Source: Podarcis vaucheri (Eukaryota). Taken from it: a DNA stretch of 64,000 nt. Position numbers and translations under genes: made by a program. Below are positions 1 through 64,000 of this stretch, one piece after another (positions within the stretch are counted from its first letter, which is position 1; each line of letters starts with the position of its first letter). The stretch is from assembly GCA_965113315.1 (NCBI GenBank), contig OZ220368.1. One strand, written 5' to 3'. The notes below the pieces were generated by a model, which did no database searches, was not told where the DNA came from, and saw only the letters and a program-made list of their open reading frames with translations.

Positions 1-460
1 CACAACGAGATTCACGTACTGTAATTATAGTTCCGATCCAGTCAGCAAGGAGAAGTGTGTGAATTGGCTCGACCATAGAATAGCCAATCAGTGAGGAAGG
101 GAGTCTTGTCGTTAAGCAGACTTTGTGTTTGTGGGGAGACGCTGAGGGAGGGAGGGAGGGAGTCTCCACCGTTGGTGAGGGGGCTATCTAATAACCGTTT
201 TCATATTGAAAGGAGAAGCGGCATAAGGGTTTGTTGATATAGGGGACAGCAGCGTGCGCGATACCCTGTTATTATTTTGTACGTCTGCTTTTCATTTTAC
301 TTAAGCACTGAAAGCGAAAACATGTTGGTTGAATTTCCTCGACGCAAGGAGAAATTACTGTCGTTCCTTTATTTACTTCTCAGCGCTGACGCTGGAGCCC
401 AATTCCAACATGGCTCGGTTTTCAACTGGCGAGGTGGCAAATCTGTATTGTTTATTGTTT
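1..460. promoter_or_regulatory. CpG-enriched promoter flank with two CCAAT (NF-Y) boxes; probably upstream of KDM4A
   Basis: About 20 CpGs in 460 bp, against a CpG-depleted remainder; ATTGG at 63-67 and AGCCAATCAG at 82-91; (GGGA)3GGG at 146-160. The KDM4A assignment comes only from known amniote synteny (KDM4A follows PTPRF on the same strand). Confidence 0.55.
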
Positions 461-474
461 TGCCAAAGAGATTG

Positions 475-600
475 TAGAATCGTAAAGCTGGAAGGGACTT
501 CCAAGGGTCATCTAGTCCAACAGCCTGCGACTCAGGAGTCACAACTAAGGAATCCCAGAGAGATGGCCACCTCTGTTTAAAAACATCCAATGAAGAAGGG
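475..600 (-). mobile_element. CR1 LINE 3' fragment
   Basis: tagaatcgtaaagctggaagggacttccaagggtcatctagtccaac is the reverse complement of a typical CR1 3' terminus. Confidence 0.7.
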
Positions 601-706
601 AGAGGCATGTTGTACATACCGGTAATAATTTAGTAACAATTCGGAAGTTAGCCAGGGGTTACTGGAGGGAGAAGGCTTTTTTCTGCACAGGTGTCCAGAC
701 TAAATA

Positions 707-842
707 AGAGATAGGGAACCTACAGCCCTCCAGATATTGTGGGATTACCGATCCCATCATCCCCAGCCAGAGTGGCCAATGGTTAGGGGTGATGCCAGTT
801 GTGCTCCACCAGCATCAGGAGGACCCTATTTTGGCCGCCTCT
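707..842. mobile_element. Decayed palindromic hAT-type MITE (family of 40902-41037)
   Basis: ccctccagatattgtgggattac...cccatcatcccc...ggggtgatg matches the better-preserved copy at 40902. Confidence 0.6.
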
Positions 843-1036
843 AAGAGATGCATGACATACAGAATCACACCAGGGGCAATAGAGTTACAGAAACCGACAA
901 TTGCCCAAATGTTTCTTTCTATGTTACTCTTAAAAGTGAACCTAGCAGAGGCTGGGACTGTTAATCTTTAATCATATAATATCTAATCTTTGAATGGTTT
1001 CCAGAGAGAGACTAATACCCGTAGACTGGCCTTAGT

Positions 1037-1165
1037 CTGCTGGATCAGGCCTGCTGGATCAGGCCAACGGTCCATCTAGTCTAGCATCCTGTTCTCACAG
1101 TGGCCATCCAGATGGCTGTGGGAAGCCAGCAAGCAGGATTTAAGCACAAGAGCACTGTCCTTTCA
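1037..1165 (-). mobile_element. CR1-type LINE 3' fragment
   Basis: ctgctggatcaggcc..ccatctagtctagcatcctgttctcacagtggcc is the reverse complement of the CR1-type 3' end also seen at 17729-17843. Confidence 0.6.
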
Positions 1166-4100
1166 CTGTGTTATCTACCAGGCAGTCTCATCTGTTGACT
1201 ATGAGGAACATGAATTTAAGGCATAATGCATTCCAGAATAAATTCTGGTTTGCCAGTAACAAGATATCATTCATTTGGCATAGGGTAAGGCAGCACCAGA
1301 CCAATGGCGAGAAAGGGGTACTACTAACAGGCAGGGAAATGTGGAGCCCAGTTCTAGCCATGTTTACTTATCTCACTGGTTTCATTTGAATTTGCTCCAA
1401 TGTAAGCATGGACAGTATTGCAGCCATTCATCTTCATGTTTATTATTGGGTTCAATTGTTCTTCAGTTTTCTGCCGCAAACAGCCTAACCCTATTTATCT
1501 GGTAATAAGCCCTACGTAATTTAATAGGAATCACTTCTGAGTGGACAGCTCATAAAATTAATGCAGCATACAATTTTCATATGTTTACTACCTTTAAATC
1601 TACATGCAAAATCAAATACCAGCTGATTTAGGGTTGTGGAAAACTTTCCAGAAATGTTTATGGAATTTTTCACAATTTATTCCCCCCCCCCCCGTAAGCC
1701 CACATAACTAACTGAACTGATGCCTTTCTTACTGGGCTTATTTTAATATTAATACAGGGCACACATGTTGAAAATGACCCCTTTGTTTGAAACAGTACAG
1801 TTGTCTTTTAAAATCTTGCCTAGAACTGAAGATTTATGCTGGGCAGAGATCTGATTCTAGGGTGATACCAAATCACCTTCTGAGGGAAGACCAATACACC
1901 CCTCCAGCTACGTTGGGTATCTCTAATCCTGAGGAAAAACCAAGCATGCTTGTCATATTTATAGAGACTCTTTACTCACATTAGCATGCCATGGCTGAAA
2001 AAAGCATTAACCACCAGAAACAGCGCTGTCACCAGCAATAGACACTGATGCAAGTCCTAGAAGGACAGGGATCCATGTACTTACTTAAAATTATAATCTA
2101 TCCTGAGTCACATGGATGGTTTGGGCTATAAAACAAAAATAACTATGTCCTAGTGAGCCACTTGTTTGGCAAGGTTGCCCAAGTCAGACCCCAATGACCA
2201 TGTGAGTCAAATTCTCCTTTCCCAGCATTTAGTTAGGATGGTCCTATTGAACCAGTAGAATTGCTGGGAAATTTTCCGGAAAACCTCTCAGCCACTGATG
2301 AGAAATGTCAGTTATTCTTGGGAACTCCTAAGGTTTGAGACAGTAGCACCCGCAAATTTTGGATCAGAAGAAATAAAGACAAGTTAATAAAATGTTGCTG
2401 GCTGGTCTCCAAAGACTTCCATAGACACGGTCTAAAAAACTTTAGTTATCCTGAGAGAGCAAGCAGATGACTGACGACTAGCTGTGAGGGAAACGCTGTG
2501 TGTTCTCAGCTTCTCCATAGGTCTGGCAGGCACGTTGTTTCATTACTAAAGTCCTGGAGCAACTTTTAATATCATTCAGGATGACACAAGCCATTTTTTA
2601 TGATGATAAATGGTCTAGAATCACCACCAAAGGAAGCATGTAAGGCTGGTGACACATTTATTGTTACCATGGCTGCTCCTGGCTGGAGATTACTTATTAA
2701 AAACCAGCAAGAGGGCAGCAGTAGACAGCTGTTTGAAGGGACCAGAATTATTCCTGCTCTCAGACACAATCATAGCCAGAATGAGTGAGAGGAACTTTCT
2801 GCCTTCGGCGAAACTAATAAATGAAAATATTACTTTAAGTGGCAAGGGGTAGGAGAGTTTTCCCCCACCCCCTAGATTTGGATCATATCTGAACCTTCTA
2901 TGTGGAACAAATTGAATCGATTGCAATCTGATTTTACAATAATGTTTTCTTCTTTGAAATAATACCTTTATTTGAGCAAATGCATATTTTAAACCAATTA
3001 ATTCAAAGTGTTCTTTCTTTGGCTATGTTTGTACTTCAGGGCTGAACTACATGAGCCATATCTCTTTTTTATTCTGTGGATTTATGCATTTTTATTTTTG
3101 GCTAAGCTACATTAGTTTATCAGCCTTCTCTAATCCCAGTTTTAAATGTGGACAATCAATTCTGTGGTGCATTTCTAAGAGGTTTTGTGTCAATTTTGAA
3201 AGCAGTGGCAATGAAGCCTCTGGTTCCTGAGTTGGCTGAGCTACTGTGAGGTTTAACAGTTTCTGTGAACATTCCATCTGCTGAGGGAAATTATTAGGCT
3301 GTGGCTTCATATTGCTCCAACTTTGCCAGATGAAGTAAACAAAACAAAACAAAATCTCTCACATGGAGAATGTGGACTGGAAAGCTCAGCAGGAAGAGGT
3401 CCCAGGAGGAAGCAGCACTCACAGGTAAGCAGCCTGAACACATGGAGGCTAAAGGAATGTATTCCAGAAATGGAAAGCTGAGGGAAGGTTGGATAAGGCA
3501 GAGAGGGGTCTGAGGAAAACAAGAACAGAAAAAGATGGTTTAGAAGAGTGAGATAAAAAATGAGCTAATGAAAGGGGAAAGAGTTTGTGTGTTCTTGGTA
3601 GGAGTGCAAAACTGGTCAAGTTGTCTAAAGAAAGTGAGTACACACTTGAGTACACGTAGAAAGAGCGTACACATTCAAAGGAGCTGAGGAAATAGCAGGT
3701 GGCAGAAAGTTGAAGAGACTAAGGGCCTAACCAAATGCACACATGTGTATTAAATGCTTAGTGAAAGTTTGAATATAAAGTAGGGTAGTGGTGGTGAGAA
3801 GATTAACCTTTTACTCTAAAAGAAGTTTGGGGAGCAAAATCTACTCCCTCCCCTGCCTTAGCTATGTACTTCACTGTTTTATGATGCCCCTCCCCTTCAG
3901 CTCAGCTCTGATACCAAAAGTGAGGGGGCACATCTTAAAACATCAGAAAGTAAGGTGAAAACACTAACAGCATGGACTAAAGAGTGAAGACCTTCTCCCT
4001 CCCACCACAAAAGAGGAAGAATAAATTTTGAATCTTCAAACTAATCTTCAAATTCAAACCAGCAGTCAGGCAGGAGGAAGGGAAGTGTGTACTGGAGGAA

Positions 4101-4191
4101 GACACTTGATGGTTCCAATTTTCTTTCCCAGCCAGATATCTTCCTGGCACTAGCTGTTTTTTACCCTAAGCCTTCTACTTATAATCTACTT

Positions 4192-4329
4192 AGAATGGTT
4201 GGACAGTGTTCTTGAAGCTACCAACTTGAGTGTGACCAAACTGCGGGAGGCAGTGGAAGACAGGAGTGCCTGGCGTGCTCTGGTCCATGGAGTCACGAAG
4301 AGTGAGACATGACTAAACAACAACAACAA
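4192..4329 (+). mobile_element. BovB (RTE) LINE 3' fragment with (CAA)n tail
   Basis: Near-identical to the reverse complement of 13840-13980 (WLDSVLEATN..LREAVEDRSAWRALVHGVTKS). Confidence 0.9.
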
Positions 4330-4477
4330 GCCACTTTTGTTTCTGTCAACCCAAAGGAAAGGATGCAGACTGTCCTTTATGTGTATCTTAATTTTGTTAA
4401 GCAGCTCCTTTTCACAGAATTCCTCTTGCACAAAAACATTTAAAAATAATAATTAGCCTTGCAGTACAAGAGGTGTG

Positions 4478-4824
4478 GGGTTGCGGGTGGCGCTGTAGGT
4501 TAAACCTAGGACTTGCCGATCAGAAGGTCTGCGGTTCGAATCTCCGCAACGGCGTGAGCTCCCGTTGCTCGGTCCCTGCTCCTGCCAACCTAGCAGTTCG
4601 AAAGCACGTCAAAGTGCAAGTAGATAAATAGGTACTGCTCCGGTGGGAAGGTAAACGGTGCTTCCGTGCGCTGCTCTGGTTTGCCAGAAGCGGCTTAGTC
4701 ATGCTGGCCACATGATCTGGAAGCTGTACGCCGGCTCCCTCAGCCAATAAAGCGAGATGAGCGCTGCAACCCCAGAGTAGGTCATGACTGGACCTAATGG
4801 TCAGGGGTCCCTTTACCTTTACCA
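4478..4824 (+). mobile_element. Sauria SINE, full length
   Basis: tRNA-like head (TGGCGCTGTAGG A-box, GGTTCGAATC B-box), (ACCTTT)n-type tail, perfect 13-bp TSD TACAAGAGGTGTG (4465-4477 / 4825-4837). Confidence 0.93.
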
Positions 4825-5995
4825 TACAAGAGGTGTGAAAGGTAATGGGGAAGAAACAAATTGGAATGGGAACAACTCCAAATCCTTTCCTGGCTTGAAC
4901 TGCTCTTGTGCAAACCCAAATTTCTATTTCTTTTTTTTTTTTAGCTTTACGGGCACAGATAAGCAAATGGACCTCTGGCTTCAAATCACAAATCACATTT
5001 GCCTTAATTTACTTAATTGTAAAAATTATATATTCAGTGCTTTTCAGCACTGCCATGGTGCAACAATCTGGATTAAGAGGTGTGTGTGTGCATACACACA
5101 CATTTCGTCTTTCGGGGGGGGGGAGTTGCGGGAGGGGGAAGAGCTATCAGAATGGGTGGTGCCCAGGTCACTCTTGCCAAAATCTCCAGTTGTGCTGACA
5201 GGTTCTAAAAGGTTGTCAGTCCTAAATGATTGACATTGGAGTGGTTTTAGCTGGAAGCTATAGGCTATAAGTGGTGTTCTTTCACTTTCATGGACATCCC
5301 CACGCCCCCACAAAAATGGCCTACAATATACCAAGAATATTTTCTCCCGATGATGCCTAAAGGACATCTAGCTAACAGACTATGCCATTTTGTACCTTTG
5401 CACATTTACTTCTGATTTGGGAAGAACAGATCAGTTGTGGATTTGCCTTGGGAAAACACAACTACTCCCACAGCAAAGGAGAGTGAGAGAGGCAAATGAC
5501 AAACCAGACCTCACTTTCAGAGAAATAGCTCACAGGTGAACTGCAATTGTAGCTTCAGGTCACTAACATTTGCAGAATGCAAGAGCCACTATTATACCAG
5601 ACTACAGTGCTGGAACAGTGGCTTATGTGACAGCTTCAGTGAGGAAATGCTGCAGGATGCCTTCTTTATGTGAATGAGCCTGGTTGTAAAGAATGGCTGT
5701 GGTGGTGGCGGTGAAATCCTCCGATCTTAAAAATGTAGGAATTTAAAAATCACTAGAGCATAAGTACAAACGACTTGCAGCCTTTTTGTTTAATGTTTCA
5801 GATTCTTTACTTTTTATTAACATCACATGTTCCATCTTTTCTCCTTAACCATGAGGACTAGAATGTGACTTTTAGAAAAATGAAGTTTGGCATTCTTGGG
5901 ATAATAACAGGAGCTCTGGCTGTACATAAGTGTTACTTGTGCTGTATGTAAGCCATGGGATATTTGTTGCCCAGCCTGCCAGACATAAGCAAGTA

Positions 5996-6474
5996 CAGTG
6001 GCGTAGGAAGGGGTGTGTGATGGGTGTGGGCTGTTCCGGGTGTCATCACTGAGGAGGGTGACAAAATGACAAAAATGTGAGGGTTTTTTAAAAAATTGGG
6101 CTCACTAAACTTTTTAGTTCAGTCAACAAACGCAACAAAACGCGGCTGGCACTGGGCGCCACACCGCGGGGGCTGGCGCTTACCGCGGGGCCTGCAGCAT
6201 GCCCAAGCTGTGCGTCTCTCCTGGGAGTGACATGGTGGCTTGGGTGCCTGCAGGCTCCAGGCACTGCCTGAAACAGCAGCATGGGGCTTGCATCTGCCCA
6301 CCGCCTCAGCCACCCTACAGTTGAGGGGGAGGTTGTGGAGAGGCTCCATGCAGCGCACCCTGCCTTGGCTTGCCCCCCAATAGGCGGCTTGCCCCGCCCC
6401 ATGGATGGCTCACCCTGCCCCCATGGGCAGCTCGCCCTGCTCCCCGGGCACCCAAGCGGCTAGCTATGCCACTG
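5996..6474. mobile_element. Non-autonomous hAT-type DNA transposon
   Basis: TIRs CAGTGGCGTAG / CTATGCCACTG; 8-bp TSD AGCAAGTA (5988-5995) / AGCAGGTA (6475-6482); GC-rich interior. Confidence 0.85.
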
Positions 6475-7301
6475 AGCAGGTACAAAGTACTTTCATAAAC
6501 AGCCATTGTTGGGGATTTGTGTTATCAGTCTTGTGAGATGATTAGAGTAATGTAAATTTGTGGGTACATCCATTTCTGGTTCCCTCTTAGCCCCACAGCC
6601 CCTGAGGTAGAATGCTGAATTATTTGTGAAAGGAAGTGGTCGCTTTTACTTGCTCATGAGTATTTCTATTCAGTCTAATAGAAGAGAAATGGGCTTTTAA
6701 AGTCTCCAGGGACCTTGCTTTATAGATGTAATTTACCTTCAAAGTGTCTCAGATATGCCGCTAGAGAGAATTTCTAAGAGTGCAATTGCATTAGGTATGA
6801 ATGCAGAAGGCAAACTACAGATAAAATGCAGAAGACATTAAGAGAATCAAGAGGGAGTGAGAAAAAGCTAAAAAATATGAAAGGAATGAAACATTATAGA
6901 AGTGAGGAAAACAAAGACTGAAAGATTGAAAGAAAGATTGAAAAGAAGCTGCACAGATTCAGCTAAAGCATGCTAAAAAGGGTGATCTGGAAGGGAGAGA
7001 AGAGGATGTTTCAGTGGTATGTGAATATTGGGAAACATGCAACTAAACTGGGCCTTTTATTCAAGAACATGTTAAAGTAGTGGACTGAATTATTTGATGG
7101 TATTTTTCCTTGTACATTAAGTGCAAAATTGTTAAAATGCTTGAATAGGGAGGAGTGTATATGTGACTCAGGCATTTACAGATGTAAAGTTAGAATGAGC
7201 TGGATTGTGCAATTATTCTTGGTCTCATGCATCTTTATTATGTGGTATGTCATAGCAAAAGAAACCTGTGATATTGTAACACTCTTTGCTCCTTCTCAGT
7301 A

Positions 7302-7668
7302 CAGTGGTACAGTACCTTGGTTTACAAACTTAATCCGTTCCAGAAGTCTGTTCTTAAACCGAACCCGTTCTTAAACCGAGGTGCGCTTTCCCTAATGTGG
7401 CCTCCCGCCACCAGTGCCCTTCCACCCTTCGGCTTCCATTCTTAGACCGAGGTAAAGTTTGCAAACTGGGACACTACTTCCGGTTTTGTGGAGTTCGTTA
7501 ACTGAATAGTTCTTAAACTGAGGTCTTGGGTTACAGACGCTTCAGGTTACAGACTGCTAACCCAGAAATAGTACCTTGGGTTAAGAACTTTGCTTCAGGA
7601 TGAGAACAGAAATCGCGCAGCGGTAGCGGGAGGCCCCATTAACTAAAGTGGTACCTCAGGTTAAGAAC
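7302..7668. mobile_element. Two fused Tc1/mariner (Tigger-like) MITEs
   Basis: TA + CAGTGGTAC left TIR; 7525-7668 is the reverse complement of the MITE at 23537-23762. Confidence 0.75.
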
Positions 7669-7750
7669 TTCCCTATACATGGCTACCTTCCAATATCTTC
7701 TAAAAGCTGTATAATTACTTATCTTCTTGGCTTGCGGGGTTGCATAACCC

Positions 7751-7889
7751 CATAGCTGCCAACATTTATCCGATTAAAATAGGGACATCCTAAGGAAAAG
7801 TGGAACATTCAGGGATAAAATCAGAAACCAGGACGACTTCTGTAAATGTGGGACTGTCCCTGGAAAATAGGGACACTTGGAGGGTCTAG
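7751..7889. mobile_element. Short non-autonomous DNA-transposon-like element
   Basis: Termini catagctgccaac ... cttggagggtct with repeated gggac motifs; related starts at ~10469 and ~19465. Confidence 0.45.
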
Positions 7890-8152
7890 AATACTCTTCT
7901 TTCTCCTTCAACCACAAGGGGAATGCAGATTTACCATCCCATTCTTCCCCTGGCTCTTGCACCCATTCTCCTCTCCTGCCTACTTAAACAAGCAGGATGT
8001 TTGTGCTGTTCCATAGGAGATGGAAAGTGAGGAAGATAATATTTTGCGAAGAAGCTACATCTGAAAAATTCCTAAGCAGATAGAGAGGTTCTGTGAGTTA
8101 TTACCTGGTAAGACTCTGGGGCAGAACACCCAAAAACCAATTTTATGGTATT

Positions 8153-10047
8153 TGTCACGGTCCGGTTCACGGGCGATCGAAGTCCTGGCTGGGGATGTTG
8201 GGACCGGGGGCAAGATAGCGGGGTGGGAGCAGGAACGGGAGTCCAGAAGACAGGAGTCAGAAAACCTAGATTCCGAGGGTTAGAGATCCGGGAGTCAAGA
8301 AGCCAAGGGTCCAACGTTCAGGAAGCAAGGAGTCATGAAGTCAAGGGTCTGAGAGTCAAGGAGTCAAACGCAGAAAGGCAGGAAACGTGCTGTTGTGGCA
8401 AAGAGCTGAAGGGAAAATGCTGACCTTATATCCCTTCCCTGCTCTTGCCACCAGGTGTTGTGAGTTACCAATTGGCCTCACCTGTGTGGCTGCGCCTTGC
8501 CTCTTCAGAACAAACTTAGGAAGGCCCCAGTCCTGCAGAGTCCTATTGTCACAGGGCCTGGCTCTTGCACGCACATCTGACAGTACTCCCCCCCATAGGA
8601 AAATGGGGTTCCATCCCTGGTCATGGCCCAAGCTTGTCTGGGAACCTCCGATGGAAGGCCCGTACTTTGGTGGGCGTGTGCATGAAGTCGGCCGGCTCCC
8701 ACAATCGTTCCTCTGGCCCGTAGCCCACCCAGTCAATTAGACAGTAGAGCTTGCCACGGAGCCATTTCGAGTCCAGAATCTGGGCAACCTGGAACTCATC
8801 ATGGCCGTCAACGTGGACTGGCGGTGGGGCAATGCTTCAGCTGGGATACGTGAAACACTGGGTGGATCTTCAGGGAGGGGGGAAGCTCCAACTTGTAGGC
8901 GACTGGATTGATCTGCTGCAGGGTGGTGAATGGTCCCTGGTCCACCTTAGCCGACGGACGTCCAGTGCGGTGGTGCTCCAATGACAGTCGGACCTTATCC
9001 CCAACCTGGAACGCAGGCCCCTGCTGGCGCGGTCGATCCGCTTGCGCCTTATAATCTGCCTTGGCTCTCGCTAGGTGCCATATCAGGTCAGCTTGTGTTT
9101 CCTGGATGTGGGAGACCCGATTGGCGGAAGGCACAAGAGATGCCGCCGGTAGTTAGCGTAGAAAGGGCTCTGTCCCGTGGAGGCATGGCAGGTGTTGTTA
9201 TAGGCAAACTCAGCCAGTGGCAGAAGGTCCACCCAATCATCCTGATGGTAGCTCAGGAACCAGTGGAGATATTGCTCCAGGACTTGATTAACCCTCTCCG
9301 TCTGGCCATGTGTTTGAGGGTGGTATGCGGAAGAGAGGCGCCTCTCAATACTCAGTCCCTTTAGGAAGGCCGCCCAGAACCGGGACATGAACTGGGGACC
9401 CCTATCGGAGATCACCGCATCCGGGAGCCCATGTAGCCGGAACATGGGTTCAAGAAACAAGTGGGCTGTCTGTTGCGCTGTGGGGAAGCTTCGAGCTGGG
9501 ATGAAGTGTGCCATCTTGGTGAGTGAATCCACCACCACCAGAATGACCAACTGTCCTTTGGACACAGGGAGGTCCACGATGAAGTCCATAGAAAGTGTTG
9601 ACCATGGCCTGTGGGGGAGGGGGTAATGGCTGGAGGAGCCCCAAGGGTCTCTGCCGTGGCACCTTGGTCCAATCAAAAGTCTCACAGGACCGCACATACT
9701 TCTTAATGTCCGCCCAAACCCCTGGCTACCAGAAAGCTCAGGCCAATAGCTGCAGTGTCTTCGCGTATCCCCCATGTCCGGCAGTTCACGTATCATGGCA
9801 CTGCTCAAGGACCTGGGTCCGGAGCAGCCCCTCTGGAATTTAGAGGCAGCTGCGATGATACACACACCCATCCCGGACATCAAGCGGCGCACCCCCCAGT
9901 CCCAAAGGCACCGGGCTAGTATCCAACCAGGCCTTGGTGAACAGTTCCTGTCGCTGTGCCTTGCCTCTTCAGAACAAACTTAGGAAGGCTCCAGTCCTGC
10001 AGAGTCCTATTGGTCACAGGGCCTGGCTCCTGCACGCACACCTGACA
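8153..10047 (-). mobile_element. Internally deleted Ty3/Gypsy chromovirus LTR retrotransposon
   Basis: TG...CA termini; perfect 5-bp TSD GTATT (8148-8152 / 10048-10052); complete 3' LTR 8153-8582; polypurine tract ~8583-8599; 5' LTR remnant 9953-10047 (4 substitutions + 1 indel vs the 3' LTR); integrase remnants between them. Confidence 0.93.
8621..9950 (-). pseudogene. Degenerate Gypsy integrase (HHCC, DDE core, GPY/F motif) plus chromodomain
   Basis: Core PWSTLSMDFIVDLP...ISDRGPQF...YHPQTHGQTERVNQ; GPY/F segment GPFTTLQQINPVAYKLELP..IHPVFHVSQLK; chromodomain at 8621-8827; stops and frameshifts in the HHCC region and between segments. Confidence 0.9.
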
Positions 10048-11053
10048 GTATTAGCCTGTTTTAGCATGTCCTGCCTGTGTTAAAGTGCTTGGGAAGCAGC
10101 AATGGTGCCACACTCATTATATGAGAATTGACCCTTGGTCAGGTCTCAATTCAGCATGAGAATAATAGAGCATTTGGAAGGGCTGGGAATATATTTTTCC
10201 TAGTGCACATGTCTCCATTCACATGTTTCACAAACACATGCTCCCTATGGCAACCAATGCCTGAGGCCTGGGTCAGTAGCTTACACTTCATTATAGTGGC
10301 AGGGCTAGATGGAGGGGGGCTACTGTTGCTGTATAAGAGTGTTTTTAGGGATATGGCAGGGTGAAATGGAGGCCCAGATGTAGCAGTGAAATGTTTGAAT
10401 ACAAAAGGCTTGGGCAGAGTGATAGCTAGGAGATGGAGAGAAAAGGAAGTAATAAAACACTAATAATTCATACCTTCCAACATCACTCAGATGAAAATCA
10501 GGACATTTTCATCTGAGGAATGCAAGGTGTTTCTGACTGGGGGGAAAGGGTGGTGGAGGAAATAGGTGCACACTTACTCAGTACATGCTCAGAGGCACTA
10601 CTGCCATCTCTTCATTACCTCACACATAACCGGATGAGACCCTAGCACTAGGCATCAGCCCTCGTTCCCTTTCCCTCTGCCCTCTTATCCATCTTGCTAG
10701 TTGCTCCGGACTCAACCATTGCTGTTGCCAGCTCCAATCTGCACTGCAGCCCTTTTAATCCCTGCCCCCCCCCTCTCTCAAAGGTGCCCTGGTGAATGAC
10801 ATCATCAGGCCAGACCATCAAACTTGCAGATCACCAAACTGCGAGGGGAAGAGAGGCAAAATCCATGCAGATCTGATCCAAAGAACCAACCTTGGAGAGT
10901 CCAATCCACTGCATGGATGGCAGGTAAGTCTCAGGCCCTGCGTGGCCTCTGCGATCTGCTGTTGCCACTCTCACTCACTGCCAGGGCAGCACTGTGAGAG
11001 GGGAACAAAGCCTTGAAATTGGGACACCCAATTTCAAGTCAGAAGATTGACCT

Positions 11054-11204
11054 CATGGGCGTAGCTAGGATTTTTGTTAGGGGGGACATGCCTTTTGTTG
11101 GGGGGGCAGAACCTCAGTTTGCTATGTATTTTTATTGAGTTTTATTGATTTAAGGGGGGCAGTTGCCCCTCCCTGCCCCCTGCACCCCCTTGCCTATGCC
11201 CATG
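11054..11204. mobile_element. hAT-type MITE
   Basis: TIRs CATGGGCGTAG / CTATGCCCATG; no clear TSD. Confidence 0.65.
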
Positions 11205-11959
11205 CTTCATCCATCAAAATTTAGGAAATATTCCCTGAGAAAATTACACATTATTTTAGCTCACAGAACAATCACAAAAAGCCATCTCTGGCTCTCCTCA
11301 TTACTCCAAATATTTCCTCTACAAAAGGAGATATCTTGGAGAACACTCCCCCAATAGTTCTTTCGCTTTCAAATCTTGCCTTAAGGGCAAATTTATGTAT
11401 GAATAGGGTGGGCCAGTGACCTAGATGCAAGAACTAAAGTATTTACCATCTCAAAAGAATGGTCAGACTGCCCAGGTAATGCAATCAGTAAAACATTATC
11501 AGGTATTCTGGCAGGCAGAAGAGAAGCCTCATACTCCTATTTCTGTTGGAGACCACTTTACAGATGCAGAATGGTGGACTTTGGTTCCCAAGGCAGTAGA
11601 AGATTCAGATGTTTTAAGGACCGCAGGGCCAAATACAAAAATCAGGAGGTTGTGCAACTGAATGCTTTGCCAATTTGTGGTTATCAGTAAGCTACAGTTT
11701 TTCCTCAGATCTGAAAAGAGGACAAAATATCAGTTAACTGGTTTAACTTGACCAGCGCTCTACCCCTGCCCAGATAAATGTACAACTTCCAATTTTTAAA
11801 CAAGGGTTGCCCCAGGGCGTGCATAAAATGTCATTGTTAATCTGTCCCAAGACTTTTCATGCAGCTAAGATGAACAGTAGGGTGCCAGTCCTCCCTGGCT
11901 GTGCTTAGATCTGAGGACACCTTAGTAAGAGAGCACATAAAAAGATTTAAAATGGCAAA

Positions 11960-12350
11960 TCCCTGTAGCAATTGAGTGCCCACCAACAGGTGTACTCTAT
12001 GGTGCAGTTCCAGATAAGGAAATACAACACCAATACCCCCGCTTCATCTGTTGGTAACTGCATTATTTGGAGGGATAGCTGAGGGGAGGAAGCCATTGAG
12101 AACCTTACAAAATATTGATTCATTTAGAATATTGTTATGTGAAAAGTACTGAGAAATTCCTCTCAAGACATACATAAAATGGGGGAGCACTTTCATTCTG
12201 AGCACTTTCAATCTTGCCCACTTAAGTGATCCATTACACATACTGATTATTGTGGGATTATTCCCATATACTGCAGTAACTCTGGATACTGGGTGGGAGT
12301 ACCATAACTTCCCCTGATGGGAGTATATTTAGCTTGATTTGTTTCTGATT
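11960..12350 (-). mobile_element. Possible ancient L1-clade ORF2 fragment
   Basis: Minus-strand peptide SLKWARLKVLRMKVLPHFMYVLR resembles the post-RT L1 segment (GRI..KM.VLP.F.Y). Heavily decayed; boundaries approximate. Confidence 0.4.
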
Positions 12351-13839
12351 ACCTGCACTAGTGCTGTGCGCTCAGAGTGAAGTTGATATAAGCACATATT
12401 TGTGGGGCATGAGCAAAACTCCAGTTGAACTGAACTTCTGATAACATCTTTGAACTTGCTTCAATTTGCTGACTTGCTTTTTAGTGACATCAGCCTCCCC
12501 TGGTTTGGTAATCCAAGGAGTACTTTACCCTCCCATCTTTCTCGTGAAATCCCACACATTTGTCCTCACTTTATATATATATATATAAAAGCCTTAGCTC
12601 ATGGAGCCTTTGCTCTAGCCATGACCCCAGTGAATAAAGTGAAGGCAATCTTAGAAGAAAGGATGGGATAGGATAGTGCTTTATTATTTAGTGTTGTGAG
12701 GTTCATTTATTGCTGCTGTCAGAGCAGAACTGCAGACCGGTGGCAAGTGAATTTATCACAGAAATGGTATTCAGGGGTGGTAGCTGCTAAATACTTCAGA
12801 TCAAGTAGAACATCTGTGTTGAATTCAGAAAATGTATTCCTAACACTTTTAGGTCACTGCATCCAAAATGGTGGTAGTGAGCTTGAAATCTGGCATGTTC
12901 ATTAGACTTTCTTGTGGTTCACACCATTTATTGTTCATTACATTAATGTATGCCCCACTCTTCCTCTCATCAATAGTTTTTTTAGACAGGCTGTCATTGT
13001 GCACTGAGTAAATAGAGGAGAAAGGCTTGAAATGGATTCAGCTAACCAGCAGTGGATCTTCTCATTCTGACCTGATCTCTCCAGGATGGGCTATTCTCTT
13101 ACCATTTTGCTATCTCGTTTGGAATTGCTATCTGATTGAAGAACAGTCATTTATAGATAAGACTAGTGGTAGATAGAAGAGTTTCAGTTTCATGGCTGGA
13201 TAGTGGATTTTCACCACCCCCAAGCAATTTTCTACTTGCCAAAAATAATTAGCATGTTAGTACTCTGCTCCTGTACTAAGCCAGTCATTAAAGCAACAGA
13301 AGAAGGATGTATGTACAGCTTTTCTGGAAGCATTGGTGGCTTGCCCTGCATAAAGAATCCAGAGAACCATAGTATACTTCATGACTAAAAACAAGCATTT
13401 TGAAAATAGGCCCCAAGACTGGGTCCATTATTTTCTCTACACATTTCAATTTATTTACTTACTTATTTATCTGTGTTCCTTTCAGGTGTATGCAAAATAT
13501 GAAAATGAAAGGAAATTGTTCAGACCTGGGGAGTAATAAGCTTATTCTAATTATTCTCCCTGCATCTGGGCAGAACAAAATCTAGCATCCACTGAGCCCC
13601 ACTGGGACCAATTTGCAGGTGAGGTAAAATGCCTCCTCTCACAGCTGCTTGCCTTACCTGAGCAGACATAAAGTGGGAATTAGCAAAAAATGGAGAACAT
13701 CTAAACTCCTGAGAAATAAGAAGTAGACATATGGAATATGGAAACTAAACTTGGTTATCAAGAGCTCAGAGTTACTTATTTTGTCACCAAATCTCATCTT
13801 CCTCAGTTTAATTCTACCAGATAGGCAGTCTGGTATCCT

Positions 13840-14585
13840 GTTGTTGTTGTTTAGTCGTTTAGTCGTGTCCGACTCTTCGTGACCCCATGGACCAGAGCAC
13901 GCCAGGCACTCCTGTCTTCCACTGCCTCCCGCAGTTTGGTCAGACTCATATTTGTAGCTTCGAGAACACTGTCTAACCATCTCATCCTCTGCCATCCCCT
14001 TCTCCTTGTGCCCTCCATCTTTCCCAACATCAGGGTCTTTTCCAGGGAGTCTTCTCTTCTCATGAGGTGGCCAAAGTATTGGAGCCTCAGCTTCACGATC
14101 CGTCCTTCCATTGAGCACTCAGGGCTGATTTCCTTAAGAATGGATACGTTTTATCTTCTTGCAGTCCATGGGACTCTCAAGAGTCTCCTCCAGCACCATA
14201 ATTCAAAAGCATCAATTCTTTGGCGATCAGCCTTCTTTATGGTCCAGCTCTCACTTCCATACATCACTACTGGGAAAACCATGGCTTTTACTTTGTTGGC
14301 AAGGTGATGTCTCTGCTTTTTAAGGTGTTGTCTAGGTTTGCCATCGCCTTTCTCCCAAGGAGCAGGTGTCTTTTAATTTCGTGACTGCTGTCACCATCTG
14401 CAGTGATCATGGAGCCCAAGAAAGTAAAATCTCTCACTGCCTCCATTTCTTCCCCTTCTATTTGCCAGGAGGTGATGGGCCCAGTGGCCATGATCTTTGT
14501 TTTTTTGATGTTGAGCTTCAGACCATATTTTGTGCTCTCCTCCTTCACCCTCATTAAAAGGTTCTTTAATTACTCCTCACTTTCT
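13840..14585 (-). mobile_element. BovB (RTE) LINE, 5'-truncated
   Basis: RT C-terminal peptides (GLKLNIKKTKIMA..FTFLGS; LQYFGHLMRREDSLEKTLMLGK); (CAA)n tail; 12-bp TSD GTCTGGTATCCT (13828-13839 / 14586-14597); small deletion/frameshift near 14290. Confidence 0.95.
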
Positions 14586-15215
14586 GTCTGGTATCCTAGT
14601 ATATTCTAATGTCAAACTCAGTGTAGACTCTTATGTAGCCAGAACAGCACCATCCACACACAGGAGGGAAGTATCAGCAGGCTCAGAGAAAACACAAGGT
14701 TTTCAGAGATATTTTTCTTAAATGAGTAAATCCCCCTGTAAGAAGGGGGGACAGCTCAGGGGCCACAGAAGGATAATTTCCTAAGATTTTTAATAAATGG
14801 AAAACTGGAGAGGGGCTGACTAGAATCCAGACAGATGCACTCCACACTGCAGTTTTGTTGCAGATCCCAACTGTAGATAAACATTATCATATGTCTAGTA
14901 TGGCAAATAATTTATAATAGTTATCCCATATATCTTCACAGCGGTTCTTTGAAGTAGGTCATGGTTAACTTAGCTTTACAGATGGGTAGAAATGTAGTGT
15001 TGGAGGATACCTAATGTGCATAGTTGATAGGAAAACCTTGTCTGTCCATGCACATTGGACAACCTGCAGCTAATAAATGGCCAACTCTGTTCAATAGGGT
15101 TGCCTGACCTCAATCTGCAGAATACAATAAAATTGCATCTTAGGCACATTTACTTTGTGCAATTTCAGCTATATGCAGTTGAAGGCAGGCTGGTTGAAAT
15201 TGCACAAGTTAAATT

Positions 15216-15607
15216 CAAGCAAGCTAGAGACCTTTAAAGCTCTCTTTGCACCAGGTCCACTTAAGGTTACTTGGTGGATAAAGAGTTTTTAAACTCTCTG
15301 CCTTGCTTGGGTGGCAAGGCCTTTTCAGTGTTCCTGCTTTGGGGTGTGCTTACAAGAGCTCATAGGAATTCAGATGGGCCTGTGAGATCTTGCATGAGTA
15401 TCCTAGAGCCATCTGAGTTCACGTGCGAACTCACACAAGCATTGCACAGCTGGCCTTTCCTCACAAGCAAGGCAGAGAGCTCAAAAGCTCTTTATGCGCC
15501 AGGTAACCCAAGTGGAACCTGTGTATAACGAGCTCTTAAGCTCTCTGACTTGCTTGGGGGGCAAGGCCTGCTCAGTACACCAGCTCTAGGATGCTTGTAT
15601 GAGCTCA
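15216..15607. repeat. Array of a ~100-bp unit in alternating orientation (long imperfect palindrome)
   Basis: 15252-15377 is the inverted complement of 15409-15521; 15530-15607 is a direct repeat of 15283-15362; 15216-15255 is a direct repeat of ~15464-15503. Confidence 0.8.
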
Positions 15608-17728
15608 GAACAAGCTAATGGACAGGCTTGCTCTTAAGATTCTATAAATATTAAAGATACAGTAACAGACATCATCACTGGGTGTGTGTGCAAGGGGAGC
15701 TGTGGAATAGGAGAGAGGAGGATGCGGTGTGAGGTGGTCTGTGCGCAAGGGAGAGTTTGAAAAGGACAAAGGAATAGTTAGGTGAAATGGGTGATTAATT
15801 AAACAGAATACACAAACACACATACGTGTAGTTATTGAAAACAGTAGATGGCAAGCATAATCTTAGGGCACATTTTCTGCTTTCAGTCTGACAGGAGAGA
15901 ATGTCTCTTCTAAAATGATGTCATACATCTAAAAAAGTAGGTGGGTTTGCTTCAGAACTATTGTTTTTACTCATATACAAATATAATAGATGAGCTGACA
16001 AAACACATGATTAATTATTTAACTGAGTGAGCTGTACCAATAAACTCACAATTTTCAGATGCTTGCTCTCTTAACAAAATCATCCAAGCTGCAGTCTTCT
16101 GCACATCTACCAAGGAATCAGCTCTATTGAATAAACATATGATTGCACTGTCAGTTATTAGGTTTTGCTTTTGGAACTAATAGTACATCTATGTGTAAAT
16201 GTAACAGTAGAACAGCTAAACAGAAAGGCACCACATCCAATTTTCCATACCAGGAGGTGGCTTTTCAGTGAGGTGGTTTGGAATGCAAAGTGCCACTTTG
16301 CATATACAAATCATGCTCACTATTAGCTAATCTCTCAGTGCATGAGCTAAACTGGAAGAGAGAACTGATAATGCTTAGCTAGGAGTTTGAACCTGCTCAC
16401 ACTTCCACTTGCTGGCTTTGCTGCTGCTGCTACTGCAGCTGCAAACTAGGGGTTTTTTTAAGGCTGCTAATAGGTTTTTCAAAGGCTGCATTTACCTGTT
16501 TTAATTGTTTCACTTTAATCACATTACATATTAATATTGTATTCTTCATTCTGTAAGCTGTACAGAGAATGTATGTTGATGGGTGGTCATAAAAATAAGG
16601 TTGCTAAATAGAAAGAAACCTATTGAATATTGGGTGGTGACTTTTGATAACACGAGCAATAGCTAAAGCACTGTCTTCTAGAATCCTGCTGAGACTAAGG
16701 CAGCTGCTTTTCCACCTGCAATAACATTGCTTCTTGTTTCACTGCAGCCCCAGCAGGTGTATCCAATTGGTATAAATTAGCTAAGGCACAACAGTAGACC
16801 TTTGCTTGATACAGCAGGAGTTCTGAAGCTGAGGTTTGCAAGGTAAGTGCTGCTTTTTCCTTGTTCTGCTCCCTGTGGCTTTTGAATTTAGTCACCTATA
16901 GGAAACCATCTGAAGCAATGCATACCATGTGGGTTCTCATAATAGTCAGTAGTGAGCAGGCTGCAGAGAGGGATGAGCTAGGGCATACAGCTCAAGTCAT
17001 GCAAGACTCTTTGTATTTCATGGGCAAATATCATGGGTCAGGCTGTGCAGTCTTAATAGTCTACTTGACTGCAACATATCGACACCTGAAGGACAATTGA
17101 CAATGGTCCCCCACCCTGGTCCTGGGTTAGAGAAAGCATAAAAAAACCCTCATACTTAATGAGATGGAGAGTGGGCGGATGCAGACTCTCAGCTTCTGAA
17201 TTGCCACACAATTATTACTATAACAGATGTACAGCACAAGAGGCATGCTTTTTAAATGCTATACTGAACATTTAAGTTGCACAGAGGGAAGGAAAAAGGT
17301 CAGAGGTTAGTGATGGCAGTGGAGGAGGAGATAGCATGAGGCTGTACTGATCATAATTTAAGAGACTGGTGTTGAAGAGGGAGAAGGAATTGTACTATTG
17401 TCACCTGTGATTTATTGAGCCAGGTTTCTGAAATGATAAGTGTGAATGGGGGCTTTATTCCAATACAAACAGCAGATCAAGACCATGATCTGGATTGGAA
17501 CCATACTGGCAGGCGGCCTGTTAGTTATTCTTTAAAAATATAAACACATCTGCTAATATTGTAAATGGTACTGCATTTGGTCTGGCCCTTAAGATGATTT
17601 TGGATGGATATTAGATAGTCCTAGTTTAATAGCTCTATGAATAGTTAGGACAACAAAATGTTAATCCATGTTTGGAAGCGTGCCAGCTCTTTGTATAAGT
17701 TGCTGGAAGCATACAGCAGGTTAAATCT

Positions 17729-17843
17729 TTGTGCTTTGCTTGTGGGCTTTCTGGAGACTGTTGGCTGGCATCTGTTGGAAGAAACAGGGTGCTGGACTGG
17801 ATAGACTTTTGGTCTAATCTTGCAGAGATCTTAGGTTCTTATG
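17729..17843 (+). mobile_element. CR1-type LINE 3' fragment
   Basis: aacagggtgctggactggatagacttttggtctaatc...ttcttatg 3' terminus. Confidence 0.55.
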
Positions 17844-18841
17844 AAACAGTGAGCAGTGTTCCTCACTACTGTCTCTTTTCCTTCCTACTCTTTCTGCAAT
17901 GCAAACTAAGGTGACATTAATAACAGCTAAAATGCACAAAATGCAGCTCATTTTGCATTTTTTGCTGGAAATTGGATCCTGACAACCTGAGCCAGATGCT
18001 GTTTCTCTCCAGTCTTAGTGGAGCTTTGTCCCTGGCTTGAGTGGATGATGTTGCCCTAAGCAGCTATTTGCTAAGTTTTGTTGATGAGATGCCTTGACTG
18101 CACATATTATTACACAATGAGTGTACTGAGTAGGGACATTAAATTGCCTTTAATTGGAGCAGCTTGACTTCTTCTGTTCCTTTTGGTTGCTCTGGCAACT
18201 AAAGGCAATTGAGTCCATGCCTGATAGTTAATGAGGGGACACTGCTATTCTCAATTCCTGATGAATCATTATAGCACTTCCCCATGTGCCACAAACTTTG
18301 GCGTGTATCATCTAAAAGCCATTCTTGATTATGACCTACAGTATCAGAATGTTCCCACCCTTTCCTCCATATTTTCTTGGGGTTATGGATCTGAATTTCA
18401 CATAAAGGCCACCTGAGCTTTAATTTAAAACTGTCCCCTTATTCTGCAGCCTTCTCACTGATCTTCACTTGCTGGCTCTGTCAAGCCTTTTTAAATTTTG
18501 ATTTCCTCAAAATGTCCTCCAACATCACTGGTGCATAGGGTGCATAGGTAGAGGTGGGTGAATAGGCCTACAGAGGAAAGGTGGTGTGTTTTTTGCAAAC
18601 TGAAAAGCTAACACATGCAGAACTCAAATCCATCCAGCAAATCAGTTTACATGTGGGCTAAACTGAGTTTGAATGCCAGAAAAGATTATAGTGGAAGGAA
18701 ATACCTGCCTTTCTTGAGCAGGCTAAAGACTGGTTAATTACCCAAAGCCACTAGAAGATACTGCTCCTGCTGGCTGATGTCTTCATGTATTTCTGCCTTC
18801 AAGTAACATTGTTGTTTCCCCTTTACTTTTTAGTTTTAATA

Positions 18842-19120
18842 CAGGGATGGGGGACTTGTCATCCTCCAGGTGTTTTTGGACAGAGGCAGATTTAGAGGAG
18901 TGCAACTGGTTTGGCTGCATTGGGCGTCAAGCCAAGAAGGCACCTCAACACTGACAAATAACAGAAGCCGAGAGGTGGGAGGGGGCAGCAAATTTTGATG
19001 TCACAGCTTTAAAGCTCAAGGTCCTCCACTGTTCTGGACTACTGTTCCCATCATCCCTGATCTTGCTTTTTGGGCTCATGGGTGTTGGATATTTGAAGGG
19101 CTACAGGTTCCCCATGCCTG
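18842..19120. mobile_element. Palindromic hAT MITE interrupted by a second hAT-type element (18881-19031)
   Basis: Outer TIRs CAGGGATGGG / CCCATGCCTG with TSD TTTTAATA / TTTTAAAA; inner element CAGAGGCAGA...TCCTCCACTG flanked by an approximate duplication TTTTGGA / TTCTGGA. Confidence 0.7.
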
Positions 19121-20549
19121 TTTTAAAATAATATGTATAAGCTCAGGTACAGGCCTATGAATAGCCGACGGCCAAGGCAACACAGCACTGCTGGTCTAAA
19201 GACAACTCCTCCCTCTTGCATTGTTTAGAACTAGTAAGTTAAGAGACACTCCCAAAAAGGAAAGCTGAATATGTCCTTGTTCTGTGGCCACTAAGTGATC
19301 ATGAACTAAAGCCTGGTAGAGGTGTTGGCAGCAGGCTACTGAGACTTCATTTTTGTGTCTACCTGTTCAAATAGCAGTGATGGCAGGTAAAATTTTGACT
19401 TGGTAGAGCTGCAATTTCTAACCCTGCTGTTTTCATCGCAATAGGTCTTGTACAGCACTTATTTCATACCCTCCAACATGCCCCAGAGGAAAACTGGAAC
19501 ACACATATTTCAGGGCCGCGATCTTGTGAGAGCCAGGTGACTTGAGTAAAAGCACCCCACCCCCAAAATGTGTCATGTGACTCTCATGAGAGCACGGCCC
19601 CCCAAAATGGGATGTCTCACTTAAATCAGGACAGTTGTGCCATTACACATGTGCAGAATGTCACGGTCTCATAATCTCTAGCCCCATCCCCCTGTCAAGT
19701 ATTCTTTGCACATCTATGGACAAGGAAAGAGCTTTCATGTAAGAAGGCCTAAATATGATTTTCAGAAAATTGACTCCATACCTTTTATTTAGAAATTAAG
19801 CATTAATTTATTCCTTCTTCCCCACCCAGTTATATAAGAAACAATATGCACCATAAAATAGCTCTTGCTAGTTCACATTGCTTGTATCATGGCTATGGGA
19901 CTTATGCTACATTTTACTGAAAATGAAGCCGTGTGTAGGAAGGCTAGAGAATTTTGTTTTTCAAACATCAGAGCAAAAATCCAGTATTACGTATAAAGCA
20001 TGTTCATAAGTTTACTTGGTTAGAAGATTCTGATTGGTCAGTACACAAAGGCTGATTTTTCATCTGATAAAACCAGGCAAGATAATTTCCAGCTTTACTT
20101 GATAATCACTTTTGGGTAGGTTTTGCCCCTATATTGTGGCAAATTGGACACAACTTCTACCAAGTCCTTTTTTGAATCTGCATCACCATAAAAAAAAATC
20201 ACCTGCTGCCTTTTAATTCTCTTCCTCTTGTGCACTATCCATAGGCATCTCTGCAACTACCTTAGTGCTCATGTCAAAAACAATAGTAGTTGCAGGTCTT
20301 GTACTTTTACCTTCTGAAGTCAGGAACATTAGGTTTTCCCATTTCAAATTATGATCTGTATGGGCAACTGGGTGGAACAAGAGCTTGAAACTGACCTTCC
20401 ATTCCCATTCCTCCACCCCTTTTAGTTTCAGAAGAGGAAGTAGATTTACTTGCAGAACTGCCTGCCCCCTTTGCATCTAAAATATTAGCTGTAGTCTCCA
20501 ATTTGAGGCATCAGCAAAGGAAGAAAATTATAATTCTTAGATTACGGTA

Positions 20550-20735
20550 CTTGGGTGAGACCTTCCCTGAAATAGTGTGTCCAGTATAGGTCACTCTGTT
20601 TAAGAAAGACTGTTTTTAAATTGGAACAAAATTTAGACAATATGCAGCCTCAGTTCTCAACTGCATGCATTCTGTGTTACGTGAGAAGCTGGAAATGTTG
20701 GGCCTGTTTAGCTGATGAAGTAGGAGTCTGAGAAG
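20550..20735 (+). mobile_element. Decayed CR1 RT C-terminal fragment
   Basis: gagacc..tgaaatagtgtgtccagt..aagaaaga..aaattggaa..ggcctgtttagc resembles the CR1 LEYCVQFW / LGLFSL region. Confidence 0.45.
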
Positions 20736-20763
20736 CACTGATTAATAGTTAACATGAACGGTA

Positions 20764-20897
20764 CTAGGACTGAAGCCTTGTGATACTCCAACTGTTGCTG
20801 AACTTCTAGTTCCCATTAGCTCCTGCCAGCATGGCCAGTGGCCAGGGATGATGGAACTGAAGTTCAACAACGTCTTTGGGGACAAAGACCCCCCCCC
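20764..20897. mobile_element. Decayed palindromic hAT MITE
   Basis: ctccaactgttgctgaact..cccattagc..ccagcatggcc..gggatgatgg..agttcaacaacgtct, same family as 40902. Confidence 0.55.
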
Positions 20898-20899
20898 CG

Positions 20900-21350
20900 C
20901 TATATACAGCCTACCAGAGCAGTTAGCAAAAGTTTGAAATGTTGTATGTAGCAATAAAAATACAACAACACAGAAGATGACTGCAAAACAAAAGAGCACT
21001 TAAGCCAGATAAACCCATATCCTGTCAAATCCAGACAGATTTTTTTTAAAAAAGCCTTTACCTGGCAATGAAAAGATAACAGAGATAGCAGCGGGAGGCA
21101 GATTCCAAAAGCAAGATGCTGCAAAACAAAACAAAAATCATATCCCTGATCACCTTATAATCGTGCAAAAAAAGCACATCATGACGATCTTAGGGTGAGC
21201 AGCTTGTTTGGCAGCAGGTAGTCCTTGAGATACCTAGGCCCTGTAAGCCATTTAGGCATTTGGAAGTTAAAAAGCAGCACCAGAAATTGGCTCCAGAAAC
21301 AGACCTGGGAGCTAAGACCGGAGAGCTATGATGTGGCTAACTGTGGTTAT
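20900..21350 (-). mobile_element. Decayed L2-like LINE 3' fragment
   Basis: Plus-strand aaagcctttacctggc..gggaggcagattcca..gtccttgagatacc..aagccatttagg..cagcacc pattern resembles the reverse complement of L2 3' ORF/UTR. Confidence 0.45.
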
Positions 21351-21962
21351 TCAGGAAACTATAGTCTGAAGATTCTTAAACACACACCATTAGACTTATT
21401 TCAGGGCTGAAAACAGGTAGTGAGGATTCCAGATTGAAGGTGGTTGACCTTAATGTGGGGGGTCAACAGTAGAAAATGAAAATCTGCTCTCTTTCTACAG
21501 GAACTTTGCCTGTAAATATACATAACAAGAAAATTTCCAACATGCTAGAAATTTTTTTTGTACTTGCAAAAGTTGTAGGAAAGCTAAATTGGTTCAAAAC
21601 AGTGCTTATATAGGAAAATGTATCCCCTTTATTGGGAGCATCAGTCAAGCTATGCGTGGCTTGGCTCATTTTCTTGAGATTTGCATGGCTTTACTAGAAA
21701 CTTCCCAAACTGTGCAAAGCACGTTGTTGCCCCCCCCCTTGTGCTGTTTCCAGATCTTTTAAGTGGGTTTATGCATGTATGTAGGATCCTGACTAAGGGG
21801 AGGTGATGATCATCTTAAGCTGCCTTTACTTAGTAATTCAACTAAGTTTCACTTGGAGAAGACACATGAAAATTTATGAACATGACTTAAGTTAGGTCCA
21901 TTAATTTCAGTAGGTCTACTCTGAGTAAAACTTCATTGAACACCACCAATGGCATTTAAACA

Positions 21963-22187
21963 CAGTGGTACCTCAGATTAAGTACTTAATTCGTTCTGGA
22001 GGTCTGTTCTTGACCTGAAGCTGTTCTTAACCTGAAGCACCACTAAAGGGGCCTCCTGCTGTCGCTGCACGGTTTCTGTTCTCATCCTGAAGCAAAGTTC
22101 TTAACCCGAGGTACTATTTCTGAGTTAGTGGAGTCTGTAACCTGAAACATCTGTAACCTGAAGCGTTGTTAACCTGAGGTACCACTG
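21963..22187. mobile_element. Tc1/mariner (Tigger-like) MITE
   Basis: TIRs CAGTGGTACCTC / GAGGTACCACTG; flanked by CA / TA (decayed TA TSD). Confidence 0.85.
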
Positions 22188-23536
22188 TACATGCCTATAA
22201 AGTAGCTTTCCAGATCTTTGGCAGTGGAATCTGGAGGGAAAGGGAGTGTTAAGTTTGTTTCTCAGGCACCTGTATTACCCCATGAATAATTTTGCACTTA
22301 GCATGGTGGATAGTTTCCAAAAAATTTTTTTTAAGTAAGGTTTGTTTCCTTTCTTTCAACGTGGATGCTATTCTCTTTCTCTCGGATAGCAAGAGGCAGG
22401 CAGTGTATTAGTGTTGTGGGAGGGAAGGCAGAAGAGACCTCCCCTATCCAAACCCTTTTGTTCCCTGAAAACTTTTGCACAGGTTCTGTAGCTGCAGTTT
22501 TGTGTGTAGCTGCCTTACAACAAAGGAAAAACAACTTGCTGTGTGGAGCGGCAGTAACTTTTCCTACTGCCCCACACTTTCTGAGAATACCTCCTGTTTG
22601 CAGAAATGTAGTATGTGCATAGGGTTGTATGCATGTCTAGGATATTAGGATAAAGTTTAGCATGTAAACATGGGGCCAAAATGCAGATTTTTCAAGCTGT
22701 TAAGTGATGTTTTGGACAGTAAATCCCTATTTTCTTTTTTAAATAAAGGGTTTGTAAATTTAGCTTGGGGGAAAAAAGATGGTGGTGCAGCAGTAGCAGC
22801 AGCAGGGAGGTAAGAGTGAGGTTCACTTGGGTGATGACTATGTGGGTGGGCAGGCGGCGCAGTCCTGCTTGGCTTTGGTGGAGGGATGCACTGGCAGTGT
22901 TGGTGGCTTGCTGGCCCCGGGTGCCAATAACTCATGCTACTGGTGGTATGATGTGGGATGTAATCCACTGGGAGCAGTCAAGTACAACATTACCTGTTTT
23001 GCTAGAGTGGTCATGCAGGGGATGTTGATCCAGCCAGTCAAACTTCCTGTTCCCTCTTGGCCTGGAGCATCCTTCTTTGCATGTGACTAGTAGGTGGGCG
23101 TGACCTTTCCAGACCTGGTAAAAGGCCAAGTCACACAGCCACCTCCCCACTCTTCGATCTTCTTTTTCATCCTGCAAACTTCCTGATTCACCTGGACTGT
23201 ACTGCTAGCTGACTGCCAGCCAGCAGTCTCCCCAGGTTATCTCCCATATGGGGTAAACCTGTTTGTACATATAAGCCTAAAGCCTGCCTTCAGAGATCAC
23301 ACTGTCCTCTGCCTGATCGTGAGTAAAACTACTTTTTGTTACTTATGAATAAGACTATGGTGCCTTTATTCTTTTAGGAGGGATCAAAGAGGCCTTACCA
23401 GGGCAAGCCAGATTGAATTGTTTATTGTCTTAAGAGGCTCACACAAGTCTGCAACCAGTTTTTTGCTGCATAAAGGGGGAATGTACTCTACTAAGTGAAG
23501 AAGCTTGGTAGCGCAAGTTAGGAAGGAATCAATATA

Positions 23537-23762
23537 CAGTGGTACCTCAAGTTAAGTACTTAATTTGTTCCGGAGGCCCGTTCTTAACCTGAAACTGTAC
23601 TTAACCTGAGGTACCACTTTAGCTAATGGGGCCTCCTGCTGCCGCCGCACCGCCGGAACACGATTTCTGTCCTCATCCTGAAGCAAAGTTCTTAACCTGA
23701 GGTACTATTTCTGGGTTAGCGGAGTCTGTAACCTGAAGCGTCTGTAACCCAAGGTACCACTG
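23537..23762. mobile_element. Tc1/mariner (Tigger-like) MITE
   Basis: TIRs CAGTGGTACCT / AGGTACCACTG, TA TSD on both sides; same family as 21963. Confidence 0.88.
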
Positions 23763-24099
23763 TATCCTCTCCTGCCACCCTCAACATTCCCATATATGAC
23801 ACATGTAGTGTATTACAAACAGAAGCACTTCCATACTATCATGTAAGTGCTACTGTTTCAGCAGCCAAATTGTCCATGTGGAAATGATTCATGGCACACC
23901 CTTCTTCTACTGAAAGGCGAACTGTTCCAGCCGCTCCTCCTTTTTCTTGTCTGTGTGAGCAGCCAAGCAAGAGCATTTCGCTTTCACAGAATTTTGTTTG
24001 AGTTCTGCTTTCCACCACATGGACAGGTAGGATTCACTCCCACAGAGTTGTGGTCTTTTGGAGCTCCTGCCAGGATAACTACAGGTTTCTCTACTAACT

Positions 24100-24197
24100 G
24101 GCAAATAAAACAAGACAGCAAAACGAACATGTAGGAAACCCGATTATTCAAATTTATTAACATCAAGAATTATGCAATGATGCTGTAGATTTTTATT
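24100..24197 (-). terminator. PTPRF polyadenylation signals
   Basis: Minus-strand AATAAA at 24153-24158 and 24192-24197 (a third at 24357-24362); GU-rich tract atgttcgttttgctgtcttgttttattt at ~24103-24130. Confidence 0.75.
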
Positions 24198-25614
24198 AAC
24201 AAATAGAAAACAGACTGTATACAACAGTGACCCCTACAGCACTATGCTTTCACAAGGTAAAAATGAATGTTCTCTCCAACATCACCAACCCAGGATTGTT
24301 GATTTCAATGTAATTTGAATACATTGGATAATATAGTTAGAGACCTTTCCACCACCTTTATTTATAGAACTATGCACCTGGGAGAAGGCTGTAATCTCCC
24401 TGCCTTTAGTGCAAGTGAGAGAGAATAAGGAGTATTAATATATAGTACCGTTAAATTAAGTCCAGTAGCCTTGCCACATTGGTTAATTAGACCATCCTGT
24501 CATAGTGAAAAATACAGCATTCTAATGACTTTTAAATGTGGTACAGGATAGCAGAAATTATAGTTACACTCAGCCTCTGAGAACTGAATTCCTTACCTGA
24601 AGAATCCCACCCCTCCCTCCCTAATAGCCAAGGCACCCCCATGCCGGGGTTGTTTGTGCAGGAAGGCTTGACTTCCCAGAGTTGTGCTCTTTCACCTTGG
24701 AAGGTGCTCCAATGCACTTGGTTGGCCACAGTTGCCTAGGCAACAGCACCTCAGGATGCTACTGGCACAGAAAGAACTAAATAAATGTGTCGGTCAGGTC
24801 CCTTTTGGGAACTTGGTTTTCGTGCGGCAAGGATGCCACACCCCCCCCCCATCTTAACAAGAGAATCCCAAGCAGTGGGTCTCTCACTCAAATGGAAAGT
24901 TCATAAGGGATTTGCTGACAAATATGAGGTCACTGGACACATGTCAATAGGACCAAGCATCTAATAGCTGCTGGAGTCCCACCTGACAGACAGGCTTATG
25001 AATAAAAGGCTTTAGAAATAAGCATTAAGTTGGCTCCAGCTCTGTGAAATTGAATATTCTACAAAGGACTGAAGAGGGAGTGGAAGGGTCCCAGAGCTGT
25101 GAGCCAGCCACTAATATTAATCTGGGGCTGCCCGAAAATGGGCAGCACCACCTTGATTGAGACAACAAAAGAGTTAAGGGCGGGGGAAGCAAAAGGAAAT
25201 TCAAACCCCACCACCTCCATTCTTCTGTTTTGCTTGAGCAAAACATTAAGACTTGCAAAAGAATTTAAAAAAGAAAAGATATAAAAGACTAAGTTTAACT
25301 ATTTTACATATATAAAAGATCCCATTCCATCCACCCAGTGACTCTCACCATGAAATGCTGTCAAGGGGAGGAGGAGGAGTGGGGGCATTAACAGAAATTC
25401 ATCTGGAAATTGGAAACGCTAGAAGCTGGTCCCACCTTTGGCGCTGTGGCAATGAACCCAAATACTGTGGTCAGAACTGGTTGGTCATGGGGAGGCTTGA
25501 TGCTGCAACAACAGCAGCAGCATCTGCACAGAAGGACTAACAAATGGGCGGCTGGCTGGGAAGAACCCGTCTCTGCTCTTGGACATTCCCGCTGCAACTG
25601 GCTGAAAGCGCTAG
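24135..25614 (-). other. PTPRF: PTPRF 3' UTR (~1.5 kb; end approximate)
   Basis: Follows the stop codon, has no recognisable TE, and ends in an AATAAA cluster followed by a GU/U-rich downstream element. Confidence 0.75.
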
Positions 25615-25683
25615 TTACGTTGCATAGTGATCGAAGCTGCCAAGGTACTCCAGTGCAGCCCTGTAGCACAGCTGATACTGGTC
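25615..25683 (-). CDS. PTPRF: PTPRF last coding exon ([22 protein letters not shown])
   Basis: cag acceptor; 22 codons plus TAA at 25617-25615; canonical LAR-family C-terminus. Confidence 0.97.
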
Positions 25684-26430
25684 CTGGAGAAGAAGGAAGA
25701 GAATGGGATTAGCAAAAAGCCTCTAAAGGAGACCACCACTTCTATCACATCATGGTGCAAATACCTGCAAGCGGACTCCTTCACCACCTCACTCTAAAAG
25801 AGGCAGCTGGCTAGCACCAAGCCCTGCATCTGATGTAAAGAGGGGCCATTTTGCTCAGATTAGTACATTAAGCTTAGATTGGGAGTGAAGTTCCAGTTAA
25901 ACTGCAGGTGGGAGAGCAGCAAGCTGACTGTATGGGAAACCCAAGTACTGAATTTTTAGCAATGTAATTTTCTCTCATGGTGCACCAGTAAAATATGTTC
26001 TATATAAAAAGGAGGATGAATTATGGATTTATGCTCTCCGTCTCATGACCCATCCAACCACTGGTTCTGATATCCTTGCACTACACAAAGAACAGCACAG
26101 AATCAAAGGTCGCATTGATCAGGTGAAAGAGAGGCCAATCCAAGCTGCCATCAAGTTAGACCAGAAAACAGCATGGGTTCTAACCAGAGGATAGCCACTA
26201 GCCATGTGTAATCCTTTGCAAGTGCTTGCTGGCACTGTTATTGTGCACAGTATAACCATGACTACCTTTTAGGACTAACCCAGAGTGGGGTTTAACTCAT
26301 GGTGAGAAATCTTGGCTGGAAGGCGCTCTGATGTGGCTTCATCAGTCTTGACTGATCCAGCTGTCTCACCTTTTTAAAGCCTTTTACAGGCTTCAGAAGA
26401 TGCTGTAGATACTGTGCCAGTCATAGCTTA

Positions 26431-26801
26431 GCGTAATGCTGGTGGTCAACAAAAGAGGTTTAAAGACTGTCTCAAGGCAAATCTAAAAAAAATGTAGTAT
26501 AAACACCAACAATTGGGAAACACTTGCCTGCAAGCACTCCAATTGGAGAACAGCCTTTACCAAAGGTGTCATGGGCTTTGAAGACACGCAAACTCAGGAT
26601 GCAAGGGAGAAATGTGCTAAGAGGAAGGCACGCTTGGCAAATCCACACTGTGATCAACTCCCACCCAGAAACCAATGTCCCCACTGTGGAAGGATGTGTG
26701 GATCCAGAATTGGCCTCCACAGTCACTTACGGACTCTTTGTTAAAACTGTGTTTATGGAAGACAATCTTACTCGGCTATGAGTGATCGCCAAAGGAGAAG
26801 A
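26431..26801 (+). mobile_element. RTE-clade LINE 3' fragment in the last PTPRF intron
   Basis: Translates RNAGGQQKRFKDCLKANLKKCSINTNNWETLA...(frameshift)..CPHCGRMCGSRIGLHSHLRT, the RTE C-terminus with a zinc finger. Confidence 0.8.
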
Positions 26802-26991
26802 TTGTATATACCCTATATATCTCATAGAACACATCAACATGGGAATGGGGGCAAGATTGGTGGCTGCTTGCCTACTTACAGAGAAAGTTACATCCCTTTT
26901 CCATACTGAAAGCAAGTGAAAGCAAAGTTTTGGTCCTAAATGCTTGCCCCCAGTCCTCTGTGCAGCAGCAAGCATGTGGCTGGTGGTTTAC

Positions 26992-27127
26992 CTCTGTTTG
27001 CACCATGGCTGGTCGTTGTGTCCTCAAGGTCTTCACAGTCTGGAACATGTCAACTACGCCCTCATAGCGCATGCGCTCCAGTACAATGCTTAATGTGATG
27101 AACACCCCTGTGCGTCCGACCCCCGCA
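26992..27127 (-). CDS. PTPRF: PTPRF D2 exon ([45 protein letters not shown])
   Basis: 136 nt; cag/gtaaa. Confidence 0.97.
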
Positions 27128-27433
27128 CTGCACATAAGGAAGAGAGAAAGAGACACAGTGAAAGGGAACTGAAGCATCAAAAGATCACAAAGATCAAAAG
27201 AAGCTCTCCCAAAAGCTAAAATATCTCTCTACAAGTGCCACAATGTTTTTGTGTGCTCAAAACTACAAAGCAGAGATTTCCCCTGCCTTTTACCAAGGAA
27301 ATGGCTTCTATACCTAGAAAGGTGAGGCCATCTCTGCAGTAGTAATCTAGCTTTCCCCGATGACCCCAGCCTCCTCATCACTGGCACACAGCACCTAGCC
27401 AGCTTCCACGGACAAGCAAACAGCAGAACTTAC

Positions 27434-27588
27434 CTGCAGTGTACAGTGATGGGCCCATCCTGGCCAAACTGCTCCTTGGTTTTATGAACTTGCCCAATGA
27501 AGTCAATGAAGCCCTCTCCAGTTTTTGGTACTCCCTGCTCAGGCCAGTCCGTGAACTGGAACTGCCGGATGGTTCTTGACTGTCCATC
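27434..27588 (-). CDS. PTPRF: PTPRF D2 exon ([52 protein letters not shown])
   Basis: 155 nt; tag/gtaag; WPE loop. Confidence 0.97.
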
Positions 27589-27975
27589 CTAGTTGTGGTT
27601 AAAGGGAGATATAGTCACTGCATCCTCTCAAAACACACGGCAGCCTTCATGGTCAGGCCTTTCCTACTGGTGCCAGAAAAGCCTTGAGGAGGGGAGGCCC
27701 AGCCGACCTTAAGCAGATTTCTTTTGCCCCTTAGTGAGTATTTTGTTTTATATAGCAGGGTGTAGTAGATATAAACACAACTGAAATCCTTGCTTCTGCT
27801 TTCCAGCTGTCTCAGCCACTTGACACACAGTAACACCAATGCAGAGGGTGATAAAGCAATGGACAATCAGATGCACGTTGAAGATAAAGCCCTTCTGTCC
27901 TGTGCTACTTGCAATTTCTGAGCAGTAATGGGAAATAAATATTGGGGAATTCAGGGTAGGCTGTGTGGTACTCAC

Positions 27976-28101
27976 CCTGGCATCAGTGACCTTGAACTCA
28001 CGCAGAATGTACTGGGGCATGTTGTATTCAGCCATGGGATCCACCACAAAGTACTGGTACCGAGCAGAACGCTCTGCTGGCCAGTACTGGTGGCATTTCT
28101 C
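27976..28101 (-). CDS. PTPRF: PTPRF D2 exon ([42 protein letters not shown])
   Basis: 126 nt; cag/gtgag. Confidence 0.97.
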
Positions 28102-29022
28102 CTGAAAAGCAAAGGAAGAGTCAGAATTGTTACAGTCAAAATGTGTGATGTGACTGAAGCTTGAATATTTTAGAGTGAGGTCCCTTTTGACATCTTGTCC
28201 TGTTGGGTAGTACAATACCCACACAACTCCATGCTCTAATATGCGCAGCAAGACACTGATCTATTTCTTCCCTCCTGCCATGATGTGATTGATTAGGCTC
28301 CCCTTGCTCCTGCACACCTCCATTTCCCATGACTTCCTGATTAGCAATCAGCCTGCTCTTCCATGCCAAGTTACTAGGTAGAAAACCTCAGTTCTAGCCC
28401 AAATGCCCCTTTTTTGCTGGCTCTGGGCAAAGCAAGAAACCTGAAGCTGCTAGCTCCTCTTAAAGTTTGAGCGGGCCAGGGGGATCAAGTCCATTGATGG
28501 TTGCAGAGGATACTTGTTCACCAACTGGGTCCCAGCAGAGCTAGTCAGCCATGTAGCTGGAGATGAATGACTCCTGCAGATTGCGTGCTTATTGAGCATA
28601 CATTCTGATTTATTTAAATAAAGCTGACAAGGAGGTTATACAATGCTCACTGTTTATTCAGCAATCACCTGATTTGTTTGTGGGGAGGTTATATGACTTC
28701 ATGTCCATCAGTTGCTATATTTCTGGTGCATTTTCCCATCACCACAAAAAAGTCATTTTTGTTGTTGTGCAAGAGTTTTAATTCACTTCAATAGCACAAA
28801 CCTAAATTTACTCGTATGCAACTGAATCCCTCCCACAAAACAGTTACAGTCTGAAGACGTCAGTGCAATGAGCTTCACCTTTAGCAGTGACTTCAGTACC
28901 CTCTAGCATTAGGAGAATGAAAGCAAAATATTTACTCCCAAGACTGGGCCGTACACCTGGAATCTCACTGGAGAAACAGCCCCAGAATAGACATCACTTG
29001 GTAGCTGAGAGTGCTAGCTTAC

Positions 29023-29149
29023 CCGCCCCATCTCTCGCAATTTGGTCAGCATCACCACAATGGTAGAGTTGTGCTCCCACAGCATCCGCCAGAAATCCTC
29101 TGTAGTTTCAGCAAGGGGTCCCTGTGTGGCAATGTAGGCCTTTTGCTGC
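29023..29149 (-). CDS. PTPRF: PTPRF D2 exon ([42 protein letters not shown])
   Basis: 127 nt; cag/gtaag. Confidence 0.97.
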
Positions 29150-29610
29150 CTGCAAGGTATCAAAAATTTCAGAGTGGTAGATGACTGACACTTCTGGGAT
29201 GGAAAGGAGATGCTTAGCAGTTAGGTCTAGAGAACTAGTTAAAGGGGAGGAGAGGAGGACTTGTGCCACACATCTGGCTCTCTGATAGCATCTAGCTGCT
29301 TCCTTCTGTAGTCCTTGCCCACAACCACCTGTTCCGCTATGAGATCAATAAGGCTATCAGAGGTCCCTTGATGAAAGTAGAGTATTAACACAAAGGCACT
29401 AAGTAATTAGCTAAAGTTACTCAATGTGAGAAGAGGCATATTATATAAGTTGGAGTAACTAATGTTATTACACCAGTTGGATCTTCTAAAATGCACACGT
29501 GGGGTGAAATATAATACCAGAGTAGTGCTACAACTCTACAGTAAGCTTTTTGTAAAATTGTGTGAGTTCCTTTGAGGTGTGCAGGAAACACTGGTATAGG
29601 ATGCGTGTTG

Positions 29611-29957
29611 TAAAGGTAAAGGGACCCCTGACCATTAGGTCCAGTCATGGACGACTCTGGGGTTGCGGCGCTCATCTCGCTTTATTGGCCGAGGGAGCCG
29701 GCGTACAGCTTCCGGATCATGTGGCCAGCATGACTAAGCCGCTTCTGGCGAACCAGAGCAGCACACGGAAACGCCGTTTACCTTCCTGCCGGAGTGGTAC
29801 CTATTTATCTACTTGCACTTTGACGTGCTTTTGAACTGCTAGGTTGACAGGAGCAGGGACCAAGCAGCGGGAGCTCATCCTGTCACGGGGCTTCGAACCG
29901 CTGACCTTCTGATCGGCAAGTCCTAGGCTCTGTGGTTTAACCCACAGCGCCACCCGC
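29611..29957 (-). mobile_element. Sauria SINE
   Basis: Reverse complement of the 4478-4824 family; TSD TGTTGTA (29606-29612 / 29959-29965). Confidence 0.93.
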
Positions 29958-31602
29958 ATGTTGTACATGACCCCAAAGGGTGGAATTTCTGCCACTGCAA
30001 AACTCTAGCTACATTGCTGACTTCACAGAAATTAGACAGTAGTGAGCAAATACATACACAGACCCCGACATATGCTACCAGTGAAGACAGTGAATCCTGT
30101 TTCCACAGTGATATGTAGGAAAATAAGTCAGAAAATTGAAAAGAGAATCTGTGCCATCTGTATTCTACCACTATGGGGCACTACAGATCCTTGAATGTAG
30201 TCTTAGGCTCTCAGCCTTATCCACTCTCATTTAATCTCTCCACTGGTGCTAAAAATTAATGAATCTGTTGTAGGACAGCTGTAATGTGTGGGACAGAGAT
30301 GGAAGCTGTTCCAAGGTGGATTTATAAGACATCATAAAAGGCAGGAGTGGGGCGGGGGGAGGGGAGGTGGCAGAAACAAAGGCGCTAATAAAGATGCAGC
30401 TTCAGAGCCGCCTGTAGCTCCTTGGGCCAATTGATCTCTTTAGATAAAGTGGAGAACGATTGCTCACTTCAAAGGGAAGGACGGGAAGAGATAAACAGGG
30501 GCCTGCAGGGACGGTTTAGGTAGGACATGAAATGCTACCACCTGCTGCTTTGGCACACATTTTTGCCAGCGCCCCCCTCCCAATCTTAGCAGCTCTCTTG
30601 CAGCACCAGACACATGGAGGTGGCGGCTCTAACACACTCTGGGCACTTGAAATCTGAAGCAGATAAGTGGCCAGGACCTCATCTGCTCTTCTGTTTCCAG
30701 GACAGCAGCCTAGAGGCCTGGCATCAGGCTCCTGTTTTGCACTGAAAAGCCTCCCCATGTTGCTGGACCTCTGCCACTCAAATGCTCTCCTAAGATATTT
30801 TTGGCACTACCAATTCACAGCTGTTTTTGTAGCCTCATGGGGTGTCTCGGAAATGGGGGCAGGGAGTAAGTTATAGGACAATGCTTCCTTTGCCCCCACG
30901 CAGAGGGTGCAGCCCTCCTCAAGGATCCCCAAGTCCATTTTGGAGGCAGATTTGCTCTTCTCACTGTTTCTTTGCTTTCAAGTGGCAGGATGCATTTCAG
31001 TTGCTGTTATTGCAGAACTGTGAACAACTTTGCAAGACAATCCCATTGTGGGAGGTGAACTGTACAGTTGGTTCCCAGCAGTATCTTGGCTAATGAAAAG
31101 CTGAGGATGCAGGAGCCAGTACCTGTCACCCCCAGGCTAATAAAGCCTGAGAGGGAAAAGGTAACTTCTATCAGGATCCCAGGCTCTGGGGAATAGGCAG
31201 CTTGAAAAAAGCCCCATGTTTGCTAATGAAAGGCTACTGTCTGTGCTCTTATTGAAAGATAGAGCTGTCCAGCTTATATTCAAATTTAAAAGTAATTTAT
31301 ATACTATAAATATATTTATAACTAAATATTGAACATACCTATTTTAGTAATTTATTAGATTTCAGATGATAATTCTAAGATGCCCATTTAAGGATGTAAG
31401 CTTCAATTTAAAATTATTTTAATATATTAATGAAATGTTGAAATATTTAGGATGTGGTTAATGTTATGATTTCTACTGATACTGTATAATAGCATCATTT
31501 TTTTAAAAAAAAGAAAAGTAAAGAAAAAAGAACACAGAGAAGCAGCAGCACAGCAACATCATAGGAGGAGAGTTTAAACTCTGTTTAGAATGACTACATT
31601 AC

Positions 31603-31781
31603 CTATAGCCATCTACAAAGCTGGCATTGATGTAATCTGAGCCCTCGACGCCTCGGATTGGCTGCAGGCAAACCCGTGTCAGCTCATAGGGCATAATATT
31701 CACCAGGCGGTTTTTGAATTTGTTGCAGGGGAGGTTGGCACTGATGAATCGTGAGGTATGTGCTTTAGAGTTGGCGAGGAG
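31603..31781 (-). CDS. PTPRF: PTPRF D2 exon ([60 protein letters not shown])
   Basis: 179 nt; cag/gtaat; KNRL D2-type loop. Confidence 0.96.
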
Positions 31782-32686
31782 CTGTTAGGGGAGAAGTACA
31801 GATTAGAGGGGGACAGGGGGACACAGAAGTTGTAACTACTCTGGGAGGAGCAGCTCCCATATGATGTACACACATTTATTCACTCTACCACATAGAATAA
31901 CGACCGAGGTAGCAAAAGATGCAGGAAGCTGGGCTAAAGCAGCCCCTCTGCCCAGCTGAAATATAGGGGCATTCCAGCAGCCTTGAAAAGGAAGAAAATT
32001 CCTGCCTACCCTGGCAAAGGTCCTGAGGAGGCAAGACCCTGGGAGGATGTCTTTTCAGCCGAAGTAGGGTCATTTTACCCATGATGCAGAGACAAGCTCA
32101 GCAAGGATCTATAGCCAGTCACAACTCCATGATGAGCATACCCTGTTCTTCAAGTTCACACTATAGATTTTAGATGCACATTTTAAAGCATCTTACTTGT
32201 ACACCTAAAAACATAGGCTTGTGTGTGTGTGTGTGTCTTAGGTGGGTACTTAGGGTCACTCTATAGTATTCTTCCCCTGGGAGCTCTTGTTATTTGCTTT
32301 TACGCATTAGCACCTTACTAACACTCATTATAACATCATTCCTGACCTGCTTAGAAGCATGTACCTTGCTCTTCTGAGCAACCCTTGCCTTCTGTCTCAA
32401 GCTGGGGACTTCTAGCCCATGGCTGAAATATCCTATGCTTAGAGGGAGCCTCAGCACAGGACATTGCAGAAAATACCAAAATTTGTGAGATTGGTATTTT
32501 AAGACGTTTGTTAGCACTCATCAGGACCCAAACCTCTGAAGAAGAAGGGGAGTGGGACTCTCTGGCGGTTTTTAACACAACTGGGTTAAACTCTACAGCT
32601 CCCTATCTTCAGAGGTTGCTTCTTAGAAAACATCCAACTTGAGGAGACTTTAATATTGGGACACCCCCTCCTCCAGGACCTTGCTA

Positions 32687-32688
32687 GT

Positions 32689-32725
<37 letters not shown>
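32687..32725. repeat. (GT)n(GA)n compound microsatellite
   Basis: Read directly from the sequence. Confidence 0.95.
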
Positions 32726-34737
32726 TTGAAACTCTGGTTGAGCCCAGCAGTGTCTCCCATTCATTAGACCTCAGAAGGAGAAAGCAAGCCCCATGTATAC
32801 TTCTAAGCAGCTCTAGGAAGAGCTGCGGCAAACAGGTCCTCTATAAATGCCACCCATTCCCGGCTGCTCAGTGCTAATTCCACAGCTCCAGGAGATAAGC
32901 CCTTGTTTAGCCTAGTAGCCTCTTCTCCTTGCAGGACAGCTTCCTTGCTTGGCAGGAAAAGGACAATCTTTCACATTCTCTACCAGAAAGAGTTAGGGGA
33001 CCCTTTATGGATGTGGTGCTAGTTTCTTTCTAATTGTATGAGGACTTAGAGATCTGTTTTGCTCCATGTAACTCACTTTCCACTCCTTTCCCCCTTAATT
33101 TTTCCTGCAGCTCTACCCATCCACTTCTTTCACTCTGTGGCTCCTGCTCTGATGTATGGCATGGCACATACAACCAAGTTGCTTTCAGAAACAGGGCTGC
33201 AATCTGAGCTGCTGACATCTGTTGAGGTCTACTACTGACTGCCAGAGGCCTGTTGTTCCTCCTCATTATCACTGCCTACTTGCCTCCACTTTCCAGGCAA
33301 TAAGCATCAGCAGTAAGAAGCAGACGCTGCCACCTGCTTCCATGTCTGCCTTTCCCTCTGGTTGGCACTGGGAGCAGGCTAGGCCTAGTTCCCACTACCA
33401 CTGAGTGACAGCTGTTCACTCTCCTCACCAGTATCAATTCAACCAGTCTCTTCTATCATCTCTCTTGGGAGTGGTGGCGGTCGCAAGGAAGAGCAGCATC
33501 CACTGCCACCTGCTTGCCCCTTGGCTCTTCTGGAGTGAGTAAGCAAGCGGCAGTAACTCCTCCTCTTCTCATTGCGAGGCTGTTACCGCTCTGCTCACTC
33601 ACCCGCAGAGGACAGCAAGCCAGTGGTGGGCAAAGCAAGCCATCTAGCAAGTAGTGACAGTAGCTGCTCTTGCTTGCTGCCATTACCTCTCTCACGTTCA
33701 TTGAGCAGTGATGTCAGAATCCAGGAGCAGCAGCATGGCACCCCCCACTTGTTCACTTCTCCTTTGGGGAACTATTGGGGATTGGGAATAGGTGCAGGTG
33801 GAGGTGAGAGCCTTGTCCAATCCCCCACCCCCAAAAAACCTCCAGTGTGAGCAGTGTTCAGAGCAAAGAGGCAATGCTGTTTTGCTCTGTGCTGTTTCCA
33901 CAGCAAGTCAATATTTTGACTCCATGGCTGCTGTTTTGCAAGAGGCTATTCCCAGGGTAGAGCGGGGCTTCCGCAGTCTGTTTCACACTCTACATGCTTC
34001 ACTGCTTCCCCACAGGAACTATCTCCCCCCCCCCCAGCCTTTGCTGTACAAATGCACATCATTGGAGAATGTGGGCATTAGCAAAAATTGCAGCCTGTAT
34101 CAAGGCTGTAAGAAAAAATTGGTGTGAAGCCGACACAAGTGTGGGTGTTGGTGCTGGCAAGCAAAGACAATTGTGACAACCAGGGGACTTTACTTCCTTA
34201 AATTGCACCAGGCAATATGCCAGCTAAGCCTGACAGTGGCCCTCCCTCTCTCCTCCTCCATACTAGGGAGAAATACAAGTGGAGCAAGGCAGGGGGCACT
34301 GGAGCTGTTGACATCTCAAGTATTTAAACTAGAAGCATTTCCAGCGAAGTTGTTCATAGTGACATCAATTACCACTAATGCCCAATCTGCATCTGATTTT
34401 GGATGCAGCTCCAGCCACTCTGCAAAGCAATGTTGCTGAGAACTTCATATCAATCTGCTTTTTTATATCCTTGCCAGAAGCTGCCGTTCTAGGAGGGAAA
34501 TGTCGAGGACACTCACTCTGCAATGCAAATATATTTTAATCACTTCCTACCTGGTTTAGAAATTTACAAATGAATCATTATCCCTAGAAAATCTCCCTTC
34601 AACCCAAGAACCGACTCTTCATAGTTGCTCACAGATCTGTGGGGGATGACAGGCAGGGGTGCCAGTTCCAGCTGAGCAGCCCCTTGATCACTCTGTGTGT
34701 TGACATGTGGAAAAATTGCAAATGCTCTTCTGCTCAC

Positions 34738-35023
34738 CTTAAACTCCAGTTCCATTGCTGTGACACTCTCACCCGGAGGTACCTGACTCAGCTTCTGGAT
34801 GTGAGCAAAGAGGTTGCGTGCGGGCACCTCAGTGTTTCCACAGGTGGCTGCTTCAAGCAAGGCCTCGTGGATGAAGATATACTGATCCTCAGTCTGCACC
34901 ATATAGTTTCTTTGTGAGCGCATGCATGTCACATGCCCATAGATGTCCACTGTCTTCTCATGCTTCATCCTCTCAAGCATGGCATCAATTACAATGAAGC
35001 AGCCTGTCCTGCCCACACCGGCG
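34738..35023 (-). CDS. PTPRF: PTPRF D1 C-terminal/linker exon ([23 protein letters not shown]...[11 protein letters not shown])
   Basis: 286 nt; cag/gtgag; completes the CX5R motif and Q-loop (MVQT). Confidence 0.97.
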
Positions 35024-36102
35024 CTGTAAAAGCATGGCACAAAAACATGAAATAGTACTTCCTTCAGAGTCAGTTCTAAGCCTTCACCAAGCCCTACCCC
35101 AACCCACCGCATACTGCAGGGACTGATAATCCTCAAGTTCACACTTTCTCCGAAGAACCCTCAGAGAGGCAGGTTAACGCACCTGAATAGAACAAATTGA
35201 ATGAGGATTCTGCACTATGGTCTCTCTGCCCCCACCCTGTGCACACTTTCTGAGTAATGTTCCTTCTTACAAAACCAGCAAACCCAAATCTTCCTTGGTG
35301 GAGGCTTTTTGAAGTGTATAGCTTGGTCCTGCTCCCAGTGCACAAACCAGCACAACCAAAAACACGCCAACAAACAACAAATGTGATGTCTGGCAGCTAA
35401 GAATTCTACAGCAGGACATCTCCTTGCTGCTGCTCATGTCAAATTCCTAACAGGGTTTTAATAGGGAGAGAGCGTGTGTTAATTATACACCACTCCCATC
35501 TGAACCAGAGCATGAAGGGAGAGCATTAAATACCGTTTCTAAGGAGTTCGTGAGAGCTGCAGTGATGAAGTGGTTTGTTCAGTAATAGTTCCCACTCAGC
35601 TACAAGAGATAAATCACTGGCCAGATAAGATGCTGATTCCTAGTGAACTAACGTTTGTGGCTGAAGCAGTCATTTCTTTCCATCCTGAAGTGCAGCAAGA
35701 GATTATATGTGTGCACATGCAGATGGTGTGTCATGCTCTGTAAATAGATGGCATGTGTATGTTTGTGCAGAATGGTGTCCCATATGTTTTTGTGTTGTGA
35801 ATGCACATACTTGTTAGCAGAATATGAATGTTTGAGCTGTAAGTTTAGATTAGGCATAAAAGTTTCCTGAATTGTGTATGCATGGTGCTGGGATATTTCA
35901 TCTTGCTGTGTGGTTCAGTTAGATATTCTACCTTGAAGGTTCATTTTAATATGTTGTAGCTAACCTAAGCCTTCAGGTACAGGGGGGAAATAGAAGCAAG
36001 TCAATAACAGAGTAATAATTGCACATTTTATGGATGCTAAAGTATGCTTGCATTTTATGTGAGATGGATTTGTGGGTTTCTGTCATCAGTATTATTGCCA
36101 TT

Positions 36103-36210
36103 GGTTGTTGTGAGGATAAAATGGAGAGAGGAAAAGCCATGTACCCCACCTTGAGCTCCTTGGAGGAAAAGGTAGGATAGAAATGCAATAAAATAAATAT
36201 ATAATAAATA
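36103..36210 (+). mobile_element. MIR/CORE-type SINE 3' tail
   Basis: ggttgttgtgaggataaaatgg...ccttgagctccttggaggaaaagg..A-rich tail. Confidence 0.6.
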
Positions 36211-36462
36211 TGCAGAATTCCCCTCTGAAATGTTTTAATTTTTAAAATATTGTTGTTGCTTCTCAGGTAAAAATAGTGAATTAAGTGTTGCGATGATGGG
36301 CACTGACTGCAAAGTGCTGCTTATGCTAGCAGAGTAATGCTGATTTCATTGCTCTTGCAGCAGCAGCGGCGCCAGGCTGACTGTAAATCCCAACAGGTGC
36401 ACCCCTGCCAAAATACAGAGACTGGCAGGCCCTTCCCATTCCTTTATACTACTAGTCCTTAC

Positions 36463-36617
36463 CTGCAATGTACAACCACTGGCCCAGCATCAGGGGGGTT
36501 GCAGGCTTTTACTCTTCTCAGGAAGGCTAAGATCGGGGTAGGGTACTCCGGCACCCCATGGTCAGGCCAAGCCATAAACTGGAACTGCCGCAGCTCCCGC
36601 TTTTCACTGGACCCGTT
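36463..36617 (-). CDS. PTPRF: PTPRF D1 exon ([52 protein letters not shown])
   Basis: 155 nt; tag/gtaag; WPD loop and catalytic HC. Confidence 0.97.
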
Positions 36618-38013
36618 CTATAGAAGAAGCCAAAATATGCCAGCTAGTGGTGGTGCAGTGGACAGTGGGCTTATTTCTCTGGTTTAGAAATTCCATGCCT
36701 TCAGACACTTCAGGGCACAGGATTACTGTACACCAGGGATGGGAAACCCTTTGTTTCAGCCCAAGGGCTGCACTGCCTCATGGCCACAGCCCTATGGTGG
36801 TTGGGCCAAAACAGAGGGATGGATGACAAAAGCTCTCTTCAATTGGTAAAATTTCAATGGGTCTTTTTGAGGTGGGGAAACAACAGGGATGAGTGTGCTA
36901 CATTAGCCCCTTCATCATTTTGCCTTCCAACTTGTGGAAGAGGACTGTGTGAAGTAAGCAGCCTTTTGTGACTGTAGATGCTCCCTGCATGTTGTACAGC
37001 CACATTCTGAACATCTGGAGAGGACTATACTCTCAAGTGTTCACACACACAGCAGATACATACTACCATCCTACATGGCACACACAGACGTTAATACTCA
37101 CCTCCCCCCACCCTACAAGTAATTAGGCTTGGGGGAAAAGCCTAATTCCCAGAGGGGAAAGAGGCAACATTTATGGTGATTGCAGATTGGGAGGGGACAG
37201 TTAATTCTTCCCTCCCCAGCCGCAATCTCAACGAAGATTGTTCTTGGAAACAGCCTCTCATTTGAGCCAATAGAAGGCTGCTTTCTGTGGGGAGGAGGCA
37301 ACTTTGGGTGGTGGGGCCACAGTATATGGGAAAGGGAGGGTTAATTCTTTCCTCTCTAACTCTACACACTCATGCCTCCTCCCTGCATTAAGGCTTCAAA
37401 ACAGACTATTGTGTGCTCAGAGGAAAGGCTGTTGCAAGCCCAGTTGCTGCTGGGTGTGGGTGTGTGGGTGTGACACTGAAGAGGGGAAGCTGTGGGTTAG
37501 ATTTGGAGGCTTTAGGGCTGCACATGGCACCTGGCCGGTGGTTCCTCATTCATTCCATACACTTCCTTTCATAATATGTTCACAATCTGTTCTGTTCTAT
37601 TTTTGTTTCATGCTGAATTTTTGGCTGTCCACTGTGATTTGTTGTTTGCTGTATTTTATCAGCTGCTTTGAGAGCCATGGCTAATAGCTGTAGAGATAGA
37701 CGGAATTCCTCAGGCCATTCTAACCTTCAGGTTAGTTCACCAGCACAATGAGAACACACGGCTTGGCCTTCACTGCAAGGCCAAGATGCACAAAGAATAA
37801 GCTCCTTGGCAGAATAAGGCAAGACTGGGCTGGGAGTGAAATGTGTGTAGATGGCTCTTCCACTTCAGCCTGTATTTGATGATGGGTTCTCTCACTTCAA
37901 GCATCTGTGAAAGAGTCAGTATAACTCCTTGCACTTTCATGTAACTCTCTGGGAAAGATACTTCCTGGGCGCTCTTGCAAGACCTTGACTGCCCACTTTC
38001 CTTCCTCCTTTAC

Positions 38014-38133
38014 CTTGTAGAGGGCGAATGTCCGAACTGTGTACGTGGCAAGTTCAACTGTGTCCAGCAATGTCACCTGGATCAATCCATAGGTCTCTGT
38101 ACCACGGCCTGGCCAGTACTGGTCACACTTCAC
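38014..38133 (-). CDS. PTPRF: PTPRF D1 exon ([40 protein letters not shown])
   Basis: 120 nt; cag/gtaaa; KCxxYWP motif. Confidence 0.97.
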
Positions 38134-40901
38134 CTGCAATGAGAAAAAGGAAATAATGGGTCAATGTTTGGGGGTGAAGTTATCAATGGGCTCCACATAT
38201 GCCCCTAAGATGCCTCAGAGCCTGGTTTTCTCGCCTTACTCAAATTGCCCCTGCTAGGAGCCAATGGCTGGTATAGACACACTCTGAGTAGTGTAGAAAC
38301 GCAAAACACCTTTACTGCATTTGGCTGAGGCTTACAAAGCAAGTGGGTATTTTTGTTTGACCCTCTACTTTGTTCTGCAAAAGGCCAGTAATACTGGATG
38401 GTCTGGTAGGAAACAAGGAAAGACAAGAAACTTGATGCTCAAAGGTAGGAATAAGGAGCAAGAATGTTAATGGGCAAGGGGAGTGCAACAGAGAGAAATG
38501 GTCTATTCAAAAGCAATTTCTTCCCCTGTAATTTTCTGTCCTTTCCCTGCTCTTTGAGAAGATTGGTGTCTGTAGACAAATGTACTGATCTTTCCTCCCC
38601 CTCAGTGGTGAATGTGGGAAGCCTGGCCACAGTCTATCATCCTCTGCTTGGGAATCTGCCAGGGTTCCTGCCATGACGGTCACTGGCAATGTCCTCTCCA
38701 GGAGACAGCAGGTGGGGAGAAGATCCTCTAAGTGGGGACGGAGTAGTAGATTCTTGAAGGGCAACTGAGACAGCCAGTTTGAACCAAAAAAATGTCTAGC
38801 AAGAGAAAAGAGTCAAACGGAGCCACAGAATGGAATTTTGGGGGTTTTAGCTTGAGCTTCTCCAGGCCCTGAAGAAATGCCAGCGTATGCCTGCTAGAAG
38901 GAGCCCCTCTAAAGGATAGCTGAAAATGCTGCTCTCTGCTGAAGTAGGATTGGCCTGCTTTGCTGGGAAGGTGCCAAATATGTGAGAGATGCATCAAGCT
39001 ATGAAGCATATTTTCATCTGGTTCTCTCTCTTTGTCAAAGTCCAAGACCTGGAAGTGTACTTCCTGTCTATAAATGCGCTGTGGGCAGTCCACACAGCAA
39101 GGACGAATTTTCCCACTCCCATTTGACTAAGATGCATTAGTGGGAAGCACTAACACATTTTCCTGGATGTAAATTGCTCTCTGTATAGCCTTGCTCCTCT
39201 ATTCCATGGTGGAGAGAGGTGGCAGGGAAGATGTCTTGTTCCTTTGCCCAAATCGTCCATATTTTAAAAACTAAATTCCATGTGTGTCTGCTGCTATTCC
39301 TCTCCACCTCCTGCTTCACCTATCCACCCATCCGTCCCTTGTACTCTGCTTCCTATTCTGCCTCTCCCTATTTCTCCTTCCCAACTAAAGCCTGGCTACA
39401 ACAGAACCTCTACAAGGGAGAATGAATGAGGATCATCTGGACCTGTTCAAGTAATGGTAAGCTCAATTATTAGCTGTGTGTGTTTCTAGGGAATGGAGGA
39501 CATGGAACAACACCCTAATTAGAAATCATTGGTGTTCCGCCTGTTAATTGAGGATATTTTAATGGGTGGGCTTAGTAAACATGCCTAGATAAGAGATTTA
39601 AGTGCACCCTAGAACTGCTGGGGTACAACTTCTTCACCTTCAGAATCACTGCTTAAGGTCAGAAGCAACTTCCTGGGCAGTTGGGGAAGTCTGTACAGGT
39701 AGCTGGGATCCTGGTTCTCCTGAGGTCACAGAAGTATGTGCTCAAGAAGGAAGGTCTGTTGTCTGGCTTACTGGTAAGCTGCCCCACCCAAGTGACAGCT
39801 AATATAGCAAATGGCAGCGCAGGCCTGGCTGTGTCCAACTGCTTCTTCAGCAAATGTCACCCTTTTCCTGCCCAACTCTGGGGAGACTACAGTGTTTATG
39901 TTCAAACACAAAACAAACTTTCAAGTACTCTATCCTAGGGTTTAATAGCAAAGCCCAAACTGGTAATTGAAAATTATTTATTCATGACCAGATTAAGAGT
40001 CACTCACATTTTCTGCCAAATTTACCCATAATGTTTATGCCCCATTTTCAAGCTCTGTAAATTTTATGCTGAAGCTGATGCACGATGGCACTAAACCAGA
40101 TAAGAGAGTCTTTCTTCTGGCATCACTCGCTTCTCATTAATGTCACGAACACGCTTATAACCTGGAAATTCATTTACTGCTGGCATTGCCCAGTGGCTCC
40201 CTCAGTTGCTGGGAAAATAAGGAGACCCCCTTAATAAAAGTGCTACAAAGGAAGAACAGCTGGTTTAGAATATATCTTTACCAGGCAGGCCACATCCCAA
40301 GACCCACTGTCTGCAAAATGGGATGAGAGGTCTCTAATATACCTGGGCTTCAGGGCACTTTCTATTGAGTGGTGCAGAAACTGGGAGAGTGCAAGGGAAG
40401 TTTCCTATGGAAAAGGCAGTCTGGGCCAGTTCCCCAGAACACATAGGGCCCTGGAGACTCACATATTGCTGATTCTGCTGCCAATTGCAAAAGCTTTGGA
40501 GGCAGTGAATGAATATGCTTTTATGTAGTATGCAAACATGAAAGGTGAGGATGATATGTACCACAAAGCTGCCAGGCCCTGCAGGTCATAACAAGGCACC
40601 AAATAGGTATACCTCCCCATTGATTGCTCTCCAGAAGAAGTGGAAACATTTTGAAGCATTGAGCTCCCCAAATCCACGAAGTCAAAGTCCAGAGCAACAA
40701 TACCCACACACAGCATTGCTGCTGGGCCTGAGAAAGTGCTACTTGCTAGCATTCATCTGAAACCGTGCTCAAAGGTCCTAGGCTGGGAGACAGCTTGGAG
40801 ATAAGAAAAAGGGCAAGCTTGAGCAAGCACTGAAAAAGACAGATGTTAAAAGTGAACCCTTTCACTTGGAGAATCCCCAAGAGCCAGTCTAGCATTTAAA
40901 T

Positions 40902-41037
40902 CACACATAGGCAAACCTGGCCTTCCAGATGTTTTGGGACTACAACTCCCATCATCCCTGGCTAACAGGACCAGTGGTCAGGGATGATGGGAGTTGTAGT
41001 CCCAAAACATGTGGAGGGCCAAGTTTGCCTATGCCTG
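40902..41037. mobile_element. Palindromic hAT-type MITE (136 bp)
   Basis: Near-perfect hairpin (gttttgggactacaactcccatcatccctg / cagggatgatgggagttgtagtcccaaaac); 8-bp TSD ATTTAAAT / GTTTAGAT. Confidence 0.85.
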
Positions 41038-41979
41038 GTTTAGATCAATCTTTTACTCCCATCAGGTACCTGTTTGTCTGATTCCACCCTGAAGCTACTA
41101 TGACTACTTAATTGATGGTTCCCTTGATGTGGGTACATCATATCTGTGACTGGTAGTAAGGCAGGCTTCTAAAGAGTAGTGGTATGAACTCAGTTCAATG
41201 CAGAGGAACAAGTGTGTCAGTGAATCTTCCCTACCCACCATACTTGGCTGGATGGTATGCTAACTCACTGAAGTATGTCACCTTGAGGGTACTACTGCAT
41301 CCTCCATTTCATAGGAAGTAATTAGGAGGGGGAGGAGGGGAAGTGTGCTACTAGGTGATAATGTGCATCTCAACAAGCAGCGAGGCAGGAGAGAGACAAG
41401 TGCCCAAAGGGCCTTACAGAACATGTTATCTTGGAGAAACACACTCTGTGGAGCATCTTCTGATAGCTGGACAGCCCCAAAACAAAGCAAACTGGACTTT
41501 GGATATTCATTTATTCTGACACACAAAAAAGGGTCATTTCATGTTTACCTTAAATGCAAGCACTATTCTAAAACTGAAAAGCCTGTATTGGAGTTCCATG
41601 GCCCAGTTAATAACCACAGACAAATACTGTGTCTGCTGCTTAAATGCAAGCACATGGAGGCATGTCTACTTGGCAAACTGTTTGTGCAAACTAACTCCCA
41701 ACCTATTCTCACAATTTTAGCTCTCTCAAGACAAACGTGAAGGAGAAGAATTGCATTGGAGTGGTGGTGGGGAACTGCTTTATGCACAAAGTTGCTTGGC
41801 ACACAAAGTTGCTGCCACTTTGGTATGTTTGCAGCAGCACCTGCTCCAGAAAACTAGGTTAGCTTTAAGTTCACAAACACTTTCAGAACCAACCTATTCC
41901 CTACCTCTGTTTTTTTCTAGAATGAACACATTGCAACAGCCCCCTGTCCTCCTCTTCCCTATTGTATCCGTTTTATGTA

Positions 41980-42530
41980 TATGGCAGTATTTGGGGTGAC
42001 TGCGTATCACTCTGGTTGCCCTCCCCACAAAAAAGGGACATTATAGAACAGCAGTTGGTACAGAAAAGGACAAGAAAATACAACAGGTCAATAATCCTTG
42101 TGGAAAAAGGTTTTGAGGGTTATTTAGCTTTGGGGGAAAAACATTACTGAGGAGGGGCTGGATAGAGATCAAGAATGGTATAGGAAGAATGACAAGGGGA
42201 AATTGTCATAAACATTGAGGCTATTCACTGAAATTAAAACAAATGGTTTTTTAGTTAAACAAACTTTGCTACAGAATGCATGATTAACTTCGCTGCAGAA
42301 TGCTGTTATGCAGCTAGAACAAATTGTTTTCAAATCAGGCTAGATAAAATATGGGTAGGAAAGAAACATAAATGGCCAGCCACTACGTCAGATGGTGGGA
42401 GAATATCAACAGAGAACAGATTCTCATTTTCATTCCTACTTTGTAAAAATGTCTATGATATCTGGGGGTGGGGGTCAGGAAGTCAACTATATGGACCACT
42501 GGTCTGATCCAGCCTAGCATTTCTTATTAG
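41980..42530 (+). mobile_element. Decayed CR1 LINE 3' portion
   Basis: Degenerate CR1 RT tail (..aaaaagggacattatagaac..gtacagaaaagg..tatttagctttgg) ending ggaccactggtctgatccagc. Confidence 0.55.
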
Positions 42531-44367
42531 GCACTGGCAAAGACTTAGCAACAGCTGTGCAATTCCACGATGAAGGAGGCTACTTTAACACTGCTGTCTG
42601 AATGCTTAAGGGGGCAGGGGGAGATACACTTAACAGGTACCCCCCCACACAACATCCATCAATACCAACAAGCTTTTTGTACAATAATCTGGGGTTGATT
42701 CCTTTTTGCCTAGGATGGAGCATAGGCTGGTCCCTATTGCACTCTCTGTAACTCAGTTCTGTTGTCCTCTTATCACACAAAGCACTGGTGTTCTGCTTTC
42801 AGCAATAAAACTCAGCAAAGCAAGGAAGGATACATGCCTGCGTTTGTCTTTTCTCCCTCCACATACATCACCCCCCCTTCATTCAGCTACTTCCCTCTCT
42901 CTGCAAATTCCCTATTTCCAATCTCCTGACTCAAGTCTATTTGACTAAAGAGACAAGTAAACCACAGTCCAAGTGCACATCTCCCTGCCCTGTGGTTGGC
43001 ATGGAAACATAAAATATTCTGTGAGCATAAATGTTCACTACAAAAGATGGTACTTTCTGGGGAACCCTCCGCCCAAGGTTCTCCACACTGAAATCCATGT
43101 CTCTGAGGATATCTTTAAACACATGCATCTTAAGCTCAGTGATACCCAGGCAACTGGGAAGGGCACAGCTATACGGGGGTGAAAGAACCCTCCATAAATC
43201 CCTGTGCACATTCGAAGAGTAAACATGGGGATAGGGATTGAAATCAGATCTCACTATTTGTTATGTCTGACCTCCCTGTGTTGGAGGACACATCTGCACA
43301 ATAGCTTATGCATGAAGAGCCTGCCCCGCCCTCTTTGCCAGCACATATCATACTAAAAAGCAACTCTCCATTTATGTGGTAGCTACATTCTGGGCCCCTG
43401 CATGCATACGTAAAATTGTGTAAAACGGGGAGCAACTTGGAGAACCCTAGTGGCTTGCATGAAGCCTCACCCCAGACCCACCAAAGATGGTTTCCTTGCG
43501 AGCTGGAGGGGCAGAGGGGCTTTACTGAGTTGCTCAACCTCCCCGCCAAACAGCTGACGTGGGGCGGAACAGCCACTGTTGCTGCTTCCCCGTGCATCAG
43601 CTGAGCAAGCCCTGGTGCCCCTCCAGCTCACATTGAGGTCCTCTTTGGGCTGTGGGGAAGGTCTCCTTGTGAGCCAGGAGGACTCTCCAGGGAGCTCCAT
43701 ATTTCCAGGTTCATCTTCCAGGTTCCTAGCACTGCTTGTACGTGTTGGTCGTGTGCAAATACATCACACATAAATGAGTTGTTGTTGCCTGTAAAGAAAC
43801 TTGTCCTCTAATGAATGGAAGTTGGGTCCAGCAAGGTGATGGGGACTTGCCACAATGGTTCCGATTCCTTCCTCCCACTTTGAATGCTTTTGAACATCTG
43901 CATTATGCCTTTGAGCATAAGGCTGGAGAGGAGCTCCACAGCCCTGCCTCCCAAGCCACTATTTCACACAGGAAGCCACGCTGAGTTTTTATTCTTTGCA
44001 TGTAGCTCTATGGGATAAGATTCCCACCATGATTCATTGATGAAGCAAAAACTCCATCAGACTGTGAAACAGCCATAGAAATTACCATTCCCCCATGTCA
44101 TATCACTCATTTAGGCTGTTGGAATCTGATATAAAAAGTATTCAGTTATGGATTTCTAGAACTGGTCAGGGTGGGGAGGCTATAGCTTGATGATCAGGCT
44201 GGCATTAAAATCCTAGTACCATCTTTGTCTATAATGTTATATTCTATTTTCCTCAGAGGCCTGCACTTAGGACCCCTTGCCCCATGTCACAGTACCATAT
44301 GAGGCTGCTACTAATCTCAGCTGCACTGCACGCACAGAATCAACATGCACCACATTTCTCTGACTTA

Positions 44368-44607
<240 letters not shown>

Positions 44608-45027
44608 TCAGGGGGTTGAGAAGACAAGGGGGTCGCCAGAATCCTGGACCATGCTGGTAGTGGAAACAGACTGTACTACAGGGAGTAGTTGTTACTACAG
44701 GGGAGAGGCTTCCTATGAGGTACTCTGGGGGTGGGGGACCTCTGGACTGGGGGCCAAACACAGCCCTCCAAACCTCTCCATCTGGTCCTTGCCATACACC
44801 CTCCGCAGGCATGCCCCTCACTGACCCTGCGTCACACTCTCTTTGAGTGTTTTTGCCTGGCTGGAATGTGTCATTGAACTCTGATAACGCCTTACACATG
44901 CCTGGGTGGAGGATACAAAGGGGTGTATGTAACTAGTCAGCTGTACAAAAGGTAAAAGATTAACATTAACATCAGGTCAGATGCACTGAGAATTTTGTTA
45001 GCATGAGGTGCTGCTAACAACACTTAC

Positions 45028-45151
45028 CATCAATGGAGGTCAGAATGACACGTGAATGGTCATAGGCAATCACGTTTGCATAGCGGTTCTTTGGTTTGTT
45101 CACTTCCAGGTTGGAGTTCTCCCAGGTGAACTGCTGCCCGGGATCAATCGA
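45028..45151 (-). CDS. PTPRF: PTPRF D1 exon ([42 protein letters not shown])
   Basis: 124 nt; cag/gtaag; contains the KNRY pTyr-recognition loop. Confidence 0.97.
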
Positions 45152-45767
45152 CTGCAACAAAGAAAAGGAGAAAAGGAGTGCTAAAACACAAGTTCTTTCT
45201 GTCTCTCTCAATTCATGGCACGATTACAAGCTTTCACACTTCTATGTGTGCATGTATGCCTTTCAACTCTGAAATAAACACCAGCCACCCTAGAATGTGA
45301 AACAGTATGGAAAGAAAGTTTCATATGCGAGATCTTGTGAATCAGCTTTCAGATTGATTTGCCATCGGCACATTCAGTCTGGGCAGACCCCCCCCAAAAG
45401 GGGGGAGCCTTGCCTATCTTGAAAGTCAACCCCAAAAATTGAATTGGCCCTTTACAATCAATGCAGCAATTAAATACTTTTTGCACTGTGTGAATTCTCT
45501 AAAAGTCAAAAACAGTGATTCATCTTGAGTTGGTGAAAGTTGTCTCATGAGCAAATCCTCTGATGTGCAGCATCTCTGCAAATCTGTGCCCAGTGAAAAA
45601 ATAAACTCCCAACTGTCTTAGAGGCATTATTGGGCAAAATACTGAAACATCTTTAAAAATAAGCTTGAGGACAGAAGCAAACATGTATAGTAGATATATT
45701 CTCTCTTAGGCATGAACAGTGTTGTTTGCATCTAGGATGAGTCTGTGCATCTAGGATGAGTCTGTGT

Positions 45768-46030
45768 TGCTCCAGATGGCAGGATTGGAACCATTGTATG
45801 AAAATTGCAAGGGAGCATTTTTTGAGCAAATATTAGGAGAAACTTGCTAATGGTAAGAACTGTTTTGACAGTGAACAGAGAGCCTTGGAAGGTGATGGGC
45901 TCTCCTTTGCTGGAGGTATTTCAGTAGGTCTGTCAGAAGTGCTGTAGTTTAATCATGCATTATAAATTGTGCATTCAGCAGGCTAGATGAGATGATCTCA
46001 AAGATCTCTTCCAACTCTATGATTCTAATG
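45768..46030 (+). mobile_element. CR1 LINE 3' end
   Basis: aaatattaggagaaactt..tctcctttgctggaggt..gatctcttccaactctatgattct terminus. Confidence 0.75.
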
Positions 46031-47898
46031 CAAGTCTCTCTTTCTCCTCTGCACACCAGTGAGGCATGATATGTAGGGAGGAAATGGTGTGTATATAATC
46101 AACCTTTTCCTTGCAACCTCTCCAGCTGCTTTCCCACCACTTGATGTGGCAAATAATCATCTGGGAATAAAGCATCTTGGAACGTGCTCTGTGGGTGGAT
46201 TAAGAGTTAATAATTTATTCCAATTGTTGTTTCAATCCTGCAAATTCCTTCCAACAGTACTCTGCAGCAAAGATACAACCACCTGGTACCTAGACCCTTT
46301 TGCAGATCACCATATAAATTTGGCCTTTAAACCAGACCCAAATCCCTGAACGCTTAAGTCCTCTCTCCCCTTCTGCCACAGTGATAGCTACTGTGTCAGG
46401 CTAACCAGAGCCACTAGTAAAAAGGGAGGTTTTTTTTTTTACAGTAAGTCAAATGTGCAACTGCCAGAAAACTAAAGAGCAATGAAAGGAAGGAAAAACA
46501 CCATTCAACCCTACATCGTCCTACAGAAGTACAGGACTGCAGAGTAAATGTTCCTTTCCTGCCTTCTACGGGAAACAGGTTGTGGAGAAGCACTCAGGTG
46601 GAATTTAAATAGGAACTTTAGCAGTTGGTTCCTCTTATGTGGGCTCAGCCAGAGAAATCTCTCTCAGCTGGATCATACTCTATAATTCTATGTACAAGTT
46701 CCTTCATTTTTGAGTGGCTGAGAACTCACACCTGCATCTTCAACATGGGTTCATGGAGCAAATGCTGGAGAATCTGTGCCCATCCAAGCATATGTATCCA
46801 ATGCACTGGTCTGCTTTGATCAATGTTTTTGCCACAATTCTCAGTGTAGTTGGCAGGACTAGGTCAGCAACTACTGCCTGCTCTCCTGCAAAACTTAAAA
46901 CACCCGATTGTGATATCCAGTTAACACTTGGCATGCGATCTGTTTCATGCCTGACATGGCAATTTAGGTAACAGTCCTACATGATGCAGACTGCAATGGA
47001 CAGAGAGCTGCTTTTTCAGTTTCCCACAGGCACAGCATGGCAGACAAAACTGTCTGAGCAAAACCAGAGCAAGCACTTTATAGAATAGTAGAAGGCACAT
47101 GAGCAACAAAGTCAAAGCAGCTCAGTATAGGTAGTGTTGGCACTTCCCCCAGTCTGACTCCTCCCAACCACTGCTGGGAAGTTTCCTTGTTTAAGGGCTT
47201 TTCTCCCACTGCATTTACAGGAGGACTGAGGCAGTCATAAACAAAAACGCACACGGGCTGGTTCACTTGGAGGAATGACAGGTTTAAGTCCAAGAAACTG
47301 CACAGGCCTTTCAGGAAAACAGCATCCCATGTTAGGTTCAGTGGCAATGGGTATTCCTTTCAAAGAAGAGCAATACAGCACACAAAAGAGATTTCCACTG
47401 TCTCAGCAGGGAGGATATGACATCACAGCACTGCTAATAGGTGGTTTGGGAAATGCAGGATGTAAATAGACGTTTCCAACAGGAACCCTATAATCTTCTA
47501 TTATCAGAGTAATAAGCAGGCAGTGCAGTGCAAAGTGGCAGGAGTAGACACAGCCCAGCTCTCTGCAGCTCAAGGCTAGGGCTCAAGTCACACTAAGCAC
47601 ATGTCACACATAACAGAAACAAGCCAGGTTTCTGGTCCATAGCTACCTGGACCTGTCCATTTGGCACCCAGATGTCTTTTGTTTTCCCCTAGCAGAGAGG
47701 AATTCCATTTGTGTTTTTTGTAAACTATCCTCTCTGCAATAAATCAATGGTAGGGAAGCATTTTGCGTCTTGGCAGGATTTTTTTACAGCTCAAGACAAG
47801 CATAGCAAATATAGCCCATCCCAAGCCTAATATTATATTTCAGGCTACATTTCAATAAATATGGTAATATCCTCAGCAAACAAGTAGAAAGATGTCTA

Positions 47899-47954
<56 letters not shown>
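47899..47954. repeat. (CT)n(CA)n compound microsatellite
   Basis: Read directly from the sequence. Confidence 0.95.
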
Positions 47955-47955
<1 letters not shown>

Positions 47956-50729
47956 CATTGCACTGGTAAGATCCAAAGTGATGAATGGGCAGCAGTGCAC
48001 TTTCACAGGTGGATTTGGTGAGGACACAAGAGAGGGCCTTCTCGGTGGTTGTTCCAAGATTGTGGAAATCTCTTCCACAGTAGGTTAGGCTGCCCCCCAC
48101 CCAGCTTTCCTTTAGCTGGTAGGGAAATACTTTTTTGTCTAGACAGGCCTTTGGTCATTTACTGGCTGCTGTGGCAGTGTATTCTGAAGGTGGGGGTTCT
48201 ACACATTTTTCTTTTTATGTGTGCTTTTAAATTGTTTTGAGTGTTTTTGGTGCTCTTTTTAATAGAGTTACTTATTTATATTGCTTGTGTGTCATATGTG
48301 GTCCTATACTGGGATATATGTGGTCATATGTGGTCCTATACTGGGATATAAAGTGGGCCACATCACTTTAGACTGTGTAGAACCTCTGTGCAGAAAAGCC
48401 TCCTTCAGAACCCTCCTGGAGGCCTTGCCCTAAGGGTAGAGTCTGAAGCACAAAACACACCTCTGCTCAGTCAGAGTCACACTGAGATGGCTGCAATGAC
48501 ATGGAAGATAAAGGCGAGGATGGCATAGCTTCACCTAATCCCCCAGAGTGTAGCATCAGCAGTACCACTACAGCAATTGTCTTGCTCTGCAATGCGGAGG
48601 TGAAAAATCTCCCATGTTCTATCACCAACAACCCCATAAGAGGGCAAACAGGTGAGAAAAGCAGCATCCACCTGGCAGTGAAGAAGTGCTAATTAAATAC
48701 GCCTGCAAATGAGTGACTTGTTTAGAAGTGAAATGATTTAATTTAAACTCTGCTGATGAATTAATGTGCACCTGTTTTCCCCTTAATGGCAGGCAAATGA
48801 GTAAATAAGGCAGGGAAAGAGAGGTGCCCCAAATGCAGCTGAAACCCATCAAGCAGTTTTTTCAGATGGGCCACACCAAGTAAAAGGCTCATCCCACTGT
48901 TAGCTAACTCCTCTCCTCTGTCCACGAGCAAAACAGCTTTGCCGTACTGGGATGTGCACATTCACTCTTGCAATTTGGGCCCCACAAGAACCTCACATTA
49001 CCCAATCTAAGACAGCAACAGCAGTGTGTATGTATGGGGTGGGATTTTTCAGGAAGGGAGGGACAGACACCAATTTGAATAAAGAGTTGTCAACTTTTTC
49101 CCTGGAAGATTTCCTGTATGGCCAGCAGAAATTCAGCAGGTGAAGCTTTTCTTGGCAGGTCCAATGACTGAAAGGATAATGTTCCTTTTGTTAAAGGTGC
49201 AGGAGCACAGCTAGAGAAGAAGTTGGCAATGTCTCTACTTTTTTAGCAGGCTGGGATGATGCAAACCTTGCTAGCTACATGGTTTGGTTCCAGCATGTTT
49301 GCTGTGCCCATCAAGAGGTTATGATTCCTAAACCCTGAACTCCAGGCAGTGCACTAGAAATAACCATAGCAAGCTAGTTACAGATAGGTAGCAAGCTAGT
49401 GCATTAACGTACTACCAGTGTATTAATGATGGCAGCACCCATGTTAACACAGCCATTGACCAATACAAAGTCAAAAAAACTTCTTAAATGGGAAAAGAAT
49501 GGCTTCTGAACCAATCACTGGCAATTTGTCAAATTGCAGAGTCACGTCTGTCACTGAAAACTTCCAACTTCTAGGACATATTGCAGCACAGTAAGCAGAT
49601 ATGGCTGTGGGAACTTGCATGTAGTTTTGATGGGCCCAATGAATGTCTGGAAGGAAAGCAACTGGGGATAACTGAGGAGCTCACCTTCCAGAAATCCCTT
49701 GCTGCCACAGGAGCTTGATGGCAGTGACTGAGTATGCAGTACCTCCTGCTCCAATGATCTCTTCCCTTACTTGCACCCTGCTTGCTACAGGAGACAAGAG
49801 AGAAGGGTGAGCAAATTAATTAGCAGGGCAGGAGGTGTTGCTACTGCACACTTGCTGTCATACTTGCCTTGAGCTCTTAAAGTGACAGGCAGTCTCTTAG
49901 CAAACCCCAGTGGGGTCTTTGTTCTATGGTCAGATGGCCAAGGAGGATTTTGGAAGTGGGAGGCATGGCAGGATACTTGGAGAGGGGAAAGGAGATACAG
50001 TGAGGAACAAGCCACACTGCTCTTTTCTAGCTGTAACCATCATCATACAACTAAATATCTGCACCTTGCTAGAGTGTCTGATAGGTTCTAATGCTATGGC
50101 AGATGGTTGGAAAGGAAGAGCTGGAAAAGATGCAGCTCAGATGCTTGGAAGCATTTGCTAGTCTTTCATTATCATTTCAAGGGGCAACAATGAACATATT
50201 GCCTTAGCAGGTGGTTGCTAAGCAGAATCTGCAGGGCTTCTTCAGTAACTGACTTCTTTGTGGCTTCCCAAATAAGGAAAGGTGCATGACAGTCTGGGAG
50301 TCGTAAATCTATCCAGCAGGATAGAATTAGGGGAAGGAAATGCTGAGTGCCAAAAATGCTGGGTGATATTTCTGGTTCTGCAATGGAGATGTTAGGACAA
50401 TTATTAGTTGAAGCAAGAGACAAAATCTACAACCATTAGGAGTCTCTAAGGTGTATAAGGAAACGATTCAGAGTGAAACAGGACACCCTCTTTTTACAAC
50501 AACACATATACAGAGGGACTTGCTCCATGGCCTGTAGTTTTGCCCTCTTTGATCTATTTGGAGCATTGCAGCCACCACCTACTAACTATGCTGACATGAT
50601 TAAAGTGAGGCAGGGATAGGTTAACAGCTCTTCACAACAGTCCAATAATTCAGTGTAGATACTGCTTTTGTAGATGGCAAAAGTATACCTGGTCTCCATT
50701 AACTGATCAGAGAATGAAATGCCTGGAAA

Positions 50730-52046
50730 TGTTGGGAGTAGGCCAACCATCCATGGTCTTCACTGGAGGTTCTTTCTGCCTGCTTCCATGAGATATTCTC
50801 TTAGCATGACCAGCCTAGGTAGTAAAACCTACACAACTTTGGAGTGGAGCCGCTAAGATGGTTGGATGGCATCTTTCCAGTTGAATGGCCTCTTTTCGAC
50901 AACTCCCACAGCCAAGCTGGTGCCAAATGTATTGCTCTGCTTTCCTTTGGACCACAACAGTGAGGCCAAGAGGGAGGTCTTGGCATCTGGGCAGCCCAGG
51001 ACCCCCATAAACATTGCCCAGGCTTGCACTTCAGTGAAATCACTTTTATGGTGCAAATGCAGCAAAAACAACATGGAGACAGCAGTTATGAGTTGTAAGC
51101 TCAACCTGATTGGCGCAAGTGTAAGTTATAAGCTCTATGAGTTGCCTTGGTTGGTGGGAGAGATCACTGTGTCTTGCTGGGTGTCACTCAACAAGCAGAC
51201 CAAACAACTGCACCAGGCAAAAAAGAAATAAACCCTCTTGCACCTAGCAAGCTGGAACATCAGGACTATGTGTCCTGGCTTGTCCACCGACCTGCCGCAG
51301 GTCAATAACTCCTGAAAGACAGCCAACATTGACTGTGAGCTGAAAATGCTCAACATTGCCATTGCCACTCTACAGGAGACCAAAGTCGCTTCAAATGGCT
51401 GCCTCAGAGAGAAGAACTTACACCTTCTTCTGGCAAGCAGGGAACCCAGAAGAACCACGTATTTGTGGCATAGGCTTTGCAATGAGGAACTCCCATCTGC
51501 CTACAATAGAACAGCTGACAGAGGGCTCAGAATGCTTGCTTTCCCTCTGCTTTTCAACCACTTCCTGTCTGGTTAATGTCTTGAGCATCTACACTCCCAC
51601 TATGTGCCCTGACATACAGACCAGGGACCAGTTCTACAAGGAACTAGACTTCTGTCTCAGACACGTCTACATTAACTTGGTCGTGTCCACAGAATGGAAG
51701 ACAGCAGGGTCCCCAAGGACATCCTCTATGGGGAGCTGGCTTCAGGCACCAGGCCTGTTAGCAGACCAAGATGTCTGCAAACAAGACATGGAGGCTGACA
51801 ACATAAACCCCACCGTGTGGGAATCCCTTGCAGATGACCGCAGTGCTTGGAGGCAGTCAGGTCGTCTATCCACAGCAGTGACCAGGAAGGAATGACTGCT
51901 GGACTTCTTCATCTGCCCCAGCTGCAACATCTCTCTCCCGTATCGGTCTCTACAGCCACAGCAGGTGCTATAACTGTCCTATGGTTTGACTTCACTCTTA
52001 AAAGTGCACTCCTCCATTGTCTCCCAAGACAGAAGCATGCCAACAC
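50730..52046 (+). mobile_element. Internally deleted RTE-clade LINE (5' UTR + endonuclease N-terminus joined to the ORF C-terminus and 3' UTR)
   Basis: LHLASWNIRTMCPGL..LNIAIATLQETK..YTFFWQ..GIGFAMRN..SIYTPT (APE endonuclease) is joined at ~51650 to LGRVHRMEDSRVPKDILYGEL..WESLADDRSAWRQ. Ends ccattgtctcccaagacagaagcatgccaac. The 5' boundary is approximate. Confidence 0.8.
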
Positions 52047-55000
52047 ATTACATGGCAGGTCAATAAAGCTAAAACATGTTCTTCACCACCATATAACATT
52101 CCAGTGAATGTATCTGTCAGAGCATGATGCTGCAATTGTTTCAAAGACCTGAATATATTTTGAACCCAAGAGAAGGGGCAACGTGGAAGCCTAGAAAGGA
52201 TCATGAGCAGCAGCAGCAGCAGCAGCACTAGTCTTCTCACCTCATTGACAGATACAAGGAAAAGAGCTCTAGCTAATTCACTTACTGCACAACACACAGC
52301 ATCTGCTTCCTATTTGCATGCGACCGTGCGGGGGGGGGGGAGGAGGAAGCACTCCAGCTTGCTAGTCAGTGACAGAAGGAATCTCATTTGCTCACTCACT
52401 GAGCCGAGGAGGAAGACTGGCCCCACCTCAAAATTGCCTAATATTTATCCACAGTCTGGCAGACCACCTGCTTTGAGTATCTTGTGGGCACAGCCTGTCT
52501 GCAGTACAGGCAACAGTCCAACAGGAGGAGCTCAAATACAAGCATTGCTCTAGCACAGCAAGAGTGTAGATAAATAATTAACATGCTGGCGTGATTGTGC
52601 TTATTTAATTCTATTAATCCCTGGCTGTAAATTCTCTCCAAGGTTCAGTGTGCTGTAGGAGCTAAAGATGCTCTCTCTGTGGTTTGACATCCAGACCTAT
52701 CAAGAGCAACAATGAGCTAAGCCACTTCCACTCCTTACGGTCTGTGCAAGTCACATGGAGAATGACACACTGACTTGAGATCCACAAGAGCTCATAACCA
52801 GCACTGGCAGCACCAGGCAGCTGTTTTGCTGGGCAAATCCTTTTTCCGCTCCCAATTCTAGCGCAGCTATACCCTCTGCAGGCTGCTGGCACAGTGCTTG
52901 ACCACACTTTCTCTACTACTACCCCTGAGGTCCTGAAGTTGAGGCTAGGAACTGTAGTGTTTCTTATTTTGCTTATGAGCTAGGTTTTGCCCTGAGCAAG
53001 TACTCCTAATGCTGTTCCATCCCTGTGGCTGAAGTATTAAATATGCAGACCTCTGAATTACCTATGGCTTTGAGCACGTCCTTTATGCAGCGGTTTTGCG
53101 GCTAGGTTTGTGTGAGAAACGTAACATGCAATTCTACCCAAATTAATGAGCACACAAATAGCCTCAAGGGCTGATCCAAACTGCTTCCCCTTTTCCTTCT
53201 TGCTGCTTCAGCCAGCTGCAAACCCAGTTCAATTAGCTGGGTTCTTGAACTCACAGGATTAGGCTGAGAGGAAAAACTGTGATCTGTGTTGTGATGCAGA
53301 ATGCCTTCTCAATGTCTCAGTATATCCCCACATCTCAGCACTATATTGCTCTTCCACTACTCAGCTTAGATACACAAGACTGCTCCTGAATCATCTACCT
53401 ACTATTCTAGATTTCTTCCACACCACACAGCTATGGCCCTAACAGAGTGCCTGTGGTATCAAAGTGCTTGCTAGGCCTGAAAGTTCAAATTTTCTCCAGT
53501 AGTGACAAGGACAAAAAGCAATAAAGGGTTATTTCTTTATTTTCCAACTTTCTGAGTGAGTATTGCTTCAGTATGCCTTCTCCCTGCGCTAGTGGGAAAA
53601 TCCTCTCCTGTTACTCAGCCTGCCCTGGACTTAACAAAGATGAATGGTTCAGACAGGTGTACAAGGCAGCAGAATACCCAAGAATAATCCATATACCAAA
53701 ATTAGTTCCTTCCTTAATAGCTACTTAATCATGGTAAATGCAGCTGATGTTTACTTGAAACTGGAATTTGAGAGAGAGGGATTGGAAGGTTGCAAGTCAG
53801 AATTGTATCTAATGACCACCTTTAAGAGATAGTGTGTTCTTTAAAGTGTGATTGAAGCCCCCTATAAGAGTGAGAACACTCAGCAGCCCCCACCAGCCCT
53901 GATACTATTGTAGCTACTGTTGCCCATGGTCCTCTTTTGTACCACGCTCCAGAAAAAAATGGATCCTGTCACAATGATCTATGAAAACAAGAGCCCAATT
54001 AGAAATGGGCTTGCATGTGGGATTTTGGGTCCTGGCAGGCTAACAGGCTCATAAGCATTCACCCAGCTGGGAGTTCCTGGAAAAAACATACTCCTTTTTT
54101 GTGTCCTTCCCTGCTAAATGCTGTGGATCAGCAGTGTGTGGTTAACAGTCTTTCCAAACCTTGCTAGGCTTTGGTGCCTCTTTCACATGCTAGCCTTTAG
54201 CCAGCCAGTGCTTCTCCCTGGCCTCTATAATCTTGCCTTCTGGGCAATGCTTGTATCACATCACCTGAATCAAGGGAGATATGCTGCTGCAAGGGGAGGT
54301 CAGGGGCAAAAGAAGATAACAATTCAAGCAGGACCAATAATGCATGAAAAGGACACTTCCTCAATTTATCCTCCCCCTCTACACATATGAGAAGAGTTTT
54401 ATTTATGATTTAAGCCCCTCACAGCTGAAGTGGGCCCTACAGGGCATGCTGCAAGCACAGGAAAACATTTATCCTGCTACTGTGACTCTAATAGCTACAA
54501 GGGAACTTTTTCCAACATAGCAATTTTTCAAATTAATCATCTGCCTAGTAAATGGTTCATCGTGGAGAGAAGGAGTTTGCCTGCAAAAGCCACCATAATT
54601 CCTGGCCTCTCAATACCACTATTTTGGCCTCCATCACAGCATAAACAGCACTCCGAGGCTACTGAAACTGTAACCTTTTCCAATATAATTAATAACTAAC
54701 AGAAAGTGTGCAAAACATAATGTGAGAATCTATATCTATATTTCTCTATATACTGGAAGCAAAACAGGTCTGCACTTGACCGTTCACACATTACAAATTT
54801 TACACTTTTTTCCAGCATATAGGGCAGCTATGGGCAGAATTCTTTTGTAAGTTCTGCAATGTTAGGTTGGGCTGAGGAGCGGCAGACAAAACTACTGTCC
54901 AGGTCAAAAGCAACCACTCCGGTGCTATCGATAAATTCTAAATCACAACTCTCATTAACTCTCTGGCTGGGGCTCATTGGAGTTGCAGTCCAGAAATCCG

Positions 55001-55071
55001 GAGGGCACCAGGTTGTTGACCCCTGAGCCTGGAAGAACACAGATCCAAGATAAACACCCAAGCAGACTCAC

Positions 55072-55169
55072 CTCATATTCCTGGGAAAACTTCAGCCCAT
55101 CATTGGCCTTCAGTCGGTCGATGTTGTCTGCAAGGTCCGTCACTGGAATGGGAGGATGATCACGCATGC
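55072..55169 (-). CDS. PTPRF: PTPRF exon ([32 protein letters not shown]), wedge region
   Basis: 98 nt; tag/gtgag, phase 1 to 0. Confidence 0.96.
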
Positions 55170-56279
55170 CTACCAGATCAAACATAAGGAGGGGAGGTAG
55201 CAGGGTAAGAAGTTATTGTACAGTTGAAGAATGTTCCCGCACATGCGCACAGCAGACCAAATGGCAATGTGGCGCGATGGATGGAACATGAGTGAGGAAA
55301 CATGGCATGCAGTGCCCACGCAATGGCACAATGTATGTGTGCATGCTCTGATGAGACAGCGACCAGCCAGATGGCTTCTACATATAATACCAGGCCAAAA
55401 AGGGTGAAGATACTGCTGTATGGACTGAGGCTGGAAGGGGCCTAGGCAATAAAGTACAAAGCCCTTGGAGTCTGCGCCCTGCTTTCCATTCAGACAGTGC
55501 ACACTACAGTACAGATACAGAGATCCTGAACATATGCCAGCATTGTTCACTGGGCCCTGGGACTACTTTCTGTATCTCTCAACAGCCCACACTCATGTTC
55601 TAAGTGACTGAGGCAGCGGACAAGTCTTAAGCACTCACAGCCATGCATCTATAAGAAAGGCACCAAGAAATCCTGTATTTAATAGCTGGGCAATTAAAAA
55701 CCATTCCTTATCAAAGAATATTTTGCCTAGTGATAGCTAGGGAGCAAAGAGGGTCTGGAAAGTAAGCTTTTGTGCATCTAGCCGCCTTGAGTTTGATGAC
55801 TGTGCAATGATGCACAATCTCACAAAGTAGACTTACACCAGCCCCTAATCAAGACACAGGATCTGTTCTTCTTACAAGTTAAACCTCATCTCTATTCCTC
55901 TGCAATTCTCAAAGTATCAATAGGAAGTAAAATCTGCAGCAATTCCTGCCCCCCCCCCCCGCATTTTCCTCTTGCCGTGGAGGCCAGAGCCAAAGTAAAC
56001 TTTACAGGCACAATATAGAGCAAAATCCCATCCTTCTCCTTTGTCCACCAGAAGCTCAGAAAATTAAGACAGTATTTGTAGGTGACACACTGCACTTCAC
56101 ATTCATTAAGACATAGGCAGAGAGAGCAAAAGAATAAAAGAGCAGCTGCACGAGGGACTACTCTTGCAGATGGTTCAGAAGTTGCAGTTAGAGGAAAATG
56201 CAGCAGCCCATTTGGTTAGTGGGTCAACCACCTGGAATCATTCTAATTCTATGGGATTTACACAGGTTTCCAATACATT

Positions 56280-56800
56280 TCTGAGATCAATTCAGTGTAC
56301 TATCACTGACCTATTAAGTCCTGCATGACTCAGGACTCCTGAAGGAGACCACTTCCAGTACTGTCTCGCCTAGTTGTTAAGATGTGAACAAAAGTCCCCT
56401 TTTGATGTCCCACATCAAGGGTCAGTGCCCATGGAGTTATCCTTTTTGCATCAGCTCAAAACCTTTTTGTTTTCACAAACATTTTTAAGTGTTGGGATTT
56501 TATGGAATTATCCCCAGGACTTGGTTTTGTAAATTTTAATTTCTGCTACTCTCATGTATTATTTTGTATTGTACCTCGAGGACCACCTCTCCTCATATCA
56601 ACCAACCTGAACCCTGTAATCATCATCTGAGGCCCTTCTTCATTCCTTTTCTCCCAGGCATTTGGCTAATTAGACAATCTATGACCTTTTAAACTGTTTG
56701 TGTGGGTGGTTTTTGTTTGTTACTATAGTATGTATTTTTGTAGTTTTATATTGTAAACCGCCTTGTGATCCTTGGATGAAGGGTGGTATATAATAATAAT
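56280..56800 (+). mobile_element. Decayed L2-like LINE 3' fragments
   Basis: Ends ttttatattgtaaaccgccttgtgatccttggatgaagggtggtatataataataat, an L2-type tail. Confidence 0.55.
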
Positions 56801-57423
56801 CATAATCATAATGATGATGTCATTGTTTTTATACCTGCATAACCTGAACTGGGTTTAAGAATGACTGAATGCCTAAATAAATACATTTGGGTTTAAGGCA
56901 TTCCAATAAGGTGCTGCCTGCGAAACAGTGGCTGAGGAGCATATGGAGGAGATGAGCAAGTCCTAGCTTGTTGGACTACATTTGGATAGAGAACACTTCC
57001 TTTTCATTTTGGAGGAGATGCTGTATGGCCTCCACATGATATAAGTGCATCCTTTGCATCTGCAGCCAGGCCTTGCTTCCCTAAGTTGGGGTCCTATAAC
57101 ATACCAATGAAAGAGCTGCTGCAGCCTCATGTGCTCAGTCAAGATTGCAATTTTGCTGGCTGATTTATGCATTTCATTGTTTGGAAAACTGTGACGTGTT
57201 AATCTCTCTTTCTTTCTTCACATGCAGGCTGGAGCATTGTATGTGAGTAGCACCAGAGACTAGTTTGTGGGGGACAGCCTGGCTCACTAGCAAGAGAAGG
57301 GTTAGCACTAAGTCTGTGGTGAGTGAGGTTGACCTTCATGACACTGAACAAAAAAGATGAGAAAGAAAGAGGCGGGGAAAAGATAGTGAGGAAGAAGAAA
57401 AAGGAGGAGGAGAGAAAACTAAC

Positions 57424-57456
57424 TTGAGATATTCGGGCAACTGGGGCCACTGGCAC
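57424..57456 (-). CDS. PTPRF: PTPRF 33-nt alternative mini-exon (G-ASGPSCPNIS-S; LASE-a-like)
   Basis: Minus strand reads ctaat...ttctgttctttcag|GTGCCAGTGGCCCCAGTTGCCCGAATATCTCAA|gttagt. Phase 1-1 and frame-preserving; resembles the mammalian 11-aa LAR juxtamembrane insert (..PSCPN.SS). Confidence 0.88.
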
Positions 57457-59435
57457 CTGAAAGAACAGAAATCCCATTAGCTGTTGCTGAGGGAAGAGTT
57501 AAAGATGCGACAGAGGAGGGTCAAAGGGCAGCACAAAAATCCCCAACACAACCTTCACATTCCTGTTTTTAGGGATGGGAATTGCAGCTTGATGCTTGCT
57601 ACACATGTGGCAGCATGGAGGGTGATGTATTAAGACAAGCACCAAGTACAACCAGGATTATTTCACAAAGAGGATTTCCCCACAACAGACATGATAGATG
57701 GCTTTGCTTGTTGGCCAGGAAACAGAGTTCCTATTCCCAGCACATGCTGCTTTCCAAGACCATGCTTCCCTCCTACATGAGACAGCAGCAGAGCCTTGGA
57801 ACCAAGGTGTAGTCAAAATTCACCCAATCGCTTAGTAGCGACATCACCCTGCCTGACCTGCCACAAGTCTGCAAAATGGAACATGAGAACAAAGGAGCTG
57901 ACAATTCACGCAAGAACCTGTGTCTGAAGTGGAAACTATTAAAGTGATAAGCTTAATATTTAATAACAGCAGCTTGATTAATTATGTACTGAGCAAGGCC
58001 TTTCCTGCCTCTACATTTGCCAGAAGGGATATCAACTATGAGACTGCTCAGGGTTTAGTTGCTGCTGTCTGGCCCACAGAAGGCATCCATCCATCACAGA
58101 AGAGGGTGAGGATAGGTGGAGGCAACTAAGTGTCTCAGACTGAAACAATAATACCAGAACTTTTTTTGTACACTGATTGTTCCCTACTGGGCACCTGAGA
58201 AGATAAAAGGGTGCAAAATCTCAAGCTAGCAGCTCAGCAAGTACGGTCACACCTGAGAATATGGGGGGGGGGTTGCGTATACACTATGAGGCTAACTCGC
58301 TTTCTTTTGTCAAGCTTCCCTTTTGTGCAACATCCCTTGTTAGCACATACAACTCTGCACCATGTCCATGCCTCTATCTTCTCTCTGTGACCCCTCTGGA
58401 CTAGACCTCTAACTCTCCTGTCATGTTGGACTCTGCAAACCATCTGGTGGAATAATGACTTTACACTAATAGGGTGGGTCGTGCTCCCAATTCTACAAGC
58501 TGTGTGCGCACAACCCACAAAAGCCCCCGTCCTCTGACCCATCTGCAAGGCAGTATGAGGTAAAGGACTCAAGCCTAGAGAGAGAGACAAGAGAGCAGCG
58601 CTGCACATAGTCACAGGGCACAACTTCCAATTCCCTTCCTGCAACTGCTTTCCCCCCAAAATCTATTATAGGAGGACAAATAGTTTTGAGGAAAAGGAAT
58701 ACAGGTCACATCTTGCTAGGTAGAGTCTGGGTGTACTGAGCTAGAAGCCCCCACTGACCGCTAACATCATTCAATAGCCTTCATGAATCCCACAATCTAA
58801 ATAAGGAAGGAATAGGTTGCTTCAACTCTAACACGATAGAATGAAACCACATCCTGCCTCAGATGAGGATGTGAGGCCCTTCACAAAGCAAGAAATCTAG
58901 GAAATAGACTCTGTTGAAGACAGATTGTTTTGCTGACACAGCTAAGCAGCATCTATTACAACTGCAACGTACCTTAAGAGTTGGAAGCACTGCAGGAGCT
59001 GAATCATGAACCTGCCTACCTGCTACTTGACAGTGGACCTACTGGCATGTTGGACTTTCCTTTTGCTGGCTAATTTTGAGACCATATCTGGAAAGCACGA
59101 TGTGGGCCAAAAAACTGAGTGTTATCTATGGAATATAAGATAAATCATGACAAGGGCTCCATGAGAGCCTGTTCTTTGTCACGCTATGCCTTCCAGCACC
59201 TTGTGATGCAGGTATGGTCAGGCTATTGAGCCAACAGGAAGCCTGTCATCCCCATTCTGACTGTTGCCAATGTCAGACATACACGTGAGCAACAGTGTAT
59301 TGAGCCACACTGGCCTCTGAACCTAGCCTGAGAAGGTGCACACAACACTGCAAAGGGAAGAAGAGGCTCTCTTATCACAGACCTCTGCCAGTAAAAGGAG
59401 CAGGGGCCTCTGTGGGGCCGTCAAGTGGTACCTAC

Positions 59436-59551
59436 CTGGTGTTTGGTAGTTGAGTCGCCTCATTTCAACAGGATCAGAGGAATGGGCCAGCAAGGAGTCC
59501 TTCAGGCCAATGGAATGCTCATCCTTGGCGGAGGGTGAATTGGCCCTTTTC
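59436..59551 (-). CDS. PTPRF: PTPRF juxtamembrane exon (KRANSPSAKDEHSIGLKDSLLAHSSDPVEMRRLNYQTP-G)
   Basis: 116 nt; tag acceptor, gtagg donor, phase 2 to 1. Confidence 0.96.
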
Positions 59552-61116
59552 CTAAAGGGAGAGAAGGCGCAGCTCAGAAGGTAGATCTGGGCATGGACCC
59601 AATGGCAGAGAGCTTCAAGATGACCCTGTAGCAAACTCAATAATGCACCTAGCTGTAAGGGGGACTGGTAACCCCCTCCCCAGAGCTTACAAAACCTCCA
59701 GCTCCACTTCCATCTTCCACACACCAGTGTTGGGAACTATTTCCTGTGGTGGATGAATATACTTAAGATTTTGCCAAGTATTAAAAAAAATTATTTAAAA
59801 TGTGAAGAGTTGTAATATAATAGGGTAAGGGCTCTTCAGGGTGAATTTTATTGGTCCATTAATACTTGTCTTGAGTGGCTGAAGGCCCCCCAGGCGTGTG
59901 TTAATGGAACAATAAAATACACTGTTGTCTCTTCCTGCTATATTTATGCCTGCAGCTCCACCACCCTAGGCTCTTATCCTAGTAGATTTCACTAGCTAAG
60001 CAGAGATGAACCTGCTCAGTGATTAAATGGGAGACATTTACAGGAAATTTTGGCATGACAAGAAGAGTTATCAGTGATGTCCAGTGGCTACCATTAAACC
60101 AAAAAACCTCATATGGTGCTGCCTCTTAAAGTTGCAATGTGTTTTCTGGGGTAACTAAGCCACGGGGAGGGGGTATTCAACAGAAACACCCCAGCCTGGT
60201 ATTAAGGAGCACTGTGCTGCAATCCTGCAGGCAATTCAGCAGAGAGGTGTGTGTATCTGTTGATCTTTCAAACACATCAGAAGCCCAAAGCACTTATGAT
60301 TAACCTGGAGACACTGTTGATAGCACCCTGCAAAGGATTTTTTTACTTTGCCTGACGGCACAACTCTATTTGTTAGGAGGGAGAAATTGCCACAATTAGC
60401 ATGGAGCTCTCTGTGCTGTGAGGGGAGAAAACAAAAGTTTGTTCAGCTGTATGCACATGCATGCATGAAGTGGGGAGTCATTTATAAAGCAGCCACCACA
60501 TTACAACATCTGAAATAAGAGCCCTGCATCAACTTGAATTTATCACCAAAGGGGACCATTGTTGAAATAAGCCTAAGACTTTGCTTTGGTTCCTGCCTCC
60601 TGCTGAAAGTCAGTGTCACTCTGTTGTAACAGCATTACTTCCAGATTTACTAAGAATCAGCTAGACACCAAAGTCAGCAAGCAGTGGGAGACCTTTGTAG
60701 GACACACACAGTGACACTGAAAAGGGAACAGCTCAGAGCAAGGCCTTATTAACTGGTTTATAGAGCATGCTGATTATGCCAAGGAACTAGAGTCAGCTCA
60801 TGGTAATGTCACATCCTTGATCAATATAGGGGGCAAATAACCCCACAAATCCTGGAACACCAAATGCACTGAAAAGGAATTTTCTAAAAATCTGTCACAC
60901 CTTACTTGTGAAGCCATTTATTTAAATATAACAGCAAGAGAAGGTTAAAGGAGTTTAGGACACCACAATGGCTAGGTAGGCAGAGCAATATCCAAAAGCC
61001 AGATTAGTCTGGATAGGAAGACTTATGATTACTGTTTTTAACAAGATGAAACAGTGGATGTGAAACAGACAAAGCAAAGGATTAGTAAGGGTGGGGGGAG
61101 GAGGGCAGATGTCTAC

Positions 61117-61128
61117 CTTTCTTGTTTG
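61117..61128 (-). CDS. PTPRF: PTPRF 12-nt alternative microexon (inserts SKQE after the TM helix)
   Basis: Minus strand reads polypyrimidine tract ...ttttttctatttctgctgtccctggatctag|CAAACAAGAAAG|gtagac. Phase 2-2 fits between the flanking exons, giving LLFK-SKQE-RKR. The position matches the SKPD/NKPD inserts of PTPRD/PTPRS. Confidence 0.8.
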
Positions 61129-61907
61129 CTAGATCCAGGGACAGCAGAAATAGAAAAAAAGAGGAAATCCAGGTTACAAAAAGGTACTAATTGTGCATGC
61201 AATAACCCAAAGTCACCTCCCCTCTTGGTGTTATTATGCACATTTAGTTGGAGAAAAATGATGACAGCTTCCCAGAGCAAAGATGGGAGAGTAAGCACTC
61301 CCTGTAACCAAATGAGCAGCTCCTGCTTCTTCTAACAGCCCAAGCACTTGACACCCATGTCCCAGATCATGGATCAGAACACCTATGACTAGGCTGAGGA
61401 CAAATCTCTGGAACAAAGGGTCCCTGTTACCACATGGAGGGTTCATTCTCGGAGCCAAGAAGACTTGGGGAAAAGCACCAGGCCTCTGAATAAACCAAGG
61501 GATGTAGGCATTTGTTGGTCAGAGCCTTTTACTTAATCTGAGGCATGGTGATACAGGTCATCACCCTAGAACCACTAAGCAGAAGCCATATCCTATGGCT
61601 TCACAGTTCATCTGGCACTGACACAGCCCCAGTTCACTTCCAGGATATACCTTCCCAGCACAAAATGAAATGCAGAAACCACTGAATGTGATCCCATGCT
61701 CCCCTTCCTAGGGCTTGCCTTACATAGCACTGTTTTGCAAGCTCCATTGAGAAACACCTTCAGGAAGGTTCAGACCACATCCCCCAGAAGAGACAGTGTC
61801 CTTGGATTTATCATATAGTTTGCTCACTGTAAATGTTCTTGCGCTTGGCACAATACTGCACCATGGACACCACCACATTGCACGGGCATAGGCAGGCGTG
61901 TGCTCAC

Positions 61908-62059
61908 CTTTTGAAGAGCAGGATAGCAATGACAATGATGATGATTAAGATGACAGCCAGGACAGGCCCCATCACCCACAGCATCTCTGGTTCATCCTGC
62001 TGTTTTGCTGAAACCTCCATCACAATCTCATCTGAGTAGGGGCTGGCTGCATACTTCTT
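61908..62059 (-). CDS. PTPRF: PTPRF transmembrane exon (KKYAASPYSDEIV...LWVMGPVLAVILIIIIVIAILLFK-R)
   Basis: 152 nt; cag acceptor, gtgag donor, phase 0 to 2; hydrophobic TM helix typical of LAR-family PTPs. Confidence 0.96.
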
Positions 62060-63119
62060 CTGGTGAGTTTGAGAGAGAGGAGAGCAGACAAAGATCACTG
62101 ATCAGGCCTCTTCCTTGCTTAATTCTGAGTTGTCCCTTGGTACAATAGCCCCAAGCTGCCCACCTGCAATTTTCCTCATGAGCACCCAGGGAATTAACAG
62201 ACATCGTGAAAACAAACCTCCTCTCCACAGCAATGGAACATTCAGAACCACATCAGCTAGAAAGTGGCCTCCCTCAGTGCCAGAAAGGAATGGTCCAGCT
62301 GAGAACAAGTTGCCAGCCTCAGACACACGAAGAGCCAAATTATAGGCTTTGGAGATGCAGCCAATTGAGCATCAGGCCTGGCGGGTAGTGACTAAGTGGT
62401 TTATAATACCTATTATGCCGTTATAAACACATCACCCTAGGGGGTTATATGTCAAGGAACACCCACTGGGCATTATGTTCCACACTGAACAGCAGACTAA
62501 CTCATGGCTGTCCTTGAAGCTCTAGCATAAGCCCTGAATACAGCAGGATTCACATGGGGCTTCTAACATGCAAAGACTTCCAAGTCATACAAGGGACTGG
62601 CAAGTTACAACCAAAAAAGCAATACAAAATTGGCTGGCTCTGTTCCAATACATGCTATGCTTATATCTTTTTTTAAATGCCTGCCAGAAGACGTATGTTC
62701 AGGCAGGACCATGTTCTCTGTTCTAGTGGAGGCTTCCTGTTGCCTTGCTCAAGGTAGAGGCGTACACTGGCCTCACTTTTAGCCCCTGCGGAGATGCCTG
62801 TTGACCAAATTCTGCCAGTCTGAAAGCGGAGATCTTAAATAGCCTCTTCTCTGAAACACAGAGAAAACGTGCCCATAGCAGCTGCTTTTGTGGATGCTCA
62901 GCAGGAAACACCTGCCTGGCTTAATTTGAGCCACATTTTGTCTCTGGAACCTGGTTCAGTGGCAGGGCTAAGTCCTAGAACATGCAGAATAGTAAAAAAT
63001 AATATTCTAGAGCCCATTTTCACATTACTGAGAAATAACTACATGTTCCCCAAGTTCTAAGATTAGAACTAAATTTCTGACACTTCTTGGGGAAACAAAA
63101 CAATAAATGTTGAATTCCA

Positions 63120-63310
63120 GGGGGCAGCAAAAACAAGGGAGGTATTTGCGGTGCCTTAAAGACTAATAAATTCACTGTGGCATAGCTTTTGTGAACTACA
63201 GCCCATTAGATGCATGATGTGTTACTCTGAATTACAGGTATATGTATATATACACATGCCTGGGGACATGGAGGGGGCTGTAACCAATGAAGTCACAGGG
63301 AAATGAAATG
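63120..63310 (-). mobile_element. Penelope-like element terminal fragment with decayed hammerhead ribozyme
   Basis: gcagcaaaaacaa..gtgccttaaagactaataaattcactgtggcatagcttttgtgaactacagcccattagatgcatg resembles reptile Penelope-like repeat termini as I recall them; not database-checked. Confidence 0.6.
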
Positions 63311-64000
63311 CAGAATAATGCAGTGATAAATGAAACAAGACTGATAAAGTGCTAAATGACAAAGTAATCTGTGGCTCTGCAATCGTTCTTTCAGCAACAG
63401 CCATTTATGATATTGTGGCTTCATTCCTCTAGTTTAAGAACACGACGACTGAGTTGAGTGCCAAGCTGGAGCTCACAACCTGGCACAGGTTTCAGAAAGA
63501 ACTGGCAGAGAACTTTGTGAGGGCAGCAGATCTTATGCAGAGGGCAGCTGCAGTTGCACCACAAAATAAAACCAGTTGCTTGGAGAGTTTGCTCTGCTAG
63601 CCAAAGTGCTCTTGTGCACATTCACTCTTGTACATGCAGTACCCAACCTTGTGGCACAAGGGCACCTTCTCCGCCTGCTCTGCGGACTCTATTCTCCTGC
63701 CTGCATGTTTGCTATGTCCGCCACACAAGTGCTCAGACCAGAAGAGTAATGAAGCATTTGACCAGCTCTAATGAGCCATTACAAGTAAATGAGGCTGAAA
63801 GTGAGAGACCCAGCATGGGACGGAGCAGAAGGGCTTGAGTATCTTCATTATGGGTGGACATTATTTACACATTTGCAGAAGCAATGGCACTATCCACCAT
63901 TTCCCCTCCCTTATTCATTCTGGCTTGGAACAATGGATAATCCTAAAGATTACAGGGGTGTGGAAAGTGAAGAAGCACAGAGAGTGGGGCAGATAATCTA

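Follow-up and report, generated by a model that had tools for sequence, protein, structure and literature searches.

A 12-nucleotide juxtamembrane cassette microexon of PTPRF in the lizard Podarcis vaucheri and its copies in two paralogous genes

Does the intron that follows the transmembrane-helix exon of PTPRF in Podarcis vaucheri contain a genuine microexon and, if so, is it a neural switch of the SRRM4-driven kind? An earlier note on the window (the whole 64,000-nucleotide stretch of DNA analysed) had proposed a 12-nt exon at this site, encoding SKQE and bearing the signature of neural microexons. The PTPRF features of the window described here lie on the minus strand. The host gene is PTPRF (LAR): the peptide of the transmembrane-helix exon (61908..62059) shares 100% of its residues with named squamate PTPRF proteins but only 57–58% with two paralogs of this genome, and beyond the transmembrane and juxtamembrane exons the window continues with the tandem PTP exons in their proper order. 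The transmembrane exon ends in phase 2, with RNA joints at 61907/61908, and the next constitutive exon (59436..59551; sequence and RNA joints) encodes RKR...YQTPG. Between them, separated from its neighbours by introns of 779 and 1565 nt, lies the 12-nt exon (61117..61128; sequence, the contig of RNA run X6 and annotated proteins), preceded by the 3' splice-site AG (61129..61130; sequence and the X6 contig) and followed by a weak 5' splice site (61111..61116, GT 61116-61115). Re-checking of the letters reproduced every exon and splice-site coordinate originally proposed, as well as the phase 2-2 insertion that converts LLFK-RKR to LLFK-SKQE-RKR, from transmembrane exon 62059-61908 to exon 59551-59436, without a frameshift. 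The size (within 3–27 nt), the AG/GT ends and the preserved frame are those of a cassette microexon.

A scan of the minus strand of the window for the pattern YAG-(3n nt, 3–30, ending in G)-GTR gave 176 candidates, four of which combined a pyrimidine fraction of at least 0.7 with a lack of AG over the preceding 40 nt. One of these four also has a TGC at -22..-8, and this single bearer of the complete acceptor signature is 61128-61117. Elsewhere in the window, a high-copy repeat element occupies approximately 56570-56830, in the intron before exon 55168, and open frames near 13850-14370 and 8800-9730 resemble retroelement pieces (putative repeats, region 8800-14400).

RNA evidence comes from eight examined runs out of 24 listed, none of which has a tissue label or is on record as RNA. 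The exon is included in one of the eight (X6) and skipped in seven. X6 is a contig set presumed to be RNA and labelled with another organism (C) than most runs; in its contig, precisely the 12 nt of the microexon (ten inserted letters plus two fitting either side) stand between 61908 and 59551, identifying the exon as a genuine spliced microexon. The contigs of X1, X2 and X4 skip it, and the raw-read runs X21–X24 have only the skipping joint (24, 26, 3 and 2 reads), with no inclusion joint in these four tissue-unlabelled runs (listing at 3 reads; 6–12% of each run covered), which are uninformative about neural inclusion. Included and skipped RNA forms both exist and, the assembled path of X6 being the inclusion form, inclusion in some lizard tissue can be high.

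The next intron holds a second cassette exon, of 33 nt and phase 1 (57424..57456; RNA joints and annotated proteins), which by its position is presumably of the meD/LASE-a type. This widely annotated exon is included together with the microexon in X6, where the joint into it has a depth of 34.6, equal to that of the microexon joint; the remaining runs that span it skip it, three of X21–X24 listing the skip of 57456-57424. A 30-nt candidate at 57486 was dropped, as the 33-nt exon begins at 57456, where the RNA joins. In run X2, unspliced contigs cover 57226-59464 and 59524-60088 at depths of 26–32, compared with 27 for the spliced contig, which may reflect either intron retention next to both cassette exons or a DNA component of this run.

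The 12-nt exon is already known, since gene records of human, birds and lizards contain it. Annotated PTPRF proteins with SKQE come from lizards, turtles, crocodilians, birds and mammals, and human isoform 4 (RefSeq NP_001316067.1) has the identical peptide in the identical place, differing only by species. A first protein search returned SKQE in eight of the best 120 of 3395 matches (lacking in 110, unreadable in two). A search with the SKQE form, enriched by construction, returned it in all 120 of the best 120 of 1725 matches; the proteins listed span birds, crocodilians, turtles, Anolis and 40 mammalian entries, human isoform 4 among them, which settles the question of mammalian retention left open in the earlier note, and 110 of the 120 also have the 33-nt exon. 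Within a lacertid-rich cluster, two of 15 listed members contain SKQE, both from Lacerta agilis. Eleven of 75 short proteins span the end of the transmembrane helix: two teleost predictions (goodeid fish) have NKQE, one unnamed protein SKPD, one bat PTPRS NKPD and one a different insert, and six skip the exon. The exon is thus deeply conserved, with SKQE in amniotes and NKQE in teleosts at the protein level, in addition to the mouse exon sequence; the mouse–zebrafish table of PMC7821500 holds no match for the mouse exon, although the goodeid proteins have NKQE. The expectation that annotation would easily miss the exon holds for mouse GENCODE and for the 110 best-listed proteins that lack it, but not for human RefSeq or for the Lacerta agilis and Anolis models. 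Three of eight Lacerta agilis isoforms (P0123, P0127 and P0133) have a six-residue insert in the ectodomain stalk, which may stem from alternative splice-site use ahead of the transmembrane exon of the window.

The two paralogs carry corresponding exons, encoding N-KPD in the PTPRS-like gene (C40:5037059) and S-KPD in the PTPRD-like gene (C39:21992685), in accordance with the earlier note. Each occupies the corresponding intron, is 12 nt long and in phase 2, with 10/12 (PTPRS) and 8/12 (PTPRD) nucleotides identical to the PTPRF copy and a TGC at -15 and -18, respectively, compared with -18 in PTPRF. Because all three paralogs share the intron, length and phase of the exon, it appears to be older than the duplications that produced PTPRF, PTPRD and PTPRS, in agreement with the LAR-family ancestry first suggested for it. 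In the intron of the PTPRD-like gene expected to hold meD, there are two small AG-GT candidates (C39:21986983 and C39:21980761), one with a stop in the frame tried. The donors of the three microexons in the lizard genome match the consensus at 5/9 (PTPRF), 7/9 (PTPRD) and 8/9 (PTPRS) positions, the PTPRF value being the lowest of six donors scored by this crude match count. For comparison with mouse, we take two rows of a published exon table to be Ptprd and Ptprs, from a sequence match and their location. The donor ranking, a crude count in the lizard genome alone, parallels the mouse inclusion classes in the available part of that table (PMC7821500), in which Ptprf is Excluded, the Ptprd-like copy Neuronal with a 15-nt tandem-acceptor form and the Ptprs-like copy Included. 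The lizard PTPRD microexon (G000:C39:21992688-21992674) likewise has a tandem acceptor, with forms of 12 and 15 nt, the longer of which is identical to the mouse 15-nt form.

Around the PTPRF microexon, the acceptor side resembles the SRRM microexon anatomy of a UGC between the pyrimidine tract and the AG and a long AG-free zone (10.1101/2024.09.17.613571, available part). The pyrimidine tract (61131..61168, 81% C/T), with a TGC at 61146-61144 (-18), lies within an AG-free zone of 58 nt, both as in SRRM3/4-dependent microexons. A TGCATG of putative RBFOX type lies further upstream (61196..61201, position -73), and two ACTAAT motifs with a putative QKI role lie downstream, at 61081..61086 (+31) and 61003..61008 (+109). 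The TGC, the TGCATG and the first ACTAAT are where the earlier note had put them, the second ACTAAT is absent from its list and its downstream YCAY motifs, putative NOVA sites, amount to five per 100 nt against 1.9 expected. The branch-like GTAAC that it described does lie at 61173..61177, but as a branch point it is tentative because it departs from the YTNAY consensus and no YTNAY occurs in the 160 nt upstream of the microexon. At rates from window positions 64000-25600, the chance probabilities are 0.30 for a TGC within 15 nt, 0.08 for a TGCATG within 200 nt and 0.02 for an ACTAAY within 100 nt; taken singly, these flanking motifs are modest, weaker evidence.

The proposal that this is a regular SRRM3/4-driven neural microexon with high inclusion in neurons draws on this acceptor and on the company that the exon keeps. 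Human isoform 4 combines SKQE with meA, meB, meC and the 33-nt exon, the mouse PTPRD paralog is Neuronal, as noted above, and in the accessible supplements of PMC7935315 SRRM4 raises the PSI of a 12-nt PTPRD exon, assigned to this site from the order of exons, from 4 to 96. The 12-nt PTPRF exon itself was detected, if our identification of it is correct, in a human GTEx discovery covering brain, muscle and nerve (PMC4317164, available files) and probably in adult mouse brain (PMC10883964, available text). Against this stand the inclusion classes of the PTPRF exon in mammals. The mouse ortholog (chr4:118221570-118221582), which is identical to the lizard exon at 11/12 nt, with vertebrate conservation scored at 4.16 on average, is entered in the available part of PMC7821500 as 'Missing in GENCODE' and in cluster Excluded E1, that is, consistently excluded with no brain, skeletal-muscle or heart difference in mostly embryonic samples, while the 18-nt and 27-nt Ptprf exons are classed as Neuronal. 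In the available files of PMC4317164, the human exon (hg19 chr1:44073994-44074006, a position deduced from its distance to meC) sits in what appears to be the novel-exon list, and its coordinates are missing from the apparent list of 145 brain-specific exons, file and exon identities being our assignments. The 314-exon SRRM4 list of PMC7935315 (dPSI>=25) includes the 27-nt PTPRF exon and the 12-nt PTPRD exon and, in the 12 of 19 supplements covered, not the 12-nt PTPRF exon, for which a weaker response is possible. The response to SRRM4 correlates strongly with 5' splice-site strength (10.1101/2024.09.17.613571, available part), and the PTPRF donor, at 5/9 on a crude score, is not the strong 5' splice site of SRRM3/4-dependent neural microexons. 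With this donor, and with none of three mammalian data sets classing the PTPRF copy as neural or SRRM4-driven, mammalian data do not support calling this copy a neural switch, though the label may yet apply in lizards, and we consider the original proposal rather unlikely.

QKI binding downstream of an exon promotes its inclusion, and RBFOX binding upstream represses it. Inclusion that depends mainly on QKI, whether in muscle, heart or glia, and is repressed through the upstream RBFOX site would suit the two ACTAAT motifs (0.02 per 100 nt expected) and the neuromuscular preference of rat LAR splicing reported in the available text of PMC2120354, but neither paralog copy has an ACTAAY within 200 nt downstream and the mouse ortholog lacks the muscle and heart differences that such regulation would predict, albeit in mostly embryonic samples (PMC7821500, available part), making this a quite improbable account. 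That the exon is vestigial in PTPRF, functionless and included at noise level, we regard as highly improbable, since the skipping in seven of eight runs and the consistent exclusion in mouse (PMC7821500, available part) have to be set against a peptide invariant in amniotes and kept in teleosts, a mouse exon differing by 1/12 nt with the conservation score of 4.16 given there, and the assembled inclusion path of X6.

The reading that we favour, with a probability of about 0.65, is that of a vertebrate-conserved cassette microexon which is mostly skipped, a low-sensitivity, weak-donor version of the ancestral LAR microexon that inserts a four-residue spacer. Its acceptor would retain the neural-microexon anatomy of a distant pyrimidine tract, a UGC and a long AG-free zone, while the weak 5' splice site, likely the cause of the usual skipping, would keep inclusion low and make exon definition depend on added help. 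The likeliest helper would be SRRM3/4 acting at the UGC, the alternative being QKI at the two downstream ACTAAT motifs. Inclusion would then be confined to some cell types, probably SRRM3/4-high neurons or neuromuscular cells, along with the 33-nt exon.

At the protein level, inclusion shifts RKR by four residues, so that the basic cluster is moved away from the membrane as the earlier note had supposed. The insertion leaves the net charge unchanged, lowers the charge of the first four cytoplasmic residues from +4 to +2 and removes the match to K(K/R)x(K/R) that KRKR forms in PTPRF and PTPRD. This motif is a nuclear-import consensus. SKQE may act as a charge-neutral spacer: by interrupting KRKR close to the membrane, it would set RKR and the phosphatase domains approximately one helical turn further away from the bilayer and so finely adjust how the protein contacts the membrane, the geometry of its dimers or its processing by γ-secretase; γ-secretase frees a PTPRF fragment able to enter the nucleus (PMC8711739, available part). 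A spacer fits because the first residue varies between S and N across the copies while K-[QP]-[ED] persists; against it, the amniote-wide invariance of SKQE could reflect sequence-specific binding instead. A CK2-like S-x-x-E site was discarded as the conserved function, the first residue being N in PTPRS and in teleost PTPRF.

The published descriptions of LAR exons overlap with these observations. Rat LAR has two juxtamembrane cassette exons spliced preferentially in neuromuscular tissue (PMC2120354, 1995, available text), resembling the 12- and 33-nt cassettes of the window. Because 'skqe' occurs twice in that text, in which 'lase-b' occurs 44 times, the SKQE exon is probably LASE-b, an identification that rests on these counts. 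A 'previously unrecognized' 15/12-bp Ptprd/Ptprf microexon found in adult mouse brain is set between FN8 and the transmembrane helix in the available part of PMC10883964, in contrast to the cytoplasmic lizard exon; among the annotated isoforms of four species (38 proteins), the FN8–transmembrane stretch has no four-residue variation, and the 15/12-bp exon is likely to be the juxtamembrane one. No matches for the 12-nt exon occurred in the peer-review file of that paper. The mini-exons meA–meD of the LAR-RPTPs are likewise short and frame-keeping, in the same genes, meB also being 12 nt; meA and meB lie within the Ig domains (Ig2 and the Ig2–Ig3 linker), meC within FN5 and meD near D1 (PMC8711739, available part). 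The microexon, placed after the transmembrane helix, cannot be meA, meB or meC and is also distinct from the 33-nt exon. The zebrafish ptprfa/b deletions in the available part of PMC12626420 concern the 18-nt meA exon and hence not the SKQE exon. More than one Ptprf microexon was deleted in PMC12868881, with a phenotype for 'A' in the available part, and these deletions may bear on the function of the SKQE exon. The exon was not identified in the available parts of PMC12868881, PMC12626420 and PMC13281805, and a search of the open-licence literature found no functional study of it.

As a discovery the exon is of small value, since curated records of human PTPRF contain it and the 1995 paper very probably describes it. 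The usual meA–meD scheme nevertheless omits it, and it was probably reported again in 2024 as new and extracellular, though it is cytoplasmic (PMC10883964, available part). The three paralogous copies constitute a natural experiment relating splice-site strength to microexon regulation. They suggest a broader, admittedly unlikely proposal in which an ancestral microexon was retuned by donor strength (with inclusion close to constitutive in PTPRS, switched by SRRM4 in PTPRD and rare in PTPRF) and in which, jointly, inclusion in PTPRF and PTPRD destroys a nuclear-import or stop-transfer motif through the loss of KRKR. If true, splicing would set the fate of the phosphatase fragment released by γ-secretase.
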